From: Vicinamibacteria bacterium
Lineage (GTDB): Bacteria; Acidobacteriota; Vicinamibacteria; Marinacidobacterales; Marinacidobacteraceae
Direction of reading: 5' to 3'
NCBI GenBank assembly: GCA_963555995.3
Contig: OY821641.1
Coordinates: 1,376,001-1,440,000 of the forward strand
DNA: 64,000 nucleotides
Part shown: positions 1 to 64,000 of the stretch, piece by piece
How positions within the stretch are numbered: position 1 is the first letter of the stretch
Layout: each line of letters opens with the position of its first letter
Notes under the pieces: generated by a model
What the model was told of the DNA's origin: nothing
Seen by the model: the letters and a program-made list of their open reading frames with translations, nothing else
Databases searched by the model: none
Position numbers and translations under genes: made by a program

Positions 1-1156
1 CCGGCCCATCGAGCTGGTCGGCCACGGCCGGGTGAAGGACCGGGCGACCTCGGATCTCTGGGTCTGGGAGGCCCCGAACGGCCGCGACTACGCGATGACC
101 GGCACTCACAGCGCTGCCGGCCACGCCTACATCTGGGACGTGACCGATCCCGAGAACCTCGACATCGTGGACGTGGTGCGGGTGGACGCCCGCACCGTGA
201 ACGACGTCAAGATCTCGGAGGACGGCGCGACCGCGGTCATCTCCCGCGAAGGGGCGTCCAACCGGCGGAACGGGCTGGTGATCCTCGACGTCTCCGACCC
301 CTCGACCGGAGTCCGAAAGCTCGCCGAGTACGACGACCAGCTCACCGGCGGGGTCCACAACACCTTCATTCACGCCGGACACGTCTACGCGCTGTCGGGC
401 GGCCGGCGCTTCGACATCGTCAACATCGAAGATCCCTCGGTGCCCCACCGGGTGGGCAGCTTCGCGCTCGACAACCCGGCGCGCTCGATCCACGACGTGT
501 GGGTGGTGGACGGCATCGCCTATTCGGCGAACTGGAGCGACGGGGTGGCGGTGATTGATGTGGGCGGCGCGGGCAAGGGCGGGACGCCCCAGGACCCGAA
601 GCTCGTGGGTCAGTTCCCGTTCCCGACCGGCTGGAACCACGCCGTCTATCCCTACCGGAGCGTCTCGACCGGCAAGTTCTACATCTTCGCCGGGGACGAG
701 GCGGCCCGCACCGGCCGCTACAGCCCGCTCGCCGAGATCGGCACCGGAACGCCGGGCTACGACGACGAGCCCACCCGCTGGCGCGGCTGGATCCACATCC
801 TCGAGTGGGACGAGAACTTCGAGGCGCCGCCCCGGCTGGTCGGCCGCTACGAGGTCCCCGAGGCCGGCAGTCACAACATCTGGATCGAGGACGACGTGAT
901 GTACGTGGCGTTCTACAACGGGGGGCTGCGCGTGGTGGACGTCTCGGGCGAGCTGCTCGGGAATCTCTACCGGCAGGGCAGGGAGATCGCCCGTTTCCTG
1001 CCGCTCGATCCCGAGGGCTTCCTTCCCAATGCGCCGCAGGTGTGGGGCGCCCAGCCCCACAAGGGCGTCATCTACTTCTCGGACCGGAACTCGGGGCTCT
1101 GGGCGGTGCGCCTCGGCGACCTGCCGGAGGAGGCCACCACCGACGCCCAGCAGTAG
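1..1156 (+). CDS. LVIVD-repeat / choice-of-anchor B type beta-propeller protein (5'-truncated)
   Basis: Frame is open from the window start (RPIELVGHGRVKDR...). Repeated GLVILDVSDP / FDIVNIEDP / GVAVIDV / GLRVVDVS units with HN/HD motifs (GGVHNTF, SIHDVW, GSHNIW). Confidence 0.75.
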   Translation, partial: RPIELVGHGRVKDRATSDLWVWEAPNGRDYAMTGTHSAAGHAYIWDVTDPENLDIVDVVRVDARTVNDVKISEDGATAVISREGASNRRNGLVILDVSDPSTGVRKLAEYDDQLTGGVHNTFIHAGHVYALSGGRRFDIVNIEDPSVPHRVGSFALDNPARSIHDVWVVDGIAYSANWSDGVAVIDVGGAGKGGTPQDPKLVGQFPFPTGWNHAVYPYRSVSTGKFYIFAGDEAARTGRYSPLAEIGTGTPGYDDEPTRWRGWIHILEWDENFEAPPRLVGRYEVPEAGSHNIWIEDDVMYVAFYNGGLRVVDVSGELLGNLYRQGREIARFLPLDPEGFLPNAPQVWGAQPHKGVIYFSDRNSGLWAVRLGDLPEEATTDAQQ

Positions 1157-1171
1157 GGGAGCGCCGCCGGC

Positions 1172-1334
1172 TTGGAGCGCCGGCCTCCGGCCGGCGCCCG
1201 CTGCGCGGAGCGCAGTGGAACCACGCTCCTACCCGGCCCCACCACCGTAGCGACCTGGAACGCCGACCTCCGGTGGCGGCGAGGATGCCTCGGAGCGCCG
1301 GCGTCCGGCTGGCATGGACCGCCGAGAGGCGGTC
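1172..1334 (+). repeat. Cluster of three REP-like palindromic elements
   Basis: GGAGC-GCCGGCC-TCC-GGCCGGC (1174-1195) followed by hairpin CTGCGC-GGA-GCGCAG. Degenerate copies at ~1256-1277 and ~1292-1334, the latter with second hairpin GACCGCC-GAGA-GGCGGTC. Confidence 0.75.
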
Positions 1335-1478
1335 GAGACCGCGTGCGGTTGCGTACCCGGATAGCACCCCGGCTTCCTCTGGCGCCTTTCCGTCGGTTTC
1401 TTTGAGAACGCCAACCATCGGGCACCCTGGCGGTCCCGGTGGGGAAAATGTCGCTCCAATTACGTATCGTGTGCAAAA

Positions 1479-3989
1479 ATGGATTGTTCATCGGCAGCTA
1501 TGGACGGTCCGCAAGTTTCTGATTCACAAATAAGGAACGTATCTGGTCGTGAAGGGTCCCTGAAGGAACTATCCCCGTCCTTCCGGAACGCGGCTCCCCA
1601 CTTCCTGCCCCTCGCCGTCTTCCCGCTCCTGGTGAGCGCAGCGCTCTACGGCGGCTGGTGGATCCTGGGCCCCTTCGTCTTTCTCTTCGTGAACGGTTTT
1701 GACGGCGCGTCGGGAAGGGAGGAGCGCAACATGGATCCGGACCGGGACCCGGATGCAGGGTTGTTCTGGTACAAGCTGTCCGCCTGGACCTGGGCCGCGC
1801 TCTGGCCGGCGACGCTTGCCTTCGCGCTGTGGCAGATCTTCGCGCGCGGTCACCTCGCCACCTGGGAGGCGGTCCTCGTGGTGGCCGGTTTCGCGGGCAA
1901 CGCCACCTCCGTCTTCACTGTCGGACATGAATTCATCCATCGGCGCGCGGTCTGGGAGCGCCGCGTCGGGGAGTTCCTGCTGGCATCCGTCTCCTATCCG
2001 CTCTACGCCACCGAACACGTCTATATCCATCACTCGCTGGTGTGCACGCCGGGCGACCCCGAGTCCGTGGCGCGCGGGGTCAGCTTCTGGCGGTTCCTTG
2101 CGAAGAACCTGCCCCGGAGTGTCATGAGTTGCTGGCGCTTCGAGCGCCAGCGACTGGCTCGCCGCCGCCTTCCGGTATGGCACTACTCGAATGCCTTCTG
2201 GCGGTATGCGATCGAGACCGCGGCGTGGTACGTCCTCGCCTGGTGGCTGGGCGGCGTTTGGGGCATCGTTGTCGTCGCGGTCCTGGGCGGCTCCGTGGTC
2301 TTTCAGATCCGGGTTTCGGACTACGTTCAGCACTACGGACTGCGCCGCGTCCGGCTCCCCGGCGGCAGGTTCGAGCGCGTCCAGCGACACCACACCTGGA
2401 GCGCCGCTTACCGGCTCTCCAACTGGCTCTTCTACAACGGCCAGCGGCATCCGGACCACCACGCCGCCTCCAACCGGCGCTACCCGCTGCTGCAGCACTG
2501 CGGTGACGACCTCTCGCCGCAGCTTCCGGCGACGTACGGAGTCATGAACGGACTGGCTCTGTTTCCCGAGCGCTGGTTCCGCACGATGGATCCCCTCCTC
2601 GATGAGGCGCGAGCGCGGTTCTATCCCGAGATTCAGGACTGGAGCGCCTACGACAGTGCGGCGTTCGCCGCCCGCCCCGGAGCGCTCGACGCCATTGCGG
2701 AGGTATTGGGCTCCGCGCCGGGACTCGCCGAGTGGATGAACCGGGCTCCCGAATTACTGGACAGCCTCCGGACGCGGGAGTTCACGGATCTGGACCTGCC
2801 GCCGGGCTTCGGACCGGACCCGGAATACGAAAGGATCGCCCGCCGCGGCCTGGCCCGCCTCTACTGGACCCGCGAACTCGGCGTGCGGGAGATGGCGGAG
2901 CAACTCGCCGAAGCCCCGACGCAGGACGCCGGCGAGGCGGTGGACGTGGCCCGGGAGTGGGCGAACGGAAAAGTGTTCCAACTCGCGGTGCACACGATGC
3001 GCGGCAACCTGACTCCGAGTGAGGCGGCGACGGTCGCCGGACGGGTTGCCGAAGCCGCCTTGGCGGGCGTCCTGTCCGGGGTATGGCAGGACTTCCGCGA
3101 CCGGCGTTCGCCGGGACCGGGAAGCGGGATCTGCGCCGTCGTGTTCGGGGAGCTGGCGAGTGGGGAAGTGCTGCTCGGCGGCCGGCTCGAGGTGCAGTTC
3201 GTTTTCGAGGGCGGGTCCCCGGAGTACTACGAGTTGCTGTGCCGGCGGTTTCGAACGGCGCTCAGGTCGTTGTCGCGCGACAACCTGTGGCTCGCCCCGT
3301 TGGCGCGCGCGTGGGCGCCGCAACCGCTGCGCTCGCTGGAAGATTTTGTCGGGGAGCGCGGATCGGGTATTCCGGTGGCGGACCTGCGGCGACTCCTGGA
3401 GGCGCGCTGTGTCTTCGCGGAGGGGAAGTCGGGGCTGGCGGAGCGGTTCGAGGCGGCGCGGCGCGATCTCCTGAGTCGCCGCGCCGTTCGTAAGGCGCTC
3501 CTCATCAAACTCCCACCCGCCGCGTCCGAACCGGGTCTGCTGTTGTATCGGGAGATGTCCGGTGGCTGGGAGGATGTGAGGCGGGCCGCCCGGTTCCTGC
3601 AACTGCAACATTCCGCCGAGTTCCCGGATTTGCTGGCGTCGGACCGAGCCGGCGTCTTCCAGGCAGCGGGTGGGAGCGGCCTGGTTCCCGAGGCGGCCGC
3701 GGAGCGGCTGGTGGAAGCCACCACCCTGTGGGAAAACCTCGGCGGCATCCTCCAGGTGGTTGGGGAAGGGGTGTTCGTGGCGGGGGCGACCACCGACCAG
3801 GTCAAGGCCGTGGTAGCGCAGGCCGCCGGTGAGGACGACTTCGAGGCGCTGACCGGACGGATTCACCGGGTAGCGGCGCGGACCGCGCGCGACCTCCAGG
3901 CGATCGACCCCAGGTTGGGCGCGAAGCTGGCTTCGTCTGCCTCCGGATTGCACGGCGGGGCCGCTTCCGGGATCCTGGACCCGCCATAG
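1479..3989 (+). CDS. AlkB-family alkane 1-monooxygenase / membrane diiron desaturase-hydroxylase fused to a degenerate GlnE-like domain (start may be ATG 1500)
   Basis: N-terminal TM helices and His boxes HEFIH, EHVYIHH, DYVQHYG, QRHPDHHA. C-terminal ~440 aa resembles GlnE (LGSAPGLAEWMNRAPELLDSL; VVFGELASGEVLLGGRLEVQFVF; GGWEDVRRAARFLQLQH). Confidence 0.75.
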   Translation: MDCSSAAMDGPQVSDSQIRNVSGREGSLKELSPSFRNAAPHFLPLAVFPLLVSAALYGGWWILGPFVFLFVNGFDGASGREERNMDPDRDPDAGLFWYKLSAWTWAALWPATLAFALWQIFARGHLATWEAVLVVAGFAGNATSVFTVGHEFIHRRAVWERRVGEFLLASVSYPLYATEHVYIHHSLVCTPGDPESVARGVSFWRFLAKNLPRSVMSCWRFERQRLARRRLPVWHYSNAFWRYAIETAAWYVLAWWLGGVWGIVVVAVLGGSVVFQIRVSDYVQHYGLRRVRLPGGRFERVQRHHTWSAAYRLSNWLFYNGQRHPDHHAASNRRYPLLQHCGDDLSPQLPATYGVMNGLALFPERWFRTMDPLLDEARARFYPEIQDWSAYDSAAFAARPGALDAIAEVLGSAPGLAEWMNRAPELLDSLRTREFTDLDLPPGFGPDPEYERIARRGLARLYWTRELGVREMAEQLAEAPTQDAGEAVDVAREWANGKVFQLAVHTMRGNLTPSEAATVAGRVAEAALAGVLSGVWQDFRDRRSPGPGSGICAVVFGELASGEVLLGGRLEVQFVFEGGSPEYYELLCRRFRTALRSLSRDNLWLAPLARAWAPQPLRSLEDFVGERGSGIPVADLRRLLEARCVFAEGKSGLAERFEAARRDLLSRRAVRKALLIKLPPAASEPGLLLYREMSGGWEDVRRAARFLQLQHSAEFPDLLASDRAGVFQAAGGSGLVPEAAAERLVEATTLWENLGGILQVVGEGVFVAGATTDQVKAVVAQAAGEDDFEALTGRIHRVAARTARDLQAIDPRLGAKLASSASGLHGGAASGILDPP

Positions 3990-4023
3990 CGCCATCCTTC
4001 CTTCGCAATCGCCGAAGCGGCTG

Positions 4024-4054
4024 CACGCGGCGTTCGGCGGGCGATGCATCCCGG
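4024..4054. repeat. 31-bp dispersed repeat, copy 1
   Basis: CACGCGGCGTTCGGCGGGCGATGCATCCCGG, identical to 6904-6934. Confidence 0.85.
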
Positions 4055-4082
4055 CGGGGCGGGCGCAAGGAAGGACGAACTC

Positions 4083-5288
4083 CTACAACTCCGCGTGTTG
4101 TGGGGTCGCGTCGGGGCCGAGGAAGGCCTCCACATACTTGGTGCCGGTGCCGGTGTTGAAGAGGACCACGGTGTCGTCTTCCGAAACGTCGCCCGCTTTG
4201 CGGAGCCGGCGCAGCGCGCTGAGACAGGCGCCGCCTTCGGGGGCGGCGAAGATGCCCTCGGCGGCGCCGATCCGGCGGGCGTCCCGCATGAGCTCCTCGT
4301 CGCTGACCGCGAGCGCGGAGCCACCGCTCGTCCGGACGGCCGCCAGGATGAGGAAGTCGCCGAGCGCCTTGGGGACCCGAAGTCCGGACGCGACGGTGTG
4401 GGCGTTCTCCCACATCGTGGACGCCTCCGTTCCGTCCTCGAACGCCTTCGGGATGGGGGCGCAGCCCTCGGCCTGCACCGCGATCATGCGGGGCCGCTCC
4501 GAACCGATCCAGCCGAGCCGCTCCATCTCGTCGAACGCCTTCCACATTCCGATGAGGCCGGTGCCGCCGCCGGTCGGGTAGAGGATCACGTCGGGCAGGC
4601 GTCCGAGTTGTTCGAACACCTCGTAGCCCATCGTCTTCTTGCCCTCGATGCGATAGGGCTCCTTCAGGGTGGCCACGTCGAACAGTCCCCGTCCCGGAGC
4701 CAGGTCGGCGATCAGCCGGCCCGCGTCGGAGATCAGGCCGTCAATGGGGTGGATCTCGGCGCCGTACACCGAAGCCTCGATCCGGTTCACCTCGGGACAG
4801 TCGCGGGGCACCGCGACGACGCACTGGATCCCGGCGCGGGCGGCGTAGGCCGCGGCCGCGCCCCCGGCGTTCCCCGCGGAGGGGAGCGCGATCCCTCGCG
4901 CGCCGAACTGGTAGGCGGCTGAAACGGCCATGCAGAGGCCCCGGTCCTTGAAGCTGCCGGTGGGATTCGTTCCTTCGTGCTTGATGAAGAGTTCCCGGAT
5001 CCCGAGTTCGGCCCCGAGGCTGGGGGCCGGGAGGAGCGGAGTCCCGCCTTCGCCCAGTTTCAGACAGTGTCGTTCTGCCTGGATCGGCAGGACCTCGTGG
5101 TAGCGCCAGAGGTCGAAGGGCCGGTCCCTGATGGCTGCGGGAGTGAATGTCGGGGCCGCCGCTTCGAGGTCGTACCGGGCCAGCAGGGGGTGTTTCTCGT
5201 TCGAGAGGTTCTGGGACGCGAAGGCGTCGTGGCGGTGCCCGGTCTTCGAGCACTCGAGGTGGGTGAGGTAGGAATACCGCGTGGCCAC
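4083..5288 (-). CDS. thrC: Threonine synthase (PLP fold-type II)
   Basis: KHEGTNPTGSFKDRG PLP-lysine motif, PSAGNAG, EPYRIEGKKTM, YPTGGGTG. Confidence 0.85.
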   Translation of the reverse strand: MATRYSYLTHLECSKTGHRHDAFASQNLSNEKHPLLARYDLEAAAPTFTPAAIRDRPFDLWRYHEVLPIQAERHCLKLGEGGTPLLPAPSLGAELGIRELFIKHEGTNPTGSFKDRGLCMAVSAAYQFGARGIALPSAGNAGGAAAAYAARAGIQCVVAVPRDCPEVNRIEASVYGAEIHPIDGLISDAGRLIADLAPGRGLFDVATLKEPYRIEGKKTMGYEVFEQLGRLPDVILYPTGGGTGLIGMWKAFDEMERLGWIGSERPRMIAVQAEGCAPIPKAFEDGTEASTMWENAHTVASGLRVPKALGDFLILAAVRTSGGSALAVSDEELMRDARRIGAAEGIFAAPEGGACLSALRRLRKAGDVSEDDTVVLFNTGTGTKYVEAFLGPDATPQHAEL

Positions 5289-5301
5289 TTCGGACAGGCT
5301 G

Positions 5302-5858
5302 CTAGACCGAGAGGATGCTGGCTTCCTTGCGGGACGCGATCTCGACGACCCGCTTCACGTGCGCGTCGGTCGCCTTCTGCACTTCCGCCTCGAGGTCGTG
5401 CTCGAGGTCCTCCGAAAGCTCCTTGCTCTTGACCAGCTTCTTGGCGCGCTGGTTGGCGTCGCGCCGCACCTGCCGGAGCGCGTTCTTGTGCTCCTCGGCC
5501 ATCCGGTTGATGCTCTTCGCGAGTTGCTTCCGCCGTTCCTGGCTGAGCGGCGGGATCGGAATCCGGAGCATCGTCCCGTCCGAGGCGGGTTCAGGTCGAG
5601 ATCGGCGGCCCGGATCGCCCGGTCGATCGCCGGCAGCAGGTTCCGCTCCCAGGGCTGGACGGTGATGGTGCTGGCGTCGGGGGTCTTCAGGGTGGCGACC
5701 TGGTTCAGCGGCATCAGCTGTCCGTAGTAGTCCACCCGGACCGAGTCCAGCAGGGCCACCGACGCCCGGCCGGTGCGCACGGAAGCCAGTTCGTGCTCGA
5801 ACACCTCGACGGTTTTGTCCATCCGGCGGTTCAGGTCGTCCAGAATCTGGTGATTCAT
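5302..5858 (-). CDS. frr: Ribosome recycling factor, split by an apparent 1-nt frameshift at ~5587
   Basis: N-half (ELASVRTGRAS...VQPWE...DLDLNP) in ORF 5355..5858. C-half (SDGTMLRIPIPPLSQERRKQL...RQVRRDAN) in ORF 5302..6315. Canonical position after pyrH. Confidence 0.9.
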
Positions 5859-5879
5859 CGCTTCCGCTCCCCCGCGGCC

Positions 5880-6611
5880 CTACTCCTCGTGGGCCGGCGT
5901 TTCGACCCGGGTGCCGACGTCGTCGCCCCGGGCTGCCTGTTGAATGTCGTCCTGGTGGCACACCACGATCGGGAGGTCGTTCTCCATGCAGAGCGAGATC
6001 GCGGTGGTGTCCATGAAGCGAAGCTCCTGCCGGATCGCTTCCAGGTGGGTGAGTCGGCGGATCGGGCGGGCCTCGGGATCCTTCTCCGGGTCGCCGGTGA
6101 AGACTCCCGGAACCCGGGTGGCCTTGATGAGCACGTCCGCGCGGATCTCGTTCGCCCGGAGCGCGGCGGCGGTATCCGTCGAGAAGTAGGGGTTTCCGGT
6201 GCCCGCCGCGAAGAGGGCGATCCGTCCCTTTTCGAGGTGCCGGAGGGCCCGGCGGCGAATGAAGGGTTCGGCGACCTGCCGGACGGTGATGGCGGACATC
6301 ACCCGGGTGTGGCAACCGAGCTTCTCGAGCGCCTCCTGGACGGCGAGGGCGTTGATCAGGGTGGCGAGCATCCCCATCGAATCCGCGGTGACCCGGTCCA
6401 TCCCCCGGGTCTCGGCGCCGAGGCCCCGGAAGATGTTCCCGCCGCCGATCACGCAGGCGGTCTCGACGCCGTCCCCGTGGACCGCGGCGATGAGCCGGGC
6501 CATCCGCTCCACCTCGCCCGGAGAGATGCCGGCGTGTTCCTCGCCCTTGAGCGCCTGGCCCGACAGCTTGAGCAGAACCCGGCGCGGTGGGTTCGGCCGG
6601 CTCCCGCTCAT
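5880..6611 (-). CDS. pyrH: Uridylate kinase
   Basis: RVLLKLSG, IGGGNIFRG, ADSMGMLAT, GTGNPYFSTDTAAALRA. Confidence 0.95.
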   Translation of the reverse strand: MSGSRPNPPRRVLLKLSGQALKGEEHAGISPGEVERMARLIAAVHGDGVETACVIGGGNIFRGLGAETRGMDRVTADSMGMLATLINALAVQEALEKLGCHTRVMSAITVRQVAEPFIRRRALRHLEKGRIALFAAGTGNPYFSTDTAAALRANEIRADVLIKATRVPGVFTGDPEKDPEARPIRRLTHLEAIRQELRFMDTTAISLCMENDLPIVVCHQDDIQQAARGDDVGTRVETPAHEE

Positions 6612-6773
6612 ACGGTCATGGTACGCGGCTTTCGCCGCGACCGGGCGCGAAAAGAGGGCCAGCGGTCAGCATCGTGCCCTGCGCGTCGCTTCTCGCCCTC
6701 ATGGGCCGGTATGCGGGAACGTCCCGCCGGGTCAGGTGGACGCCGAAGAAAGAACCATCCCGCCGGCCGGCGT

Positions 6774-6819
6774 CGCGCTGTCGCGCAGCGCGTGCCGGTC
6801 AGGGACCGGCGTTCCAAGC
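6774..6819 (-). repeat. REP-like double-hairpin element
   Basis: + strand reads CGCGCTG-TCGCG-CAGCGCG-T-GCCGGTC-AGG-GACCGGC-GTTCCAAG, the reverse orientation of the family consensus. Confidence 0.8.
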
Positions 6820-6903
6820 TGGCGGCGCAATCCGGGCTGTGCAGTTCCGAGCCGTGGCGGCGTCGACTCCTGCGACACGCCGCTAGCAGCCGGTGGCAAG
6901 ACC

Positions 6904-6934
6904 CACGCGGCGTTCGGCGGGCGATGCATCCCGG
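6904..6934. repeat. 31-bp dispersed repeat, copy 2
   Basis: Identical to 4024-4054 and in the same orientation. Confidence 0.85.
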
Positions 6935-6973
6935 TGGGGGCCTCGGCGCTCACGTGCGTTTCACCACAGGCTG

Positions 6974-7600
6974 CTAGAGCTGTTCGCCGCGCTCGAAGCG
7001 GACGAAGCGCCGCACCTGGATGTTCTCCTTGATCGCCTGCGCGGCTTCGAGGACCCGGTCCTGGACCCGCAGCTTCTTGGAGTCGTCGAGGGCGTACGGC
7101 TGCTCGAGGAGCACCCGCTCGGAGAGGAACCGGTCGAGCTTCCCGGACACGATGCGGTCCACCACCGCGGGCGGCTTGTTGGCATTCTTCGGATCCTGCG
7201 CCAACTGCGACCGGATGAGGCCGGTCTCGTCCTGGATCACGTCTTCGGGAACGTCCTCGCGCCGGACCCAGCGCGCCGGGGCGGGGTAGGCGCAGGCGAT
7301 GTGGATCGCCACGTCGTTCGCGAGGTCGCGGAACGTCTGGTTCCGGGCGACGAAATCGGTCTCGCAGGAGAGCTCCACCATCACGCCGATCCGGTGGTCG
7401 TGGATGTACGAGTGAATGAGTCCCTCGCTGGTGGCGCGTCCCCGACGGCGCTCGGCCGCCGCGGCGCCCTTCTCGCGCAGCAGGCGGATGGCCTTGTCGA
7501 AATCTCCGTCCGCATCCACGAGTGCTTTCTTGCAGTCGGCGAAGCCCGCTCCGGTCTGGTCCCGGAGTTTCTTGACGTCCTGGGCGCTGATGGCGGCCAT
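6974..7600 (-). CDS. tsf: Translation elongation factor Ts (short, ~208 aa type)
   Basis: VKKLRDQTGAGFADCKKAL, ELSCETDFVA, VRRFVRFE. Confidence 0.95.
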   Translation of the reverse strand: MAAISAQDVKKLRDQTGAGFADCKKALVDADGDFDKAIRLLREKGAAAAERRRGRATSEGLIHSYIHDHRIGVMVELSCETDFVARNQTFRDLANDVAIHIACAYPAPARWVRREDVPEDVIQDETGLIRSQLAQDPKNANKPPAVVDRIVSGKLDRFLSERVLLEQPYALDDSKKLRVQDRVLEAAQAIKENIQVRRFVRFERGEQL

Positions 7601-7666
7601 TGGGGAATCTCCTGTTGCAGCCGCCGGAACGGCGACTCTTCCTGAGGGTTGCTCGACGGCGCCCGG

Positions 7667-8653
7667 TCAGCCGGTGGTGGTCGGCGCCGGAGGGTCCGCT
7701 TCCGCGCCGGGGGCTTCCGAACTGGCGGCGGCGCCCGCGGCTTCGCCGGTGCCCGGGTCGAAAGCCGCGGAGTCGCTCGCCGCAGACGCCTCGCCGGAGG
7801 CCGCCGAGTTGCCCGCGTCAGGACCGCTTGCGGCCGCGCTGGCCGAATCGGAGCCGTCCGACCCCGCTCTCGCCGGACCCGGGGTGGCGGCTTCGGAGGC
7901 AGGAGTGGCATCGGCCGCCCCGTCCGGCGCCGCCCCGTCCCCATCGGCCCCGAAGGCCGTCAACCCGCGAAGCTGCCGGCCATCCTCGAACGCGCTGGCA
8001 ACGCGCTCGGCGAACAGGCGGATCGCCCGGAGCGCGTCGTCGTTCCCCGGGATCACGTAGTCGATGAGGTCGGGGTCGCAGTCGGTGTCCACGATGGCCA
8101 CGATCGGGATTCCGAGTTTTTTCGCTTCCTGAACCGCGATCATCTCGTTCTTGGGATCCACGATACAGACGGCGTCGGGCAGCCGATCCATCTTTTCGAT
8201 GCCGCTCAGTGTCTTTTCCATCCGCCGCCGGCGCTTGTCGAGACGCGACCACGCCTTGTTCGAGAAGCCGCCCTGATCGGCGTTCTCGGTGATCTCCCGA
8301 AGCTCCTGGAACTTGGCGATGCTCTTGCGGATGGTCTGGAAGTTGGTGAGCAGTCCCCCGAGCCACCGGTGGTTCACGTAGAACGCCTCCACCCGGGCGG
8401 CTTCCGAGGCGATGACCTCCTGCGCCTGGCGTTTGGTGCCGACGAAGAGGATCGTCTTGCCCTCGGCCCCGAGCTTCGAGATGAAGTGGAGCGCATCCCG
8501 GAAGAGCGGCAGCGTCTGGTTGAGGTCCACGATGTGGATCCCGCTCCGCGATCCATAGATGTACGGCCGCATCCGCGGGTTCCACCACTTCGTCTCGTGT
8601 CCGAAGTGGAGCCCTGCTTCCAGCAGGTCCCGCATCGTTACGGTCGTGGACAT
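7667..8653 (-). CDS. rpsB: 30S ribosomal protein S2 with Ala/Asp/Ser-rich C-terminal tail
   Basis: LLEAGLHFGHET..WNPRM, RWLGGLLTNF, DTDCDP, IPGNDDA. Confidence 0.97.
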   Translation of the reverse strand: MSTTVTMRDLLEAGLHFGHETKWWNPRMRPYIYGSRSGIHIVDLNQTLPLFRDALHFISKLGAEGKTILFVGTKRQAQEVIASEAARVEAFYVNHRWLGGLLTNFQTIRKSIAKFQELREITENADQGGFSNKAWSRLDKRRRRMEKTLSGIEKMDRLPDAVCIVDPKNEMIAVQEAKKLGIPIVAIVDTDCDPDLIDYVIPGNDDALRAIRLFAERVASAFEDGRQLRGLTAFGADGDGAAPDGAADATPASEAATPGPARAGSDGSDSASAAASGPDAGNSAASGEASAASDSAAFDPGTGEAAGAAASSEAPGAEADPPAPTTTG

Positions 8654-8713
8654 CGGACTAGCGGCAGGCGGAGGCCCGCCAGCGGAGGCTCGGAAGCAGC
8701 GGGGGGGCCATCG

Positions 8714-9106
8714 TCAGCGCTTGGAGTACTGGAAGCGCTTCCGGGCGCCCGGCTGTCCGTATTTCTTGCGCTCCTTGCGCCGCGCGTCCCGGGTGAGGAA
8801 ACCCCGGCGCTTGAGCTCCGGCCGCAGCCGTCCGTCGCCCGCGCTCAGAGCCCGGGCGATGCCGAGCCGCACTGCCGCCGCCTGTCCGGACAATCCGCCG
8901 CCCTTGACGCGGGCGTCCACGTCCACCGCGGTGCCGCGGTCGGTGGCGAGCAGCGGCTGGGTAACCCAGTTCTGGTATGCCTCTCGCGGGAAGTAGTCGG
9001 CGAGGGGCCGCTGGTTCACCAGGATCTCGCCGGAGCCGCTCCGGAGGTACACCCGGGCGATGGAACTCTTCCGCTTGCCGGTCCCGTAGGCGAGGGGTTC
9101 GGGCAT
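8714..9106 (-). CDS. rpsI: 30S ribosomal protein S9
   Basis: GTGKRKSSIARV, GGGLSGQA, ERKKYGQPGARKRFQYSKR. Confidence 0.97.
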   Translation of the reverse strand: MPEPLAYGTGKRKSSIARVYLRSGSGEILVNQRPLADYFPREAYQNWVTQPLLATDRGTAVDVDARVKGGGLSGQAAAVRLGIARALSAGDGRLRPELKRRGFLTRDARRKERKKYGQPGARKRFQYSKR

Positions 9107-9564
9107 CAGGATGACGGGCCGAGGTGGGCGGGGAGGGCTTCCGGCTGCTGGGCCTCGTGCGGGTGCTCGCCGCCCGAATAGACCTTCAGCTTCGTGAACT
9201 GCGAACGCCCCAGACTGCCCTTGGGCAACATCCCCCGTACCGCGCTCTCGACGAGGCGCTCGGGATGGGCGCCGCGGACCTGGGCGGCGGTCCTCGATTT
9301 CAGACCGCCGGGCCGTCCGCTGGTCCGGTAGTACACCTTCTGCTCTTCCTTGCGGCCGGTGAGGCGGACCCGGGCGGCGTTCAGCACGATCACATGGTCA
9401 CCGCAGTCGAGAAAAGGGGTCCAGGACGGCTTGTGCTTGCCGGTCAGCACCCGGGCGACCCGGCTCGCGAGGCGGCCGAGAGGCTGATCGTCCGCATCCA
9501 CCACGAACCAGCGGCGCCTGATTTCACTGGCGCGCGCGAACGTTGTGCCTGCCGAACGGGACAA
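9106..9564 (-). CDS. rplM: 50S ribosomal protein L13 (probable TTG start at 9564)
   Basis: [54 protein letters not shown]. The N-terminal 340 aa of the listed ORF is spurious. Confidence 0.93.
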
Positions 9565-9706
9565 AACGATGAGGATGGGTGCGGATGCGATTGCGGTGCG
9601 CTGAGGTGTTCCAGAGTAAAAAAATTTCGGGCGCGTCGCTTCCCGGCAGGTCCCGGTCCGAATGCCGCCGGAACGTGCGGAGGTCGCGGAGTCGCCCGAA
9701 GCGGGC

Positions 9707-9715
9707 AGTATAACA
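9707..9715 (-). promoter_or_regulatory. Candidate extended -10 promoter for the rplM-rpsI-rpsB-tsf operon
   Basis: Minus strand TG-T-TATACT about 140 nt upstream of rplM. It overlaps TATAAC (9709-9714) on the + strand, which faces the divergent gene. Confidence 0.45.
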
Positions 9716-9785
9716 GCCGATGGGCGCTGTACCGCGTTCCGCTTTTCGCGGCTTTGCGGTGAAAAGGCAGTCCCGCCGGTCCGCC

Positions 9786-9808
9786 GGAGCGCCAGCCTCC
9801 GGCCGGCA
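9786..9808 (+). repeat. REP-like element (degenerate)
   Basis: GGAGC-GCCAGCC-TCC-GGCCGGC-A. Confidence 0.6.
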
Positions 9809-9850
9809 TCGCGGGGTGTCCCGGTAGAGTTGGCAGGGAGGTTTGGCGAG

Positions 9851-10693
9851 ATGCAGGACAGCCGCCCCACGGTTCGTGACGAACGGGCGTTCAGGGACCC
9901 GGCCGAAATGTTGTCGCACCCGGCGGCGCTCCGCGCCGCCTGCCGGGACGGACGGTTTTCCGGGACGACCTCCGGAGCGTGTCCCGGTTTCGCCCAGGCC
10001 AACCTGGTCGTGTTGCCACGTTCGCTCGCCGGCGACTTCCAGACCTTCTGCGAGTGGAATCCAAAGCCCTGTCCGCTTTTGCTGATGAGCGAGAGCCCGG
10101 CGCTGACCTCCCTGGCTCCGGGTGCGGACCTCCGGACCGACGTGCCGCGGTACCGGGTGACCAGGCGCGGCGTCCCGCCCGTCGAGGTCACCGATGTCCG
10201 GGAGGCGTGGAATGCAGATCTCACCGCGTTCCTGCTCGGATGCAGCTTCGGTTTCGAGGCGGGACTCGTGGAGGCCGGAATCCGGCTCCGGCACCAGGAC
10301 GAGGGCCGCGTCGTCCCGATGTACCTCAGCGGGCGGGAGTGCGAACCGGCGGGGTCGTTCCACGGCCGCCTCGTGGTCACCCTGCGGCCGATTCCGGAGT
10401 CCCGGGTGGAGGACGCGGTGCGGATCAGCGGGGAGCAACCCCTCGCCCACGGGGCGCCGGTGCACATCGGCGATCCGGCGGCGCTCGGGATCCACGATCT
10501 CTCCCGGCCCGACTGGGGCGAGGACGGAGGACTGCTGCCGGGGGAAGTACCGGTCTTCTGGGCCTGCGGGGTGACCTCGCAGGTCGCCTGCCGCAACGCG
10601 CAGCCGGACCTCCTGATTACTCACGCACCGGGCCACATGTTCGTCACCGATGTCCCGGTGGAAGAGCAGAAGCGGCCCCTGCAGGCGGCATAG
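9851..10693 (+). CDS. DUF1445 putative hydro-lyase / D-glutamate cyclase family (YcsI-like)
   Basis: [75 protein letters not shown] before ATG 9851. Confidence 0.88.
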
Positions 10694-10715
10694 TCCGGAC
10701 CGCCGAGGTGATCCG

Positions 10716-13154
10716 ATGCGACTGATTGCCCTTTCAGCCCTCCTGGCCCTCGTTCCCGGGACTCTTTCCGCCCAGTGGACGAACCGTTACCCGAAACTCG
10801 ACGGGTATTCCCACCACGTCTACGTGGAGGGATTCGAACTGCCGATGCTGGTGGCGGGACCCACCGACCCGGCGCCCTCGCCGGACGGCAAGAGCATCGC
10901 GATCGCCGCGCGCGGCTGGCTCTGGCTGCTGGACCCGGCGACGGGGGTCGCGCGACGGGTGACCAGCGGCCCGGCGGTGGACAGCCGGCCCGCGTGGCAC
11001 CCGGACGGCGGACGGCTGGCGTTCCTGCGCGACGACAGCGAGCGGCTCACCATCTGGTCGTTCGATGTCGGGACCGGGGAGGAGACGCTGCTCTTCGAGG
11101 ATGACTCCATCGTCCTCGACCCCGCGTGGTCGTCCGACGGGGAAACGCTCTACTTCAGCGCCTCCACCGAGGGCGATCTGGATATCTGGCGGCTTTCGCT
11201 GGAGACGGGAGAGCCGGCGCGGGTCACCGAGCGGCGGGGCCTGGAGGTGCGCCCGCAGCCGCTGCCGGACGGGGGCCTCGCCTACCTGTCGAAGGGGCGT
11301 TCCTCTCCCGATGCGGTCATCGTCCGGGACGCTTCCGGGGCGGAAACCTCACTGCGGGCCGAGTCCATCGCCTCGCAGGCCCGGCCCGGCGCCGCGCCGG
11401 GAAAGGCCGTCCTGGCGCTGAACTGGCCGGCGGGGGACGGGGGCGACGGCTACCGGCTGATGCTGCTGGACCCCGAGAAGGTGGATCCGATGGAGCTGGT
11501 GGCCGCGCGGGGGCTGCCGCTGACGCCGGCGTTCACGGCAGACGGCGAGTCGGTGATCTATACGGAGGCGGACGAGAACGAGGAGTTCCGGCTGCGGAAG
11601 ATCAGCACGCGCGGCGGCCCGGTGACGGACGTTCCGATCCGCGGCTGGGACTTCGGGGCGCCGCTGGCCCGGGTGCGGATCACCACGCGAAAAGCTGGGG
11701 ACGACGCACCCGTGCCGGCGCGGCTCGCGGTATTGGATCCGGTCGGGCATCCGGCGGTGGTGCCGGGCGTGTTCCCCCGGTTCGACGGGACCCACGGCCG
11801 GATCTACTTCTACTCGTCCGGGGTCGTCGAGGTCGAGGTGCCGGCATCCCCGGCGGGAGAGGTGCGCATCACCGCCACCCACGGATTCAGCAGTCTCCCC
11901 GCCACGGCATCGGTCCCCGTGTCTCCCGGAGAGACGGCCGAGGCCGATCTGGTCTTCGAACCGCTCTGGGACGCGCGGGCGGCCGGCTACCGCTCCGCCG
12001 ATCACCACTTCCACCTCAACTACGGAGGGGTGACACGGCTTTCGCCGGACGACCTGGAGCTGTTGCAGGCGGGGGAGGATCTGGATCTCAGCACCCCGCT
12101 GATGGCCAACCTGCATCACCGGCGGAACGACACCGAGTTCTTCATGGACCGCCGGGTGGACGACGTCCCGGCCATCCTGTTCGGCCAGGAGGTCCGTTCC
12201 CACTTCCTGGGCCACCTCGGCCTGATCGGCATCGAGAGCGCGTTCTGGCCCTGGTTCTGGGGGCCGGGCTATCCGGTGTACGAGGCGGACGACCGTCCCA
12301 ATCGGGACGCGCTGGTCCATTCGCGGAGCCAGGGCGGGGTGAGCGCCTACATGCACCCGGTGTCGCGCCCGGATCCGTTCGGGAGCGAGGCGGGGCTGGG
12401 CGCGATTCCGATCATGGTGATCCCCGACGCCCTCCTCGGCGACCTCGACACCCTCGAGGTGGCCTGCCTCTGGACCAACGAGTTCGGCACGGCGGACCTC
12501 TGGCACCGGTTCCTGAACCTGGGAGTGCCGCTCGCCGCCTCCGCCGGTACCGACGTGATGCTCGACTACCACCGGACCATGGCGGTGGGAACCACCCGGA
12601 TCTACGTCCACGTGCCGGGGCCGTTCCGGATCGGGCCGTATCTGGAGGCTCTGAAGGCGGGGAAGAGCTTCGTCACGACGGGTCCGCTCCTGGATTTCCG
12701 CGTGGAGGGCGCCCGGCCCGGCGAGGCGCTCGGGCAGGGCGGGGAAGCCGCCTGGAAGCTGACGCTCGCCCACACCGGTCCCGTGGCGCAGGTGGACCTG
12801 CTCGTGAACGGGGCGACGGTGGAGACCCTTTCAGGACTCGCCGGCCCGGGAGTCCGCGAATTGAGCGGCGCCCTGACGCTTCCCGCCGGGGGATGGGTCG
12901 CGGCCCGAGTCCACGGCGGCGAGGAGAGCTGGCCCGGGATGAACGGTTCGGTCTTCGCCCAGACGTCACCCGTCTGGATCGGTCAGGTGGGAAGCCTCGA
13001 CCCGGCGGCGGCGGACGCGGCGGCCCGCGATCTGCTCCGCGCCCTCGACCACTCCGAAGCCGAGGTGCGCGAACGCTACGGCGATCTCCCGGTCCCCCGC
13101 ATCCTCGAACGCTTCACGCTCGCCCGCGAACGCCTCCAGGAATTCCTGCGCTAG
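10716..13154 (+). CDS. Secreted TolB/PD40 beta-propeller + CehA/McbA-type PHP metallohydrolase
   Basis: Signal peptide; PSPDGK, PAWHPDG, PAWSSDG repeats; C-terminal ADHHFH, GQEVRS..GH, YMHP, AGTD, SFVTTGP motifs. GAGGTG RBS. Confidence 0.72.
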   Translation: MRLIALSALLALVPGTLSAQWTNRYPKLDGYSHHVYVEGFELPMLVAGPTDPAPSPDGKSIAIAARGWLWLLDPATGVARRVTSGPAVDSRPAWHPDGGRLAFLRDDSERLTIWSFDVGTGEETLLFEDDSIVLDPAWSSDGETLYFSASTEGDLDIWRLSLETGEPARVTERRGLEVRPQPLPDGGLAYLSKGRSSPDAVIVRDASGAETSLRAESIASQARPGAAPGKAVLALNWPAGDGGDGYRLMLLDPEKVDPMELVAARGLPLTPAFTADGESVIYTEADENEEFRLRKISTRGGPVTDVPIRGWDFGAPLARVRITTRKAGDDAPVPARLAVLDPVGHPAVVPGVFPRFDGTHGRIYFYSSGVVEVEVPASPAGEVRITATHGFSSLPATASVPVSPGETAEADLVFEPLWDARAAGYRSADHHFHLNYGGVTRLSPDDLELLQAGEDLDLSTPLMANLHHRRNDTEFFMDRRVDDVPAILFGQEVRSHFLGHLGLIGIESAFWPWFWGPGYPVYEADDRPNRDALVHSRSQGGVSAYMHPVSRPDPFGSEAGLGAIPIMVIPDALLGDLDTLEVACLWTNEFGTADLWHRFLNLGVPLAASAGTDVMLDYHRTMAVGTTRIYVHVPGPFRIGPYLEALKAGKSFVTTGPLLDFRVEGARPGEALGQGGEAAWKLTLAHTGPVAQVDLLVNGATVETLSGLAGPGVRELSGALTLPAGGWVAARVHGGEESWPGMNGSVFAQTSPVWIGQVGSLDPAAADAAARDLLRALDHSEAEVRERYGDLPVPRILERFTLARERLQEFLR

Positions 13155-13165
13155 CGACGCGTACC

Positions 13166-13310
13166 GCTTGGAACGCCGGTCTTCAGACCGGCACGCGCGA
13201 TGCTCCGCACCAAGCACGTCGCAACGCCCTCGCCTCGCAGCACCCACGGCTTGGAACGCCGGTCTCCAGACCGGCACGCGCGATGCTCCGCACCGCGCAC
13301 GGCGCAACCC
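13166..13310 (+). repeat. Tandem pair of REP-like elements (83-bp period)
   Basis: GCTTGGAACGCCGGTCT(T/C)CAGACCGGCACGCGCGATGCTCCGCACC at 13166 and 13249. Confidence 0.9.
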
Positions 13311-13531
13311 CATCCCCCTCACTCCACCGACGCCCATTCCCGCGCATACCGGCACGGCGGTGAGTGACGTACCCTGATAGCCATGACGACGCTTGTCGAG
13401 GGTTCGGGCCGTGCCCACAGCCGCGGGCGATGCGTGCCGGCGCGTTCCCTCGGGCGCACGGGCGGTGTCGAGGTCAGTCTGCTCCGCTCCCACTGCCACC
13501 CCATCCATGACCTGACCCCCGGGAGTTCGCG

Positions 13532-14968
13532 ATGAGTTCGATCGACCGCCGTCGTTTCCTCCAGCGGCTCGCCGTATCTGCGCCGTCCCTGATCGGGCTG
13601 GTCCGTCGCAGCGATGCACAGGGACTGGCCCCGCCGGCGCTAGCCGCCCAATCGCCCGCACCCGCCGTACCGGTAGAGCCGCCGCACGCGCCCGACTACG
13701 GGCGACTGGTAACCAGCTCGGACAGTCCCCAGTTCGAGACTCCCGAGGGCTTCCGCTGCGTACCCCTGAGTTCGGGCGGCGTGGCTTCGTCGGTACGATC
13801 CGGTCTCGAAGTGCCCAATGCCTTTGACGGCATGGCGGCCTTCCCGTTGCCGAACGGCAACGTCCGCCTGATCCGCAACCACGAAATGGTTGACAGCGCG
13901 AGCAGTCCGCAGGCGCGACCCATCGGCGAGCCCTACTACGATGCACTGGCGACCGGAGGAACCACGTCGCTGGAGGTCCGGATCGCGGAGTCGGCAGGTG
14001 ACCTGACCGTCGAGCTGGTGGATGAATTCGTGTCCCTGGCGGGCACTTGCGTGAACTGTGCGGGCGGGCCAACGCCCTGGGGAAGCTGGCTGTCCTGCGA
14101 GGAGACCGTACGAGGTCTGGAGGCCGGCTACCTGCGGCCGCACGGGTACGTCTTCGAGGTTCCGGCGAGCGCCACGGGTCCGGTGGATCCAGTGCCGCTA
14201 CGCGCGATGGGGCGCTTCGAGCACGAGGCCGCGGCGGTGGACCCGGCCACCGGGATCGTTTACGAGACCGAAGATCAGGACTACGAGCCGGACGAGGACG
14301 CGGGCGCGGGCTTTTACCGCTTCATCCCCGATCAGGTGGGAGTGCTGTCCGCAGGAGGCCGTCTGCAGATGCTGGCGATCACGGGCCGACCCGGAACCGC
14401 GCTGGCGCTCGGACAGACGGTTGGCGCCGTGTTCCCGGTCCACTGGGTTGACATCGCCGATCCCGATCCTGCGGATGCCGAAGCGAATCCACTGGCGGTC
14501 TTCAGGCAGGGTCGGGCACAGGGCGCCGCGAGCTTCGACCGGCTCGAAGGCGCCTGGTACGGAGACGGTGGCATCTACATCGTGTCCACCAGCGGCGGCG
14601 CCGCCCGATGCGGCCAGGTCTTCCACTACCGTCCCACGTCCGCTGGCGCCGGCGAACTGACGGTGGTCTTCGAGTCCTTGTCCAGCCGGATGCTGGATGC
14701 CCCGGACAACGTCGTAGTCAGCCCGCGGGGCGGGGTCGTGCTCTGTGAAGACGGGACCGACGATCACTACATCCGGGGTCTGAATCGCGAGGGGCAGATC
14801 TTCGACCTCGTGCATGCACCCAACCCGGTCGGTGAGTACGCGGGAACGTGTTTCAGCCCTGACGGAAAGGTGATGTTCTTCAACGTGCAGGGGTCGTCGT
14901 CCGTTGGCGGTTCCCGGTCGAGTACGACGTACGCGATGTGGGGGCCCTGGGAGGCGGGACCGGTCTAG
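13532..14968 (+). CDS. Tat-exported alkaline phosphatase PhoX family (DUF839)
   Basis: RRRFLQ Tat motif; DGMAAF, LIRNHE, NCAGGPTPWGSWLSCEE, MGRFEHEA, YETED, PDN, LCEDG, EYAG.CFSPDG. Confidence 0.85.
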   Translation: MSSIDRRRFLQRLAVSAPSLIGLVRRSDAQGLAPPALAAQSPAPAVPVEPPHAPDYGRLVTSSDSPQFETPEGFRCVPLSSGGVASSVRSGLEVPNAFDGMAAFPLPNGNVRLIRNHEMVDSASSPQARPIGEPYYDALATGGTTSLEVRIAESAGDLTVELVDEFVSLAGTCVNCAGGPTPWGSWLSCEETVRGLEAGYLRPHGYVFEVPASATGPVDPVPLRAMGRFEHEAAAVDPATGIVYETEDQDYEPDEDAGAGFYRFIPDQVGVLSAGGRLQMLAITGRPGTALALGQTVGAVFPVHWVDIADPDPADAEANPLAVFRQGRAQGAASFDRLEGAWYGDGGIYIVSTSGGAARCGQVFHYRPTSAGAGELTVVFESLSSRMLDAPDNVVVSPRGGVVLCEDGTDDHYIRGLNREGQIFDLVHAPNPVGEYAGTCFSPDGKVMFFNVQGSSSVGGSRSSTTYAMWGPWEAGPV

Positions 14969-14980
14969 CACCGGGCCGTT

Positions 14981-16320
14981 CTACTCCCCCAGGTCCACCA
15001 CCCGGAGGTTCCGCCAGCGCACCTTGATCCCGCCGCCGTCGTGGATCTGGAGTGCGATCGAGCCCTCGGCCGCCCCGATCTGCGCGCGAAGTCCACCATC
15101 CGGGTCCCGTTCAGCCAGGTGGTTACCCGGTCGCCCACCGCTCGGACGCGCAGGGTGTTCCACGCGCCCATGTTCAGGGCCTCGTCGAGCGCCGGATCGG
15201 GCTGCACCAGCCAGCCGCGGCCGTACGACTCGTAGATGCCGCCGGTGAAAAGGCCGGGAGGCGCCACCTCCGCCTGCCAGCCGCTCACGATGGTCCCTTC
15301 CACGCCGGCGCGGAAGAACACCCCGCTGTTGCCGTCGGCCTCCTGCAGGAACTCGACGGCGAGATCGAAGTCGCGAAACGTCCGGTCGGTCTTCAGGTAG
15401 CCGTATTCCGCGTCAGGGCCGCTTTCGCAAACGAGTTCCCCGTTTTCGACGTACCAGCGCTCGGTGCCGTGCACCTGCCAGCCGTCGAGGTCCTCGCCGT
15501 TGAACAGGGACACGGGTGCGAGGGGCAGGATCCTGATGCTCCGGTACCAGACGTTCCGGCCGTGGTCCTGGAGGCCGATGGGCCCTGACGCCGCGCGGCC
15601 GTAGCGCGGATACGGAGCGAACTTGCTGGCCGCGACGAGCTCCTCCCATTCCGGCGAGCCGAACTTGTACTCCACCGTCTTCGTCCCGTTCAGCCAGTGC
15701 TCCACGTGGTCGTTCAGCACGCGGATGCGGCCCTCGTTCCATTCGCCGGGTCCGTGCAGGGTCTTCTCGCCCGCGGCGTGCAGGTCGTAGTTGTCGCCGG
15801 TGAGGTGTTTGTGCATGTCCATCGTGCCCATCTCGATGTAGGCGTCGTCGTCGAGCACCTGGTACTCGGGCGCGCCCCACCAGATCTCAGCGCCCTCTTC
15901 CTCGATCACCCGGTACAAGACGCCGCTGTTGGCCACCTCGGAGAGCCGGAACTCGAACTTGAGGTCGAAGTCGCTGAAGGACTCGGTGGTGACGATGTCC
16001 CCGCCGACCGGGACGTCCGGGTCCGTGGCGGTGGCGCCCACGACCAGCATGCCGTCCATCACGCCCCAGCCAGTGTCGGGGAATTCCTCCCGGTTGTAGC
16101 CCCGCCATCCGTTCGCCGTCTCTCCGTCGAAGAGGAGGCGCCAGCCCGCGGCGCGCTCGGCCTCGGTAAGGGTGTTGGGCGGAGTGGATCGCTCCTCGGC
16201 GGGAGTGGCCGTCCCGGATGCGGCGACTCCGCCGTCCGGAGACTCACCGCCACAGGCTGCGGTGAGAGCCACCGCCAGGAGCGCTTTCCCGAGGGTCTGC
16301 ATTTCGTTTCTCACGTTCAT
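14981..16320 (-). CDS. Lipoprotein with two DUF1080 (3-keto-glycoside hydrolase-like) domains; apparent frameshift near 15081-15088
   Basis: Lipobox LTAAC; GWRLLFDG, NSGV, EYQVLDD, IGLQDHG..VWYRSI; second domain LFNGEDLDGW...GNSGVFFR. The true C-terminus (GSIALQIHDGGGIKVRWRNL) lies in the frame ending at 14981. Confidence 0.8.
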
Positions 16321-17729
16321 CAGGCGAGCCTCATCGCGTCGGGGTCCCAGCGGACCGCGCGGTCCTGGAAGTAGGCGAGGTTGCAGGCCAGGGCGGGAGC
16401 GGCGGCCCGGAGGCCGAAGGCCGCGTCCTGAACCACCGGCGGCCCGCCGCGGACCGCCTCGAAGAAGCCCACGTAGTGGTCCACCAGCGCGCCGCGGTAG
16501 CCGCGTTCGACCGCGTGGTGGATCTCCACCGGGGGCTGCATCCGGACCCGGGCGGGCAGGCCCTCCGGGTCCGCCGCCGCGTCGGCCATCTTCTCCCGGG
16601 AGAAGGCGTCCATCGGATCCACCGCCACGTTCTTGCGCAGCACCACCTCGGTCCAGGTGACGTCCATCGAACCCTCGCTCCCGACCAGGCGCAGGAACGT
16701 GCTGCCGGACGTTCCGTCCACGAAGTTGACGCGCAGCGACAGGTTGAAGCCGGGGTGCGTGTCGGTCGCGGGATAGTCGAACATGCCGAGGAGCACGTCC
16801 GGCACCTCGCGGCCGTCCTCCCAGTAGCGCAGCCCGCCCGTCGCCTGGATGCGCGTCGGCCCGCGCGAGCTCACGATGAAGTGCAGGCTCGAAAAGAGGT
16901 GGACGAAGAGGTCGCCGGCGACCCCGGTGCCGTAGTCGCGGTAGTTCCGCCAGCGGAAGACGCGCAGCGGGTCGTAGGGGACCTCGGGCGCCGGACCCAG
17001 GAAACGCTTCCAGTCAACGGTCGCTCCGGACGCGCCGGCGGGAATCGGATACTGCCAGGCGCCGAGGGGATCGTTGCGCGCCCAGAAGCCCTCGGCGTAG
17101 TTGAGTTCGCCGATGGCCCCGGCCTCGTAGAGCTCCTTCGCCTTCTCGTTGCCGAGCGAACTCATCCCCTGGCTGCCCACCTGGAACACCCTCCCGGATT
17201 CCTGCTGCGCCTGGATCAGGCCGTGCCCCTCGGCAATGTCGTGGACCATCGGCTTTTCGCAGTACGCGGCCTTGCCCGCCCCGAGCGCGTCCACCGAGAT
17301 CGGCTGATGCCAGTGGTCGGGTGTCCCGACGATGACCGCGTCCACATCGTCGCGGGCGAGCACTTCCCGGTAGTCGCGGGTGGTGAAGATGGCCCCGTGC
17401 CGATCGCGGGCGGCGTCGAGGCGGCCGTCGAAGATGTCGCAGGCCGCCACGAGTTCGACCCCGGGGATGCGGAGCGCGGTGTCCACGCCGGCCATCCCCA
17501 TCCCGCCCGCACCGATGACGGCCAAGCCGATCCGGTCGGAAGGGGCGACGCGGCCGCCGGGAGCCCCACCGGCGAGCGCGCGGGTCTCCCGGCGAACCAT
17601 GGTGCGGCGTTCGCCCGCGAGCAGGGACGGCAGACCGGCGGCCAGCGCCGGTCCGGCCGTGACGGTCCTGATGAACTGCCGCCGGCTGCGGGCCGGGGTC
17701 CGGGGACTGGGGCTTCGTGTTTCGCTCAT
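16320..17729 (-). CDS. Tat-exported Gfo/Idh/MocA oxidoreductase
   Basis: SRRQFI; IGAGGMG; VGTPDHWH; YCEKPM; FRWRNYRDYGTG..GDLFVH. Confidence 0.88.
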   Translation of the reverse strand: MSETRSPSPRTPARSRRQFIRTVTAGPALAAGLPSLLAGERRTMVRRETRALAGGAPGGRVAPSDRIGLAVIGAGGMGMAGVDTALRIPGVELVAACDIFDGRLDAARDRHGAIFTTRDYREVLARDDVDAVIVGTPDHWHQPISVDALGAGKAAYCEKPMVHDIAEGHGLIQAQQESGRVFQVGSQGMSSLGNEKAKELYEAGAIGELNYAEGFWARNDPLGAWQYPIPAGASGATVDWKRFLGPAPEVPYDPLRVFRWRNYRDYGTGVAGDLFVHLFSSLHFIVSSRGPTRIQATGGLRYWEDGREVPDVLLGMFDYPATDTHPGFNLSLRVNFVDGTSGSTFLRLVGSEGSMDVTWTEVVLRKNVAVDPMDAFSREKMADAAADPEGLPARVRMQPPVEIHHAVERGYRGALVDHYVGFFEAVRGGPPVVQDAAFGLRAAAPALACNLAYFQDRAVRWDPDAMRLA

Positions 17730-17792
17730 GAGTGGGTCCGTCTTGCGCTCGGAGGGGGTGGGTCGCCGAGCCGGGCGAGCATACGTGCCCGG

Positions 17793-19148
17793 TCAGACGA
17801 GCGGGAACAGGGTGGCGAGGAGCAGGACCTGCAGCACCCCGAAGACTCCGACCGCGGCGGCGACCGCCGTCCAGGTGCGGAAGGTTTCCCCTTCGCTGAA
17901 CCCGGACATCCGGCCGACCACCCAGAAGCCGCTGTCGTTCATCCAGGAGGCCGCCATCGAGCCGAACCCCACCGCCGCGAAGAGGTAGGCGGGGTGGAAG
18001 GAAAGCGCGGTGGAATCCGGAACCAGCGACGCCACGATCGCCGATCCGGTGAGGATGGCGACCGTTCCCGATCCCTGCGCCAGCTTGAGGAGGGAGGCGA
18101 TCCCGGCCGCGAGGAGCAGGAGAAGGACGCCGTCGGCGGCGGCGGAGACCCGCGCCAGGTCCTCCGTGATGCCCGCTCCCGCGAGGGCGCGCCCGAACGC
18201 GCCGCCGGCCGCCGTGATCAGGATGATGGGACCGGCTTCGCCGATGGCGCCGCCGAAGGAGCCGAGAAGCTGTCTCACCGGAGACCGCTGCGTCTTCCAG
18301 AGCACGAAGGCCGCGGCGAACGCCGCCAGGAAGAGCGCCGCGTTCCGGTGGCCCAGGACGGCCGCCCAAGCCGCCCCCGGAACGGTCCCTTCGGCGCCGG
18401 CGGCGACCGCGGAGGCCCCGCTCATGAGGACGACCGGGAGCGCGATCGGGAACACCGAGGCGACGAGCCCCGGGCGGCTCCCGCCGGTGGCTCCCCGATC
18501 CGGAACGGGGGTTTCACGGCTGTCGGGTTCGACGTTCAGGCCTCGTGCGAACCTGGGTGCGGTGAGGAGGGCCGCGGTCACCGGCAGCAGCCCGAGCAGC
18601 AGCCCGAACCCGATGGCGGTCCCCAGGTCGAGCCGCAGCGTGTCCGCCATGCCGAGCGGGCCAGGAGTCGGCGGCACGAGGGAATGGGTCGCGATGGCGC
18701 CGGCGCAGATCGCCATCACGAACATGGGGTAGCGGCCCGGCGCCCGGCGGGCCAGCGCGCGGGCCAGGGGAATCAGCAGGAAGAACACCGTGTCGAAGAA
18801 GACCGGGATGGAGAGCACGTAGGCTGCGGCGGCGAGCGCCCAGACCGCGCGGCGCTCCCCGAAGAGGCCGAGCAGCGACCCCGCGATCCGGTCCGCCGCG
18901 CCGCTCCGCAGCAGGCAGTCGCCGATCACCGCCGCGAGCGCGATGGCGATCCCGATGGCTCCAACCAAGTCGCCGAAGGCGGTGGCCGTCGTTTCGAGGG
19001 CCTCGAAGACACGCTCGGGGGCCGAGACCTCCCGAGAACCCAGCGAACCCGCCAGGATCGCGCCCAGCGTCAGCGCCAGGAACGGGTGGAGACGCAGAAC
19101 GCCGATGGACAGCGCGACGAACAGCGTGCCGAGGAGGACGGCGGTCAT
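17793..19148 (-). CDS. GntP family (gluconate/sugar-acid:H+) permease
   Basis: LHPFLAL, SIPVFFD, THSLVPPTPGP, KLAQGSGTVA, SWMNDSGFW. Confidence 0.88.
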   Translation of the reverse strand: MTAVLLGTLFVALSIGVLRLHPFLALTLGAILAGSLGSREVSAPERVFEALETTATAFGDLVGAIGIAIALAAVIGDCLLRSGAADRIAGSLLGLFGERRAVWALAAAAYVLSIPVFFDTVFFLLIPLARALARRAPGRYPMFVMAICAGAIATHSLVPPTPGPLGMADTLRLDLGTAIGFGLLLGLLPVTAALLTAPRFARGLNVEPDSRETPVPDRGATGGSRPGLVASVFPIALPVVLMSGASAVAAGAEGTVPGAAWAAVLGHRNAALFLAAFAAAFVLWKTQRSPVRQLLGSFGGAIGEAGPIILITAAGGAFGRALAGAGITEDLARVSAAADGVLLLLLAAGIASLLKLAQGSGTVAILTGSAIVASLVPDSTALSFHPAYLFAAVGFGSMAASWMNDSGFWVVGRMSGFSEGETFRTWTAVAAAVGVFGVLQVLLLATLFPLV

Positions 19149-19189
19149 GGGTCCGAGAGGATGTCACGCGCCCCCGGCCGGCGGCGCGC

Positions 19190-20554
19190 TCAGCGCGGGC
19201 GCGGGACCAGCAGCAGGCGCTCCATCCGGGGATCAATGTAGGTCGTCGTCTCGCCGTCGAAGATGGCGTCCTCCTCGAGGGCGATCCGGACTTCCTGGCC
19301 GTCCCACTCGGGCACCGCGACCCGGGCGTTCAGTTCGATGGAATGAGCGGTCATCGGAAAGAGCTCGTAGTCGCCCTTGCCGGGAACGCCCTCTTGCCGG
19401 TCCCAGAGGCCGATGGTGGGACCCGCCGCGTGGCCGTGGAAGCCGATCGGATGCGTGTAGATCGAGGCCTTGATCCCCTCGCTCTCCGCCTGGGCCAGGG
19501 CCGCCGCCAGGATTTCGTTGCCGGTCCGTCCGGCCACGAACTCGTCCGTCAGGATGTCCTGGAGCCGGTTTCCGGTGGAGAACGCTTCGCCGAGCCCGGC
19601 CGGGGCCGCCGTTTCGCCGTGCCGCAGCACGTAGGCGTGCATCTGGGTGTCCGTGTTGAGCCGGAGATAGGTGATCCCGAAGTCCACGTGGATCAGGTCG
19701 CCCGGCAGGATGGTGTTCGGCGGGGGGCGGGAGGAGAAGTCGCCCTGCTCCCCGGAATTGCCGCCGAACATCGCGCCCTCCCGGCGCTGCACCGAAACCC
19801 CCGGTTGGAACCAGGTCTGGAGCTTCAGTTCCCGGATCCGCTCGCGGTACCACCAGGATAGGTCCTGCGTCGTGGTGACCCCCGGCTGGATGGCCTTTTC
19901 CGACAGTCCCTCGGAGATGATCGAGCGCGCCAGCCTGACGACCGCCGGATAGACGGCCATCTCCTCCGGGGTCCGGGTTTCGAGCCAGGCGATGGCGAGC
20001 CGCTCGGCGTCGTGGAGCCGTCCCGCGAGGTCGAGTCCGAGCGCCGCCCGGAGCGCCTCGTACTCCGTGGACGTGATTCCGTCGGCGAGTCCGAAGTCCG
20101 TCGAGCGGTTCACGCCGATCACCCGGGGGTTCCGCTCCCGGACGAGTTCGGCTACCCGCGCCCACTGGTCGGGTTCGGTTTCCGGGTCCCAGGCGCCGGG
20201 GATGCCCCCGATGTCGTAGCGCGCCACCGCGAAACGCTCCACGCCCTCCTCCGCGCCGCGGTCGTGGAACACCAGCACGGTCCGCCGCCGCGCCGCCAGC
20301 CAGGTGTAGGGCAGCATGGTGCGGATGACCGGGTCCTCGTTGTACTCCCGCGCCGCGACGATCCACAGGTCCACGCCCTCGCGCCGCATGATCTCCGGCA
20401 GGACGGTCTCGAAACGGATCTCCAGCCAGCGGTCCACGAGCGCCGCGCGTTCCCGCAGCGGGAGGACCGTGGGAGCGGACTGTCCGGCCGCGATCACCGG
20501 CAGTAAGAGGGCCGCGAGCAGAGCGGGAATGACCAGGTTCCGGTTCCAGCGCAT
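19190..20554 (-). CDS. Secreted M24 family metallopeptidase (Xaa-Pro aminopeptidase-like)
   Basis: Signal peptide; HVDFG...NTDTQ, YTHPIGFHGH, HSIEL, LEED pita-bread ligands. Confidence 0.8.
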   Translation of the reverse strand: MRWNRNLVIPALLAALLLPVIAAGQSAPTVLPLRERAALVDRWLEIRFETVLPEIMRREGVDLWIVAAREYNEDPVIRTMLPYTWLAARRRTVLVFHDRGAEEGVERFAVARYDIGGIPGAWDPETEPDQWARVAELVRERNPRVIGVNRSTDFGLADGITSTEYEALRAALGLDLAGRLHDAERLAIAWLETRTPEEMAVYPAVVRLARSIISEGLSEKAIQPGVTTTQDLSWWYRERIRELKLQTWFQPGVSVQRREGAMFGGNSGEQGDFSSRPPPNTILPGDLIHVDFGITYLRLNTDTQMHAYVLRHGETAAPAGLGEAFSTGNRLQDILTDEFVAGRTGNEILAAALAQAESEGIKASIYTHPIGFHGHAAGPTIGLWDRQEGVPGKGDYELFPMTAHSIELNARVAVPEWDGQEVRIALEEDAIFDGETTTYIDPRMERLLLVPRPR

Positions 20555-20670
20555 GCGAGTTCTCCTTTGTCCGTCCGGGCGGACCGCGCGGGCAGCATAC
20601 CGATAGACTCGGCGGCCGCCCGTTCCGGCGGACCCGGTGCCCGAGCGGAGCGGCCCGCGGAGGAAGACAC

Positions 20671-22251
20671 ATGGCCCGACGTTTTCTGCGACTCGCGCTC
20701 CTGCCCGCGGCGGCGTTGGCCGTCGGCTGTGGCGAGCCCTACGATGTGGTGCTCGCCGGCGGGGACGTGCACGACGGCCGGGGCGGGGCCGCCCGGGTCG
20801 CCGACGTGGGCATCCGGGACGGCCGGGTGGCGACGGTGGGTGCCCTGTCGGGCGCCCGCGCCGAGACGCGAACCGACGTCTCGGGGCTCGCCGTGGTGCC
20901 CGGCTTCGTGGACCTCCACAGCCACGCGGTGCGCGGCGTGCTCCGCCATCCGCTCGCCGAGAACTACCTCCGGCAGGGGGTGACGACCGCCATGGGCGGC
21001 CCGGACGGCGGCTCGCCGCTGCCCATCGGCGAGTGGCTCGCGGAGTTCGAGGCCGAGGGCTCCGCGATCAACATGGGGCTGATGGTCGGCCACGGCACCG
21101 TCCGCCGGGAAGTGATCGGCATGGAAGACCGGGTGCCCACCGAGGCGGAGCTCGACGCGATGCGGGCGCTGGTGGAGCAGGCGATGCAGGAGGGCGCCTA
21201 CGGGCTCTCGACCGGACTGAAGTACGCGCCGGGCACCTTCGCCGAGACCGAGGAGGTCATCGAGCTCGCGAAGGTCGCCGGACGCTACGGCGGCATCCAC
21301 GTCAGCCACATGCGCGAAGAGGGGTTGACGCTGATGGACTCCGTCCGGGAAACCATCCGGATCGGCGAGGAGGGGGGCCTGCCGACCCAGCTCACGCACC
21401 ACAAGGTGGTGGGCGCCCCGATGTGGGGCCAGAGCGTCGAGAGCCTCCGCCTCGTGGACGAGGCCGTCGCGCGCGGGGTGGACGTGACGATTGACCAGTA
21501 CCCCTACACCGCGTCATCCACCGGGCTCACCATCCTGTTCCCCGGATGGAGCCTCGCCGGCGGGAACGACGCGCTGTTGGAGCGCCTTCAGGACCCGGAG
21601 ACGCGCGAGCGGATCCGCCAGGAGGTCAAGCGCAACATCGAGGTGGACCGGGGCGGCGGGAGTCCCGACAACGTGCAGATCTCCCGGTGCGCGTGGGACC
21701 CCTCGCTCGAAGGAAAGACCATGGGGGACATCCTGCGGGAGCGGGGACTGGAATCGAACCCCGACAACGGCGCGACGCTGGCGCTGGAGCTCCAGGAGAA
21801 CGGCGGTTTCGGCGGCGTCTTCCACGCCATGCATGAGGACGACGTCCGCCGGATCATGGCGCATCCCCGCACGATGATCTCTTCGGACGGGGGCGTGGTG
21901 GCGCCCGGCGAAGGGGTGCCGCACCCGCGCAACTACGGCACCTTCTCCCGGGTGCTGAGCCTCTACGTCCGGGAGGCGGGCCTGCTGTCCTTCGAGGAGG
22001 CCATCCGGAAGATGGCGTCCTTCCCGGCGGAGAGGCTCGGTCTCGGCGGCCGGGGCGTCATCGAGGAAGGAGCCATCGCCGACATCGCCGTTCTGGACCC
22101 GGCGACCGTAGAGGAACACGGCGAGTTCGGGGATCCGCACCACTACTCGACCGGAGTGCAGCACGTGCTGGTCTCCGGGGTCTTCGTTCTCCAGGACGGC
22201 GAGGTGACGGGGGCGAGGCCCGGCAAGGCGCTCCGATTGAACGCTCCGTGA
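20671..22251 (+). CDS. N-acyl-D-amino-acid deacylase family amidohydrolase (lipoprotein)
   Basis: Lipobox LAVGC; PGFVDLHSH, GLSTGL.YAPG, SHMREE, DQYPYTASST, SSDG, PHPRNYGTF. Confidence 0.88.
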   Translation: MARRFLRLALLPAAALAVGCGEPYDVVLAGGDVHDGRGGAARVADVGIRDGRVATVGALSGARAETRTDVSGLAVVPGFVDLHSHAVRGVLRHPLAENYLRQGVTTAMGGPDGGSPLPIGEWLAEFEAEGSAINMGLMVGHGTVRREVIGMEDRVPTEAELDAMRALVEQAMQEGAYGLSTGLKYAPGTFAETEEVIELAKVAGRYGGIHVSHMREEGLTLMDSVRETIRIGEEGGLPTQLTHHKVVGAPMWGQSVESLRLVDEAVARGVDVTIDQYPYTASSTGLTILFPGWSLAGGNDALLERLQDPETRERIRQEVKRNIEVDRGGGSPDNVQISRCAWDPSLEGKTMGDILRERGLESNPDNGATLALELQENGGFGGVFHAMHEDDVRRIMAHPRTMISSDGGVVAPGEGVPHPRNYGTFSRVLSLYVREAGLLSFEEAIRKMASFPAERLGLGGRGVIEEGAIADIAVLDPATVEEHGEFGDPHHYSTGVQHVLVSGVFVLQDGEVTGARPGKALRLNAP

Positions 22252-23771
22252 CGCCCGCGGCAGGCGGGGGATCGCGCCCCCGGGTGGTCGCGGCGATCGA
22301 CCAGGGGACCACGAGCAGCCGCTGCCTCCTCTTCGCCCGCGATGGCGCCATCGTCGGATCGGCGCAACGGGAGCACCGCCAGCTCACGCCGCGTCCCGGC
22401 TGGGTGGAACACGACGCGGTGGAGATCTGGGAGCGGACCGGCGAGGTGGTCGCCGGCGCGCTCCGAAACGGGGGGCTCGACGGGAAGGACATCGCCGCGG
22501 TCGGAATCACGAATCAGCGCGAGACCACGGTGGTCTGGGACCCGGCCACGGGCGAGCCGCTCGCCCCGGCGATCGTGTGGCAGGACACCCGGACCGCCGG
22601 GCTCGCTGCCGAGCTCGACGCCGCGGTCGGCGCCGAGCGCCTCCGGGAGCTGACCGGGCTCCCCGCTGCCACCTATTTCTCGGGGCCGAAACTGCGCTGG
22701 CTGCTCGATCACGACGAGGGCCTTCGGGACCGCGCGCTCGCGGGCCGCGCGCTGTTCGGCACCGTGGAGTCCTGGCTCGCCTGGAAGCTCACCGGCGGTG
22801 CGGTTCATCGCACCGACGCGACCAACGCCAGCCGCACCCTGATGATGGATCTCGGAAAGCTCCGCTGGAGCGGCGAGCTGATCGAGGCGCTGGAAGTGCC
22901 CGCTTCCATGCTTCCCGAGATCGCGCCCTCGTCCCACCCGGAAGCCTGGGGCCGGACGCTCAAAGACGGCCCCTTCGGCGCCGCGGTGCCGATCACCGGC
23001 GTGATCGGGGACCAGCAGGCGGCGCTGCTCGGCCAGTTGCGCCGCCGCCCCGGGGAGGCGAAGTGCACCTATGGGACCGGGGCCTTCCTGTTGATGCACA
23101 CCGGACCCGAAGCGGTGGCGTCGAAAGCGGGGCTCCTGACCACGGTCGCCTACAGCGATGCGGCGGGAGTGGACTACGCGCTGGAGGGTTCGGTGGCGGT
23201 CGCCGGATCGCTCGTCCAGTGGCTCCGCGACCAGTTGGGATTCGGACAGTCGGCGGCCGAGGTGGAGCGGCTGGCGCTCGAGGTGGAGGACTCCGGCGGC
23301 GCGGTCATCGTTCCGGCGTTTTCCGGGCTGTTCGCTCCCTGGTGGCGTTCCGACGCCCGCGGGGTGATCTGTGGACTGACGCGCCACACCGACCGCCGCC
23401 ACTTGGCGCGCGCCGCGATCGAGGCCTCGGCGTTCCAGGTCCGCGAGGTGATCGAAGCGATGCGCGCCGACGCCGGGCATGCGCCCCGCGAACTGCGGGT
23501 GGACGGCGGCATGACCGTGAGCGGACTCCTGCTCGCCTTCCAGGCCGACATTCTCGGAATACCGGTGGTGCGTCCGCGGTGCGTCGAGACCACGGCGCTC
23601 GGAGCGGCGGTCGCGGCCGGCCTCACCACGGGGTTCTGGGAGTCCGAGACCGAACTGGCGAAGGCTCTCGAAGAGGACGCCCGCTTCGAGCCCGGGATGT
23701 CCGGCGCCGAGCGGGACGAGCGGCTCGCCGCCTGGAGCAAGGCGGTGGAGCGCAGTTTCGGCTGGGTGTAG
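22248..23771 (+). CDS. glpK: Glycerol kinase
   Basis: AIDQGTTSSR, GWVEHD, GITNQRETT, IVWQD, YFSGPK, TDATNASRT, GDQQAAL, K.TYGTG.F, VDGG. Confidence 0.93.
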   Translation: MTPAAGGGSRPRVVAAIDQGTTSSRCLLFARDGAIVGSAQREHRQLTPRPGWVEHDAVEIWERTGEVVAGALRNGGLDGKDIAAVGITNQRETTVVWDPATGEPLAPAIVWQDTRTAGLAAELDAAVGAERLRELTGLPAATYFSGPKLRWLLDHDEGLRDRALAGRALFGTVESWLAWKLTGGAVHRTDATNASRTLMMDLGKLRWSGELIEALEVPASMLPEIAPSSHPEAWGRTLKDGPFGAAVPITGVIGDQQAALLGQLRRRPGEAKCTYGTGAFLLMHTGPEAVASKAGLLTTVAYSDAAGVDYALEGSVAVAGSLVQWLRDQLGFGQSAAEVERLALEVEDSGGAVIVPAFSGLFAPWWRSDARGVICGLTRHTDRRHLARAAIEASAFQVREVIEAMRADAGHAPRELRVDGGMTVSGLLLAFQADILGIPVVRPRCVETTALGAAVAAGLTTGFWESETELAKALEEDARFEPGMSGAERDERLAAWSKAVERSFGWV

Positions 23772-23822
23772 CGGGGGACGGAGCAGGCCCGGAAGGCGGT
23801 GTTCCCAGGCGGGGTGGGGTGA

Positions 23823-23880
23823 CGACGTGCGCGGCGCGGAGCGCCGCGCGTGCCGGTCTGGAGACCGGCGTTCCAAGCCG
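23823..23880 (-). repeat. REP-like double-hairpin element between convergent genes
   Basis: GCGCGGCGC-GGA-GCGCCGCGC-GT-GCCGGTCT-GG-AGACCGGC-GTTCCAAGCC. Confidence 0.9.
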
Positions 23881-23907
23881 GTGGGCCGTCACGGCGGCCG
23901 GCGTGGT

Positions 23908-25008
23908 TCACGGGGCCAGGATGCGGGTGTCGGCGACGGGCCAGTAGAGGCGGACGGCGTCGCCTTCGCGGGCGAGGCTCTCGAACAGGGTGTTGCCGCG
24001 CGCGAGCAGCCGGGTTCCCCCCTCGAGTTCGAGTTCGATCTCCAGGCGGTCCCCGAGGAAGGAGATGCGCCGGACGGTGGCGCCGATCCGGTTGAAGCCG
24101 GGCGCCGCCGGCGGATGTCCGATCTGGACCACCTCGGGCCGCATCGCGAGCAGCATCCCGCCGTCGCCGCCGGAACTCGCGGGAGCGGCCGGTGGGCCGC
24201 CGTCCCGCTCCGCGCGCAACACCGGACCGCCGGGTAGCCGGAACGTGTCCGCCTTGTCCTTCTCGGGGACGGCGCGCAGCAGGTTCATCTTGCCGACGAA
24301 ACTGGCCACGAAGGTGTTGGCCGGCCGGGTGTGGAGCTCCAGGGGAGTCCCGACCTGCTGGAGCCGGCCCTGGTTCAGGACGGCCACCCGGTCGGCGACG
24401 GTCAGCGCTTCTTCCTGGTCGTGGGTGACCCACACCGTCGTCGCCTCGAAGGACCGTTGCAGGCTGCGCAGGAGCGACCGCAGTTCGCGCCGCAGCGTCT
24501 GATCGAGGCTCGAGAGCGGTTCGTCGAGGAGCAGCACCTCCGGGCGGATGGCGAGCGCCCGGGCGACGGCCACCCGCTGCGCTTCCCCTCCCGAAATCTC
24601 ACGGGGATAGCGGTCCGCGAGTTCGAGGAGGCCCACCCGTTCCAGCATCTCGTCGGCGAGGTCCGCCGCCTCGCCGCGGGACGCTCCGCGCCGTTCGGGG
24701 CCGAACGCGACGTTCCTCCGGAGGCTCAGGTGCGGGAAGAGGGCATAGCTCTGGAAGACCATTCCCACGTTCCGGTTTTCGGGCGGCGCCTGATCCATCA
24801 GCTCGCCTCCGATCCAGACCTCCCCCGCGTCCGGTTCGAGGTGCCCGGCGATGCAACGGAGGATGGTGGACTTGCCGGCGCCGCTGGAGCCGAGCAGGGC
24901 CATCAGCTCTCCGCGTCCCACCCGCAGCGTTACGTCCGACACCGATTCGGTCTCGCCGAATCGTTTGCCGAGCCCTTCGAGGGCGAGCCCGGCCTCGCGT
25001 GGATTCAT
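23908..25008 (-). CDS. ABC transporter ATP-binding protein (PotA/FbpC-like, TOBE domain)
   Basis: GSSGAGKST, VFQSYALFPH, ISGGEAQR, LLLDEP, VTHDQEEA. ATG 25008 overlaps the upstream stop (ATGA). Confidence 0.9.
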   Translation of the reverse strand: MNPREAGLALEGLGKRFGETESVSDVTLRVGRGELMALLGSSGAGKSTILRCIAGHLEPDAGEVWIGGELMDQAPPENRNVGMVFQSYALFPHLSLRRNVAFGPERRGASRGEAADLADEMLERVGLLELADRYPREISGGEAQRVAVARALAIRPEVLLLDEPLSSLDQTLRRELRSLLRSLQRSFEATTVWVTHDQEEALTVADRVAVLNQGRLQQVGTPLELHTRPANTFVASFVGKMNLLRAVPEKDKADTFRLPGGPVLRAERDGGPPAAPASSGGDGGMLLAMRPEVVQIGHPPAAPGFNRIGATVRRISFLGDRLEIELELEGGTRLLARGNTLFESLAREGDAVRLYWPVADTRILAP

Positions 25009-26657
25009 GATCGTCCGAAGAGCCACTTGGCTCCCGAGCCCGACCCGCCGGCCGCATCGCCGGAATCCGTGGGCTTCACGGCGGGAAGGACCGTCGTCGC
25101 CGGCTTCGGGGGCGTGGCCGGCGGTTCCTTGCCCAGGAAGCTGCGAACGGGCGCCGAATAGGGGAACTGATGCGGGTCGCGCACGGCCGCGCCGCGGGTC
25201 AGGTTCGCGAAGCGGTCGCGGATGGCCCCCGGTGGCGGGGGTGCGAAGGGAGGGCCGGAAGAGGCCGTCAGGGTCGGACCGGCCCGGGACCGAATCGTCA
25301 CCTTCGCCCACCGGATGCGGCGGCTCGAAGGTGCGCCCGCTTCGCCGAACTCGTGCGCCTTGACGGTGACCCGCTCGGCGAGCGTGATCGTGGCCGGGGC
25401 TCGAAACCGTGGATACCGGTCGGCGCCGAAGGGAACCCGCCGGTAGCGGGCTTCGAGCCACAGCGCGACCGCCGTGGGAATATGGCTCTGCATGGCGATC
25501 GGCCCGGTGTCCGGGCGGGCCCAGCCGGATACCGTCGCCGAGAAGGGGTAGGTCTCGACCGTGATCGCCTCGACGGTCTCCGGGTCCACCCGGGGCAGCT
25601 TTTCGATGGCGGCCAGCGCGGACTGCACCGCCCGGGAACCGGGAAACTTCTTGAGCGCAATCGTGTGGATCGCCCTCGTCGCGGTGCGGGCATCGAACGA
25701 GGTAAGCCCTGGACGGCGCGACCGGCGGGAAAGTGACGGCGTGGGGAGAAGCCCGATGGGATTCTTGATTTTCAGCGCGCTGGCCGCTCCGAGAAGTTGA
25801 CCGAAGGCGCCAAAGAGCAGCTTCGCGCTCGCACCGTCGCTGAACGCCCGGTAGGGATGCAGCGGGGTCAGCGCACTGGCGCGCCGGATGCTCTGCGCCA
25901 GTTTCCGCGCGCCGACCCCCTCGAGACGACCGACCGCGGCCGCGGTGGCCACGGGGGCGAGCGCGCCGGGGGAGTGGATGCCGGCCTCCTCCATCGCCGT
26001 CCCGACCGCGTCCCGGTGCCAGCTTCCGATGCCGCAGCCGACGATGATCGCGTCGAGGAGTTCGCCCAGGGTGCGGTCGCGCGCCTCGGCCGCCGCCACC
26101 GCGGCCGCGATGCATTCCGGTCCGGCATGCAGTTCGTGCGAATCTCCGACGAGGCGATTCCACACGATCGCGGACCAGAGGCCCGCCGAGCTGCGACCCG
26201 CCGCGGGCCGCCAGAGCGTTACGGGAGGGACGGACCCGCCCCGGAAGGAGTCGAGGATGCTCTCCGCCTCGCCGCCCGTCAGGAAGGCGGGCAACGGCTC
26301 CGCCGCGCCGATGGCCAGGGTGTCGGTGAGCAGCATCTGGGCCACGCGCCGCTCCGTGCTCAGAAATCGCGTGCTCGCCGCCCACTCCGCCGCGTCGCGA
26401 ACGTCGTCCAGATGGGTTGCCCGGACAAGGTTGACGGCGTCGGGGTCCACGTCCGCCGGGTCCGGCGGCCCTGCCCATCCCTCCGGCACGGGCCGCTGCG
26501 GCCCGGTGATCCCGGCCCGGACCCACCCCTCGGCGAGCCCCTCCAGCCAGCCGCGAAACCCGGCGGCCCGGGATCCCAGCGCCGCGGGATGCGGCATGAG
26601 ACAGCGGACGAGCGCATCCACGCTCTCCCGGGAAACGGGTGGGTCTTCGGGCTTCAT
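25005..26657 (-). CDS. MmgE/PrpD family protein (divergent, N-terminally extended)
   Basis: LLTDTLAIG, LHAGPECIAAAVAAAE...LLDAIIVG, GIHSPG, ASAK, LKKFPGSRAVQSAL, SHIPTAVAL, IRDRFANL. ATG 26657 is coupled to the binding-protein stop (TGATG). Confidence 0.65.
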   Translation of the reverse strand: MKPEDPPVSRESVDALVRCLMPHPAALGSRAAGFRGWLEGLAEGWVRAGITGPQRPVPEGWAGPPDPADVDPDAVNLVRATHLDDVRDAAEWAASTRFLSTERRVAQMLLTDTLAIGAAEPLPAFLTGGEAESILDSFRGGSVPPVTLWRPAAGRSSAGLWSAIVWNRLVGDSHELHAGPECIAAAVAAAEARDRTLGELLDAIIVGCGIGSWHRDAVGTAMEEAGIHSPGALAPVATAAAVGRLEGVGARKLAQSIRRASALTPLHPYRAFSDGASAKLLFGAFGQLLGAASALKIKNPIGLLPTPSLSRRSRRPGLTSFDARTATRAIHTIALKKFPGSRAVQSALAAIEKLPRVDPETVEAITVETYPFSATVSGWARPDTGPIAMQSHIPTAVALWLEARYRRVPFGADRYPRFRAPATITLAERVTVKAHEFGEAGAPSSRRIRWAKVTIRSRAGPTLTASSGPPFAPPPPGAIRDRFANLTRGAAVRDPHQFPYSAPVRSFLGKEPPATPPKPATTVLPAVKPTDSGDAAGGSGSGAKWLFGRS

Positions 26658-27703
26658 CAGGGAATGATCTCGCGACGGAAACGGGTTGCCCACGATGGAC
26701 GCAGGTCGCCCAGGGTCACCATGTCGAGCCGCATGAGCGTGTCGGAAGGCGGCAGGCCGGGGGGGATCGGGGTATCGCTCCGCGACGGGACCAGTTGGAG
26801 TTCCCGGGCCGCGAGTTGCTGCGCCTCGAGGGAGAACATGTAGTCCGCGAACGCCCGCGCGAGTTCGGGGCGCCGGGTCCCGGACACGATCTGGATCCCC
26901 TGCGGCAGGGCGATGGCGCCTTCGGCAGGCGCAGTCCACCCCACGGGAGCGCCTCCGGCGGCGAGGTGTCGCGCCTGCGAGGGCAGTCCCAGCGTGAGCC
27001 ACGCTTCGCCCTGGGCGACCAACTGGTTGTTGGCGGGTCCGCTGGTGCCGTACACCAGGACGTTGTTGCCGAGCCGGCCGAGTCTTTGGAATCCCGCGTC
27101 CGCGTCGGTCTCGTTCCCGGTAGCGATGCGCGCCAGGGCGGCCACCGTGAGCGGGCCGAGCGTGCTCCCGAACCCGAACAGCGCGAGCCGCCCCTCGAGC
27201 GCGGGATCTTCCAGCGCGGTCCAGGAGGCAGGCGGAGAGGGGAGATGCTCCGCGTTGTAGAGAAACCCGATGGCGGAGGCGAACGTGGCCGGAAGAGCTC
27301 GCCGGCTGAACCAGGCATCCGGGTCGGCCCACGCGGCATTGGGCACCCGCAGTTCCCCCTCCCGCGAGGTCTCCGGGTCGAAGGGAGTTTCGACGAGCCC
27401 TTCGCGCGCGAGCAGCGCCGCCTCTCCCGCGTCGATCCACAGGACATCGAGGGACGGATTTCCTCTCTCGACGCGCACGCGGGCGGCCTGGTCGGCGGAT
27501 CGGAGTCCCACCGGGATGAGGTTGGCGCCCGTGGCCGCCTCGAACGGTCCGGCGAAGTGGTCCTCGAGGTCGGCGATGCGGCCCGGTGGGACCGCGATCA
27601 CCAGGTCCTCGCCCGCGCGGCCGGCGCATCCGGCGGACAGGCTCGCCGCCAGCAGCAGGAAGCACGCTGAACGCGGCCTCGGGGGGCGCCGCCCGGAGGT
27701 CAT
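26657..27703 (-). CDS. ABC transporter substrate-binding lipoprotein (PotD/SBP_bac_6-8-like)
   Basis: Lipobox LSAGC; FLYNAE, PPASWTAL.DP, PAEGA, ELARAFADYMFSLEAQ. Confidence 0.8.
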   Translation of the reverse strand: MTSGRRPPRPRSACFLLLAASLSAGCAGRAGEDLVIAVPPGRIADLEDHFAGPFEAATGANLIPVGLRSADQAARVRVERGNPSLDVLWIDAGEAALLAREGLVETPFDPETSREGELRVPNAAWADPDAWFSRRALPATFASAIGFLYNAEHLPSPPASWTALEDPALEGRLALFGFGSTLGPLTVAALARIATGNETDADAGFQRLGRLGNNVLVYGTSGPANNQLVAQGEAWLTLGLPSQARHLAAGGAPVGWTAPAEGAIALPQGIQIVSGTRRPELARAFADYMFSLEAQQLAARELQLVPSRSDTPIPPGLPPSDTLMRLDMVTLGDLRPSWATRFRREIIP

Positions 27704-28551
27704 CGGTTTGGTTCGAGAGCGGCCGGATCCGCTGGCCGGCCGCTTCCGGAGGCCGAATCCCGGGTCCTGAGCGGCCCGGAGATCCGATCCGTCAGCACCG
27801 CGGCGGCCACCGCGGCGGCGATGGTGAGGGTGCTCACCGCGGCGACGGTGGGGTCCTGGTAGCGGTCCACGGTCTCGTAGATGGCCACCGGCAGGGTGAC
27901 GGTTCGGCCGCTGGCCAGGAGCAGCGACAGCGCGAAGTTGCCGAAGGAGATCACGAAGGCGGACACCGCGCCGGCAACGATACCCGCGCGGGCGCTGGGC
28001 AGGGTCACGAGGAAGAGGGTCGCGAAGGGGCCGGCGCCCAGGCTGCGCGCCTGGTCTTCGAGCGCCGGATCGGTGGACTCGAGGGACGCCGCCACGCTGC
28101 GGACGACCCAGGGGATCGTGATGAGGAGGTGGGCGGCGACCAGCGGCAGCAGCGTCCCCGCGGTCCGGATGCCGGTGGCGTTCGCGAGCACCGCGGCGCT
28201 CGTCAGCACGCCGAGACCGAGGACGAGACCGGGGAGGCTCAGCGGGGAAAGGAGAACGGCGAGGAAGGCCTCGCGTCCCGGGAGCGAGCCGCGGGTGAGC
28301 GCGAGCGCCGCCGGGATGCCGGTGACGAGAGCCGCTCCCGTCGCGACCGCTCCCAGCAGCAGGCTCGTGAAGAGGCCGGAAATGAGCCGCGGCTGGTCGG
28401 CGAGGCCCGCGTACCAGCGAAGACTCATGCCCGACGGTGGGATCTCGAGCGCCGCCCCCGGACTCACGGAATAGACGATCACGGCGAGGGGCGCGAGGAG
28501 GAGTACGGCGTAGGCGACCGCCGCGGCCGCTCCCAGCGCGATGCGCGGCAC
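27700..28551 (-). CDS. ABC transporter permease (PotC-like)
   Basis: SLRWY, LSPLSLPGLVLG, EAA-like LEDQARSLGA, FVISFGNF. Confidence 0.85.
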   Translation of the reverse strand: MPRIALGAAAAVAYAVLLLAPLAVIVYSVSPGAALEIPPSGMSLRWYAGLADQPRLISGLFTSLLLGAVATGAALVTGIPAALALTRGSLPGREAFLAVLLSPLSLPGLVLGLGVLTSAAVLANATGIRTAGTLLPLVAAHLLITIPWVVRSVAASLESTDPALEDQARSLGAGPFATLFLVTLPSARAGIVAGAVSAFVISFGNFALSLLLASGRTVTLPVAIYETVDRYQDPTVAAVSTLTIAAAVAAAVLTDRISGPLRTRDSASGSGRPADPAALEPNR

Positions 28552-28560
28552 TACCGGCCC

Positions 28561-29415
28561 CTAAGTCCCGAAAGTGCGCGCCGATCGGCGGCGGCTCAGG
28601 AGCGCCGCCCCGCCGAGCAGCGCCGAAGCGAAGAGGAGCAACGCGATGGAGGCGGCGGCCGCGGTGGGCCAGTCGAAGCTGATGGTCACCAGCTCGTAGA
28701 TCTCCATCACGAAGGTTCGGGCCGCCGATCCGCCGAGCAGGGCGGGGATGGCGTAGGCCGAGAGGCTTCCCACCAGGACGAAACTCGCTCCGGCCACGAA
28801 GCCGGGCAGGGTGAGGGGCGCCACCACCGCGAAGAAGGTGCGCGCCGGCGACGCTCCCAGGCCGCGGGCGGCGGCCAGGAGGTCGGGATCAATCCGGTCG
28901 AGGCTGGCCGCCAGCGCGAGGATCATGAACGGGAGGAAGGACTCGGTCAGGGCGAGGAGCACGGCCGCCTCGGTGTGCAGGAGACCGGCGCGGGGCAGCG
29001 AGAGCGCCGCGAGCGTTTCCCCGACGAATCCCTGGCGGCCCAGGATCAGCATCCAGCCGTAGGCGCGCACCACGACCGACATCAGCAACGGGGAGACGAT
29101 CAGCAGCGTCTGGATCCGGCGGGACAGCCCCCGCGAGCGGGAGAGGAACAGGGCGACCGGAAAGCCGAGGAGCGTGACCAGGACCGTCGTGAGGAGTGAG
29201 AGGCGGAGCGTCCGCAGGGCGACCGACGGATAGGGAGCGCTCAGCAGTCCGGCGAAGGAATCGAGTTCCGGGCCCCCGCTGAGCGGCGCGACCGGGCCGG
29301 GGGGATAGAGCGCCACGCGGAACAGCAGACCGATGGGCGCCGCGGCCACCACCGCAACCACGAGGAGAGCCGGCAGGAGCAGCAGGCCAGCGACCCGTCG
29401 CCTGCTCCGGTCCAT
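28561..29415 (-). CDS. ABC transporter permease (PotB-like)
   Basis: LGFPVA, SVVVRAYGW, LPFMIL, AAARGLGA, IPALLGG. Confidence 0.85.
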   Translation of the reverse strand: MDRSRRRVAGLLLLPALLVVAVVAAAPIGLLFRVALYPPGPVAPLSGGPELDSFAGLLSAPYPSVALRTLRLSLLTTVLVTLLGFPVALFLSRSRGLSRRIQTLLIVSPLLMSVVVRAYGWMLILGRQGFVGETLAALSLPRAGLLHTEAAVLLALTESFLPFMILALAASLDRIDPDLLAAARGLGASPARTFFAVVAPLTLPGFVAGASFVLVGSLSAYAIPALLGGSAARTFVMEIYELVTISFDWPTAAAASIALLLFASALLGGAALLSRRRSARTFGT

Positions 29416-29543
29416 GTCCGGGAGGGATTCTATGGGGCGGGGGAAGACGGCCGGTGGCAAACCCCGCGGCGCTCGATGTTGCATTTCGGTCGGGACACAC
29501 CCGGCATTCCTCCCTCACGCACCGCCGGGAACGAAAACGGCAG

Positions 29544-29706
29544 GGAGCGCCGCTCTTCAGAGCGGCACAGCGGGCCGAAGGCCCGCGGATGTCGTGTCGC
29601 TGTCTGCGGTGATGAACCGGGAGCCGCGCGCCGCCGCGCCAGTCAGCGTCGCGCCGTGCGCTGCGCTATTGCGCAGCGCGTGCCGGTCTGAAGACCGGCG
29701 CTCCCA
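29544..29706. repeat. Inverted pair of REP-like elements (REPIN/BIME-like)
   Basis: + copy GGAGC-GCCGCTCT-TC-AGAGCGGC-ACA-GCGGGCC-GAA-GGCCCGC (29544-29586). Opposite-orientation copy at 29659-29706. Confidence 0.8.
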
Positions 29707-29784
29707 GCCGGCGGCGCCGCGCCCGGGGCTTTAGACTCCGGGGGAGTGTGGCGCTCCCCGAGGCGCCAGCGATTGGTCAGACTG

Positions 29785-30144
29785 ATGAATCTCCGGAAGC
29801 TGGCGATACGGGCGGCGGTGCTGGCGCCGCTGGTCGCGGTGGCGGCGACGTTCTTCCTGAACGTCTGCCACCTGATCTACGACTGCGGCTGCGTCTCCAT
29901 CTGGAACGGCGGGGCGGCGTTTTGCAACATCCAGACGGCCGGCCCGCCGGACTGCCCCTTCTGCGCCCAGCCGAACGTGGCCTACGGCGCCCTCTACGGG
30001 ACGTTCCTGGTGCAGGGCGTCCTCGTGTTCGCTCCGGGCGCCCTCGGCCTCGGAATCCGGGCATTGCTCGGACTGGCCGCGTTCCCCCTGGTGGTGGGAG
30101 CCACCGGGATCGTTCTCGGGCTCCAGGCGGGCTACTGGGGCTGA
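29785..30144 (+). CDS. Small Cys-rich membrane protein, unknown function
   Basis: Three hydrophobic segments; motif C-x5-CGC-x10-C-x9-CPFC; typical high-GC3 codons. Confidence 0.7.
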   Translation: MNLRKLAIRAAVLAPLVAVAATFFLNVCHLIYDCGCVSIWNGGAAFCNIQTAGPPDCPFCAQPNVAYGALYGTFLVQGVLVFAPGALGLGIRALLGLAAFPLVVGATGIVLGLQAGYWG

Positions 30145-30205
30145 TCCGTCGGGGATCGGCGGGTATCATCGGAACCCGCCCCCGGGGGCGGCAAGGGGAG
30201 GTCCC

Positions 30206-30589
30206 GTGTCAGCGAGAGATCAAGTACGTCACATCCAGTGGGAAGCCATGGAGAAGGAGCGCCTGAGCGACCAGCTCAGCCGCCGGATCATCACCGCGGA
30301 TCGGGCCATGCTCACCCACGTCTATCTCGACAAGGGCGCCGTGGTTCCGATGCACTCGCACGAAAACGAACAGATCACCTACGTGATCAACGGAGTGCTC
30401 CGCTTCTGGATCGAAGACGAGGATTCGGAGCCGATCGACGTGAAGGCCGGAGAGGTGCTGGTCCTTCCCTCCTGGGTGCCGCACAAGGCGATCGCGCTGG
30501 AAGACACCCTTGACGTGGACATCTTCACGCCGCCGCGGCAGGACTGGTTGGACGGAACCGACGATTACCTTCGCGGCGGAGGCGATTGA
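30206..30589 (+). CDS. Cupin domain protein
   Basis: PMHSHENEQITYV..G.LRF; GEVLVLPSWVPH; DIFTPPRQDW. GGAGG RBS. Confidence 0.9.
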   Translation: MSARDQVRHIQWEAMEKERLSDQLSRRIITADRAMLTHVYLDKGAVVPMHSHENEQITYVINGVLRFWIEDEDSEPIDVKAGEVLVLPSWVPHKAIALEDTLDVDIFTPPRQDWLDGTDDYLRGGGD

Positions 30590-30615
30590 CCGATTCCAGA
30601 GAGCGAGTCTGAAAA

Positions 30616-32937
30616 GTGCGACGCTCCGACTACGCCCCGGTGATCCGGCGCTATTTCGTGGCCGGCGCGGCCACGAGCGCCCTGGGCGTGGTGATCCTGC
30701 ACGCGCTGGCCGCGGTTTCGTTCGGGGCCATTCCGGGGTGGCTGCTGGCGTCGGTCACGGGAGTCCTCGCGGGCGTGGCTTCGCTCGTGGTCTTCGTCGG
30801 GTTGAGCCGGGTTGCCGAGCGCCTCGTCGAGTGGCTCTCCACGGACGCCTTCCTGCTGCTGGCGGCGGCGGGAGCGAGCCTCTGGCTGCTGCGGAGCACC
30901 ATCTTCCGCTGGCCGGAGGCGCTCCTTCCGGGACTGCTGGTGGTGGTCTTCCTCGGACCGTTCCTCGTCGGTTCCGGTCTCGCCATGATGTTTCGCCCGC
31001 ACGACCCGGCCTACCGCCGGGGCGGGGTGCTGCTCACCCTGGCGGGGGCCGGGTGCATCGCCTACGGGGTGACCTGGTTCTTCGCTCCTGGACAGGACCC
31101 CTACGTCCGGCCGGCGCAGGCCCAGCCCAATCCGCCGCCCGCGCTCGCGGAAGACCCGGCGGCGCGCGGCCCCCATCCGGTGCGCCTCCTGACCTACGGC
31201 AGCGGACGGGACCCGCACCGGCCGGAGTACGGGGACGTGGTGACCATCCGCTCGCCCTCCGTGGACCTCAGCCGCGTGCTCCCGGAGTGGCGCGGTTTCC
31301 GCGCGACGCACCGGGAGTGGTGGTGGGGATTCGGCCTGGAGGACGCTCCCCGGAACGGCCGGCTGCACCTGCCCGATACGGAGCGGGGCGACCGGCGTCC
31401 GGTAGCGCTGATCGTCCACGGCAACCACCGGATGGAAGACTTCTCCGACGCCGGCTACGACTACCTCGCGGACCTGCTGGCAAGCCACGGGATCGCGGCC
31501 GCGTCCGTGGACGCCAACTTCCTCAACGGGACCTGGTCGGGTGATTTCGGCGGGCGCGAGATGCCGGCGCGCGCGATCCTGCTGCTGGAGCACCTCCGGC
31601 TGTTGCGGACCTGGAACCGGGACCCGCGCTCACCGATCTACAACCGCCTCGACCTCGACCGGGTAGCCCTGCTCGGGCACTCGCGCGGCGGAGAGGCGGC
31701 GGCGATCGCCGCGGCCTTCAACGACCTGCCCTCGTTCCCGGATGACGCGGACTATCGGTTCGACTACGGCTTCGGAATCGAATCCGTCGTGGCGATCGCC
31801 CAGATTGACCGCCGCTATTCGCGGCGCATCGAGCTGCGCGACGTCAACTTCCTGGCTATCCAGGGCTCCTACGACACCGACGAGCCCAGTTTCCACGGCC
31901 TCCGCCAGTTCCACCGGACCCGCCTCGACGGCGCCGCCGAGCGCCCCGCGGGGGCTCTCGGCTTCCGTCTGAAGGCGGGGGTCGTCGCGCATCGCGGCAA
32001 CCACGGCCAGTTCAACACGACCTGGGGCATGGACTCGGGTCTGTGGGGCATGTTCTGGCTCAATCGCGCCCCGCTTCTCGCCGCGTCCGAACAGCAACGG
32101 ATGGCTCAGGTGTACGTCCTGGCGTTCCTGCGGGCCACCCTGCTGGGCGAGGCGGAATTCGTGCCGCTGCTCCGCGACCACCGCACCGGGGCGCCGTTCC
32201 TCCCCGAGACCCGCTACCAGAGCCAGTACGCGGACTCCCGCACCCGCATCGTCGCGGGCTTCGAGGAGGACCTTCATCTCGCCACGGCGACCGCCGCCGG
32301 CGCCACCATCGAGGCGCGCGGTCTCGCCGGCTGGAGCGAGGAGGAAGTCCTGTTCCGCGACGGTTCCAAGCAGGCCACCTCCGCCGTCCGGCTTGAGACG
32401 TCGGGAGGCGAACAGGCCGAGGATCCGGTCTACGAGATTCGCTTCGCCGAACCGGTCGCCATGACCGGCGAGGACGATTTCGTGCTCTCCGTGGTCTGGC
32501 GCCCGGAGCCGCCGGGAGACGGCGCCGAATCGCCGGCGGTGGCCCCGCCCCTCCCGATGACGGTGCAACTGCTGTTCCCCGACGAGGTGGAGGGGCCGGC
32601 GTTCGCGATCGTGGACGCGATCTCCCCGGAGCCTCCCTTCGAGGTCCAGTTCCTGAAGTCGCGCCGGATGAATCGCGAGCGGTACCGCCGCATCGTCGAG
32701 GAGATCCCGCAGACCGTCGCCGTCCGGGGCAGGAACCTCCTGCCGCCGCCACCTCCGCCCCCTCCCGTCCTGCCTGGCGTGGCGCCCGTCCCTCCGCCTC
32801 CCGCCGCGCCGCCGCCGGTGATCGGCGTCCGCTTCCGGCTCGACCCGGAGATCGCCGGAAGCGTTCTGCTGGACGACGTGGGATTTCGGAGCGGTCTGGC
32901 GGGCGGCCCGGGCGGGGCGGCGCCTGGCCCCTCGTGA
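30616..32937 (+). CDS. Membrane-anchored alpha/beta hydrolase
   Basis: N-terminal TM bundle; LIVHGNH, GYDYLA..LASHG, nucleophile GHSRGGE, GSYDTD, GNHGQFN; poly-Pro linker near the C-terminus. Confidence 0.8.
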   Translation: MRRSDYAPVIRRYFVAGAATSALGVVILHALAAVSFGAIPGWLLASVTGVLAGVASLVVFVGLSRVAERLVEWLSTDAFLLLAAAGASLWLLRSTIFRWPEALLPGLLVVVFLGPFLVGSGLAMMFRPHDPAYRRGGVLLTLAGAGCIAYGVTWFFAPGQDPYVRPAQAQPNPPPALAEDPAARGPHPVRLLTYGSGRDPHRPEYGDVVTIRSPSVDLSRVLPEWRGFRATHREWWWGFGLEDAPRNGRLHLPDTERGDRRPVALIVHGNHRMEDFSDAGYDYLADLLASHGIAAASVDANFLNGTWSGDFGGREMPARAILLLEHLRLLRTWNRDPRSPIYNRLDLDRVALLGHSRGGEAAAIAAAFNDLPSFPDDADYRFDYGFGIESVVAIAQIDRRYSRRIELRDVNFLAIQGSYDTDEPSFHGLRQFHRTRLDGAAERPAGALGFRLKAGVVAHRGNHGQFNTTWGMDSGLWGMFWLNRAPLLAASEQQRMAQVYVLAFLRATLLGEAEFVPLLRDHRTGAPFLPETRYQSQYADSRTRIVAGFEEDLHLATATAAGATIEARGLAGWSEEEVLFRDGSKQATSAVRLETSGGEQAEDPVYEIRFAEPVAMTGEDDFVLSVVWRPEPPGDGAESPAVAPPLPMTVQLLFPDEVEGPAFAIVDAISPEPPFEVQFLKSRRMNRERYRRIVEEIPQTVAVRGRNLLPPPPPPPPVLPGVAPVPPPPAAPPPVIGVRFRLDPEIAGSVLLDDVGFRSGLAGGPGGAAPGPS

Positions 32938-33713
32938 TTGCCGGTTCCGTCGCCGCGGGACCGCCCGCGGCGGGACTCGAGGGCCTGGTCGCCCAACTGA
33001 CCGCGGCCGGGGCGGAGGGGGCGCGGCGCCGGCCCCGCGTCACCATCAGCTACGCCCAGAGTCTCGACGGTTCCATCGCCGCGAGGCCGGGGGAGCCGCT
33101 CCGGCTCAGCGGCTCGCGTTCGCTGGAACTCACGCACCGGCTGCGCGCCGGCCACGACGCCATCCTGGTGGGAATCGGAACGGTGCTGGCCGACGATCCG
33201 CGGCTCAACGTAAGGCTCGTAGCCGGCGACAGCCCCCTTCCGATCATCCTCGACGGCCGGCTTCGGCTACCGCCCACCGCCCGGCTCCTCCGGGGCCGTG
33301 GAGCTGTCGGGGCCGCTCCTCCGCCGCTCGTCGCGACGAGCTTCGAGGCGTCGCGTGAGCGGGCCGCCCGGCTTCGCGCCGCCGGGGTGACGGTGCGGAG
33401 GTTCCGTTCACCGAACGGGCGGGTGCCGCTCCGATCCGTCATGCGCGCCCTGCACCGGCGCGGCGTGCGGAGGCTGCTCGTCGAGGGCGGCGGCCGGGTG
33501 CTCACCTCGATGTTCGCCGAACGGCTCGCGGATTGGGTCGTGATTACCGTCGCCCCCCGGCTGGTCGGCGGCGAGCCGGCCCTCGCCCGCGTGCCGGCGC
33601 CCGTGGACCTCGCGGGACTCGGCTGGGCGCGTCTCGACGACGATCTCGTGTTCGCCGGGCGCCCCCGGTTCGGCGCCTCGCGGCGCGTCGCTTCCACGGG
33701 GCGCGCGGTCTGA
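32934..33713 (+). CDS. RibD C-terminal domain reductase (DHFR-fold)
   Basis: VTISYAQSLDGSIA, HRLRAGHDAILVGIGTVLADDPRLNVR, LLVEGGG. No deaminase domain. Confidence 0.85.
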   Translation: MIAGSVAAGPPAAGLEGLVAQLTAAGAEGARRRPRVTISYAQSLDGSIAARPGEPLRLSGSRSLELTHRLRAGHDAILVGIGTVLADDPRLNVRLVAGDSPLPIILDGRLRLPPTARLLRGRGAVGAAPPPLVATSFEASRERAARLRAAGVTVRRFRSPNGRVPLRSVMRALHRRGVRRLLVEGGGRVLTSMFAERLADWVVITVAPRLVGGEPALARVPAPVDLAGLGWARLDDDLVFAGRPRFGASRRVASTGRAV

Positions 33714-33717
33714 CTCC

Positions 33718-34755
33718 GTGACCGGACCGGCCTCGGTCGCGGAGCGGCTCTCCGTATGGTTCGAGGGGCCGCGCCGCGTCGCCGTGCGCCGCGGGCCGGC
33801 GCCCGAGCCCGGAGCCGGCGAGGCGCGGGTGCGAACGGGCGTCTCGGCGATCAGCACGGGCACCGAACTCGCCGCCTGGCGCGGAGAACTGGACCCTGCG
33901 CTTCCACGGGACGAAACCCTGGGCGCGCACGCGGGCGGCTCGTTCCGGTTCCCTTTTCCCTACGGCTATGCCTCGGTGGGCCGGCTGGAAGCGCTGGGAC
34001 CCGCCGCGCCGGCCGGCGCGCCGTCGCCTGGTTCCCGGGTGTTCGCCTTCGTGCCCCACCAGAGCGTGTTCTGCGCGCCGGTGGGTGACTTGCTCCCCGT
34101 CCCGGCGGGCGTCCCGGACGAGCGCGCGGCGCTCTTCCCCTATCTCGAAACGGCGGTGAACCTGCTCCTCGACGGGGCGCCCCGGATCGGGGAGCGGGTG
34201 GTTGTCGTGGGTCAGGGAGTGCTCGGGCTGGCCCTCACCGCGCTGCTCTCCCGGTATCCGCTCGGCGGGCTGATCGCCGTGGAACCGAAGCCCGAGCGCC
34301 GCCGCCGGTCGCTGGAGTTCGGGGCGTACGAGGCGGTCACGCCCGAAGAGGCCCGGGAGAGCGTTCACCGGGCTTTCCCCGGCGGCGCCGAACTGGTCTT
34401 CGAGGTCTCGGGCAACCGGTCGGCGCTCGACTCGGCGATCCGGGCCGCGGCGCGCGACGGGCGCGTGGTCGCGGGTTCCTGGCTGGCCGGGGGAGCGACG
34501 CCGCTCGACCTGGGCGGCTGGTTCCACCGGGGGCGGGTCCGGATCGTTTCGAGCCAGGTGAGCCACCTGCCCCCGCTGGAGCCGTCCTGGACCATCGAGC
34601 GCCGCCGCCGGACCGCGTGGGAACTGCTCGGCAGCGTTCCCCTCGAGACCCTGGTGACTCTCCGGGTCCCGCTCGCGGACGCGGGGAGGGCCTACGCGCG
34701 GCTCGACGCGGGGGAGGAACTCGCGGCGCTGCTGGTCAGCAGCAGTTCGGGCTGA
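33718..34755 (+). CDS. MDR/zinc-binding dehydrogenase-like oxidoreductase
   Basis: SAISTGTE, FPFPYGYASVG, FAFVPHQ, ETAVN, VVGQGVLG, FEVSG, FH..RVRIVSSQV. Confidence 0.8.
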   Translation: MTGPASVAERLSVWFEGPRRVAVRRGPAPEPGAGEARVRTGVSAISTGTELAAWRGELDPALPRDETLGAHAGGSFRFPFPYGYASVGRLEALGPAAPAGAPSPGSRVFAFVPHQSVFCAPVGDLLPVPAGVPDERAALFPYLETAVNLLLDGAPRIGERVVVVGQGVLGLALTALLSRYPLGGLIAVEPKPERRRRSLEFGAYEAVTPEEARESVHRAFPGGAELVFEVSGNRSALDSAIRAAARDGRVVAGSWLAGGATPLDLGGWFHRGRVRIVSSQVSHLPPLEPSWTIERRRRTAWELLGSVPLETLVTLRVPLADAGRAYARLDAGEELAALLVSSSSG

Positions 34756-36902
34756 GCCGGTTCCGGAGCGTTCCCCTGCTCCACCGGGGGGGCGGACGGC
34801 GCCCGGGTTTCCTGGATCCTTGCGATCTGCGCGCGTTCCGCTTCGGCCTGTTCGGCGAGCCACCGGTAGATGGACTCCTGGGCGGCCCGCCGCGGCGTTC
34901 CCGGGGGAACCCGCTGGTTCCTGCCTGCCGAGTCGTGGTTTCGGGCCTTGCAGTTGTCGGCCCACTGCAGATCGAGGTAGCGCCGCAACTGGTTCTTGAT
35001 CCGCTCGTCGTAGATCGGGAAGGCGACCTCGATGCGCTGGCCGAAGTTGCGCGGCATCCAGTCGGCGGACGTGCAGTAGTAGAGCGGGTCCCCGCCGTTT
35101 CCGAAGACGAGGATCCGGGAGTGCTCGAGGTAGCGGTCGAGGATGGAGATCGCCTTGAAGTCGGCCCTTGCCGGCAGGTTCTCGGTGGGAACCGAGAAGG
35201 TGCCCCGGACGATCAGGCGGATCCGGACCCCGGCCTCGGCCGCTTCCTCCAGCAGGGCGATGACCTCCGGATGCGTCAGGTGGTTCAGCTTCACCTCGAT
35301 GGAGGCCGGCTCGCCGCGCCGGGCGCGCGCGATCTCCGCGTGGATGAGGTGATCCACCGTGGTCCGGAGAGTCCAGGGCGAGACGACGAGATGGTCCATC
35401 TCGCGGGTCTCGTACGGCCGGCGAATGACTCGGAAGAGGCGGGCCAGATCCCGGCAGATCCCTTCGTGGGTGGTCAGGAGGAAGTGGTCGGCGTAGAGGT
35501 TCGCGGTGTCCTCGTTCAGGTTCCCGGTGCCGATGAAGCCGTAGAGGGCGCGCCGGCCCCGCTCCCGGCGCTCGATGAGACCCATCTTGGCGTGGATCTT
35601 GAGGTCCTCCGGGCCGAAGACCACGCGGACTCCCTCGCGAGTGAGGACATCGGTGAACTCGATGTTGGTGGTCTCGTCGAAGCGGGCGGTGAGCTCCACC
35701 ACCGCGGTGACCTTCTTGCCGTTGCGCGCCGCGTTGACCAGGGCGTTCACCACCCCGGAGTTGTTCGCGACCCGGTACATGGTCACCGAGATCCGGGTGA
35801 CCTTGGGATCAATGGCCGCTTCCCGGAGCAGATCGATCAGGTACGAGAAGCGCTGGTAGGGCGTCTGGATCAGGATGTCCCGGCGCCGCATCGCCCGCAT
35901 GATGGAACGCTCGCGATCGATGGCGGGAAGGCCCAGGGTCGGCCAGGGCTCGTAGCGAAGACCGCTCCTGACCAGCGGAAAGCGGATGAAGTCCTTGAAG
36001 TTGTGATGCCGCCCGCCCGGTACCAGCACGCTCCGGTCGTGGATCTGGAGACTCCGGCAGAGGGCCTCCAGCAGGTCGCCGGGCATGGTCTGGTCGAAGA
36101 CGAAGCGCACGAGCGAAGCGGTCAGCCGCCGCCGCACGCTCTTTTCCACCTTGCGCAGATAGCTGTCCTGCGGGCTGCCGTTGAGGTCGAGCCCCGAATC
36201 CCGGGTGATCTTGACGACGTAGCCCTCGGCGGTTTCCACCTGGAAGATGGAAAAGATCTCCGGGAGCCGGTAGCGGATCACGTCCTCGAGCAGGATGACG
36301 TCGGTCCGCCCCGGCGCCGACGGCAGGCGGACGAAACGCCCCGCCGAGCGGGTGGGGATGTCCACGATGGCGTACATCGGCCGGCGCCGGCCGGAGCGCA
36401 GCACCCGGACGCCCAGGTAGATCTCCCGCTCGTCGAGATTGAGCGTCTGTCCGCTGCGTTCCAGCATGATCGGGGTCAGGTGTGGACGCACCTCGCGGAC
36501 GAAGTAGTCCTGGACGGTTTCCCCCTGCTCGGGGCTCAGGTCGGCTTCGGTGATGATGCGGATGCCGTGCTCTTCGAGTTCGCGCAGGAGGGCGTCGTAG
36601 GTCTGGAGAAAGAGCGCCTGGTCGCGCAGGATCTGGCGCTGGATGTCGGAGAGGAGGACCGACGGGTCCCGGTCGAAGAACCGCCGGCGGCTGGGACTGA
36701 TCTTCTGGATGCGCTGCAGCGCCGCCACCCGGACCCGGTAGTACTCGTCCTGGTTGCTCGAGAAGATGCCGAGGAAACGAAGCCGCTCGACAAGCGGAAC
36801 GGTCTCGTCCCGCGCTTCCTGGAGGACCCGGCCGTTGAACGCCAGTTGCGATACCTCGCGCGGAATGGCCGCGGTGGGACGGTGACGATGGTCGGGGGCC
36901 AT
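34692..36902 (-). CDS. ppk1: Polyphosphate kinase 1
   Basis: LAFNGRVLQEA, ERLRFLGIFSSNQDE, YRVA..S, VELTARFDE, LKIHAK, GTGNLN, RYLEHSRI, SADWMPRN. Confidence 0.93.
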   Translation of the reverse strand: MAPDHRHRPTAAIPREVSQLAFNGRVLQEARDETVPLVERLRFLGIFSSNQDEYYRVRVAALQRIQKISPSRRRFFDRDPSVLLSDIQRQILRDQALFLQTYDALLRELEEHGIRIITEADLSPEQGETVQDYFVREVRPHLTPIMLERSGQTLNLDEREIYLGVRVLRSGRRRPMYAIVDIPTRSAGRFVRLPSAPGRTDVILLEDVIRYRLPEIFSIFQVETAEGYVVKITRDSGLDLNGSPQDSYLRKVEKSVRRRLTASLVRFVFDQTMPGDLLEALCRSLQIHDRSVLVPGGRHHNFKDFIRFPLVRSGLRYEPWPTLGLPAIDRERSIMRAMRRRDILIQTPYQRFSYLIDLLREAAIDPKVTRISVTMYRVANNSGVVNALVNAARNGKKVTAVVELTARFDETTNIEFTDVLTREGVRVVFGPEDLKIHAKMGLIERRERGRRALYGFIGTGNLNEDTANLYADHFLLTTHEGICRDLARLFRVIRRPYETREMDHLVVSPWTLRTTVDHLIHAEIARARRGEPASIEVKLNHLTHPEVIALLEEAAEAGVRIRLIVRGTFSVPTENLPARADFKAISILDRYLEHSRILVFGNGGDPLYYCTSADWMPRNFGQRIEVAFPIYDERIKNQLRRYLDLQWADNCKARNHDSAGRNQRVPPGTPRRAAQESIYRWLAEQAEAERAQIARIQETRAPSAPPVEQGNAPEPAQPELLLTSSAASSSPASSRA

Positions 36903-36952
36903 GAAACGGACGGTTTTCCGGGAAAATACCGGGCTCGGGGAAAGACTACGAC

Positions 36953-37753
36953 ATGGCAACGGACGGGTGGGCGCTGATCACCGGCGCCTCGACCGGGATC
37001 GGGCGCGAACTCGCGTCGCTCGCCGCCGCCGACGGGCGCGACGTGGTGCTCGTGGCCCGAAACGCGGGACGCCTCGAGCAGGCGGCGGAGGAAGTCCGCG
37101 CCGGGTACGGAGTGCGTGCGGTGGCGCTGTCGCTGGACCTCACCGAGCCGGGAGCCCCCGAGCGTCTCCACGCCGCCACCGGCGAGCGCGGCATGGAGGT
37201 TGACTTCCTCGTCAACAACGCCGGGTTCGGGATGAGCCGGCGCTTTGCGGACGTCCCGCTCGCGGTGCAGCGCTCGATGATTGGACTGAACCTGGCGGCG
37301 CTCAGCGACCTCTGCCACCTCTATCTCCCCGGGATGCTGGAGCGGGGCCGGGGAAGGATCCTGAACGTCGGCTCGGGCGCCGGTTACGTCCCGGGCCTCG
37401 GCTTCACGACCTACGCCTCCACCAAGGCCTTCGTCCTCCACCTCACCGAGGGGCTCGCCGGCGAGCTCGCGGGCACGGGGGTGACGGTGAGCGTGCTCTG
37501 TCCCGGCCCGGTGAACACCCCCTTCCTGGGAACGGCGGGCATCGAGGGCTTCTCGGGGATCCGCCGGCTCGCGCTCGCCGATCCGGGGCCGGTGGCCCGG
37601 GCGGGCTACCGGGGGGCTCTCCGCGGGAAGGTGGTGATCAACCCCGGCTTCTTTCCCCGGCTCGTCCCGTGGGTGCCGCGCCTGCTGCCGCGGTTCGCGG
37701 TGCGCTGGCTCGGGAGGCAGGTGGGCCGCCAGATGGCGCGGAGGACCGGGTGA
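36953..37753 (+). CDS. Short-chain dehydrogenase/reductase (DltE-like)
   Basis: TGASTGIG, NNAG, YASTK. Confidence 0.9.
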   Translation: MATDGWALITGASTGIGRELASLAAADGRDVVLVARNAGRLEQAAEEVRAGYGVRAVALSLDLTEPGAPERLHAATGERGMEVDFLVNNAGFGMSRRFADVPLAVQRSMIGLNLAALSDLCHLYLPGMLERGRGRILNVGSGAGYVPGLGFTTYASTKAFVLHLTEGLAGELAGTGVTVSVLCPGPVNTPFLGTAGIEGFSGIRRLALADPGPVARAGYRGALRGKVVINPGFFPRLVPWVPRLLPRFAVRWLGRQVGRQMARRTG

Positions 37754-38232
37754 GCGGCGTCGCGCTGCCGGCGCACCGGCACCTCGACGCGCTCGGAGTC
37801 CCCTGGGAGCGGCGGACCTTCCCGGCGGCAACGCCCAAGGGCGCCGCTTCGGTGGCCCACGCGCTCGGCTACCGCGAGAGCCAGATGGTGAAGACGCTGA
37901 TCTTCCAGTCGGGAACGGGCGAGCGGGCGCTGATCGCGGTGGGCGGCGACCGGAACGTCATCTCCGGAAAGCTGAAGAAGGCGATGGGCAACCGGAACAT
38001 CCGGCTCGCGAGTCCGGAAGCCGTGATCGAGTTCACCGGCTACCGGATCGGCTCGATCCCACCGTTCTCCTGGCAGCGGGAAGGCACCCGGACGTTCATT
38101 GACGAAGACCTCATGGAGGAGCCGGTCCTCGGCGTCGGCGCCGGCGTCTGGGGCGAAGAAATCCTCATCACCCCCGCCAACCTCGTCCGCGCCTCGAACG
38201 GCATCGTCGTCAACCTGACCCGCCGCGAGTAG
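37750..38232 (+). CDS. YbaK/EbsC aminoacyl-tRNA deacylase family
   Basis: QMVKTLI, TGYRIGSIPPF, VGAG. GTG overlaps the SDR stop. Confidence 0.85.
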   Translation: MSGVALPAHRHLDALGVPWERRTFPAATPKGAASVAHALGYRESQMVKTLIFQSGTGERALIAVGGDRNVISGKLKKAMGNRNIRLASPEAVIEFTGYRIGSIPPFSWQREGTRTFIDEDLMEEPVLGVGAGVWGEEILITPANLVRASNGIVVNLTRRE

Positions 38233-38271
38233 GGGACGCCCCCACCCGGGACCGCATGACGCCCCCGGCCC

Positions 38272-38449
38272 GGACCGCCGGTCTCCAGACCGGCACGCGC
38301 GGCCCTCCGCGCCGCACACGTCCCGACCGCACCTACCCTCACAGCGCGTACGGCTCGGAACGTCATCCGGCGAAGATGGCGCCTCCGGCTTGGAACGCCG
38401 GTCTCCAGACCGGCACGTGCGGCGCTCCGCGTCGCACACAGCACACCCC
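38272..38449 (+). repeat. Direct pair of REP-like elements (120-bp period)
   Basis: CGCCGGTCTCCAGACCGGCACG at ~38276 and ~38396, each followed by a GC hairpin and GCACAC. Confidence 0.88.
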
Positions 38450-38497
38450 TGATCCACCTCAGGGCACCGCCGCCCGCCGCCTGCTAATTTCCCGGCC

Positions 38498-39590
38498 ATG
38501 AGCGCCCGGAAGAGCCGGCTGGTCGCGCTTGCCCTTCTGCTTCCGCTCGTCGCCGTGTCCTGGATTCCCGCTGCCCAGGACGACCGCACCCCTCGACGAC
38601 GCCTACACCGTCTGGCTCTGTCCCATGCACCGGGACCACCAGTCGCACGGAGAAGGGAACTGCCCGCTCTGCGGGATGGCGCTCGTCCGCCGGACCCTGG
38701 TGACCCGTTACGTCTGCCTGGCCCAGGAGGACGGCGTGGTGGAGGAGGGACCCGGCATCTGTCCCGACACCGGGGATCCGCTGGTCCCGGCGACACGGGA
38801 AGTGGTCTGGTTCTGCCCCTCCGACCCCGATCGGATGTTCGTGGAACCCGGGGTCTGCGAGGGCGACCGCCCCCGCGCGATGACGACCCGGGTGTCCGCG
38901 CACGGCGACCACAACCCGCGGCACGGCGGAATCCTGTTCATGGCGCCGGACGGAGTGCACCACCTCGAAGGCGTGCTCGAAGACGGGGCCTTCCGCCTCT
39001 ATTTCTACGATTCCTTCACCCGGCCCATCGAGCCGGAACCCTTCGGCGCGCGGGCGGTTCCGGCGGACGAGCGCGGGGCGCCGCTCGGCGAGCCGGTGGC
39101 GCTCGCGTCGGCCCCCGGCGCCCTCGATACGCCGGTCGAGGCCGCGGCCGGAGAACGGGCGGCCTTCACCGCCTTCGTGCAGTTCCCCGACCGCGACGAG
39201 GAAGACCGCTTCGACTTCATCTTCCTTTCGGATGCGGAAAAGGCCGCCCTTGCCGCGGAGACCGCCCCCACCGCGCTGCCCGAACTGCGGGTCCCCGACA
39301 CTCCCCAGGCGATCCTCGACGCCATCCGCGCCCGCGACCGGCGGGTCCAGGCGCTGATCGCCCAGGGCCGCTGGGCCGATCTCTTCATCCCGGCGCTGGA
39401 AGCCAAGGACCTGGCGCTGGCCTACGGCGAAGAGGCTTCGGATCGTCCCTGGGTGGCGCTCAAGCGGATCGTGCGGGGCGCCTGGCTGCTCGACCTTCAC
39501 GGCGATCAGGGCGACCGGGTCCGCGTCGGGGAGGCCTACGAGATCTTCGCGGAGGGGATGCGGGGGCTCCCGGAGCGGGCGCCGGAGTAG
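38498..39590 (+). CDS. Exported heavy-metal-binding-domain (CPMH-type) repeat protein; apparent frameshift at CCCC 38589-38592
   Basis: Signal peptide in the 38498 frame. WLCPMH...CPLCGMALV plus two degenerate repeats and HGDHNPRHGG...HHLEG in the 38529 frame. Confidence 0.7.
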
Positions 39591-39600
39591 GGGCAATCGA

Positions 39601-40719
39601 ATGAAGCGACCCGGAAGAATCGCCGCGGTGCTGACCGGCCTCGCCGCCGGGACGGCGGCGATCCTGGTCGCGGTCCCCGGTTGGTTCGGCGCTGCGAGCG
39701 CCCATGAACCGGAACTCTCCCGCTACGGCTACTGGCGCGACATCCGTCCTCTCCTGGAGCAACACTGCGCTTCCTGCCACTCGGGGACCGGCCCCGCACC
39801 GGTCAACCTGATGCGCTACCTCGACGCGCTGCCGTGGGCCAACTCCATCGCCCGCCAGGTACTCCAGCGCCGGATGCCCCCCTGGTTGCCCGACGACGGC
39901 ACCGGCGATTTCGCGCATGCCCGGACGCTCGACGATCGGGAGACGGACATGCTCGTGGACTGGGCGATCGGGCTGGCCCCCGAGGGACCGGCTCCGGAGG
40001 ATGAGCCGGAGATTCCGGGCGCGGGGGCGGATTTGCCACCGAGCCGGCTCACGTTGGCCGAGCCGGTCGTCATCGGCGCGATGGAGTCCGTGGCAGCCGT
40101 GTGCCAACCGCTGGTCCGGGGTGAGGGAGTGGGGACGGCGGCAGCCGGTTTCGCGCTGATTCCCGGCGAGGCGGTCTCTATCCTGCGCCGGGCCGTGCTG
40201 TACGCCGGCGACGACTGCGCGAGCGGAGCGCCGCTCTTCACCTGGGTGGTGGGGCAGGGACCGCGCCTGCGGCCGGAGGGTGTCTTCGACCGCCTGCCGG
40301 AGCACACGGGTCTCTTCCTCCATCTGTCCTACCGCAAGGGCTTCGACACCGAGGGCCTGGAGTTCGAGGATGCGCCCCAGGTGGTGGTCTTCCCGCCCCT
40401 TGCGGACCGGACACGCGTCGTCGAGATGCTGGCGGTCGAGCCGGGAACCACCCCGGTGGGCCCGGCGACCCTCCTCTCCGTCCTGCCGCCCGAAGGACTC
40501 GACCCTGGCCCGGACGGATTCGCGGTGGAGGCCGTGGGAGACGACGGGGCGGTGACGCCGCTGCTGCGCATCCGCCGCTTCGATGCCGACTGGGCCGAGA
40601 AGTTCGCCTTCCGGGAGCCGGTGCGGCTGGCCGACGGCGCCGCCATCCGGGTCTCCCATCCGGGAGCGATTCTGGATCTGGTTCGCAGGCCGCCCGCCGG
40701 ACCCGACGACGATCCGTAG
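39601..40719 (+). CDS. Exported monoheme cytochrome c fused to a Cu-monooxygenase-like (PHM-fold) region
   Basis: Signal peptide; DIRPLLEQHCASCH; RRMPPW distal Met; DW...APEG; C-terminal LLRIRRFDADW..KFAFREPVRL..G. Confidence 0.62.
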   Translation: MKRPGRIAAVLTGLAAGTAAILVAVPGWFGAASAHEPELSRYGYWRDIRPLLEQHCASCHSGTGPAPVNLMRYLDALPWANSIARQVLQRRMPPWLPDDGTGDFAHARTLDDRETDMLVDWAIGLAPEGPAPEDEPEIPGAGADLPPSRLTLAEPVVIGAMESVAAVCQPLVRGEGVGTAAAGFALIPGEAVSILRRAVLYAGDDCASGAPLFTWVVGQGPRLRPEGVFDRLPEHTGLFLHLSYRKGFDTEGLEFEDAPQVVVFPPLADRTRVVEMLAVEPGTTPVGPATLLSVLPPEGLDPGPDGFAVEAVGDDGAVTPLLRIRRFDADWAEKFAFREPVRLADGAAIRVSHPGAILDLVRRPPAGPDDDP

Positions 40720-40753
40720 GGGCGAGGTTTCTCGCCGCGATGAGCACCCCTGC
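40716..40753 (+). repeat. GTAG-type REP-like palindrome overlapping a stop codon
   Basis: GTAGG-GGCGAG-GTTT-CTCGCC ... CCCCTGC; the TAG is the stop of the upstream gene. Confidence 0.4.
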
Positions 40754-40978
40754 GGGTCGGAGGCCGTCCGGCTCGCGCGGGCTCACCCGGCGCGCCCTGC
40801 TCGGGTTGGGTGCGCGGCGCGAGGCAGTTCAGCCCGATGATCTGAGTCGTTCGGAATACGCCGGTTGGAGGTCCGCGTGAAACGGAGGGGAGTGGACGTC
40901 CGGGCCCGACCCGGCTACGTGACGCGACGGTGAGGAACGGGGATGGGGGTCGCCACCCAGCCCGGTGGCGCAGACGGC

Positions 40979-41018
40979 CTGGAACGCCGGCCTCCGACCG
41001 GCATCGCGCGGGAGCGCG
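40979..41018 (+). repeat. REP-like element
   Basis: CTGGAAC-GCCGGCC-TCC-GACCGGC-AT-CGCGC-GGGA-GCGCG. Confidence 0.75.
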
Positions 41019-41086
41019 AAACGAGCGCCCGTGGTCCACCGCCAGGCGAACGCGAGCGCGGCACTCGGAGTGCATTGTCGTCAGTG

Positions 41087-41137
41087 TTGGCCTTACATAT
41101 TGCATGTGTCAATGCAAAACACTATAGTCAAGGCCAA
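41087..41137 (+). promoter_or_regulatory. Sigma70-type promoter with inverted-repeat operators for the TA operon
   Basis: -35 TTGCAT (41100-41105), 17-bp spacer, -10 TATAGT (41123-41128). Nested inverted repeats TTGCAT/ATGCAA and TTGGCCTT/AAGGCCAA. Confidence 0.7.
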
Positions 41138-41148
41138 TAGAAGCTTGC

Positions 41149-41382
41149 ATGCTTGAGTCCACGATCACTTCCCGGGGACAGACCACCGTGCCGAAGGCGG
41201 TCCGCGACGCCTTGGAACTGAAGGCCGGCGATCGGGTCCGCTACACGATCGAGGGTTCCGTGGTGCGGATCTGCCCGCTCAGGCCGATTGCAAGACTGCG
41301 TGGCATCGTGAAGCACAAGGGGCCGCCGTTGTCGCTTGAGGACATGGATCGGGCCATCGCCGAGGGTGCTTGCGAGTCTTGA
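41149..41382 (+). CDS. AbrB/MazE/SpoVT-family antitoxin
   Basis: STITSRGQTTVPKAVRDALELKAGDRV. Confidence 0.9.
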   Translation: MLESTITSRGQTTVPKAVRDALELKAGDRVRYTIEGSVVRICPLRPIARLRGIVKHKGPPLSLEDMDRAIAEGACES

Positions 41383-41792
41383 TCGCCCTTGACACGAACA
41401 TCCTCGTCCGATTTCTAACCGGCGACGATCCTGCTCAACAGGCGGAGGCGAGTGCTCTCCTCGATCGTTTGACTCCGGAGGAACCAGGTTTCATTGCGCG
41501 CGAGGTAGTGCTCGAACTGGTGTGGGTGCTTGGCCGCGGCTACGGCGTGCCGCGCAAACGAATCGCGGAGATCCTTGGCGAACTGCTCGAAACCCGAGGT
41601 CTGCTGTTTGAAAGTGCCGCAGATGTCGCCCATGCAGCCGCCGAATACGGACGGGGTGGCCCGGAGTTTGCCGACCGGATGATCCTCGCGGCGGCGCAGC
41701 GGGTGGAGGCCGTCCCTCTCTATACGTTCGACTACGGACTCTCCCGGTTACGTGACGCCGCCGCGGTCACGCGGCGTGATCTCCGGGAGTAG
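41379..41792 (+). CDS. PIN-domain VapC-type toxin
   Basis: MIALDTNILVR, ELVWVL, EFADRMI, LYTFD acidic tetrad. TTG start overlaps the antitoxin stop. Confidence 0.88.
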   Translation: MIALDTNILVRFLTGDDPAQQAEASALLDRLTPEEPGFIAREVVLELVWVLGRGYGVPRKRIAEILGELLETRGLLFESAADVAHAAAEYGRGGPEFADRMILAAAQRVEAVPLYTFDYGLSRLRDAAAVTRRDLRE

Positions 41793-41822
41793 ACGCGGCG
41801 ACATCCCGACCGCCGTACAGCA

Positions 41823-41854
41823 AACGGGGGCGGCGCGGGTGCGCCGCCCCCGTT
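41823..41854. terminator. Perfect 14-bp hairpin between convergent genes, probable terminator
   Basis: AACGGGGGCGGCGC-GGGT-GCGCCGCCCCCGTT, with a short T run on the minus strand. Confidence 0.6.
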
Positions 41855-41871
41855 GCTGACGTTCGCTGGAC

Positions 41872-43479
41872 CTACTGCTGCATGTCCGTGGTCGCCGTGG
41901 CGTGGCTGCGGACCTCCTCGAGGAAGGGAACGTCGCCGTCGGCTTCGGTCAGGAAGGTCTGGAGCGTCGCGTAGGCGCGGTTCGCCGCGTCCTCGTCGCC
42001 GAGCGCGGTCGTCGCGCGGGCGAGTCCGAGCAGCGAAGCCGTCCGGTTCGGGGTCCGGGTGAGGCTGGTCTCGAACTGGGCGCGGGCCTTCTCCGCCTTG
42101 CCGGCGGCGAGGAGCAGTTCGCCCCGCAGCTCGTGCGACGGCTTCATCGGGTAGGTCGGGCCGGACGGCGGGTCCTGGGTCTCTTCGATCTTGGTCGCCG
42201 CCTTCGCGTGCTTCAGAGCGCCCTCGGTGTCCCCGGCGAGTTGGGCCGCCAGCGCCTCGATCTCGTGCTGCATGATGCGCACGGAGTCGGCCTGGTACGC
42301 CTCCCCGTCCGCGGCGCGCTTGTCGGCGAGCGCCTGGAGCTGCTTGGCGGCTTCGGCGGCCCCGGCCTCGTCCCTCTCGGCGAACGCCTTCATGCCCGCG
42401 GCGAGGAGCAGGTTCGCGGTGGAGTTGTAGCGGCTCGTGTCCACGTCGCCCTTCGGCAACGAGATCGCGTCGTAGCGGCCGGTCTCGATCGCGTGGCGGG
42501 CCACCATGGAGGCGGAGATCCGCCGGAGCCGGTTGTCGTCGGTCTCGGCGACGGCATCGTCCACAATGGCGATGGCGTCGAGGACGGCGCCGTAGACGCC
42601 GCGCTGGAGGTCCGCGTAGGCCTTCCACTCGAGGCTGTGGTAGTCCCGCTTGGTGATCGAGAGGTTCTTCCGCTCCACCCACTTGGCGGAGGCGTTGTAG
42701 GCCACGTCGTTCGAAGCCGAGACCCGGTTCCACATCCCGTGCTGCACGAAGATGTGGGAGGGCATGTGCTGCGCGTGGTGCGCCTCGGGCGCGATTTCGG
42801 CGTAGCGGTTCGCCGCCTCGAGGGCGAGGGGCGCGTGCTCGGGATCGTCGAAGGAATGGATCACGTAGTGCGCGGCGCCGGGGTGGTTCGGCTCGCGCTG
42901 GAAGAGGTCGGTGACGATGGCGCCCGCCTTCATCTGGCGGTGGAAGCCGGGCTCGCCGCGGCGGACGAGGCCGAGGTAGGAAAGGGCGTAGAACGCCTGG
43001 GCCTCGTTGTCCTCGGGATGGGCCTCGGCGAGGCGCCGCATCGCCTGGTGGTAGAGCTCGTCGCGCTCGTACTTGTCACCGGGGCCGTAGAGGACTTCCA
43101 CCGTGTCCATGTAGAGGCGTTCGCGGTCCGTCGGGGTCTTGGCCCGGCGTTCGGCGCGGGTGTCCCCGAAGCGCTTCAGGACATCCCGCGCGGCGCTGAT
43201 GTCCTGCTCCGACCACAGCGGGTGGTTGTGGCTGACCGCCTCGCCCCAGTAGGCGAGGGCGAAGTCGGGATCAATCTCCTGGGCGTTCTTGAAGGCCTCT
43301 CCCGCTTCCTCGTACCAGAAGCTGTGGAGCGCCGCGACACCCCGCTGGAAGGCGGCCTGGGCGGCCTCCGAGCCGGAGTTCGGGAAGTGCACGGTGCCGA
43401 GGTCGGACTCTTCCTCGGCGAAGGTCGGCGCCGCGATGAGTGCGAGGGCGGCGAGAGCGAGCATGGTTTTCTTGAACAT
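41872..43479 (-). CDS. Secreted TPR protein
   Basis: Signal peptide MFKKTMLALAAL; LGTVHFPNS, GVAALHSFWY, AYWGEA, HPGAAHYVIHSFD, HAQHMPSHIF. GGAGG RBS. Confidence 0.8.
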   Translation of the reverse strand: MFKKTMLALAALALIAAPTFAEEESDLGTVHFPNSGSEAAQAAFQRGVAALHSFWYEEAGEAFKNAQEIDPDFALAYWGEAVSHNHPLWSEQDISAARDVLKRFGDTRAERRAKTPTDRERLYMDTVEVLYGPGDKYERDELYHQAMRRLAEAHPEDNEAQAFYALSYLGLVRRGEPGFHRQMKAGAIVTDLFQREPNHPGAAHYVIHSFDDPEHAPLALEAANRYAEIAPEAHHAQHMPSHIFVQHGMWNRVSASNDVAYNASAKWVERKNLSITKRDYHSLEWKAYADLQRGVYGAVLDAIAIVDDAVAETDDNRLRRISASMVARHAIETGRYDAISLPKGDVDTSRYNSTANLLLAAGMKAFAERDEAGAAEAAKQLQALADKRAADGEAYQADSVRIMQHEIEALAAQLAGDTEGALKHAKAATKIEETQDPPSGPTYPMKPSHELRGELLLAAGKAEKARAQFETSLTRTPNRTASLLGLARATTALGDEDAANRAYATLQTFLTEADGDVPFLEEVRSHATATTDMQQ

Positions 43480-43601
43480 GGGACCCTCCATCCGGGAGGC
43501 GCGATCTGCGCTCGGAAAGGTCAATTTTAGCCGAGCGGAGGGAGTGGGCGCGAACGCATTGGGGTGGTGGGATTCCATGCCGAGGCGCCGTCGAGCCGGG
43601 T

Positions 43602-43665
43602 GGGGTTGCGACGTGCGCGGCGCGGAGCGCCGCGGTGCCGGTCTGGAGGCCGGCGTTCCAAGCCG
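43602..43665 (-). repeat. REP-like double-hairpin element
   Basis: GTGCGCGGCGCGGAGCGCCGCGGTGCCGGTCTGGAGGCCGGCGTTCCAAGCC. Confidence 0.88.
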
Positions 43666-43726
43666 TGTGTGTCGTGGGGCCGGCTGGAGGTGGGAGCCCG
43701 CCGCCGCGCTCTCGGAGCGTGGCGGG

Positions 43727-44206
43727 TCAGTTCGCGTTCGTGAACAGGAGGCTGAAAACCGCGATAAGCACCGTGATCAGGAGGGCATAGGCCCCGACCA
43801 TGATCTGCCCCAGCAGTTTCAGCCCGTCGATGCGCGCGACGATCATGTCCAACCGATGGTCGCGTTCGGCTCCGGCCTTGGCAAGATTGCGTACCTCTAC
43901 TGTGAGGTCGCGTACCTCTACTGTGAGGTCGCGTACCTTCACGGTGAGGTCACGGACGATGGCGGCGAGATCGCGGACTTCCGCCTGGATCGGCTGGGTG
44001 TGCGCGGCGACGGTCTCCGATGTCATCGTGTGCATCTTCTTTTCCGCAGTATAGGCGAGCCTTGCCTCGACGCCCGCGTCGAGCAGTGCGTGGAAAATGG
44101 CGCTTTCCTCGGCGGGCTTCGGGGTGCCGGCGGGCGGAGTCTTCGGTAGCGGGGCCGATTCCGGCGCGGCTGCGGGCTCGGGCGTCGGCGGGGTGGGCTG
44201 GGGCAT
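43727..44206 (-). CDS. Coiled-coil, C-terminally membrane-anchored protein (DUF1640/CCDC90-like)
   Basis: Pro-rich N-terminus, IFHALLDAGV head, VRDL heptad repeats, C-terminal TM helix. AAGGAG RBS. Confidence 0.55.
   Translation of the reverse strand: MPQPTPPTPEPAAAPESAPLPKTPPAGTPKPAEESAIFHALLDAGVEARLAYTAEKKMHTMTSETVAAHTQPIQAEVRDLAAIVRDLTVKVRDLTVEVRDLTVEVRNLAKAGAERDHRLDMIVARIDGLKLLGQIMVGAYALLITVLIAVFSLLFTNAN
43891..43974. repeat. 21-bp intragenic tandem repeat (4 units)
   Basis: GTACCTCTACTGTGAGGTCGC twice exactly, plus two diverged units. Confidence 0.85.
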
Positions 44207-44419
44207 CGGGAACTCCTTCGGGAACGCCGGAGGACACGGCGTCCTCCGCTACTTCCCTAGGCGCAATTCCGGCCCGTTTTTTCCCACTTCGCGAGGAAAT
44301 GTGGAAAAGTCGAAGCGAATGTGCACTTCCGCTGCGTGTTGTGGCGGTACCGGCGTTCCAGGCCGTCGCGCCGCCTGCGCTGGGGAACCGTGCACCGGGA
44401 CGGGCGCCGTTTTGGTGGG

Positions 44420-44485
44420 TGGGGTTGGGTCGTGCGCGGCGCGGAGCGCCGCGGTGCCGGTCTGGAGACTGGGGTTCCAAGCCGG
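44420..44485 (-). repeat. REP-like double-hairpin element (partial extra copy at 44349-44364)
   Basis: CGTGCGCGGCGCGGAGCGCCGCGGTGCCGGTCTGGAGACTGGGGTTCCAAGCC, near-identical to 43612-43664. Confidence 0.85.
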
Positions 44486-44547
44486 CTGGGGGGTCCCGGC
44501 GTAACATTCCGGGAACGGGCGGGGAGTCACGGGAGTTTTCTTGAGCG

Positions 44548-45543
<996 letters not shown>

Positions 45544-45563
45544 CAACCGGTCCGCTCGATAGC

Positions 45564-46568
45564 GTGGTGGCCTCGAAAGACGCGCCCGCCGCGGCGGGGC
45601 GCGGCAAGGACCGGACGGGCTTTTTCGCGTCGCTGTTTTCGCCGCGCACTCCGTCGGGGGAACCGGGGCCTGCTACCGAGGTCTCGACCGCGGAACTCCT
45701 CGCCCGGGTGCGGCACATCGAGATCCGCACCCGCAAGCTGGTGACCGAGGCGCTGGCGGGCGCCTACCTGAGCACCTTCAAGGGGCAGGGGATGGAGTTC
45801 TCGGAGGTCCGCGAGTACGCCCCGGGCGACGACATCCGCTCGGTGGACTGGAACGTCACCTCCCGGACCGGAGATCTCCACGTCAAGAAGTTCGTCGAGG
45901 AGCGCGAACAGACCGTGCTGTTCCTTCTCGACGTCTCGCGCTCCTTCGCGTTCGGCAGCCGTCGTGATTTCAAGCGGGCCACCGCCGCCGAGGCGTCCGC
46001 CGCCCTTGCCTTCTCGGCCATCCGGTCCGGGGACCGGGTCGGCGCGCTGCTCTTCACCGACCGCCCCGAAATTCGCCTTCCGGCGCGGAAGGGCCGCCGG
46101 CACGGCCTCCGGGTGCTGCGGGACCTCCTCTACTTCGAGCCCGAGGGCGCCGGGACCGACATCGCGGAGGCGCTCAGCGTGCTGAATCGGGCGGTGCGCC
46201 GGCGCGCGACCGTCTTCCTGGTCAGCGACTTCGTCGGAGATCCGCCCGAGCGCTGGGTGCGTCCCCTCCGGGTGGCGGCGCGCCGGCACGACCTGATCGC
46301 CGTCCGGGTCACGGACGTCCGGGAGCACGCGGTCCCGGACGTCGGCCTCATCGAACTCGAAGACGCCGAGTCCGGAGTTCCGGTGCGGCTGGACACCTCG
46401 GACCGGCGGGTGCGGGACGCCTTCCGCGACCGCGCCCTCAAGGCCCGCGCGGCGGCCTCGCGGGCGCTTCGCGAGACGGGCGTGGACGTGGTGGAGGTGG
46501 CGGCGGGAGAGCCCTACGACGCTCCCCTGCGCAAGTTCTTCCGGATGCGGGAGAAGCGGCGGCGATGA
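45564..46568 (+). CDS. DUF58 family protein
   Basis: FKGQGMEFSEVREY.PGDDIRSVDWNVTSR, VKKFVEERE, LDVSRS, VSDF. Confidence 0.9.
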   Translation: MVASKDAPAAAGRGKDRTGFFASLFSPRTPSGEPGPATEVSTAELLARVRHIEIRTRKLVTEALAGAYLSTFKGQGMEFSEVREYAPGDDIRSVDWNVTSRTGDLHVKKFVEEREQTVLFLLDVSRSFAFGSRRDFKRATAAEASAALAFSAIRSGDRVGALLFTDRPEIRLPARKGRRHGLRVLRDLLYFEPEGAGTDIAEALSVLNRAVRRRATVFLVSDFVGDPPERWVRPLRVAARRHDLIAVRVTDVREHAVPDVGLIELEDAESGVPVRLDTSDRRVRDAFRDRALKARAAASRALRETGVDVVEVAAGEPYDAPLRKFFRMREKRRR

Positions 46569-47620
46569 GAGCCACCGCCCTCCTGACCGCGTTCTCCTGC
46601 CTGGCGGCGGCATCCGCCACCGGCGCATTCGCCCAGCCCGGACCGGAACCGGTTGCCGGCGCCATCGCCGAAGTGGTCTCCGAGCCGGTGGAGGTCGGGG
46701 ACGTCTTCGAACTGGAGATCGTCGTGGAACACTCCGAGGGCGCGGAGGCCGCCCCGGTGGTCGAGGAGAGCCTCGGCGACTTCCGGATCCTGGGGGCGGT
46801 CCCGGTCGCGCCGGACGGCGCCCCCGCCGGGGAGAGCCGGTTTCGCCTCCGGCTCGGCGCCTTCGTGCTTCCGGGCGACCACGAAATCCCCCCCGTGCCG
46901 GTCGGCGTCCGGGCCGCCGGCGGCGAACTGTCGCTCATCCAGACGCCGCCGGCGCCGGTGCGGGTGGTCTCGTCGCTGCCGCCCGACGCCGAAGCGGCCG
47001 GGGGAGACATCCATGACATCCGGGGACCTTTCGAACTGAACGTGCCCCCGCGCTGGGGAGCGATCGGCCTGCTCGCCCTGGGAGTCCTGGTCCTCCTCGC
47101 CGCCGCCTGGTGGCTCTGGCGGCGCCGTCGCCCCCGCGAGGCGCCGGCCGTCCCGCTTCCTCCGCCGGCGGCGGAGGCGGAGGCCGCGCTCGCCCGGCTG
47201 GCCCGGGCCGGACTCCTCGAAAAGGGCGACGTGGTGGGTTATTACGAGCGCCTCGCCGGGATCATGAAGCGCTACGCGGGGCGGCGGTTCGAGACGCCGT
47301 GGAGTGAACGGACCACCGGGGAGGTCCTCCGGGACCTGCGGCTGCGCGCCGCGTCCCGACACGGCGAGGCGCTGACGCTGCTCGCGTCCATCCTGGGTGA
47401 GGCGGACCTCGCCAAGTTCAGCGAACGGGCCTTCCGTCCGGACGCCGCGCAGTCGCGGTTCCGGGAGGCGGGGATGTTCCTGGACCGGACCCGCCCGCCG
47501 CTCACCCCGGAGCCGGATTCCGGGGACGGGGCGGGGAAGGAACGCGCGCTGCCTCCCGGCGGCGCCGGACCGCCCGCCCGGGTGTCCGGGAGGACGCCGC
47601 CCGAGGTGGAGGTCCGCTGA
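46565..47620 (+). CDS. Bat-operon single-pass membrane protein (DUF4381/BatD-like)
   Basis: Signal peptide, Ig-like region, DIHDIRGP, TM helix, ERTT.E and ADLAKF motifs; position between DUF58 and BatA. Confidence 0.65.
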   Translation: MRATALLTAFSCLAAASATGAFAQPGPEPVAGAIAEVVSEPVEVGDVFELEIVVEHSEGAEAAPVVEESLGDFRILGAVPVAPDGAPAGESRFRLRLGAFVLPGDHEIPPVPVGVRAAGGELSLIQTPPAPVRVVSSLPPDAEAAGGDIHDIRGPFELNVPPRWGAIGLLALGVLVLLAAAWWLWRRRRPREAPAVPLPPPAAEAEAALARLARAGLLEKGDVVGYYERLAGIMKRYAGRRFETPWSERTTGEVLRDLRLRAASRHGEALTLLASILGEADLAKFSERAFRPDAAQSRFREAGMFLDRTRPPLTPEPDSGDGAGKERALPPGGAGPPARVSGRTPPEVEVR

Positions 47621-48597
47621 TGCGCCTGCTGTGGCCGGCGGCGCTCCTGCTGCTGCTCCTGGTTCCGCTGTTCGCGATCCGCGCGCGGCGGCTCGCCCCA
47701 CCGTCGCTGCGGTTCCCGGAGGCCGCCGGGCTCCGGGCGTTACCCCGCTCGCTCCGCTCCCGGCTCGCCTTCCTCCCCGGAGCGCTCGTGCTCGCCGCGC
47801 TGGCGCTCGCCGCGGTGGCGCTCGCCCGTCCCCAGACCGGGATCACCGAGGAGACCGGCGCCAGCCTCGGGGTGGACATCGTGCTTGCCCTCGACATCTC
47901 CTCGAGCATGCGGGCGGAGGACTTCGCTCCGGCGAATCGCCTGGTTGCCGCCAAGGAGGTGCTCGAGGACTTCATTGACCGGCGGACGGACGACCGCCTG
48001 GGAGCGGTGGCGTTCGCCCGGAACGCGGTGACGCTCAGCCCCTTGACGCTCGATCACGGCGTCCTCACGGACCGGCTCCGGGAAGTGGACATCGGCGACA
48101 TCCCCGACGGGACCGCCATCGGCAATGCCATCGCGGCCTCGGTCAACCGGCTCGCGGGTTCCGAGGCCGAGAGCCGCGTCATCGTCCTGCTCACCGACGG
48201 GGTCTCGAACGCCGGGGAGATCCACCCGTTGACCGCCGCCGGGCTGGCCCGCACCCGGGGGATCCGGGTCTACACGGTGGGCGCCGGGAGCCAGCAGGGC
48301 GGGCGGATGGTCATGCGGCGGCCGGACGGCTCCCTCGATGTCCGGACGGCGCCCGGCATTGACGAAGCGATGCTCACCGAGGTCGCGGACGCGACCGGGG
48401 GCCGCTACTTCCGGGCCCGCGACAGCGAAGGGCTCCGGGCGGTGTACCAGGAGATCGACGCGCTGGAGCGGACCGAACTCCAGGCGCCGACCTGGACGAG
48501 CTGGTCGGACGATGGGCCCCGGCTCGCCGGCTGGGCGGCGGTCCTCCTGTTTTCCGGCCTGGCGCTCGGCGCCACGGTGCTCAGGACGGCGCCATGA
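47620..48597 (+). CDS. batA: VWA domain protein BatA
   Basis: N-terminal TMs, ALARPQ, MIDAS DISSSM, PLTLD, GTAIG, LLTDG.SNAG, TGGRYFRA. Confidence 0.85.
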   Translation: MRLLWPAALLLLLLVPLFAIRARRLAPPSLRFPEAAGLRALPRSLRSRLAFLPGALVLAALALAAVALARPQTGITEETGASLGVDIVLALDISSSMRAEDFAPANRLVAAKEVLEDFIDRRTDDRLGAVAFARNAVTLSPLTLDHGVLTDRLREVDIGDIPDGTAIGNAIAASVNRLAGSEAESRVIVLLTDGVSNAGEIHPLTAAGLARTRGIRVYTVGAGSQQGGRMVMRRPDGSLDVRTAPGIDEAMLTEVADATGGRYFRARDSEGLRAVYQEIDALERTELQAPTWTSWSDDGPRLAGWAAVLLFSGLALGATVLRTAP

Positions 48598-48651
48598 CGT
48601 CCGGAACACGACCGTTGTCCGCGCCCCGTGCCCGACAGGGAGATCGCTGAA

Positions 48652-49680
48652 ATGCGCTTCGGCGAGCCGTCGGCGCTGCTTCTGCTGCTGCTCTTTCCGC
48701 TGGCGGCGGGCCTCGTCCTCCTGGCGGCGCGGCGCGGACGGAGGGTCCTGGGCCGCTTTGGAGTCCGCACGGCGGCGCTGATCGAAGGCGACAGCCGAAC
48801 CCGCCGCCGGTTCCGGGACTTCCTGTTGCTGGGCGCCGTCCTCCTGCTCGCGACCGCGGCCGCGCGCCCGCAGTGGGGACGGCAGGAACAGGAGGTGACC
48901 CTGGTCGGGGTGGACGTCGTCCTCGCAATGGACACCTCCTTCAGCATGGACGCCCGCGACGTGGCGCCTTCCCGGATGGAGCGGGCGCGCTACATCGCCG
49001 GCGAGCTGCTCGACCGGATGGTCGGGAACCGGGTGGGGATCGTGGCGTTTTCCGGGACGGCCTTCACCCAGTGTCCGCTCACCCATGATCTCGGCGCCGT
49101 TCGGACCCTGCTCGCCGGGATCGCCACCGGCGCCGTGGAGAGTCCCGGAACGAACCTGGCCGCCATGATCGAGGAGGCGGCCCGCGCCTTCGAGCGCCAG
49201 GAGAGCCGGCACCGCGTGGTCGTGCTGCTCACCGACGGCCAGCAGGACGACCTGCGGGTCACCGAGATCGCGGAAGTGGCCCGGACGGCGAACGAACGGG
49301 ACATCGTCGTCCTTCCGGTCGGGGTGGGGACGCCCGGCGGGGCCACCATCCCGGCGGACTCGGATTCCGGGCCGACGCTGATGCGCGACGCCGCCGGTTC
49401 TCCCATCGTGAGCCGGTTGGACCGCGCGGCGCTCGCCGAACTGGCGGCGCTGACCGGCGGCGTCTTCTTCGAGGTGTCCGCGGACGATCGGGAGATCGAA
49501 GGATTGACGGCCCGGATCGCCGGGATCGAAGGAGGAGAGCTCGGCGCCCAGATCTCCCGGCGCTATCGGGAGCGGTTCTGGATCCCCGCCGCACTTGCCG
49601 TCGGTTTGATCGCGGCGGCCGGGTTCGCAAGCCCGTCGCGCCGCCGCCGGTCGCCGGCAAGCCGGGGAGGGCTTTCGTGA
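48652..49680 (+). CDS. batB: VWA domain protein BatB
   Basis: ARPQWG, DTSFSM..DVAPSRM, PLTHD, LLTDG, VGVGT..G. Confidence 0.82.
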   Translation: MRFGEPSALLLLLLFPLAAGLVLLAARRGRRVLGRFGVRTAALIEGDSRTRRRFRDFLLLGAVLLLATAAARPQWGRQEQEVTLVGVDVVLAMDTSFSMDARDVAPSRMERARYIAGELLDRMVGNRVGIVAFSGTAFTQCPLTHDLGAVRTLLAGIATGAVESPGTNLAAMIEEAARAFERQESRHRVVVLLTDGQQDDLRVTEIAEVARTANERDIVVLPVGVGTPGGATIPADSDSGPTLMRDAAGSPIVSRLDRAALAELAALTGGVFFEVSADDREIEGLTARIAGIEGGELGAQISRRYRERFWIPAALAVGLIAAAGFASPSRRRRSPASRGGLS

Positions 49681-50555
49681 TCCGCGCCGCTTTCGCCCTG
49701 TTGCTGGCGGCGCAGTTGTTCGGCGGGGGGGAACGGAACACCCGCGAGGGAGCGGAGCACTTCGAAGCGAACCGCCTGGAAGAGGCGCTGCGGGCCTTTT
49801 CGCGCGCGGAGGGGGAATTCCCGGACGCGCCCGAGAACGACCTGAACATCGCCGGGGTCCACTACCGGCTCGGCGAGGCGGAAGGCGCCCCGGCCGGGGA
49901 GGAGGGCCCGCTCGCCGAAGCGCTCCGTGGCTATCAGGCGGCGCTCGCGGGGGGCGCCGGCGGCCCGGACGGAGCGGTCCGGCGCGACGCCTTCTACAAC
50001 CTGGCCAACACCCTGTTCCGCGGCGGCGCGTTCCGGGAGGCGGCGGCCGCCTACGGGGAAGCCATCGCCCTCGACCCGGAAGACCTGGAAGCCCGGCAGA
50101 ACCTGGAGCGGGCGCTGCGCGCGGCCGATGAAGAAGAACGGCAGGGTGAGTCACCGGATCAGCAGCAACAGGATCAGCAACAACAGGGGCAGGATCAGGA
50201 GCCGCAGGACCAGGAGGGACAGGGAGCGCAGAGTCCCGAGGAACAGGGGCAGGACCGCCAGGACTCCCAGTCCTCCGAGGATCGGGACCCGGAGTCCGGC
50301 GATGAGCAACAGCCCCCTCCCGAAGGTTCCCCACAGTCCCACGACCAGCCACCCGCCGACGACGCGAGCGGCAGCGCACCCCAGGATGCCGGTCCGGACG
50401 CCGAAACGCCGGACTCCGCCCCCGGCGAGGTGCCCGAGATCAGCCCCGAGCAGGCGGAGCGCATCCTTGCCGCGCTCGCCGACGTGGAACGGGCGTTTCA
50501 GGAGGACCGGCTCGAGAAGCGCCGGGCCCGGGCCCTCCGGAGGGGCCGGCACTGA
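49677..50555 (+). CDS. batC: TPR protein BatC with Gln/Asp-rich linker
   Basis: AFYNLANTLF, ARQNLERA, QQQQD tract, ISPEQAERILAAL. Confidence 0.78.
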   Translation: MIRAAFALLLAAQLFGGGERNTREGAEHFEANRLEEALRAFSRAEGEFPDAPENDLNIAGVHYRLGEAEGAPAGEEGPLAEALRGYQAALAGGAGGPDGAVRRDAFYNLANTLFRGGAFREAAAAYGEAIALDPEDLEARQNLERALRAADEEERQGESPDQQQQDQQQQGQDQEPQDQEGQGAQSPEEQGQDRQDSQSSEDRDPESGDEQQPPPEGSPQSHDQPPADDASGSAPQDAGPDAETPDSAPGEVPEISPEQAERILAALADVERAFQEDRLEKRRARALRRGRH

Positions 50556-52477
50556 TGAGACGGGGCTTCGTGACCGCGGTCCTGGCGGTCCTGCTCGCGC
50601 CGTCCGTCCACGCCCAGGAGGCCGCCGAGGCGAGCGTGGACGCGGACCACATCGGGATCGAGGACACGCTCACCCTGACGGTCTCGGTGCCCGAGGAGCG
50701 CGGCGGAGCCCCCGCGCTGTCCAGACTTGCCGGGTTCGAGGTGCTGGGCAGCCAGCGGATGTCCAGGACCGAGATCGTCAACTTCCAGATGACGCGCGCC
50801 ACGGAATGGATCTACCGGCTCCGGCCGCTTTCGGTCGGAGAACTGACGATTCCGGAGATTCCGGTTCCGGGGTACCGGCCCACGTCCCCGATCCGGGTGC
50901 GCGTGGAGCAGGGCAGCCTCCGCCCCGGCGCCCCCGATCCGTTCGCGTCTCCCTTCTCGTCGCCCTTTCCCTCTCCCTTCGGCCTCGGGGATCCCTTCGA
51001 CCCGCGGCGCCGCCGCGAAGCGACGGTTCCGCAGGTTCGCGAAGAGGACGTCTTCGTCCGGGCCGAGGCGCCGGACTCCGGGGTGCGGGTGGGCGAGCAG
51101 GTTCTCGTCCTCTACCGGCTCTGGTCGCGGCTCCCGGTGTTTGCGGCGGCGCCGGTGGAGTTGGCCCAGCCGGAGGGGTTCTGGACCGAGGAGGTGGAGC
51201 TCCCCGACGTTCCCTGGCAGGAGCGCGGCCTGAGCGGGAGCGAGATCCGGGAGCGCCGGAGTCTGCCGGGGCCCCGCCGCGAACGCCGCACCCTGAACGG
51301 GGTGGCGTACGAGACCTATCCGCTGCTCATGCGCGCGGTCTTCCCGACCGGCGCCGGGGAACGCGAGCTCCCGGGACCGCGCTTCGAGGTCGGGATCGAG
51401 GGCGCGCGCCGGTCCTTTTTCGGCCCGGAGCAGGTGGTGGTGGTCCGGGAGGCGCCCGCGGTCACGATCCGCGCCGAACCCTTGCCCGACGCCGGGCGGC
51501 CCGCCGGGTTCACCGGCGCGGTCGGGGACTACGGTCTTCGCGCGGAGGTCCGGCGGGACGGCTCGCCGCTCGGCGACCGGACTGCGGCGGCCGGCGAGGC
51601 GCTCGTGCTCCGCGTCGAGCTCGAAGGGAACGGCAACCTGCGGGCGGCCGGAACGCCGGTCCTTCCCGAGGGGCCCGAGACGCGGCGGGCCTTCCGCTTC
51701 TTCGACCCGGATGCGTCTTCCGAGACCGGCCTCCGGGAGGAGGGATCGGGACTCGCCTTCGGCGGCCGGCAGATCTGGGAGTTCCCGATGGTGCCCGAGG
51801 CCGGCGGGGTCCGGAACATCGCCGCCGTGACCCTCGATGTCTTCAACCCGCGGACCGGCGCTTACGAGGAGCTGGCTTCGGATCCCCTCCGGATTCGCGT
51901 GGAAGGAGCGGCCGCGGCGGCGCCGGGAGCCGAGGGCCCGGTCGGGGTGGAGCGGTTCGGGGAGGACATCCGGTATCTGAAGCCCGTGGGTCGCGAGACG
52001 GGTCCGCCGGGCGGTCCCTGGCGTCCCGGGGCGCTCTTCGGTCTGGGCCTCGCGCTGCCGGTGCTGTGGAACCTGGGACTCCTCGCGGTCCGGCGGCGGC
52101 GGGCCTGGCGGGAAGCGCATCCGGCCGAGTTCCGCCGTCTCCGGGCCGCCCGGGATGCCCGGCGGGCGCTCTCGCGGGTGACGGGAGACGGGCCGGAGGC
52201 CGCCGCCCGGGTCGGGGAGGCGCTCACCGAATACGCGGCGGCGCGGCTGGGCGGGTCCCGGCACGGCTTCACCCCCGAGAGCGCGGCGCGGCGTCTTCAG
52301 GACGCCGGCGCGGCGGCGGACGCCGCCCGCCGCTTCCGGGCGCTCCTCTCCCGCTCCGAAGCGGCGCGCTTCGCCGCGTCCGCAGGGGGAGACCGGGCGG
52401 GTTCCGACGCGAAGGAAGCCGCCGAACTCGTCCGCGAGCTCGAGGCGCAGCTCGGCGGGAAGCGAGGTGCGGGATGA
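50555..52477 (+). CDS. batD: BatD family protein
   Basis: Signal peptide, repeated Ig-like BatD units, GFTGAVG, EGNGNL, DIRYLK, TM helix. Confidence 0.82.
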   Translation: MRRGFVTAVLAVLLAPSVHAQEAAEASVDADHIGIEDTLTLTVSVPEERGGAPALSRLAGFEVLGSQRMSRTEIVNFQMTRATEWIYRLRPLSVGELTIPEIPVPGYRPTSPIRVRVEQGSLRPGAPDPFASPFSSPFPSPFGLGDPFDPRRRREATVPQVREEDVFVRAEAPDSGVRVGEQVLVLYRLWSRLPVFAAAPVELAQPEGFWTEEVELPDVPWQERGLSGSEIRERRSLPGPRRERRTLNGVAYETYPLLMRAVFPTGAGERELPGPRFEVGIEGARRSFFGPEQVVVVREAPAVTIRAEPLPDAGRPAGFTGAVGDYGLRAEVRRDGSPLGDRTAAAGEALVLRVELEGNGNLRAAGTPVLPEGPETRRAFRFFDPDASSETGLREEGSGLAFGGRQIWEFPMVPEAGGVRNIAAVTLDVFNPRTGAYEELASDPLRIRVEGAAAAAPGAEGPVGVERFGEDIRYLKPVGRETGPPGGPWRPGALFGLGLALPVLWNLGLLAVRRRRAWREAHPAEFRRLRAARDARRALSRVTGDGPEAAARVGEALTEYAAARLGGSRHGFTPESAARRLQDAGAAADAARRFRALLSRSEAARFAASAGGDRAGSDAKEAAELVRELEAQLGGKRGAG

Positions 52478-53286
52478 GCCGTCGCCTGCTCCTGGCCTCG
52501 CTGGGACTGGCCGCGGGGATCGGACTGCCTGGAGCCGCGGTCTCGCAGGAGAGTCCCGAGGCCGAGGCGGCGGCCGCCGCCCGGAGCTATGACGCGGGGG
52601 CCTACGAGGCCGCGGCGGCCGGCTATCGCCGGCTGCTCGCGGCCCCCGGAGGTCTCGACCGGGCCGCGCTTCACTACAACCTCGGAAACGCCGAGTACCG
52701 GACCGGCCGGCTCGGCCACGCGATGCTGCACTGGGAGCGCTCGCTCGCGATCCGGCCCGGCGACGGAGACGCCCGGGCCAACGTCGCCCTCGCGCGCGCC
52801 GTCCTCGACCGGCGGCTCACCGAGGCCGCGGCGGCCGGCGACCCGGACACGTTCCTGCTCGAGTTGCTCCGGTCCATGCAGGGGTTCCAGGTCTGGCTGC
52901 GCCGGACGCCGCCGTCGCGCTTTGCCGGGTCGCTCAGCGCGTTCGTGCTGCTGGCCGGCGCCTGCTGGACCTTCCTGATGATCCGGCGCGGCCGGCGGGG
53001 GTTGCTGCTGGCCGTTCTCGGACTCTCCCTCATCGCCACGACGGCCTCCGGGGTCCTCCTCCAGCTCCGGCTCACGGTTCCGCCGGTGGCGGTGGTGGTG
53101 CAGCCGGGCGCCGCGCTGCGCAGCGGCCCCGGCCATTCGTTCCCGCAGCTCGCCGCGCTCCCGGAGGGGCTCTACCTGGAACTCGACCGCGAGGGTGGGG
53201 CGCAGGACGGGTTCCGGCGCGTGGTCGCGGCCGGCATCGTGGGCTACGCCGACGGGGAGAGCGTCGTCCCGGTGGACGAGCGCTAG
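52474..53286 (+). CDS. batE: TPR + SH3b protein BatE
   Basis: LHYNLGNAEYR.GRLGHA, DARANV, two TMs, LRSGPG SH3b. It is the last 270 aa of the listed 1119-aa ORF. Confidence 0.78.
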   Translation: MSRRLLLASLGLAAGIGLPGAAVSQESPEAEAAAAARSYDAGAYEAAAAGYRRLLAAPGGLDRAALHYNLGNAEYRTGRLGHAMLHWERSLAIRPGDGDARANVALARAVLDRRLTEAAAAGDPDTFLLELLRSMQGFQVWLRRTPPSRFAGSLSAFVLLAGACWTFLMIRRGRRGLLLAVLGLSLIATTASGVLLQLRLTVPPVAVVVQPGAALRSGPGHSFPQLAALPEGLYLELDREGGAQDGFRRVVAAGIVGYADGESVVPVDER

Positions 53287-53309
53287 CTAGCTGCTCAGGA
53301 CGGGCGTCG

Positions 53310-54632
53310 TCAGTCGATCGCTCCGTCCAGGCGCCGAAGGGACTCGAGGAGCACCCGGGCCCCGTTCGTGATGTCGGAGACGCTCGTGAACTCCCGGGGT
53401 GAATGGCTGATCCCGTCCTGGCTCGGGACGAAGATCATGCCGACGGGCGCCAGCACGGCGATGGACTGGGCGTCGTGTCCCGCTCCGGACGGCATGCGCA
53501 CGTTCGATAACCCGAGGCTTGTGGCGGCGGCCTCCATGGTGTCCATGAACAGCGGGTCGCAGGGGGCGGCGCGGCTCAGGTAGTACTCCTCGAAGGTGAT
53601 GTCCGTCTGGTTCCGGCGCGCGATCTCGCGTCCCAGCTCCTGGAAACGCTGGTAGAGGGCCTCGATCGTCTCCATCCTGAGGTCCCGGATTTCGAGAGTC
53701 AGGTCGACCGCGCCCGGAATGACGTTCGCCGCGCCGGGGTGCGCCTCGATGCGGCCGACCGTGGCTACCTGCCGCCCCGGCCACGCCTGGGTCTCCTCGT
53801 GGACCGCCACCAGGAAGCGGCCCGCGGTCACGAGCGCGTCCCGGCGGATCCCCATCGCGGTGGTGCCCGCGTGGTTTGCGAACCCGGATACCCGAACCTG
53901 GAAGCGTCGGATGCCGACGATGCCCTCGACGATACCGATGGCGATCCCCTCGGTGGCGAGGGTGGGGCTCTGTTCGACGTGCAGTTCGAGGAAGCCCGCA
54001 TAGTGACCGGGTTCGAGGGCCGCCTCGGTGATGCGTTCCGGCGAGCCGCCCACCCGGGCGAGCGCCTGGCCCAGGGTCAACCCGCCGTACACCGGCAGGT
54101 CCATCTCGTCCGGGGTGACTTCCCCGGCGAGCGCCCGGCTTCCGGTCTTCCCGTTCTCCTCGTTGAAGAAGTCGACCACTTCGAGGGGGTGCCGGAGCGG
54201 CGTGCCCGAGGCGGCGATGGCGGTCGCTGCCTCGAGGGAGGCGATCGAGCCGGCCACCCCGTCGAAGTTCCCGCCCGCCGGAACCGAATCGAGGTGCGAC
54301 CCGGTGAGCAGGGGAGGCAGCGAGGCATCGGTTCCGGCGAGGCGTCCGATCAGGTTGCCGGCGAGATCGGTGCGCACCTCGAATCCGGCCTCCTCGAGCC
54401 AACCGGCGAAGGCCTCGCGGGCCGCGAGATCGGCGTCGCTCCCCGCGGTTCGGAAGGCGCCCTCCGGCATCGCGCCGAACCCGGCGATGGCTTCCAACCG
54501 GCTGGCGACGCGTTCACCGTCAACGCCGTCCTGAAGGGTTCGGGACGCGCGGGCGAGGCGGGGGACGGAAGCGAAGGCCGCGGCGGCGGGAGCCGTACGG
54601 GCCAGGAATTCGCGGCGGGTGGGGTGGGGCAT
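53310..54632 (-). CDS. Tat-exported M20 Zn amidohydrolase (allantoate / N-carbamoyl-amino-acid amidohydrolase family)
   Basis: TRREFL; GSHLDSVP.GG.FDG, EE, ELHVEQ, NHAGTT, SGAGHDAQ, GISHSPRE. Confidence 0.88.
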   Translation of the reverse strand: MPHPTRREFLARTAPAAAAFASVPRLARASRTLQDGVDGERVASRLEAIAGFGAMPEGAFRTAGSDADLAAREAFAGWLEEAGFEVRTDLAGNLIGRLAGTDASLPPLLTGSHLDSVPAGGNFDGVAGSIASLEAATAIAASGTPLRHPLEVVDFFNEENGKTGSRALAGEVTPDEMDLPVYGGLTLGQALARVGGSPERITEAALEPGHYAGFLELHVEQSPTLATEGIAIGIVEGIVGIRRFQVRVSGFANHAGTTAMGIRRDALVTAGRFLVAVHEETQAWPGRQVATVGRIEAHPGAANVIPGAVDLTLEIRDLRMETIEALYQRFQELGREIARRNQTDITFEEYYLSRAAPCDPLFMDTMEAAATSLGLSNVRMPSGAGHDAQSIAVLAPVGMIFVPSQDGISHSPREFTSVSDITNGARVLLESLRRLDGAID

Positions 54633-54754
54633 CCGGGCAATTGTGCGCTTTCCGGATCGGCTGGTGTCCCCGCCCGCCCGGTACCGCCGTTTCGGCGTCT
54701 CCGGGCGGCGCGCTGGTATGTTTCCGCCGAAGTTCAGCGGAACCCCGGAAACGC

Positions 54755-55858
54755 ATGACGAGAGCGGCGCGCCCGATGACCCGCCGGGCGTTTCTGAAGC
54801 CGAACCGCCGACGCCGGTCCCAGGACGAGCGGCTCACGCCCGACGGATACGCGGAAATGGTGGCCGCCTACCGCGACGGCCGGTTCATCGAAATGGCCCG
54901 GCGGGCCGGCCTCCGCGTCCCGGTGGAGATGCGCGACGCGCAGCGGGGATTCCTCGACCGGCTGCCTCCGGTGCGTGATCCCGAGGGACTCCGGGCACGG
55001 ATGGCGGCGGCGCTCCTGCACGCGGAGACGGTGGCTCATTTCGGCTGGAACCGGGCGATCTGGTCCATCCGAGAACCCGTGGACGAGCTTCCGCGGCGCT
55101 GGCCCGGGGACCTCCCGGACCAGGCCCGTCAGGAGGCGGTCGCGAGCTGGGGAAGGGAGGGCGCCGGCAACTTCCGCAATCTGTTCTGGCGTGAAGTGGT
55201 GCTCATGGCGGCCCGGCTCCGGCTGGCGCGGATGGACCTGTTGTCCGCCAGCCGGATCCTCGTGGAGGCGGAGCCCGGGCGCGACGCCGCCATCGCCTGG
55301 CAACTCGCCGTGGTCTGGTCGGTGCGGGCTCGCTACGTTCGGGAGGACGGCCTCTGGAGCGATACGAGGGACCTGTTCCGGGAGGCGGCGCGGCGGAAGC
55401 TGGTGAGCCGGGAGGTGTCCGTGAACTCGTTCCGGACCGTCGCACGCGCTCTCGGGGATGAGGACGACCTGAACCTCCGGCTCGCGCTCGTCGCGCTCGG
55501 CGAGGGGCGGACCAGCCGCGCCGCCGACCGCCTGCGGGAGGTGAGGGACAAGCCCGCGCTCCGGCTCCAGTTGCCGCGGCTCATGCTGCTGGGCGAGACC
55601 CGGATCGCCGAGAACCGGCTCGATCACGCGGTCCGCGACCTGCGGCAGGCGGTGGAGCTGGCCCCCACCTCCCACGCCGTGGTCGCCGCGCTGGTCGCGG
55701 CGCTCGAGGCGCGGGGGCGCTGGGACGAGGCGGCGGAACTCGCGACCGAGCAGATGGGGCTGGAGCGCGGAGACCGCGCCTGGACGGATTTCCTCATCAC
55801 CTGGGCGAAACCGCAGGAGCCCGCGCTCGATTGGCTGCGCAACCTGGTCCGGACGTGA
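54755..55858 (+). CDS. TPR-like helical protein (AAALLHAE motif)
   Basis: High-GC3 ORF with helical/TPR-like C-terminus; coupled (GTGA) to the VWA gene; paralogous to 59955-60956. Confidence 0.6.
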   Translation: MTRAARPMTRRAFLKPNRRRRSQDERLTPDGYAEMVAAYRDGRFIEMARRAGLRVPVEMRDAQRGFLDRLPPVRDPEGLRARMAAALLHAETVAHFGWNRAIWSIREPVDELPRRWPGDLPDQARQEAVASWGREGAGNFRNLFWREVVLMAARLRLARMDLLSASRILVEAEPGRDAAIAWQLAVVWSVRARYVREDGLWSDTRDLFREAARRKLVSREVSVNSFRTVARALGDEDDLNLRLALVALGEGRTSRAADRLREVRDKPALRLQLPRLMLLGETRIAENRLDHAVRDLRQAVELAPTSHAVVAALVAALEARGRWDEAAELATEQMGLERGDRAWTDFLITWAKPQEPALDWLRNLVRT

Positions 55859-56787
55859 CCCCGCGGCGCCGGGACGCCGGAGCGCCGTCGGCGCCGTTCC
55901 GGACCCGCCGTTTCGGGCCACTGACGCTTCTCGCCGCGGCCTCGGCGGCTCTCATCGCCCCGCCCGCTGCGACAGCCCAGTTCCGGGTGGAGACCCGCGC
56001 CGTCCTGGTGGACGTCTCGGTGACCCGCGACGGCCCGGTGCGCGGGCTCCGGAAGGAGGACTTCGAGCTGCGGGTCGCGGGTCAGCCCCGGGACTTCCGG
56101 CTGCTCGATCCGGAGTCGCTGCCGCTTGCGGTGCTCTTCGCGATGGACGTGAGCGCGAGCACCGCCGGGGAGCGGCGGCGGCGGCTGGCGGCGGGCGCGC
56201 GGCAGTTCGCCGGGGCGCTCACCGAACTCGACGACTGCGGCGTGGTGGCGTTCTCGAACCGCGCGCGCTGGGTCCGCGAGTTCGGGCCCTGCGGCCCCGA
56301 CGTGGGCGCGGGCCTGCTTCAGAGCAGCGGCGGCGGAGCGACGGCGCTCTGGGACGGCATCGTGATGTCCCTGGCGGCGCTCCACTGGGGGAGCGGCCGG
56401 CCGGTGCTGCTGCTGTTCACCGACGGGATGGACAACCTGAGCTGGGCGCGCGAGCAGCACATCCGACGCTCCGTCCAGGCCTCCGAAGTCCTCCTCTATT
56501 CGATCATCGCGCCCGTGCCCCGGGCCTCGCGGAACCTGCGGCCGGACCGGAGCGGGATCGAACTCCTCGAAGATCTGGTCCGGACTACCGGCGGCCGTTC
56601 GGTGACCATCCGTTCGGACGAGGATCTCGAGGAAGCCTTCCGGGAGGTCCTGCGCGATCTCCGGGTGCGCTATGTGCTCGCGTTCAGTCCCGACCCGGAG
56701 CGCCGGGGTTTCGTGCCCATCGAGGTCCGCGTGAAGCAGCGGCGGGTCCGGGTCCGCGCCCGCGAGGGGTATACGGCACGGCCCTGA
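55855..56787 (+). CDS. Acidobacterial VWFA-related exported VWA protein
   Basis: Signal peptide; FRVETRAVLVDVSVT..GPVRGL.KEDF; MIDAS DVSAST; TALWDG; LFTDGMD; TGG; Y.LAF.P; VRAREGY. Confidence 0.82.
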   Translation: MTPRRRDAGAPSAPFRTRRFGPLTLLAAASAALIAPPAATAQFRVETRAVLVDVSVTRDGPVRGLRKEDFELRVAGQPRDFRLLDPESLPLAVLFAMDVSASTAGERRRRLAAGARQFAGALTELDDCGVVAFSNRARWVREFGPCGPDVGAGLLQSSGGGATALWDGIVMSLAALHWGSGRPVLLLFTDGMDNLSWAREQHIRRSVQASEVLLYSIIAPVPRASRNLRPDRSGIELLEDLVRTTGGRSVTIRSDEDLEEAFREVLRDLRVRYVLAFSPDPERRGFVPIEVRVKQRRVRVRAREGYTARP

Positions 56788-56851
56788 GCTGAAGGAGCCA
56801 CCGCCGGGAAACGTCGGCCGGTCCGCTGGTGGGCGAGATGCCTGCCGCGAC

Positions 56852-57268
56852 TCACGCGGGGACCGCGCTGTCCGCCGCCAGCCGCGCCGACCAGTTCGTC
56901 TCGGTGTCCTTCGCGAGGCTGTGGAGGACGCTGCAGTACTTGGCGAACGAGAGCTCGACGGACTGTTCGAGGCGGTCCTGGACCACGTCGCCGCCGGAGG
57001 CGGTGAACTCCAGCCGGATGCTGACGAAGCGCCTCGGGTGATCGTCGGCGCGCTCGCCGGAGACGCGGGCCGAGAGGCGTTCCGGCGCGCGGCGCATGCG
57101 CTTCAGGATGTGGACGATGTCAATCGCCATGCAGCCGGCCACGGCGGCGAGCAGGGACTCCATGGGCGACGGGCCGTCCCGCGCTTCGCTGTCGAGCGTG
57201 ACCGAGGCCCCGGAGGGGGTGGTGACGCGGTAGCCGGTGGCTCCGTTCCATTCGAGTTCTACGTGCAT
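56852..57268 (-). CDS. OsmC/YhfA family protein
   Basis: GPSPMESLLAAVAGCMAID, KYCSV. Confidence 0.88.
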   Translation of the reverse strand: MHVELEWNGATGYRVTTPSGASVTLDSEARDGPSPMESLLAAVAGCMAIDIVHILKRMRRAPERLSARVSGERADDHPRRFVSIRLEFTASGGDVVQDRLEQSVELSFAKYCSVLHSLAKDTETNWSARLAADSAVPA

Positions 57269-57339
57269 GGGGTTCTCTTGTTGGGGTGGGTCAGGGGGTT
57301 GCGGTAAGTGCGTTCTGGCTCCTTGGGGATTCGGGATTT

Positions 57340-57384
57340 CGCTGCGCTGCGCGCAGCGGTGCCGGTCTGAAGACCGGCGCTCCC
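57340..57384 (-). repeat. REP-like double-hairpin element
   Basis: CGCTGCGC-TGC-GCGCAGCG-GT-GCCGGTCT-GA-AGACCGGC-GCTCCC. Confidence 0.85.
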
Positions 57385-57392
57385 TACCCCCC

Positions 57393-58640
57393 TCAGCGTT
57401 CCCGGCGGAGGACCAGGGAGACGTTCGTGCCGCCGAAGCCGAAGGAGTTGGAGAGGGCCCATTCCGCATCGGTCGCGGTCGGCCGCACTACGGGCGGGTA
57501 GTCCTCCAGCTCGGGATCGAGAGGTTCGGCGTTCACCGACGGCGCGAGCCAGCCTTCGCGGAGCATGAGCAGGGTGAAGGCGGCCTCCAGGGCGCCGGCG
57601 GCGGATACGGTGTGGCCCGTGTAGCCCTTCGTCGAGCCGTAGGGGACCGGGGCGTCCTCGAAGACCCGGCGGATGGCCCGCACCTCCGAGATGTCGCCGA
57701 GCGGGGTGGAGGTGCCGTGGGTGTTGATGTATCCGACCCGCTCGCGGAGCAGCCGCGCGTGGCGGAGCGCCCGGCCCATCGCCAGTTCCGCCCCTTCGCT
57801 GTCCGGGGCCACCATCTCGCCGGTCCCGTCGGAGGACATGCCAAAGCCAGCGACGGAACCGAGGATCTCCGCGCCGCGCCGTTCGGCGGACTCGCGCGAC
57901 TCCAGCGCCAGGATGCCGGCGCCCTCCCCGAAGATGAAGCCGGCGCGGTCGGCGGCGTAGGGTCGCGACGCCATCTCGGGGCGGTGGTTGTCCAGCCGGG
58001 TATAGGCGCGCATGGAGTCGAACCCGAGATGGAAGTGCACGTCCTCGGCTTCGACGCCGCCCGCCAGCGCATGGTCCACGATGCCCTCCCGGATCCACGA
58101 AGAGGCGATGGCGAGGTTGTAGGCGCCCCCGGCGCAGGCCGCCGTCGCCGACAGCGACGGACCCCGCGTCTTCAGTACCGTCGCCAGGTTCGCGGACACC
58201 GTGGAGGCCATGATGCGCGGGATCGTGGTGGGGAGCACCTTGACACGGCCGCCGCGCTGGACGCGCCGGACCACCTCGCGGTGCGTCTCGATTTCTCCGG
58301 TGCCGGTGCCGACCACCACCGCCAGTTCCCGGGTCGGGAGCCCGGACTGTTCGAGGGCGAGCCGGGCGGCGCGGACGGCGAGCAGCGACATGCGGCCCAT
58401 GAAGCGCGCCTCGGAACGGCTGAGTCCCAGGTCCGCCGGATCGAGGGCGTCCCGGTAGGCGCCGACCAGTTGACACCCCGTCTGGTACTCGACCCCGGGC
58501 GGGTACACCGAACAGGGAACCTGAGCCCCCGCCTTCAAAGTCTCGCGGTGCGCGGCGGTTCCGGTGCCGACCTGGGACAGGAGGCCCATCCCGGTGACGA
58601 CCGGGTCACGCGGCGAGACGGAGGGGTGGGGTTCTGACAA
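57393..58640 (-). CDS. Beta-ketoacyl-ACP synthase (FabF/FabB family)
   Basis: TAACAGG (catalytic Cys), SRPY..DR.GF..GEG, INTHGTST, STKGYTGH, SNSFGFGGTN. Confidence 0.9.
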   Translation of the reverse strand: MSEPHPSVSPRDPVVTGMGLLSQVGTGTAAHRETLKAGAQVPCSVYPPGVEYQTGCQLVGAYRDALDPADLGLSRSEARFMGRMSLLAVRAARLALEQSGLPTRELAVVVGTGTGEIETHREVVRRVQRGGRVKVLPTTIPRIMASTVSANLATVLKTRGPSLSATAACAGGAYNLAIASSWIREGIVDHALAGGVEAEDVHFHLGFDSMRAYTRLDNHRPEMASRPYAADRAGFIFGEGAGILALESRESAERRGAEILGSVAGFGMSSDGTGEMVAPDSEGAELAMGRALRHARLLRERVGYINTHGTSTPLGDISEVRAIRRVFEDAPVPYGSTKGYTGHTVSAAGALEAAFTLLMLREGWLAPSVNAEPLDPELEDYPPVVRPTATDAEWALSNSFGFGGTNVSLVLRRER

Positions 58641-58737
58641 GAGATTCTCCTGACCGGACTAGGATGCCGACCCCGGAGCCGTCACGGAAGGATGCGCGGC
58701 AACTCGCGGCGGGCATTCCAGGGAGAAGGGAAGGCGC

Positions 58738-59892
58738 ATGATGGTCCACTCGCGAGTCGCGATCCTCGGTTTCGTTCTGCTGGCGGCATCCGCGTGGATA
58801 CCGGGATGCGGCGGCGGAACGGTAACGCCTCCGCGGGAGCAGGGGTCCGGAACACTCGGGGCCGCGGCGGCAGACCTGGAGTGGGCGCGGGACTTTGTGG
58901 CCCGGCAATTCGTGGTGGACGGCACCGCCAGCAGCCTCGCCAGGGTGGACCCGGACTGCTCCGCCGGGTGCGAGCGCAGCGTCTTTCCCGGTACCGGCCC
59001 GGGAGATTTCGGGACGCTCAAGGCGGTCACCGGGATTGACCTGGGGGTGTTCAGCATGAGTGGCTTCGGACTCGACGGCATGGTGGATTTCCGGGACCGG
59101 ACCACCGACGGGACGATTGCGAACGCACGGGTGGTTCTCAGCTATGACGACATCGAAACCGCGCGGGAGAACGGCGAATACGGCTACCTGTTCTACGTGC
59201 AGTCGCGGGTCCCGCCGCAATGGCAGCTCGGCGGGGGCCTCGCCCCTCTGGAGCGCTGGTACGACGAGGGTCTGCGGGTCCTGCAGCTTCGGTACGGGGA
59301 CAAGGAGGGAGACGATCCCGACGAGCGGCTCGCCTACGGTTCCTACGAGGGGGATGACCAAGGGGTTACGGAACTGGGCCGCAGGGCCATCGCCGAGATG
59401 AACCGGCTGGGCATGATCGTGGACGTTTCGCATCTCAGCCGGCAGTCCACGCTGGACGCGGCGTCCCTGTCCACGAAGCCGGTCCTCGCCACCCACACGA
59501 ACGCGGCGGCGCTGACCCCCCAGCCCCGCACCAAGGACGACGACGAACTGCGGGCCATCGCGGCCACCGGCGGCGTGATCGGGGTCACGCCGATCGGCTG
59601 GATGATGGACCGGGACGGTGACGGGAAGGCGGGTATGGCCGATCTGATCGCCCACCTCGAGTACATCGTGGGACTCGTCGGAGTGGACCACGTCGGCGTC
59701 GCGACGGACGCCGCGCTCGACGGCTGGGACCCGGACTCGCGTCACTATGCAGATGCCGAGACCGCGGCGTTGGATCGGTGGGTGCGCCTCACCGCCGAAC
59801 TCCACGCGCGCGGCTGGAACGAGGAGGACCTGGCGAAGCTGCTGGGCGGCAACTTCCTGCGGGTGTTCGCCGAAGTGCTCGGGACGCCCTGA
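58738..59892 (+). CDS. Membrane dipeptidase (M19) family lipoprotein
   Basis: Lipobox-like WIPGC; GVTELGR..IAEMNRLGMIVDVSHLS, THTN, R..DD, GVDHVGVATD, LLGGNFLRV. Confidence 0.8.
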   Translation: MMVHSRVAILGFVLLAASAWIPGCGGGTVTPPREQGSGTLGAAAADLEWARDFVARQFVVDGTASSLARVDPDCSAGCERSVFPGTGPGDFGTLKAVTGIDLGVFSMSGFGLDGMVDFRDRTTDGTIANARVVLSYDDIETARENGEYGYLFYVQSRVPPQWQLGGGLAPLERWYDEGLRVLQLRYGDKEGDDPDERLAYGSYEGDDQGVTELGRRAIAEMNRLGMIVDVSHLSRQSTLDAASLSTKPVLATHTNAAALTPQPRTKDDDELRAIAATGGVIGVTPIGWMMDRDGDGKAGMADLIAHLEYIVGLVGVDHVGVATDAALDGWDPDSRHYADAETAALDRWVRLTAELHARGWNEEDLAKLLGGNFLRVFAEVLGTP

Positions 59893-59954
59893 CCGGTCTC
59901 CGTACGCCCCGACTGGCACGCATCCTGCTAGATTCACTCTTTCGGGGATTTTCG

Positions 59955-60956
59955 ATGCGTGTCTCGGTAACGGCCTTCACCACCGCCCTCGCCGCGGTTC
60001 TCAGCTTCCCCGGCGCCACGTCGGCTCAGGGCCGCATTGACGGAGCCGGCTACCAGGAACTGTTGAACGAGGTCCGGGGCGGGCTTTTCATCAGTTCCGG
60101 CCGGGTGCTCGCCGGGTTCGATCCGGATTCCGTGGAACGGGTGGTCGGCGACTTCATCGCGTCCGCGCCCGGAGCGCGGGAACTCAAGACGGCCGCGCTT
60201 CTGCACACCGAGGCGACCGCGCACGGGCACCCCGAGACCCATATGGAGATGGCGCGGAATCTGCTCAAGGCGATTCCGGACCCCGCGGACCGCACCGACT
60301 GGACCCGGCGGTGGTGGCTGGCGCTTTGTTATTCCTACCAGGTGCAGCTTTCGGTCGGCCCCGGGGTGGCGGCTTTCGAGCGGGCGCTGGAGGACCTGCC
60401 CGACGACCACGAGGTCCGGCGGTCGTTCGCGGCGGCGCTCTGGATGTTCGGGAAACAGCGCGAGGAACCGACCTACCTGACGCGCGCCGGAGTCATGCTC
60501 CAGGAACTCCTCGAGGAGACTCCGGACGATCCCGACCTGCGGGTCCGCTTCGCCGGAGTGCTGCTCGATCTTGGGCGGCCGGAGGACGCCGCCTTCGTCC
60601 TCGACCAACTCGGCGACGCTCGTCTCCGGTCGGGCGCCCGGCTGGCTTCGCTGCTCATTCGCGGCGAGCTCGCGCTCGGGGCCGGAGAGTTCACCGCCGC
60701 CGAGGTCGCCTTCGCCGAGGCCGTCCGGCGCTCGCGGCGCTCACCGGCGGCCGTGGCCGGCCTCGTGGCGGCGCGCCTCAGCCAGGGTGACGCGGAGGGT
60801 GCTGCCGAGGCGGCCGGTGCCCTGCTTGCCCGGGCGCAAACGGGATGGGAACCGGAATGGCGCTACTGGCTCGGCCCGGCTCTCGAGTATCCCGGGATCT
60901 TCGAGGCGCTGAAGAACGAGGTGCGCGAGCCCGCGGAGGAAGGGGACGAACCATGA
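59955..60956 (+). CDS. Secreted TPR-like protein (TAALLHTE motif)
   Basis: Signal peptide ending SAQ; TPR-like helices; ATGA-coupled to the VWA gene. Confidence 0.65.
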   Translation: MRVSVTAFTTALAAVLSFPGATSAQGRIDGAGYQELLNEVRGGLFISSGRVLAGFDPDSVERVVGDFIASAPGARELKTAALLHTEATAHGHPETHMEMARNLLKAIPDPADRTDWTRRWWLALCYSYQVQLSVGPGVAAFERALEDLPDDHEVRRSFAAALWMFGKQREEPTYLTRAGVMLQELLEETPDDPDLRVRFAGVLLDLGRPEDAAFVLDQLGDARLRSGARLASLLIRGELALGAGEFTAAEVAFAEAVRRSRRSPAAVAGLVAARLSQGDAEGAAEAAGALLARAQTGWEPEWRYWLGPALEYPGIFEALKNEVREPAEEGDEP

Positions 60957-61834
60957 GAGAGTTCACGGCGCTGCTGTTCGCGATTCTGGTCCCGGGCTTC
61001 CTTTCCGCCGGCGGGATTTCCGAATCCGCCCGCGGGGAGAGTGTGTCGGAGCCAGCCCCGGCCGTGCGAATACAGGCTCACCCCGAGGCGCCATCGGCCC
61101 CCGGCGTCGGCGGCGCGGGGCTGGACCTGCTCCGGCGCCGGCGCGACGACTTGCCCCGTCCGGTCTGGACCGGGCAGGAACCGCTTTCCGTGGTCGTCGT
61201 GTTCGACCTGAGTTCCAGTGTCTCGGGAGCGCGGCTGCGGTCCGCGGTCGCCGGGGTGGAGGCGCTCTTCTCCGCGCTCGACGAAGAGGACCGTTGCGCG
61301 CTCCTCGGGTTCACCCGCTCGGTGGAACTCCACGCCGGCTGGGACGGAACCTGCGCCGATGCGGCGGCCGCGGCCGCGGAGTTGCGGAGCGGCGGTCCGG
61401 CGGCGTTCAACAACGCGCTCACCCTGGCGTTCGGCCTCCTCGCCGACCGGCCGGGACGCCCGGTCCTGGTGGTCTTCACGGACGGCGTGGACGGCGCCAG
61501 TTGGGCTCGCGACTCGTGGCCGCTCTTCGCCGCCGCCGGCGTGCCGCCTACCGTGCTGGCGATCACCGCCCCTCCCAACCTGACCCGGTCCGGCCGGGTC
61601 GGCGGGACCTACGGCAGCATCAGCGCCGAGGATCTGGCGAACCAGATCACGTTCGAAGGCCGGCATTTGCAGGACGAAGGCCGCGACATGCGGGGTCTCA
61701 GGAACGTGGATCCCTTCTGGGCGCTGACCTACCTGACCGCGATCAGCGGCGGGCAGTTGGTCCGGACCTCGGGCGATGCCGCGGAGATCGAATCGGCCCT
61801 CGCGGGCGCCCTCGACGCCCTGCAGCCGGAATAG
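60953..61834 (+). CDS. Exported VWA domain protein
   Basis: Signal peptide; MIDAS DLSSSV; RPVLVVFTDGVD..SW; paralogous to 55855-56787. Confidence 0.72.
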   Translation: MREFTALLFAILVPGFLSAGGISESARGESVSEPAPAVRIQAHPEAPSAPGVGGAGLDLLRRRRDDLPRPVWTGQEPLSVVVVFDLSSSVSGARLRSAVAGVEALFSALDEEDRCALLGFTRSVELHAGWDGTCADAAAAAAELRSGGPAAFNNALTLAFGLLADRPGRPVLVVFTDGVDGASWARDSWPLFAAAGVPPTVLAITAPPNLTRSGRVGGTYGSISAEDLANQITFEGRHLQDEGRDMRGLRNVDPFWALTYLTAISGGQLVRTSGDAAEIESALAGALDALQPE

Positions 61835-61841
61835 CGCGGCG

Positions 61842-62954
61842 GTGGACCCCGGAGGCGGGGGGACGCCTCTCCGCGGACGGGGAGCGGTTTCCAACCCCGC
61901 GGGCCGGTTCGAGGCGCTGCGCGAGGAGGCGTTCGACGACGGCTGGGATGCGCGCGATCCACCGCCCGAGCGCGTTCCCACCGAGGTCATCAACGACCGG
62001 ACGAAGACGATCATCGCCCGGAACGACTCCCCGGACATCCCCTTCGACCGCTCGATCAATCCCTACCGGGGCTGCGAGCACGGCTGCATCTACTGCTTCG
62101 CCCGGCCGAGCCACGCCTACCTGGGCTTCTCGCCGGGCCTCGACTTCGAGACGAAGATCGTGGCCAAGCCGGAGGCGGCGAACCTGCTGCGCCGCGAACT
62201 CCGGAAGCCCGGCTACCGGGTCGGCCCGCTGGCGCTCGGCTCGAACACCGATCCCTACCAGCCGGTCGAACGGGAGCTCCGCATCACCCGGCAGATCCTC
62301 GAGGTGCTGGGCGAGGCGCGCCACCCCACCGGCATCGTCACCAAGTCGGCCCTGATCCTCCGGGACCTCGACCTCATCGTCCCGATGGCCGAGGAGGGCC
62401 TCGCCCAGGTCATGGTCTCGGTGACGACGCTGCGGCGGGACCTGGCCCGCACCATGGAGCCCCGGGCGGCGGCGCCCGAGCGGCGGCTCGCCACCATCCG
62501 GACGCTCCGGGAGGCCGGGGTGCCGGTGGGCGTGCTGGCCTCGCCCATGATCCCGGCGCTCAACGACTCGGAACTGGAGGCGATCCTGGAGGCGGCGGCG
62601 GAGGCGGGCGCCGGGTCCGCCGGGTTCATCCTGATCCGGCTGCCGCACGAGCTGAAGGAACTCTTCTCCGAGTGGCTGGAGACCCACGTTCCGACCCGCG
62701 CCGCGCACGTCGAGAGCCTGATCCGGGATACGCGCGGCGGCCAGCTCTACGAGGCGAAGTTCGGAGACCGGATGCGGGGGCAGGGACCCTACGCGGAGTT
62801 GCTTGCCAACCGTTTCCGGGTGGCGGCGCGGCGTTACGGCCTCGACCGGAAGCATCCCCTGTTCCGCCTGGACCTCTTCCGGCCGCCGCGGGCGCCCGGC
62901 GCGCCACGGTCGTTGTTTGACAAAGTAGCCCCTCCACAGGAGGAGTCGCCATGA
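61842..62954 (+). CDS. Radical SAM protein, PA0069/Rv2578c (SplB-like) family
   Basis: SPDIPFDRSINPYRGCEHGCIYCFAR (CxxxCxxC), NTDPYQPVE, VTKS, LIRLPHE. Probable GTG start at 61842. Confidence 0.88.
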   Translation: MDPGGGGTPLRGRGAVSNPAGRFEALREEAFDDGWDARDPPPERVPTEVINDRTKTIIARNDSPDIPFDRSINPYRGCEHGCIYCFARPSHAYLGFSPGLDFETKIVAKPEAANLLRRELRKPGYRVGPLALGSNTDPYQPVERELRITRQILEVLGEARHPTGIVTKSALILRDLDLIVPMAEEGLAQVMVSVTTLRRDLARTMEPRAAAPERRLATIRTLREAGVPVGVLASPMIPALNDSELEAILEAAAEAGAGSAGFILIRLPHELKELFSEWLETHVPTRAAHVESLIRDTRGGQLYEAKFGDRMRGQGPYAELLANRFRVAARRYGLDRKHPLFRLDLFRPPRAPGAPRSLFDKVAPPQEESP

Positions 62955-64000
62955 GCAACGCTTCGCGCCCGGTTTCCGCCGTGCTCGTCCCGGCCGCCAT
63001 CGTGCTTTCAAGTTGGGCCGCCGCCGCTACCGCCCAGGATGGCTCGCGCGCCCGCGATCTTGGCGTGCCCTTCGACGGCACTCCCGGACCGCTCAACGCG
63101 ATCACCGACATCGCCGGGATCGAGGTGGGTCACCACACGATCATCCGCGGGGAAGGGGAACTGGTGGTCGGCGAGGGACCGGTACGCACCGGAGTCACCG
63201 CGGTGCTGCCACGCGGGCGCGCCAGCCGGGGGCGCGTCTTCGCCGCCTGGTTCACCCTGAACGGCAACGGCGAGATGACCGGGACCACCTGGCTCCGCGA
63301 CCGGGGGATCCTCGAAGGGGCGGTGATGATCACGAACACCCACAGCGTGGGCGCCGTGCACGAGGCCACCATCGCCTGGGCGCAGGCGAACCTCGACGCG
63401 CCCGACTGGAGCCTGCCGGTGGTCGCCGAGACCTGGGACGGGTTCCTCAACGACATCAACGGCTTTCACGTGCGGCAGGAGCACGTCTTCGCGGCGCTGG
63501 ATTCGGCCCGGGGCGGACCGGTCGCCGAAGGATCGGTGGGAGGTGGCACCGGGATGCGGACCTTCGGCTTCAAGGCCGGGATCGGCACCTCCTCCCGGAT
63601 CGTGGAGGCCGGGGGCAACGAGTACGTGATCGGCGTGCTGGTGCAGTCCAACTTCGGGAGCCGGAACCTGATGACGGTCGCCGGGGTCCCGGTAGGGCGG
63701 GAAATCCCGGACCTGACGCCCGAACGGGGTCCCTTCGACGCCTCGCCGGGCGAGGATGAAGACGACGGCTACGGGCGGGACGGCTCGATCATCATCGTCG
63801 CGGCCACCGATGCGCCGCTCCTCCCCCACCAGCTCAACCGCTTCATCCGCCGCACCACGCTGGCGCTCGGCCGGGTCGGCAGCATCGCCTCGAACGGCTC
63901 GGGCGACATCTTCATCGCCTTCTCCACCGCGAACGAGGAGGCCGCCCACAACGAGAGCGGGGTCGCCCCGCTCGAGAACCTCGCCAACAACAACATCAAT
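62951..64000 (+). CDS. Secreted P1/S58 family aminopeptidase (DmpA-like), 3'-truncated and absent from the ORF track
   Basis: Manual translation: signal peptide, RARDLGVPFDGTPGPLNAITD, VRTGVTA, NGNGEMTG, EGSVGGGTG, autoproteolysis site DG|SIIIVAATDAPL, NGSGDIFIAFST. Confidence 0.88.
   Translation, partial: MSNASRPVSAVLVPAAIVLSSWAAAATAQDGSRARDLGVPFDGTPGPLNAITDIAGIEVGHHTIIRGEGELVVGEGPVRTGVTAVLPRGRASRGRVFAAWFTLNGNGEMTGTTWLRDRGILEGAVMITNTHSVGAVHEATIAWAQANLDAPDWSLPVVAETWDGFLNDINGFHVRQEHVFAALDSARGGPVAEGSVGGGTGMRTFGFKAGIGTSSRIVEAGGNEYVIGVLVQSNFGSRNLMTVAGVPVGREIPDLTPERGPFDASPGEDEDDGYGRDGSIIIVAATDAPLLPHQLNRFIRRTTLALGRVGSIASNGSGDIFIAFSTANEEAAHNESGVAPLENLANNNIN

Follow-up and report, generated by a model that had tools for sequence, protein, structure and literature searches.

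What might a bacterium gain from joining an AlkB-type membrane oxygenase to half of the adenylyltransferase GlnE? The question is raised by one gene in a 64,000-nucleotide stretch of a Vicinamibacteria genome (contig OY821641.1), the whole of which we call the window. A first-pass annotation, made from the letters alone, had described a single stop-free open reading frame of 836 amino acids with four AlkB His boxes and, further on, a GELAS.EV...GRLE stretch where GlnE has its catalytic signature; translation finds all of these where they had been placed. The database product (P0002) is 829 amino acids long and starts 7 residues downstream of the reading frame's start, and codons 1-25 are unconstrained, with a pLDDT below 50 in the predicted model and frame-shifting indels in sequencing run X6. 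A scan of 1100-4150 gave no sigma-70-like promoter. The features on which the argument draws are the following.

1..1156, + strand: upstream neighbour, LVIVD-repeat protein, outside the element
1479..3989, + strand: fusion reading frame, 836 amino acids, stop-free; true start possibly 1500
1566..2630, + strand: AlkB-fold membrane di-iron domain, residues 30-384, from profile matches and a predicted model compared with 8f6t
1926..1940, + strand: His box 1 (H150, H154), in 120/120 homologues
2013..2033, + strand: His box 2 (H180, H184, H185), in 120/120 homologues
2319..2339, + strand: His box 3 (H285), with Q284 (2328-2330) replacing the AlkB iron-ligand Glu (Ft E271/E281)
2439..2465, + strand: G321, replacing FtAlkB pocket L318, and His box 4 (H324, H327, H328)
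2673..3911, + strand: module derived from GlnE, residues 399-811, comprising the adenylyl-transfer half and the end of the central region
2784..2864, + strand: insert of about 27 residues (436-462), not in canonical GlnE, common to RND-fused modules and donor GlnEs
3147..3191, + strand: decayed nucleotidyltransferase loop; E. coli K690, G692, S700, D701 and D703 become E558, A560, G568, R569 and E571
3291..3317, + strand: where the VDxRLRP motif has been lost; L608 stands opposite E. coli D752
4083..5288, - strand: downstream neighbour, a convergent PLP enzyme that we take to be threonine-synthase-like; marks the insertion site

The N-terminal half is indeed an AlkB-type enzyme. It matches PF00487 (E 2e-23) and the AlkB of 8f6t (E 7.6e-44), its predicted model superposes on 8f6t with a Z of 38.1 and an rmsd of 2.8 over 355 aligned residues, and eight of the nine iron-binding His are present in 120/120 fusion homologues, with H327 in 119/120. 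It shares with FtAlkB (Fontimonas thermophila AlkB-AlkG, 8f6t/8sbb) the fold, the nine His and a basic donor-docking patch, in which five of the six Arg positions mostly carry Arg or Lys, and differs from it in three respects. The tenth iron ligand, a Glu in AlkB, is Gln in 120/120 fusion homologues, while deeper-branching fusion members retain the Glu; in FtAlkB this Glu271 is an Fe2 ligand lying 3.2 Å from the alkane methyl, according to the accessible part of PMC10113152. The pocket residue Leu318 is Gly in the window copy and Met in most of the fusion family. And where FtAlkB is fused to its rubredoxin, the fusion carries a GlnE relic at its C-terminus and has no rubredoxin fused or, as had been noted before, adjacent; PF00301 gives 0 matches in the host genome (93% complete), and none of the six Fer2 matches there is tied to the fusion gene. 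The same Gln stands in the third His box of XylM from Pseudomonas putida pWW53, the one XylM examined. XylM oxidises benzylic methyls, and its partner is a 2Fe-2S protein rather than a rubredoxin. With XylM the fusion's AlkB-type domain shares only 24% identity, with Rhodobacterales AlkB 34-37%, so XylM is not its closest kin and the shared Gln is probably convergent; moreover, the fusion has no XylA-like neighbour (its neighbours being the LVIVD and PLP genes), and XylM carries no fusion. The contrast between Glu and Gln amounts to a natural test of the tenth AlkB ligand.

A candidate substrate is suggested by the genes beside the relatives of this fusion. For the most part these belong to srp clusters, the sponge-derived RiPP proteusin clusters reportedly described by Nguyen et al. 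in JACS in 2021. Counting near-duplicates, srp core genes occur in 27/38 fusion loci, in 22/26 of those at least 13 kb long and in 0/10 donor-GlnE loci. Fusion homologues sit directly upstream of YcaO (SrpC), and eight loci have the order NHLP-cyclase-like gene, fusion, YcaO. The gene before the fusion weakly resembles terpene cyclases (E 0.0018), in 4 loci the fusion is followed by a polyprenyl synthase, and the gene after YcaO is predicted to adopt an ABBA prenyltransferase fold (pLDDT 88.6; the Foldseek matches listed are all prenyltransferases, best E 2e-5), a placement made from the fold search alone, with 0 matches for the SrpD-like alignment against the PDB by sequence. Among 41 related genomes 11 hold the full fusion, and all 11, which are kin and not independent, hold an srp YcaO as well. 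The host itself has the ITEEQL/LCCCW precursor, YcaO, halogenase and NHLP exporters of such a cluster. The accessible parts of four sources (PMC10858898, PMC10286304, PMC9426513 and bioRxiv 2023.06.09.544420) describe only SrpC, SrpE and SrpI and mention no prenylated or oxidised srp product that we could find; the last of them places srp clusters in many sponge-symbiont phyla, highly transcribed and with a role called elusive. The name 'SrpB' was found neither in the portions of the srp literature searched nor in the available supplement text of PMC10858898.

From the fold, motifs, gene context, phylogeny and selection, which are established, we infer a substrate, a chemistry, a dead module and its working surface. 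The window copy would be a stand-alone version of an enzyme that normally belongs to srp thiazoline-peptide clusters: a predicted prenyltransferase would add a prenyl group to the srp peptide, the AlkB-type half, acting in trans, would oxidise the activated (allylic) methyl of that group, and the GlnE-derived half would serve as a non-catalytic docking or regulatory module by way of its insert-bearing helical region. That the enzyme acts on the srp peptide, or on the prenyl part of it, we regard as fairly likely. Given such a substrate, it seems moderately probable that an activated carbon is oxidised as by XylM, with a donor of the ferredoxin type; the Glu kept in deeper members and the low identity to XylM speak against it. 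Towards the whole, that is a dead GlnE half, an srp substrate and oxidation of its lipid part in trans, we lean slightly. From a prenyltransferase fold, a cyclase-like gene and a Gln-type oxygenase together one would expect a thiazoline peptide that is both lipidated and oxidised and whose mass can be searched for.

The alternative that survives best takes the window copy out of the srp pathway: its substrate would be a free lipid or terpenoid, made by the host or by the cell itself, which it would oxidise or desaturate, with the module as a structural passenger. The copy stands alone outside any srp cluster and is an insertion that 14/14 relatives lack next to the PLP gene, and the host already carries a second fusion copy. 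The host's LCCCW cluster lies 400 kb from the window copy and 565 kb from this paralogue, and in it 7 bases separate the cyclase-like gene from YcaO and there is no fusion, which counts in favour of action in trans. The window copy has a pocket of type QIR..D/G, common to its 8-member clade, and the LCCCW clusters and the paralogue have type SMK..N/M; because of this difference, the paralogue could be the copy that serves the host cluster. The srp YcaO was not found in 2/5 other fusion-bearing genomes (completeness not stated), and a deep-branching fusion, L018, sits among housekeeping genes. Yet the window copy's pocket type also occurs inside srp clusters (L063, L065, L072, L073), the L018 genome holds an srp YcaO too, and the fusion is accompanied by YcaO in every one of the 11 relatives, all of which makes a free lipid somewhat unlikely. 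An srp role has points against it as well: the copy's place outside a cluster, a pocket unlike the LCCCW type, the two genomes that appear to be missing YcaO, and the 4/15 YcaO-bearing relatives that lack the full fusion. In favour of action in trans, too, at one locus a complete second cluster is present in G009, a cluster with a fusion remnant in G001, and the fusion alone in G000 and 7 relatives.

If the oxygenase half acts on an srp peptide, what is the other half for? Its descent from GlnE, which the first-pass annotation had read from the order of motifs, holds: PF03710 scores below the cut-off (E 0.002), and PRK14108 (E 2.8e-14), an HHalign comparison of 16 modules with E. coli GlnE (residues 546-911, at 97.8%) and the predicted model against the E. 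coli structures 1v4a (Z 29.6, rmsd 3.4, 382 aligned) and 3k7d (Z 26.9, rmsd 3.2, 351 aligned) agree. It shares fold and sequence with the adenylyl-transfer half of GlnE, and unlike GlnE it holds this one half only; it aligns to residues 569-1000 alone of the intact GlnE P0137, so that the two-half architecture is absent, and a natural short form (L018, P0171) has roughly the first half of the module only. A second difference from canonical GlnE, the 27-residue insert, traces back to a subclade of intact GlnEs (P0137, P0158, P0163, L092-L099). What is new is that the same dead, insert-bearing module is common to the AlkB-type fusion and to 89 clusters of RND efflux pumps. The AlkB- and RND-fused modules form one clade nested in the intact insert-bearing GlnEs, with an SH-aLRT of 99 in a long-branch control that left out the insert region as well as P0179, a long row. 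Fifty-three positions are at least 85% conserved in both kinds of module, 28 of them within residues 399-516, and this shared conservation clusters at the insert and not at the GlnE active site. In the ESM Atlas, residues 385-545 find GlnE clusters only (0.82-0.83), which we treat as a lead.

Since the module is found on RND pumps too, it is likely a reusable docking or sensing part, and we have good confidence that the insert region would be its working surface. That selection has kept a dead GlnE half on an oxygenase as well as on a family of pumps suggests a binding module not yet described, whose candidate surface is residues 399-516. The RND fusions speak against a module specific to the AlkB-type enzyme. 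We considered whether the acidic insert mainly shields the AlkB donor patch and rejected this because the insert is equally conserved on RND pumps and on intact GlnEs. No RND-fusion locus was seen in a metagenome scan that returned 30 AlkB-type and 10 GlnE loci; 400 gammaproteobacterial genomes (1 unscored) gave 3 matches, all AlkB fusions and none RND, and a search of 300 further genomes from the host phylum (E 1e-40) did not find the module. More speculatively, and as a possibility we hold only tentatively, a GlnE subclade gained the insert as a new binding surface, and its transfer half lost activity a single time and has since served as a portable cytoplasmic module on at least two unrelated membrane machines of sponge symbionts, a XylM-like RiPP prenyl oxygenase and RND pumps; a common ligand or partner would then couple tailoring to export of the cryptic sponge peptide with the widest expression, or one metabolic signal would govern both. 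If true, this would define a new class of pseudo-enzyme domain, and the fusion would be the first AlkB-type RiPP tailoring enzyme. The literature searched holds no description of the AlkB-GlnE architecture that we found; most subscription papers were outside our reach, and Nguyen et al. 2021 or its supplement may already annotate the gene. The iron-ligand change from Glu to Gln, the srp context and the RND fusions all go beyond the earlier annotation.

That annotation had suggested that PII or glutamine synthetase might link the oxidation of hydrocarbons to nitrogen status, and this part is not supported. In its broader form, the idea makes the module a sensor of nitrogen status, responding to glutamine, glutamine synthetase or PII, that controls the oxygenase and, in the same way, the RND pumps; a sensor would account for its reuse on two unrelated membrane proteins. 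The retained C-terminal half is the one with the glutamine-responsive site of GlnE (bioRxiv 10.64898/2026.09.02.748916, accessible part), the host has glnB-glnA and a glutamine synthetase that keeps the adenylylation-type Tyr motif, and an ammonium transporter follows the donor-type glnE of L100. The reading is weak, however, because neither canonical GlnE nor GlnD was found in the host genome (93% complete) and because the half needed for PII-UMP control is absent: in Herbaspirillum seropedicae the PII-UMP effect requires the N-terminal half, as the accessible part of the same preprint reports. There, too, the glutamine-responsive half bound glutamine alone poorly, with MgATP involved, and the ATP/Mg site has decayed in the module. 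Shared conservation falls on the new insert instead of the GlnE cleft, and the identified neighbours of AlkB fusions are RiPP genes, with 0 nitrogen genes. We consider a nitrogen sensor unlikely. It concerns the module alone and is compatible with an srp substrate.

Could the module still transfer nucleotides, to a new acceptor such as a peptide, an oxidised lipid or a partner protein? The complete fold is predicted to be intact, and ExD (72/120) or DxD (12/120) is retained in 84/120 homologues, so that the loss of DxD reported earlier stands for the window copy, which reads RxE, and fails as a property of the family. Beyond this position the decay is general. The third acidic motif (DxRxRP) is found in 0/120 homologues and a Lys at the K690 position in 1/120, the loop Gly-Gly is replaced as well, Pro replaces the first Asp in 76/87 RND-fused modules, and the site varies freely inside the window copy's clade, whereas 33/33 canonical GlnEs have both catalytic Asp. 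In a related adenylyltransferase, changing DxD to ExE abolishes activity and leaves binding in place (PMC7641770, accessible part). An active transferase is thus very unlikely; the GlnE half is almost certainly catalytically dead, as the first reading of the sequence had it, and would work as a non-catalytic module.

The fusion itself is real. An origin from neighbouring alkB and glnE genes was rejected because the unfused Rhodobacterales alkB loci examined (L019, L021, L024) have no glnE beside them. A single 2,844-base contig from run X2, which may share its study with the source assembly, spans 1210-4053 with 6 differences, and a contig from run X6, of another study, crosses the AlkB/GlnE junction (2564-3077). 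An assembly chimera or neutral read-through, for which the weak Pfam score of the C-terminal half might be taken to speak, is refuted by these spanning contigs, by 119 full-length homologues among the matches listed and by purifying selection. The expectation that the fusion is kept under such selection is borne out in orthologues of the host's paralogue, where dN/dS (54/55 pairs) is 0.13 for the AlkB part and 0.22-0.29 for the module.

The gene at 1479-3989 of the window is a single 836-aa frame whose motifs sit at the positions given by the first-pass annotation, and the AlkB identity of its N-terminal half is borne out by matches to PF00487 and to AlkB structures. The C-terminal half is GlnE-like, as claimed: the Pfam GlnE score fell under the cut-off, but a profile of 16 modules (residues 399-811 of the fusion) aligned to E. 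coli GlnE 546-911 (97.8%). An AlphaFold model built from 119 sequences (pLDDT 86.8, pTM 0.85) resembles AlkB 8f6t (Z 38.1); it fits each GlnE half as well, with Z 29.6 to 1v4a and Z 26.9 to 3k7d. Structure alone cannot separate these halves; the module is assigned by sequence to the adenylyl-transfer half. The fusion is not confined to one assembly, as contigs from public runs cover the gene or its junction, and a protein search that scored 7,995 candidates gave 783 matches. The top 120 comprise the window protein and 119 full-length homologues (52-85% identity) carrying names such as Acidobacteriota, Gammaproteobacteria, Proteobacteria and Ca. Palauibacter. One sponge-metagenome run contains genes closely related to the window gene. 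The host's second fusion copy, the paralogue, shares 90% identity with a protein labelled Acidobacteriota, so an acidobacterial host is likely. The architecture is real and conserved, and it is apparently undescribed in the literature searched, where no description of an AlkB-GlnE protein was found; the original paper on the srp (sponge-derived RiPP proteusin) clusters (Nguyen 2021) lay outside that search.

In the window protein, E. coli GlnE K690, G692, S700, D701, D703 and D752, the last of which we take to be the third metal ligand, have become E558, A560, G568, R569, E571 and L608. The reported loss of DxD is thus true of the window copy (RxE) and is not uniform across 120 sequences (ExD 72, DxD 12, other 36); among the best 120 of the 783 matches, the loop Lys is kept in one and DxRxRP in none. 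In the related MntA, according to an excerpt of PMC7641770, three Asp hold both Mg ions, and changing DxD to ExE ended transfer while binding stayed. The module is nonetheless under purifying selection, with dN/dS of 0.22-0.29 versus 0.13 for the AlkB half in 54 of 55 pairs of 11 orthologues of the paralogue (neither locus L031 nor the window copy among them). In the window copy's own clade, identity is 75-93% over residues 399-520 and 55-73% over 666-810. The module tree pairs the window copy with the paralogue's type (100/94), whereas a quick AlkB-domain tree parts them (clade of the window protein, P0001, versus P0018/P0023); a module swap between paralogues may possibly lie behind this conflict.

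When 1.84 billion representatives were searched by profile (best 150 matches, 39 of these scanned with Pfam), the same dead module turned up as the C-terminal part of AcrB-type RND permeases, and a further search found 89 RND-fused clusters among 95 matches, 86 of the 89 longer than 1,400 aa and, where named, from Gammaproteobacteria. These permeases (P0162, P0174, P0293-P0380) are about 1,520 aa long and keep the transmembrane Asp-Asp motif. Over the module, P0001 and P0162 share 32% identity. An insert at residues 436-462 is found in AlkB-fused and RND-fused modules, is absent from 33 canonical GlnEs, and occurs also in full-length GlnEs with intact catalytic motifs. In a 59-row tree rooted on gammaproteobacterial GlnE, AlkB-fused and RND-fused modules form a single clade (100/100) inside the insert-bearing GlnEs (100/100), which survives removal of the insert region and of the longest row. 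Fifty-three positions are conserved at ≥85% in both fused families, 28 of them within residues 399-516; the catalytic loop differs between the families, and 76 of 87 RND modules have Pro in place of D701. We infer that a GlnE half would have died once and then been grafted twice, with its working surface around the insert. The window fusion carries what is in all likelihood a dead GlnE half, one that RND pumps use as well. The C-terminus is presumably cytoplasmic in both AlkB-type and RND-type proteins. In four loci of donor type, that is, with full-length insert-bearing GlnE (L094-L097), D701 is already gone from the transfer half, with Pro at the first Asp, and the removing half keeps its motifs; these may possibly be one-way, deadenylylating enzymes. 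In three loci (L092, L099, L100) the insert-bearing glnE lies upstream of genes for STAS, a SpoIIE-type response regulator and an anti-sigma kinase, and in L100 an ammonium transporter directly follows it.

A tie to nitrogen status through PII or glutamine synthetase had been suggested for the module. In the host, glnB adjoins glnA, and a search of the genome for GlnE- and GlnD-family genes matched only the paralogous fusion. In H. seropedicae, an excerpt of bioRxiv 10.64898/2026.09.02.748916 places glutamine sensing in the C-terminal half and reports that the PII-UMP effect depended on the N-terminal half. Because of this division, glutamine sensing by the module is conceivable, if improbable, and PII docking is unlikely.

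The AlkB half keeps nine His. The tenth ligand of FtAlkB is Glu271, which is bound to Fe2 and lies 3.2 A away from the methyl group of the alkane (excerpt of PMC10113152), the same residue being numbered E281 in an excerpt of PMC10110569. This position is Gln in all 120 close homologues (best 120 of 783 matches); unfused Rhodobacterales AlkB and some deeper fusions have Glu. XylM of pWW53 also has Gln there, and a 2Fe-2S protein gene then follows XylM. XylM attacks activated benzylic methyls. Because five of six positions of the FtAlkB donor-docking Arg are mostly Arg or Lys in the fusion family, a soluble electron carrier likely still docks. A search of the 93%-complete host genome turned up six Fer2 matches and no rubredoxin. 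Two coupled pocket types occur in the family, SMK..N/M (73 of 113 sequences matched by the pattern), to which the paralogue belongs, and Q[ILMV]R..D/small, to which the window copy belongs. The kept His, the Gln, the docking Arg and the pocket types together indicate, at the level of sequence, a half that works like an AlkB-superfamily oxygenase yet fails one AlkB-defining test, the iron-ligand Glu. In two shorter fusions (L018:5935-7836 and P0171; 626-634 aa) the iron ligand is still Glu and the module is reduced to its first half.

The window copy is a lone gene, with an LVIVD gene on one side and a PLP-enzyme gene on the other; none of 14 relatives has a fusion within 1.5 kb of the latter, and the empty site is visible in the related genome G001. 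Palindromic intergenic repeats, which we assume to be REP-like, flank the window copy at 1160-1225 and 4024-4059 (313 and 55 BLAST pieces genome-wide, self-matches included). At 5355-5858 the frame of ribosome recycling factor seems shifted near 5590, with the C-terminal part in another frame, possibly an assembly error. The fusion gene was looked for in the host's srp cluster and none was found there:

Host contig C1, about 1.776-1.788 Mb: srp cluster with exporters, cyclase-like gene, YcaO, prenyltransferase-fold gene, ITEEQL/LCCCW precursor and halogenase

The paralogue is flanked by CDP-alcohol transferase and glycosyltransferase genes, likewise in 7 relatives; in a further related genome, G009, an entire second srp cluster adjoins that glycosyltransferase gene, and in G001 the srp cluster there has a fusion remnant only. 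Among 41 relatives, kin and so not independent, 11 have a full fusion, all 11 with srp YcaO (one a partial match), 4 have YcaO without a full fusion and 26 have neither; srp YcaO was not found in two of five other fusion-bearing genomes, which speaks against a role in srp tailoring. Core srp genes lie in 27 of 38 fusion loci (near-duplicates included; L066 ends before its AlkB half), with YcaO in 25 and the prenyltransferase-fold gene in 23, and in none of 10 donor loci. The order cyclase-like gene, fusion, YcaO recurs in eight loci. The cyclase-like gene (L044:13303-14604; host genome G000, C1 1781302-1782603), which immediately precedes YcaO in clusters of the LCCCW type, encodes an NHLP leader-like domain fused to a second domain that weakly matches class II terpene cyclases; the gene after YcaO (L044:16933-18042), a conserved unknown srp gene, has a predicted ABBA prenyltransferase fold. 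A polyprenyl synthase gene is added in four loci, and an ordinary RND gene lies nearby in eight. Published chemistry on the LCCCW core, in excerpts of PMC10858898, PMC10286304 and PMC9426513, comprises three thiazolines formed by SrpC (YcaO) and bromination by SrpI. We somewhat favor the reading in which the window fusion acts in trans as an srp tailoring oxygenase whose ligand type resembles that of XylM.

Three loci (L065, L072, L073) have two copies of the prenyltransferase-fold gene, and at L012:3133-7575 an ISL3 transposase interrupts the AlkB half of a fusion within an srp cluster. The precursor cores seen across loci are LCCCW, LCCCL, LCCCG, LSCCL, MCCCGI and RCCCCW.
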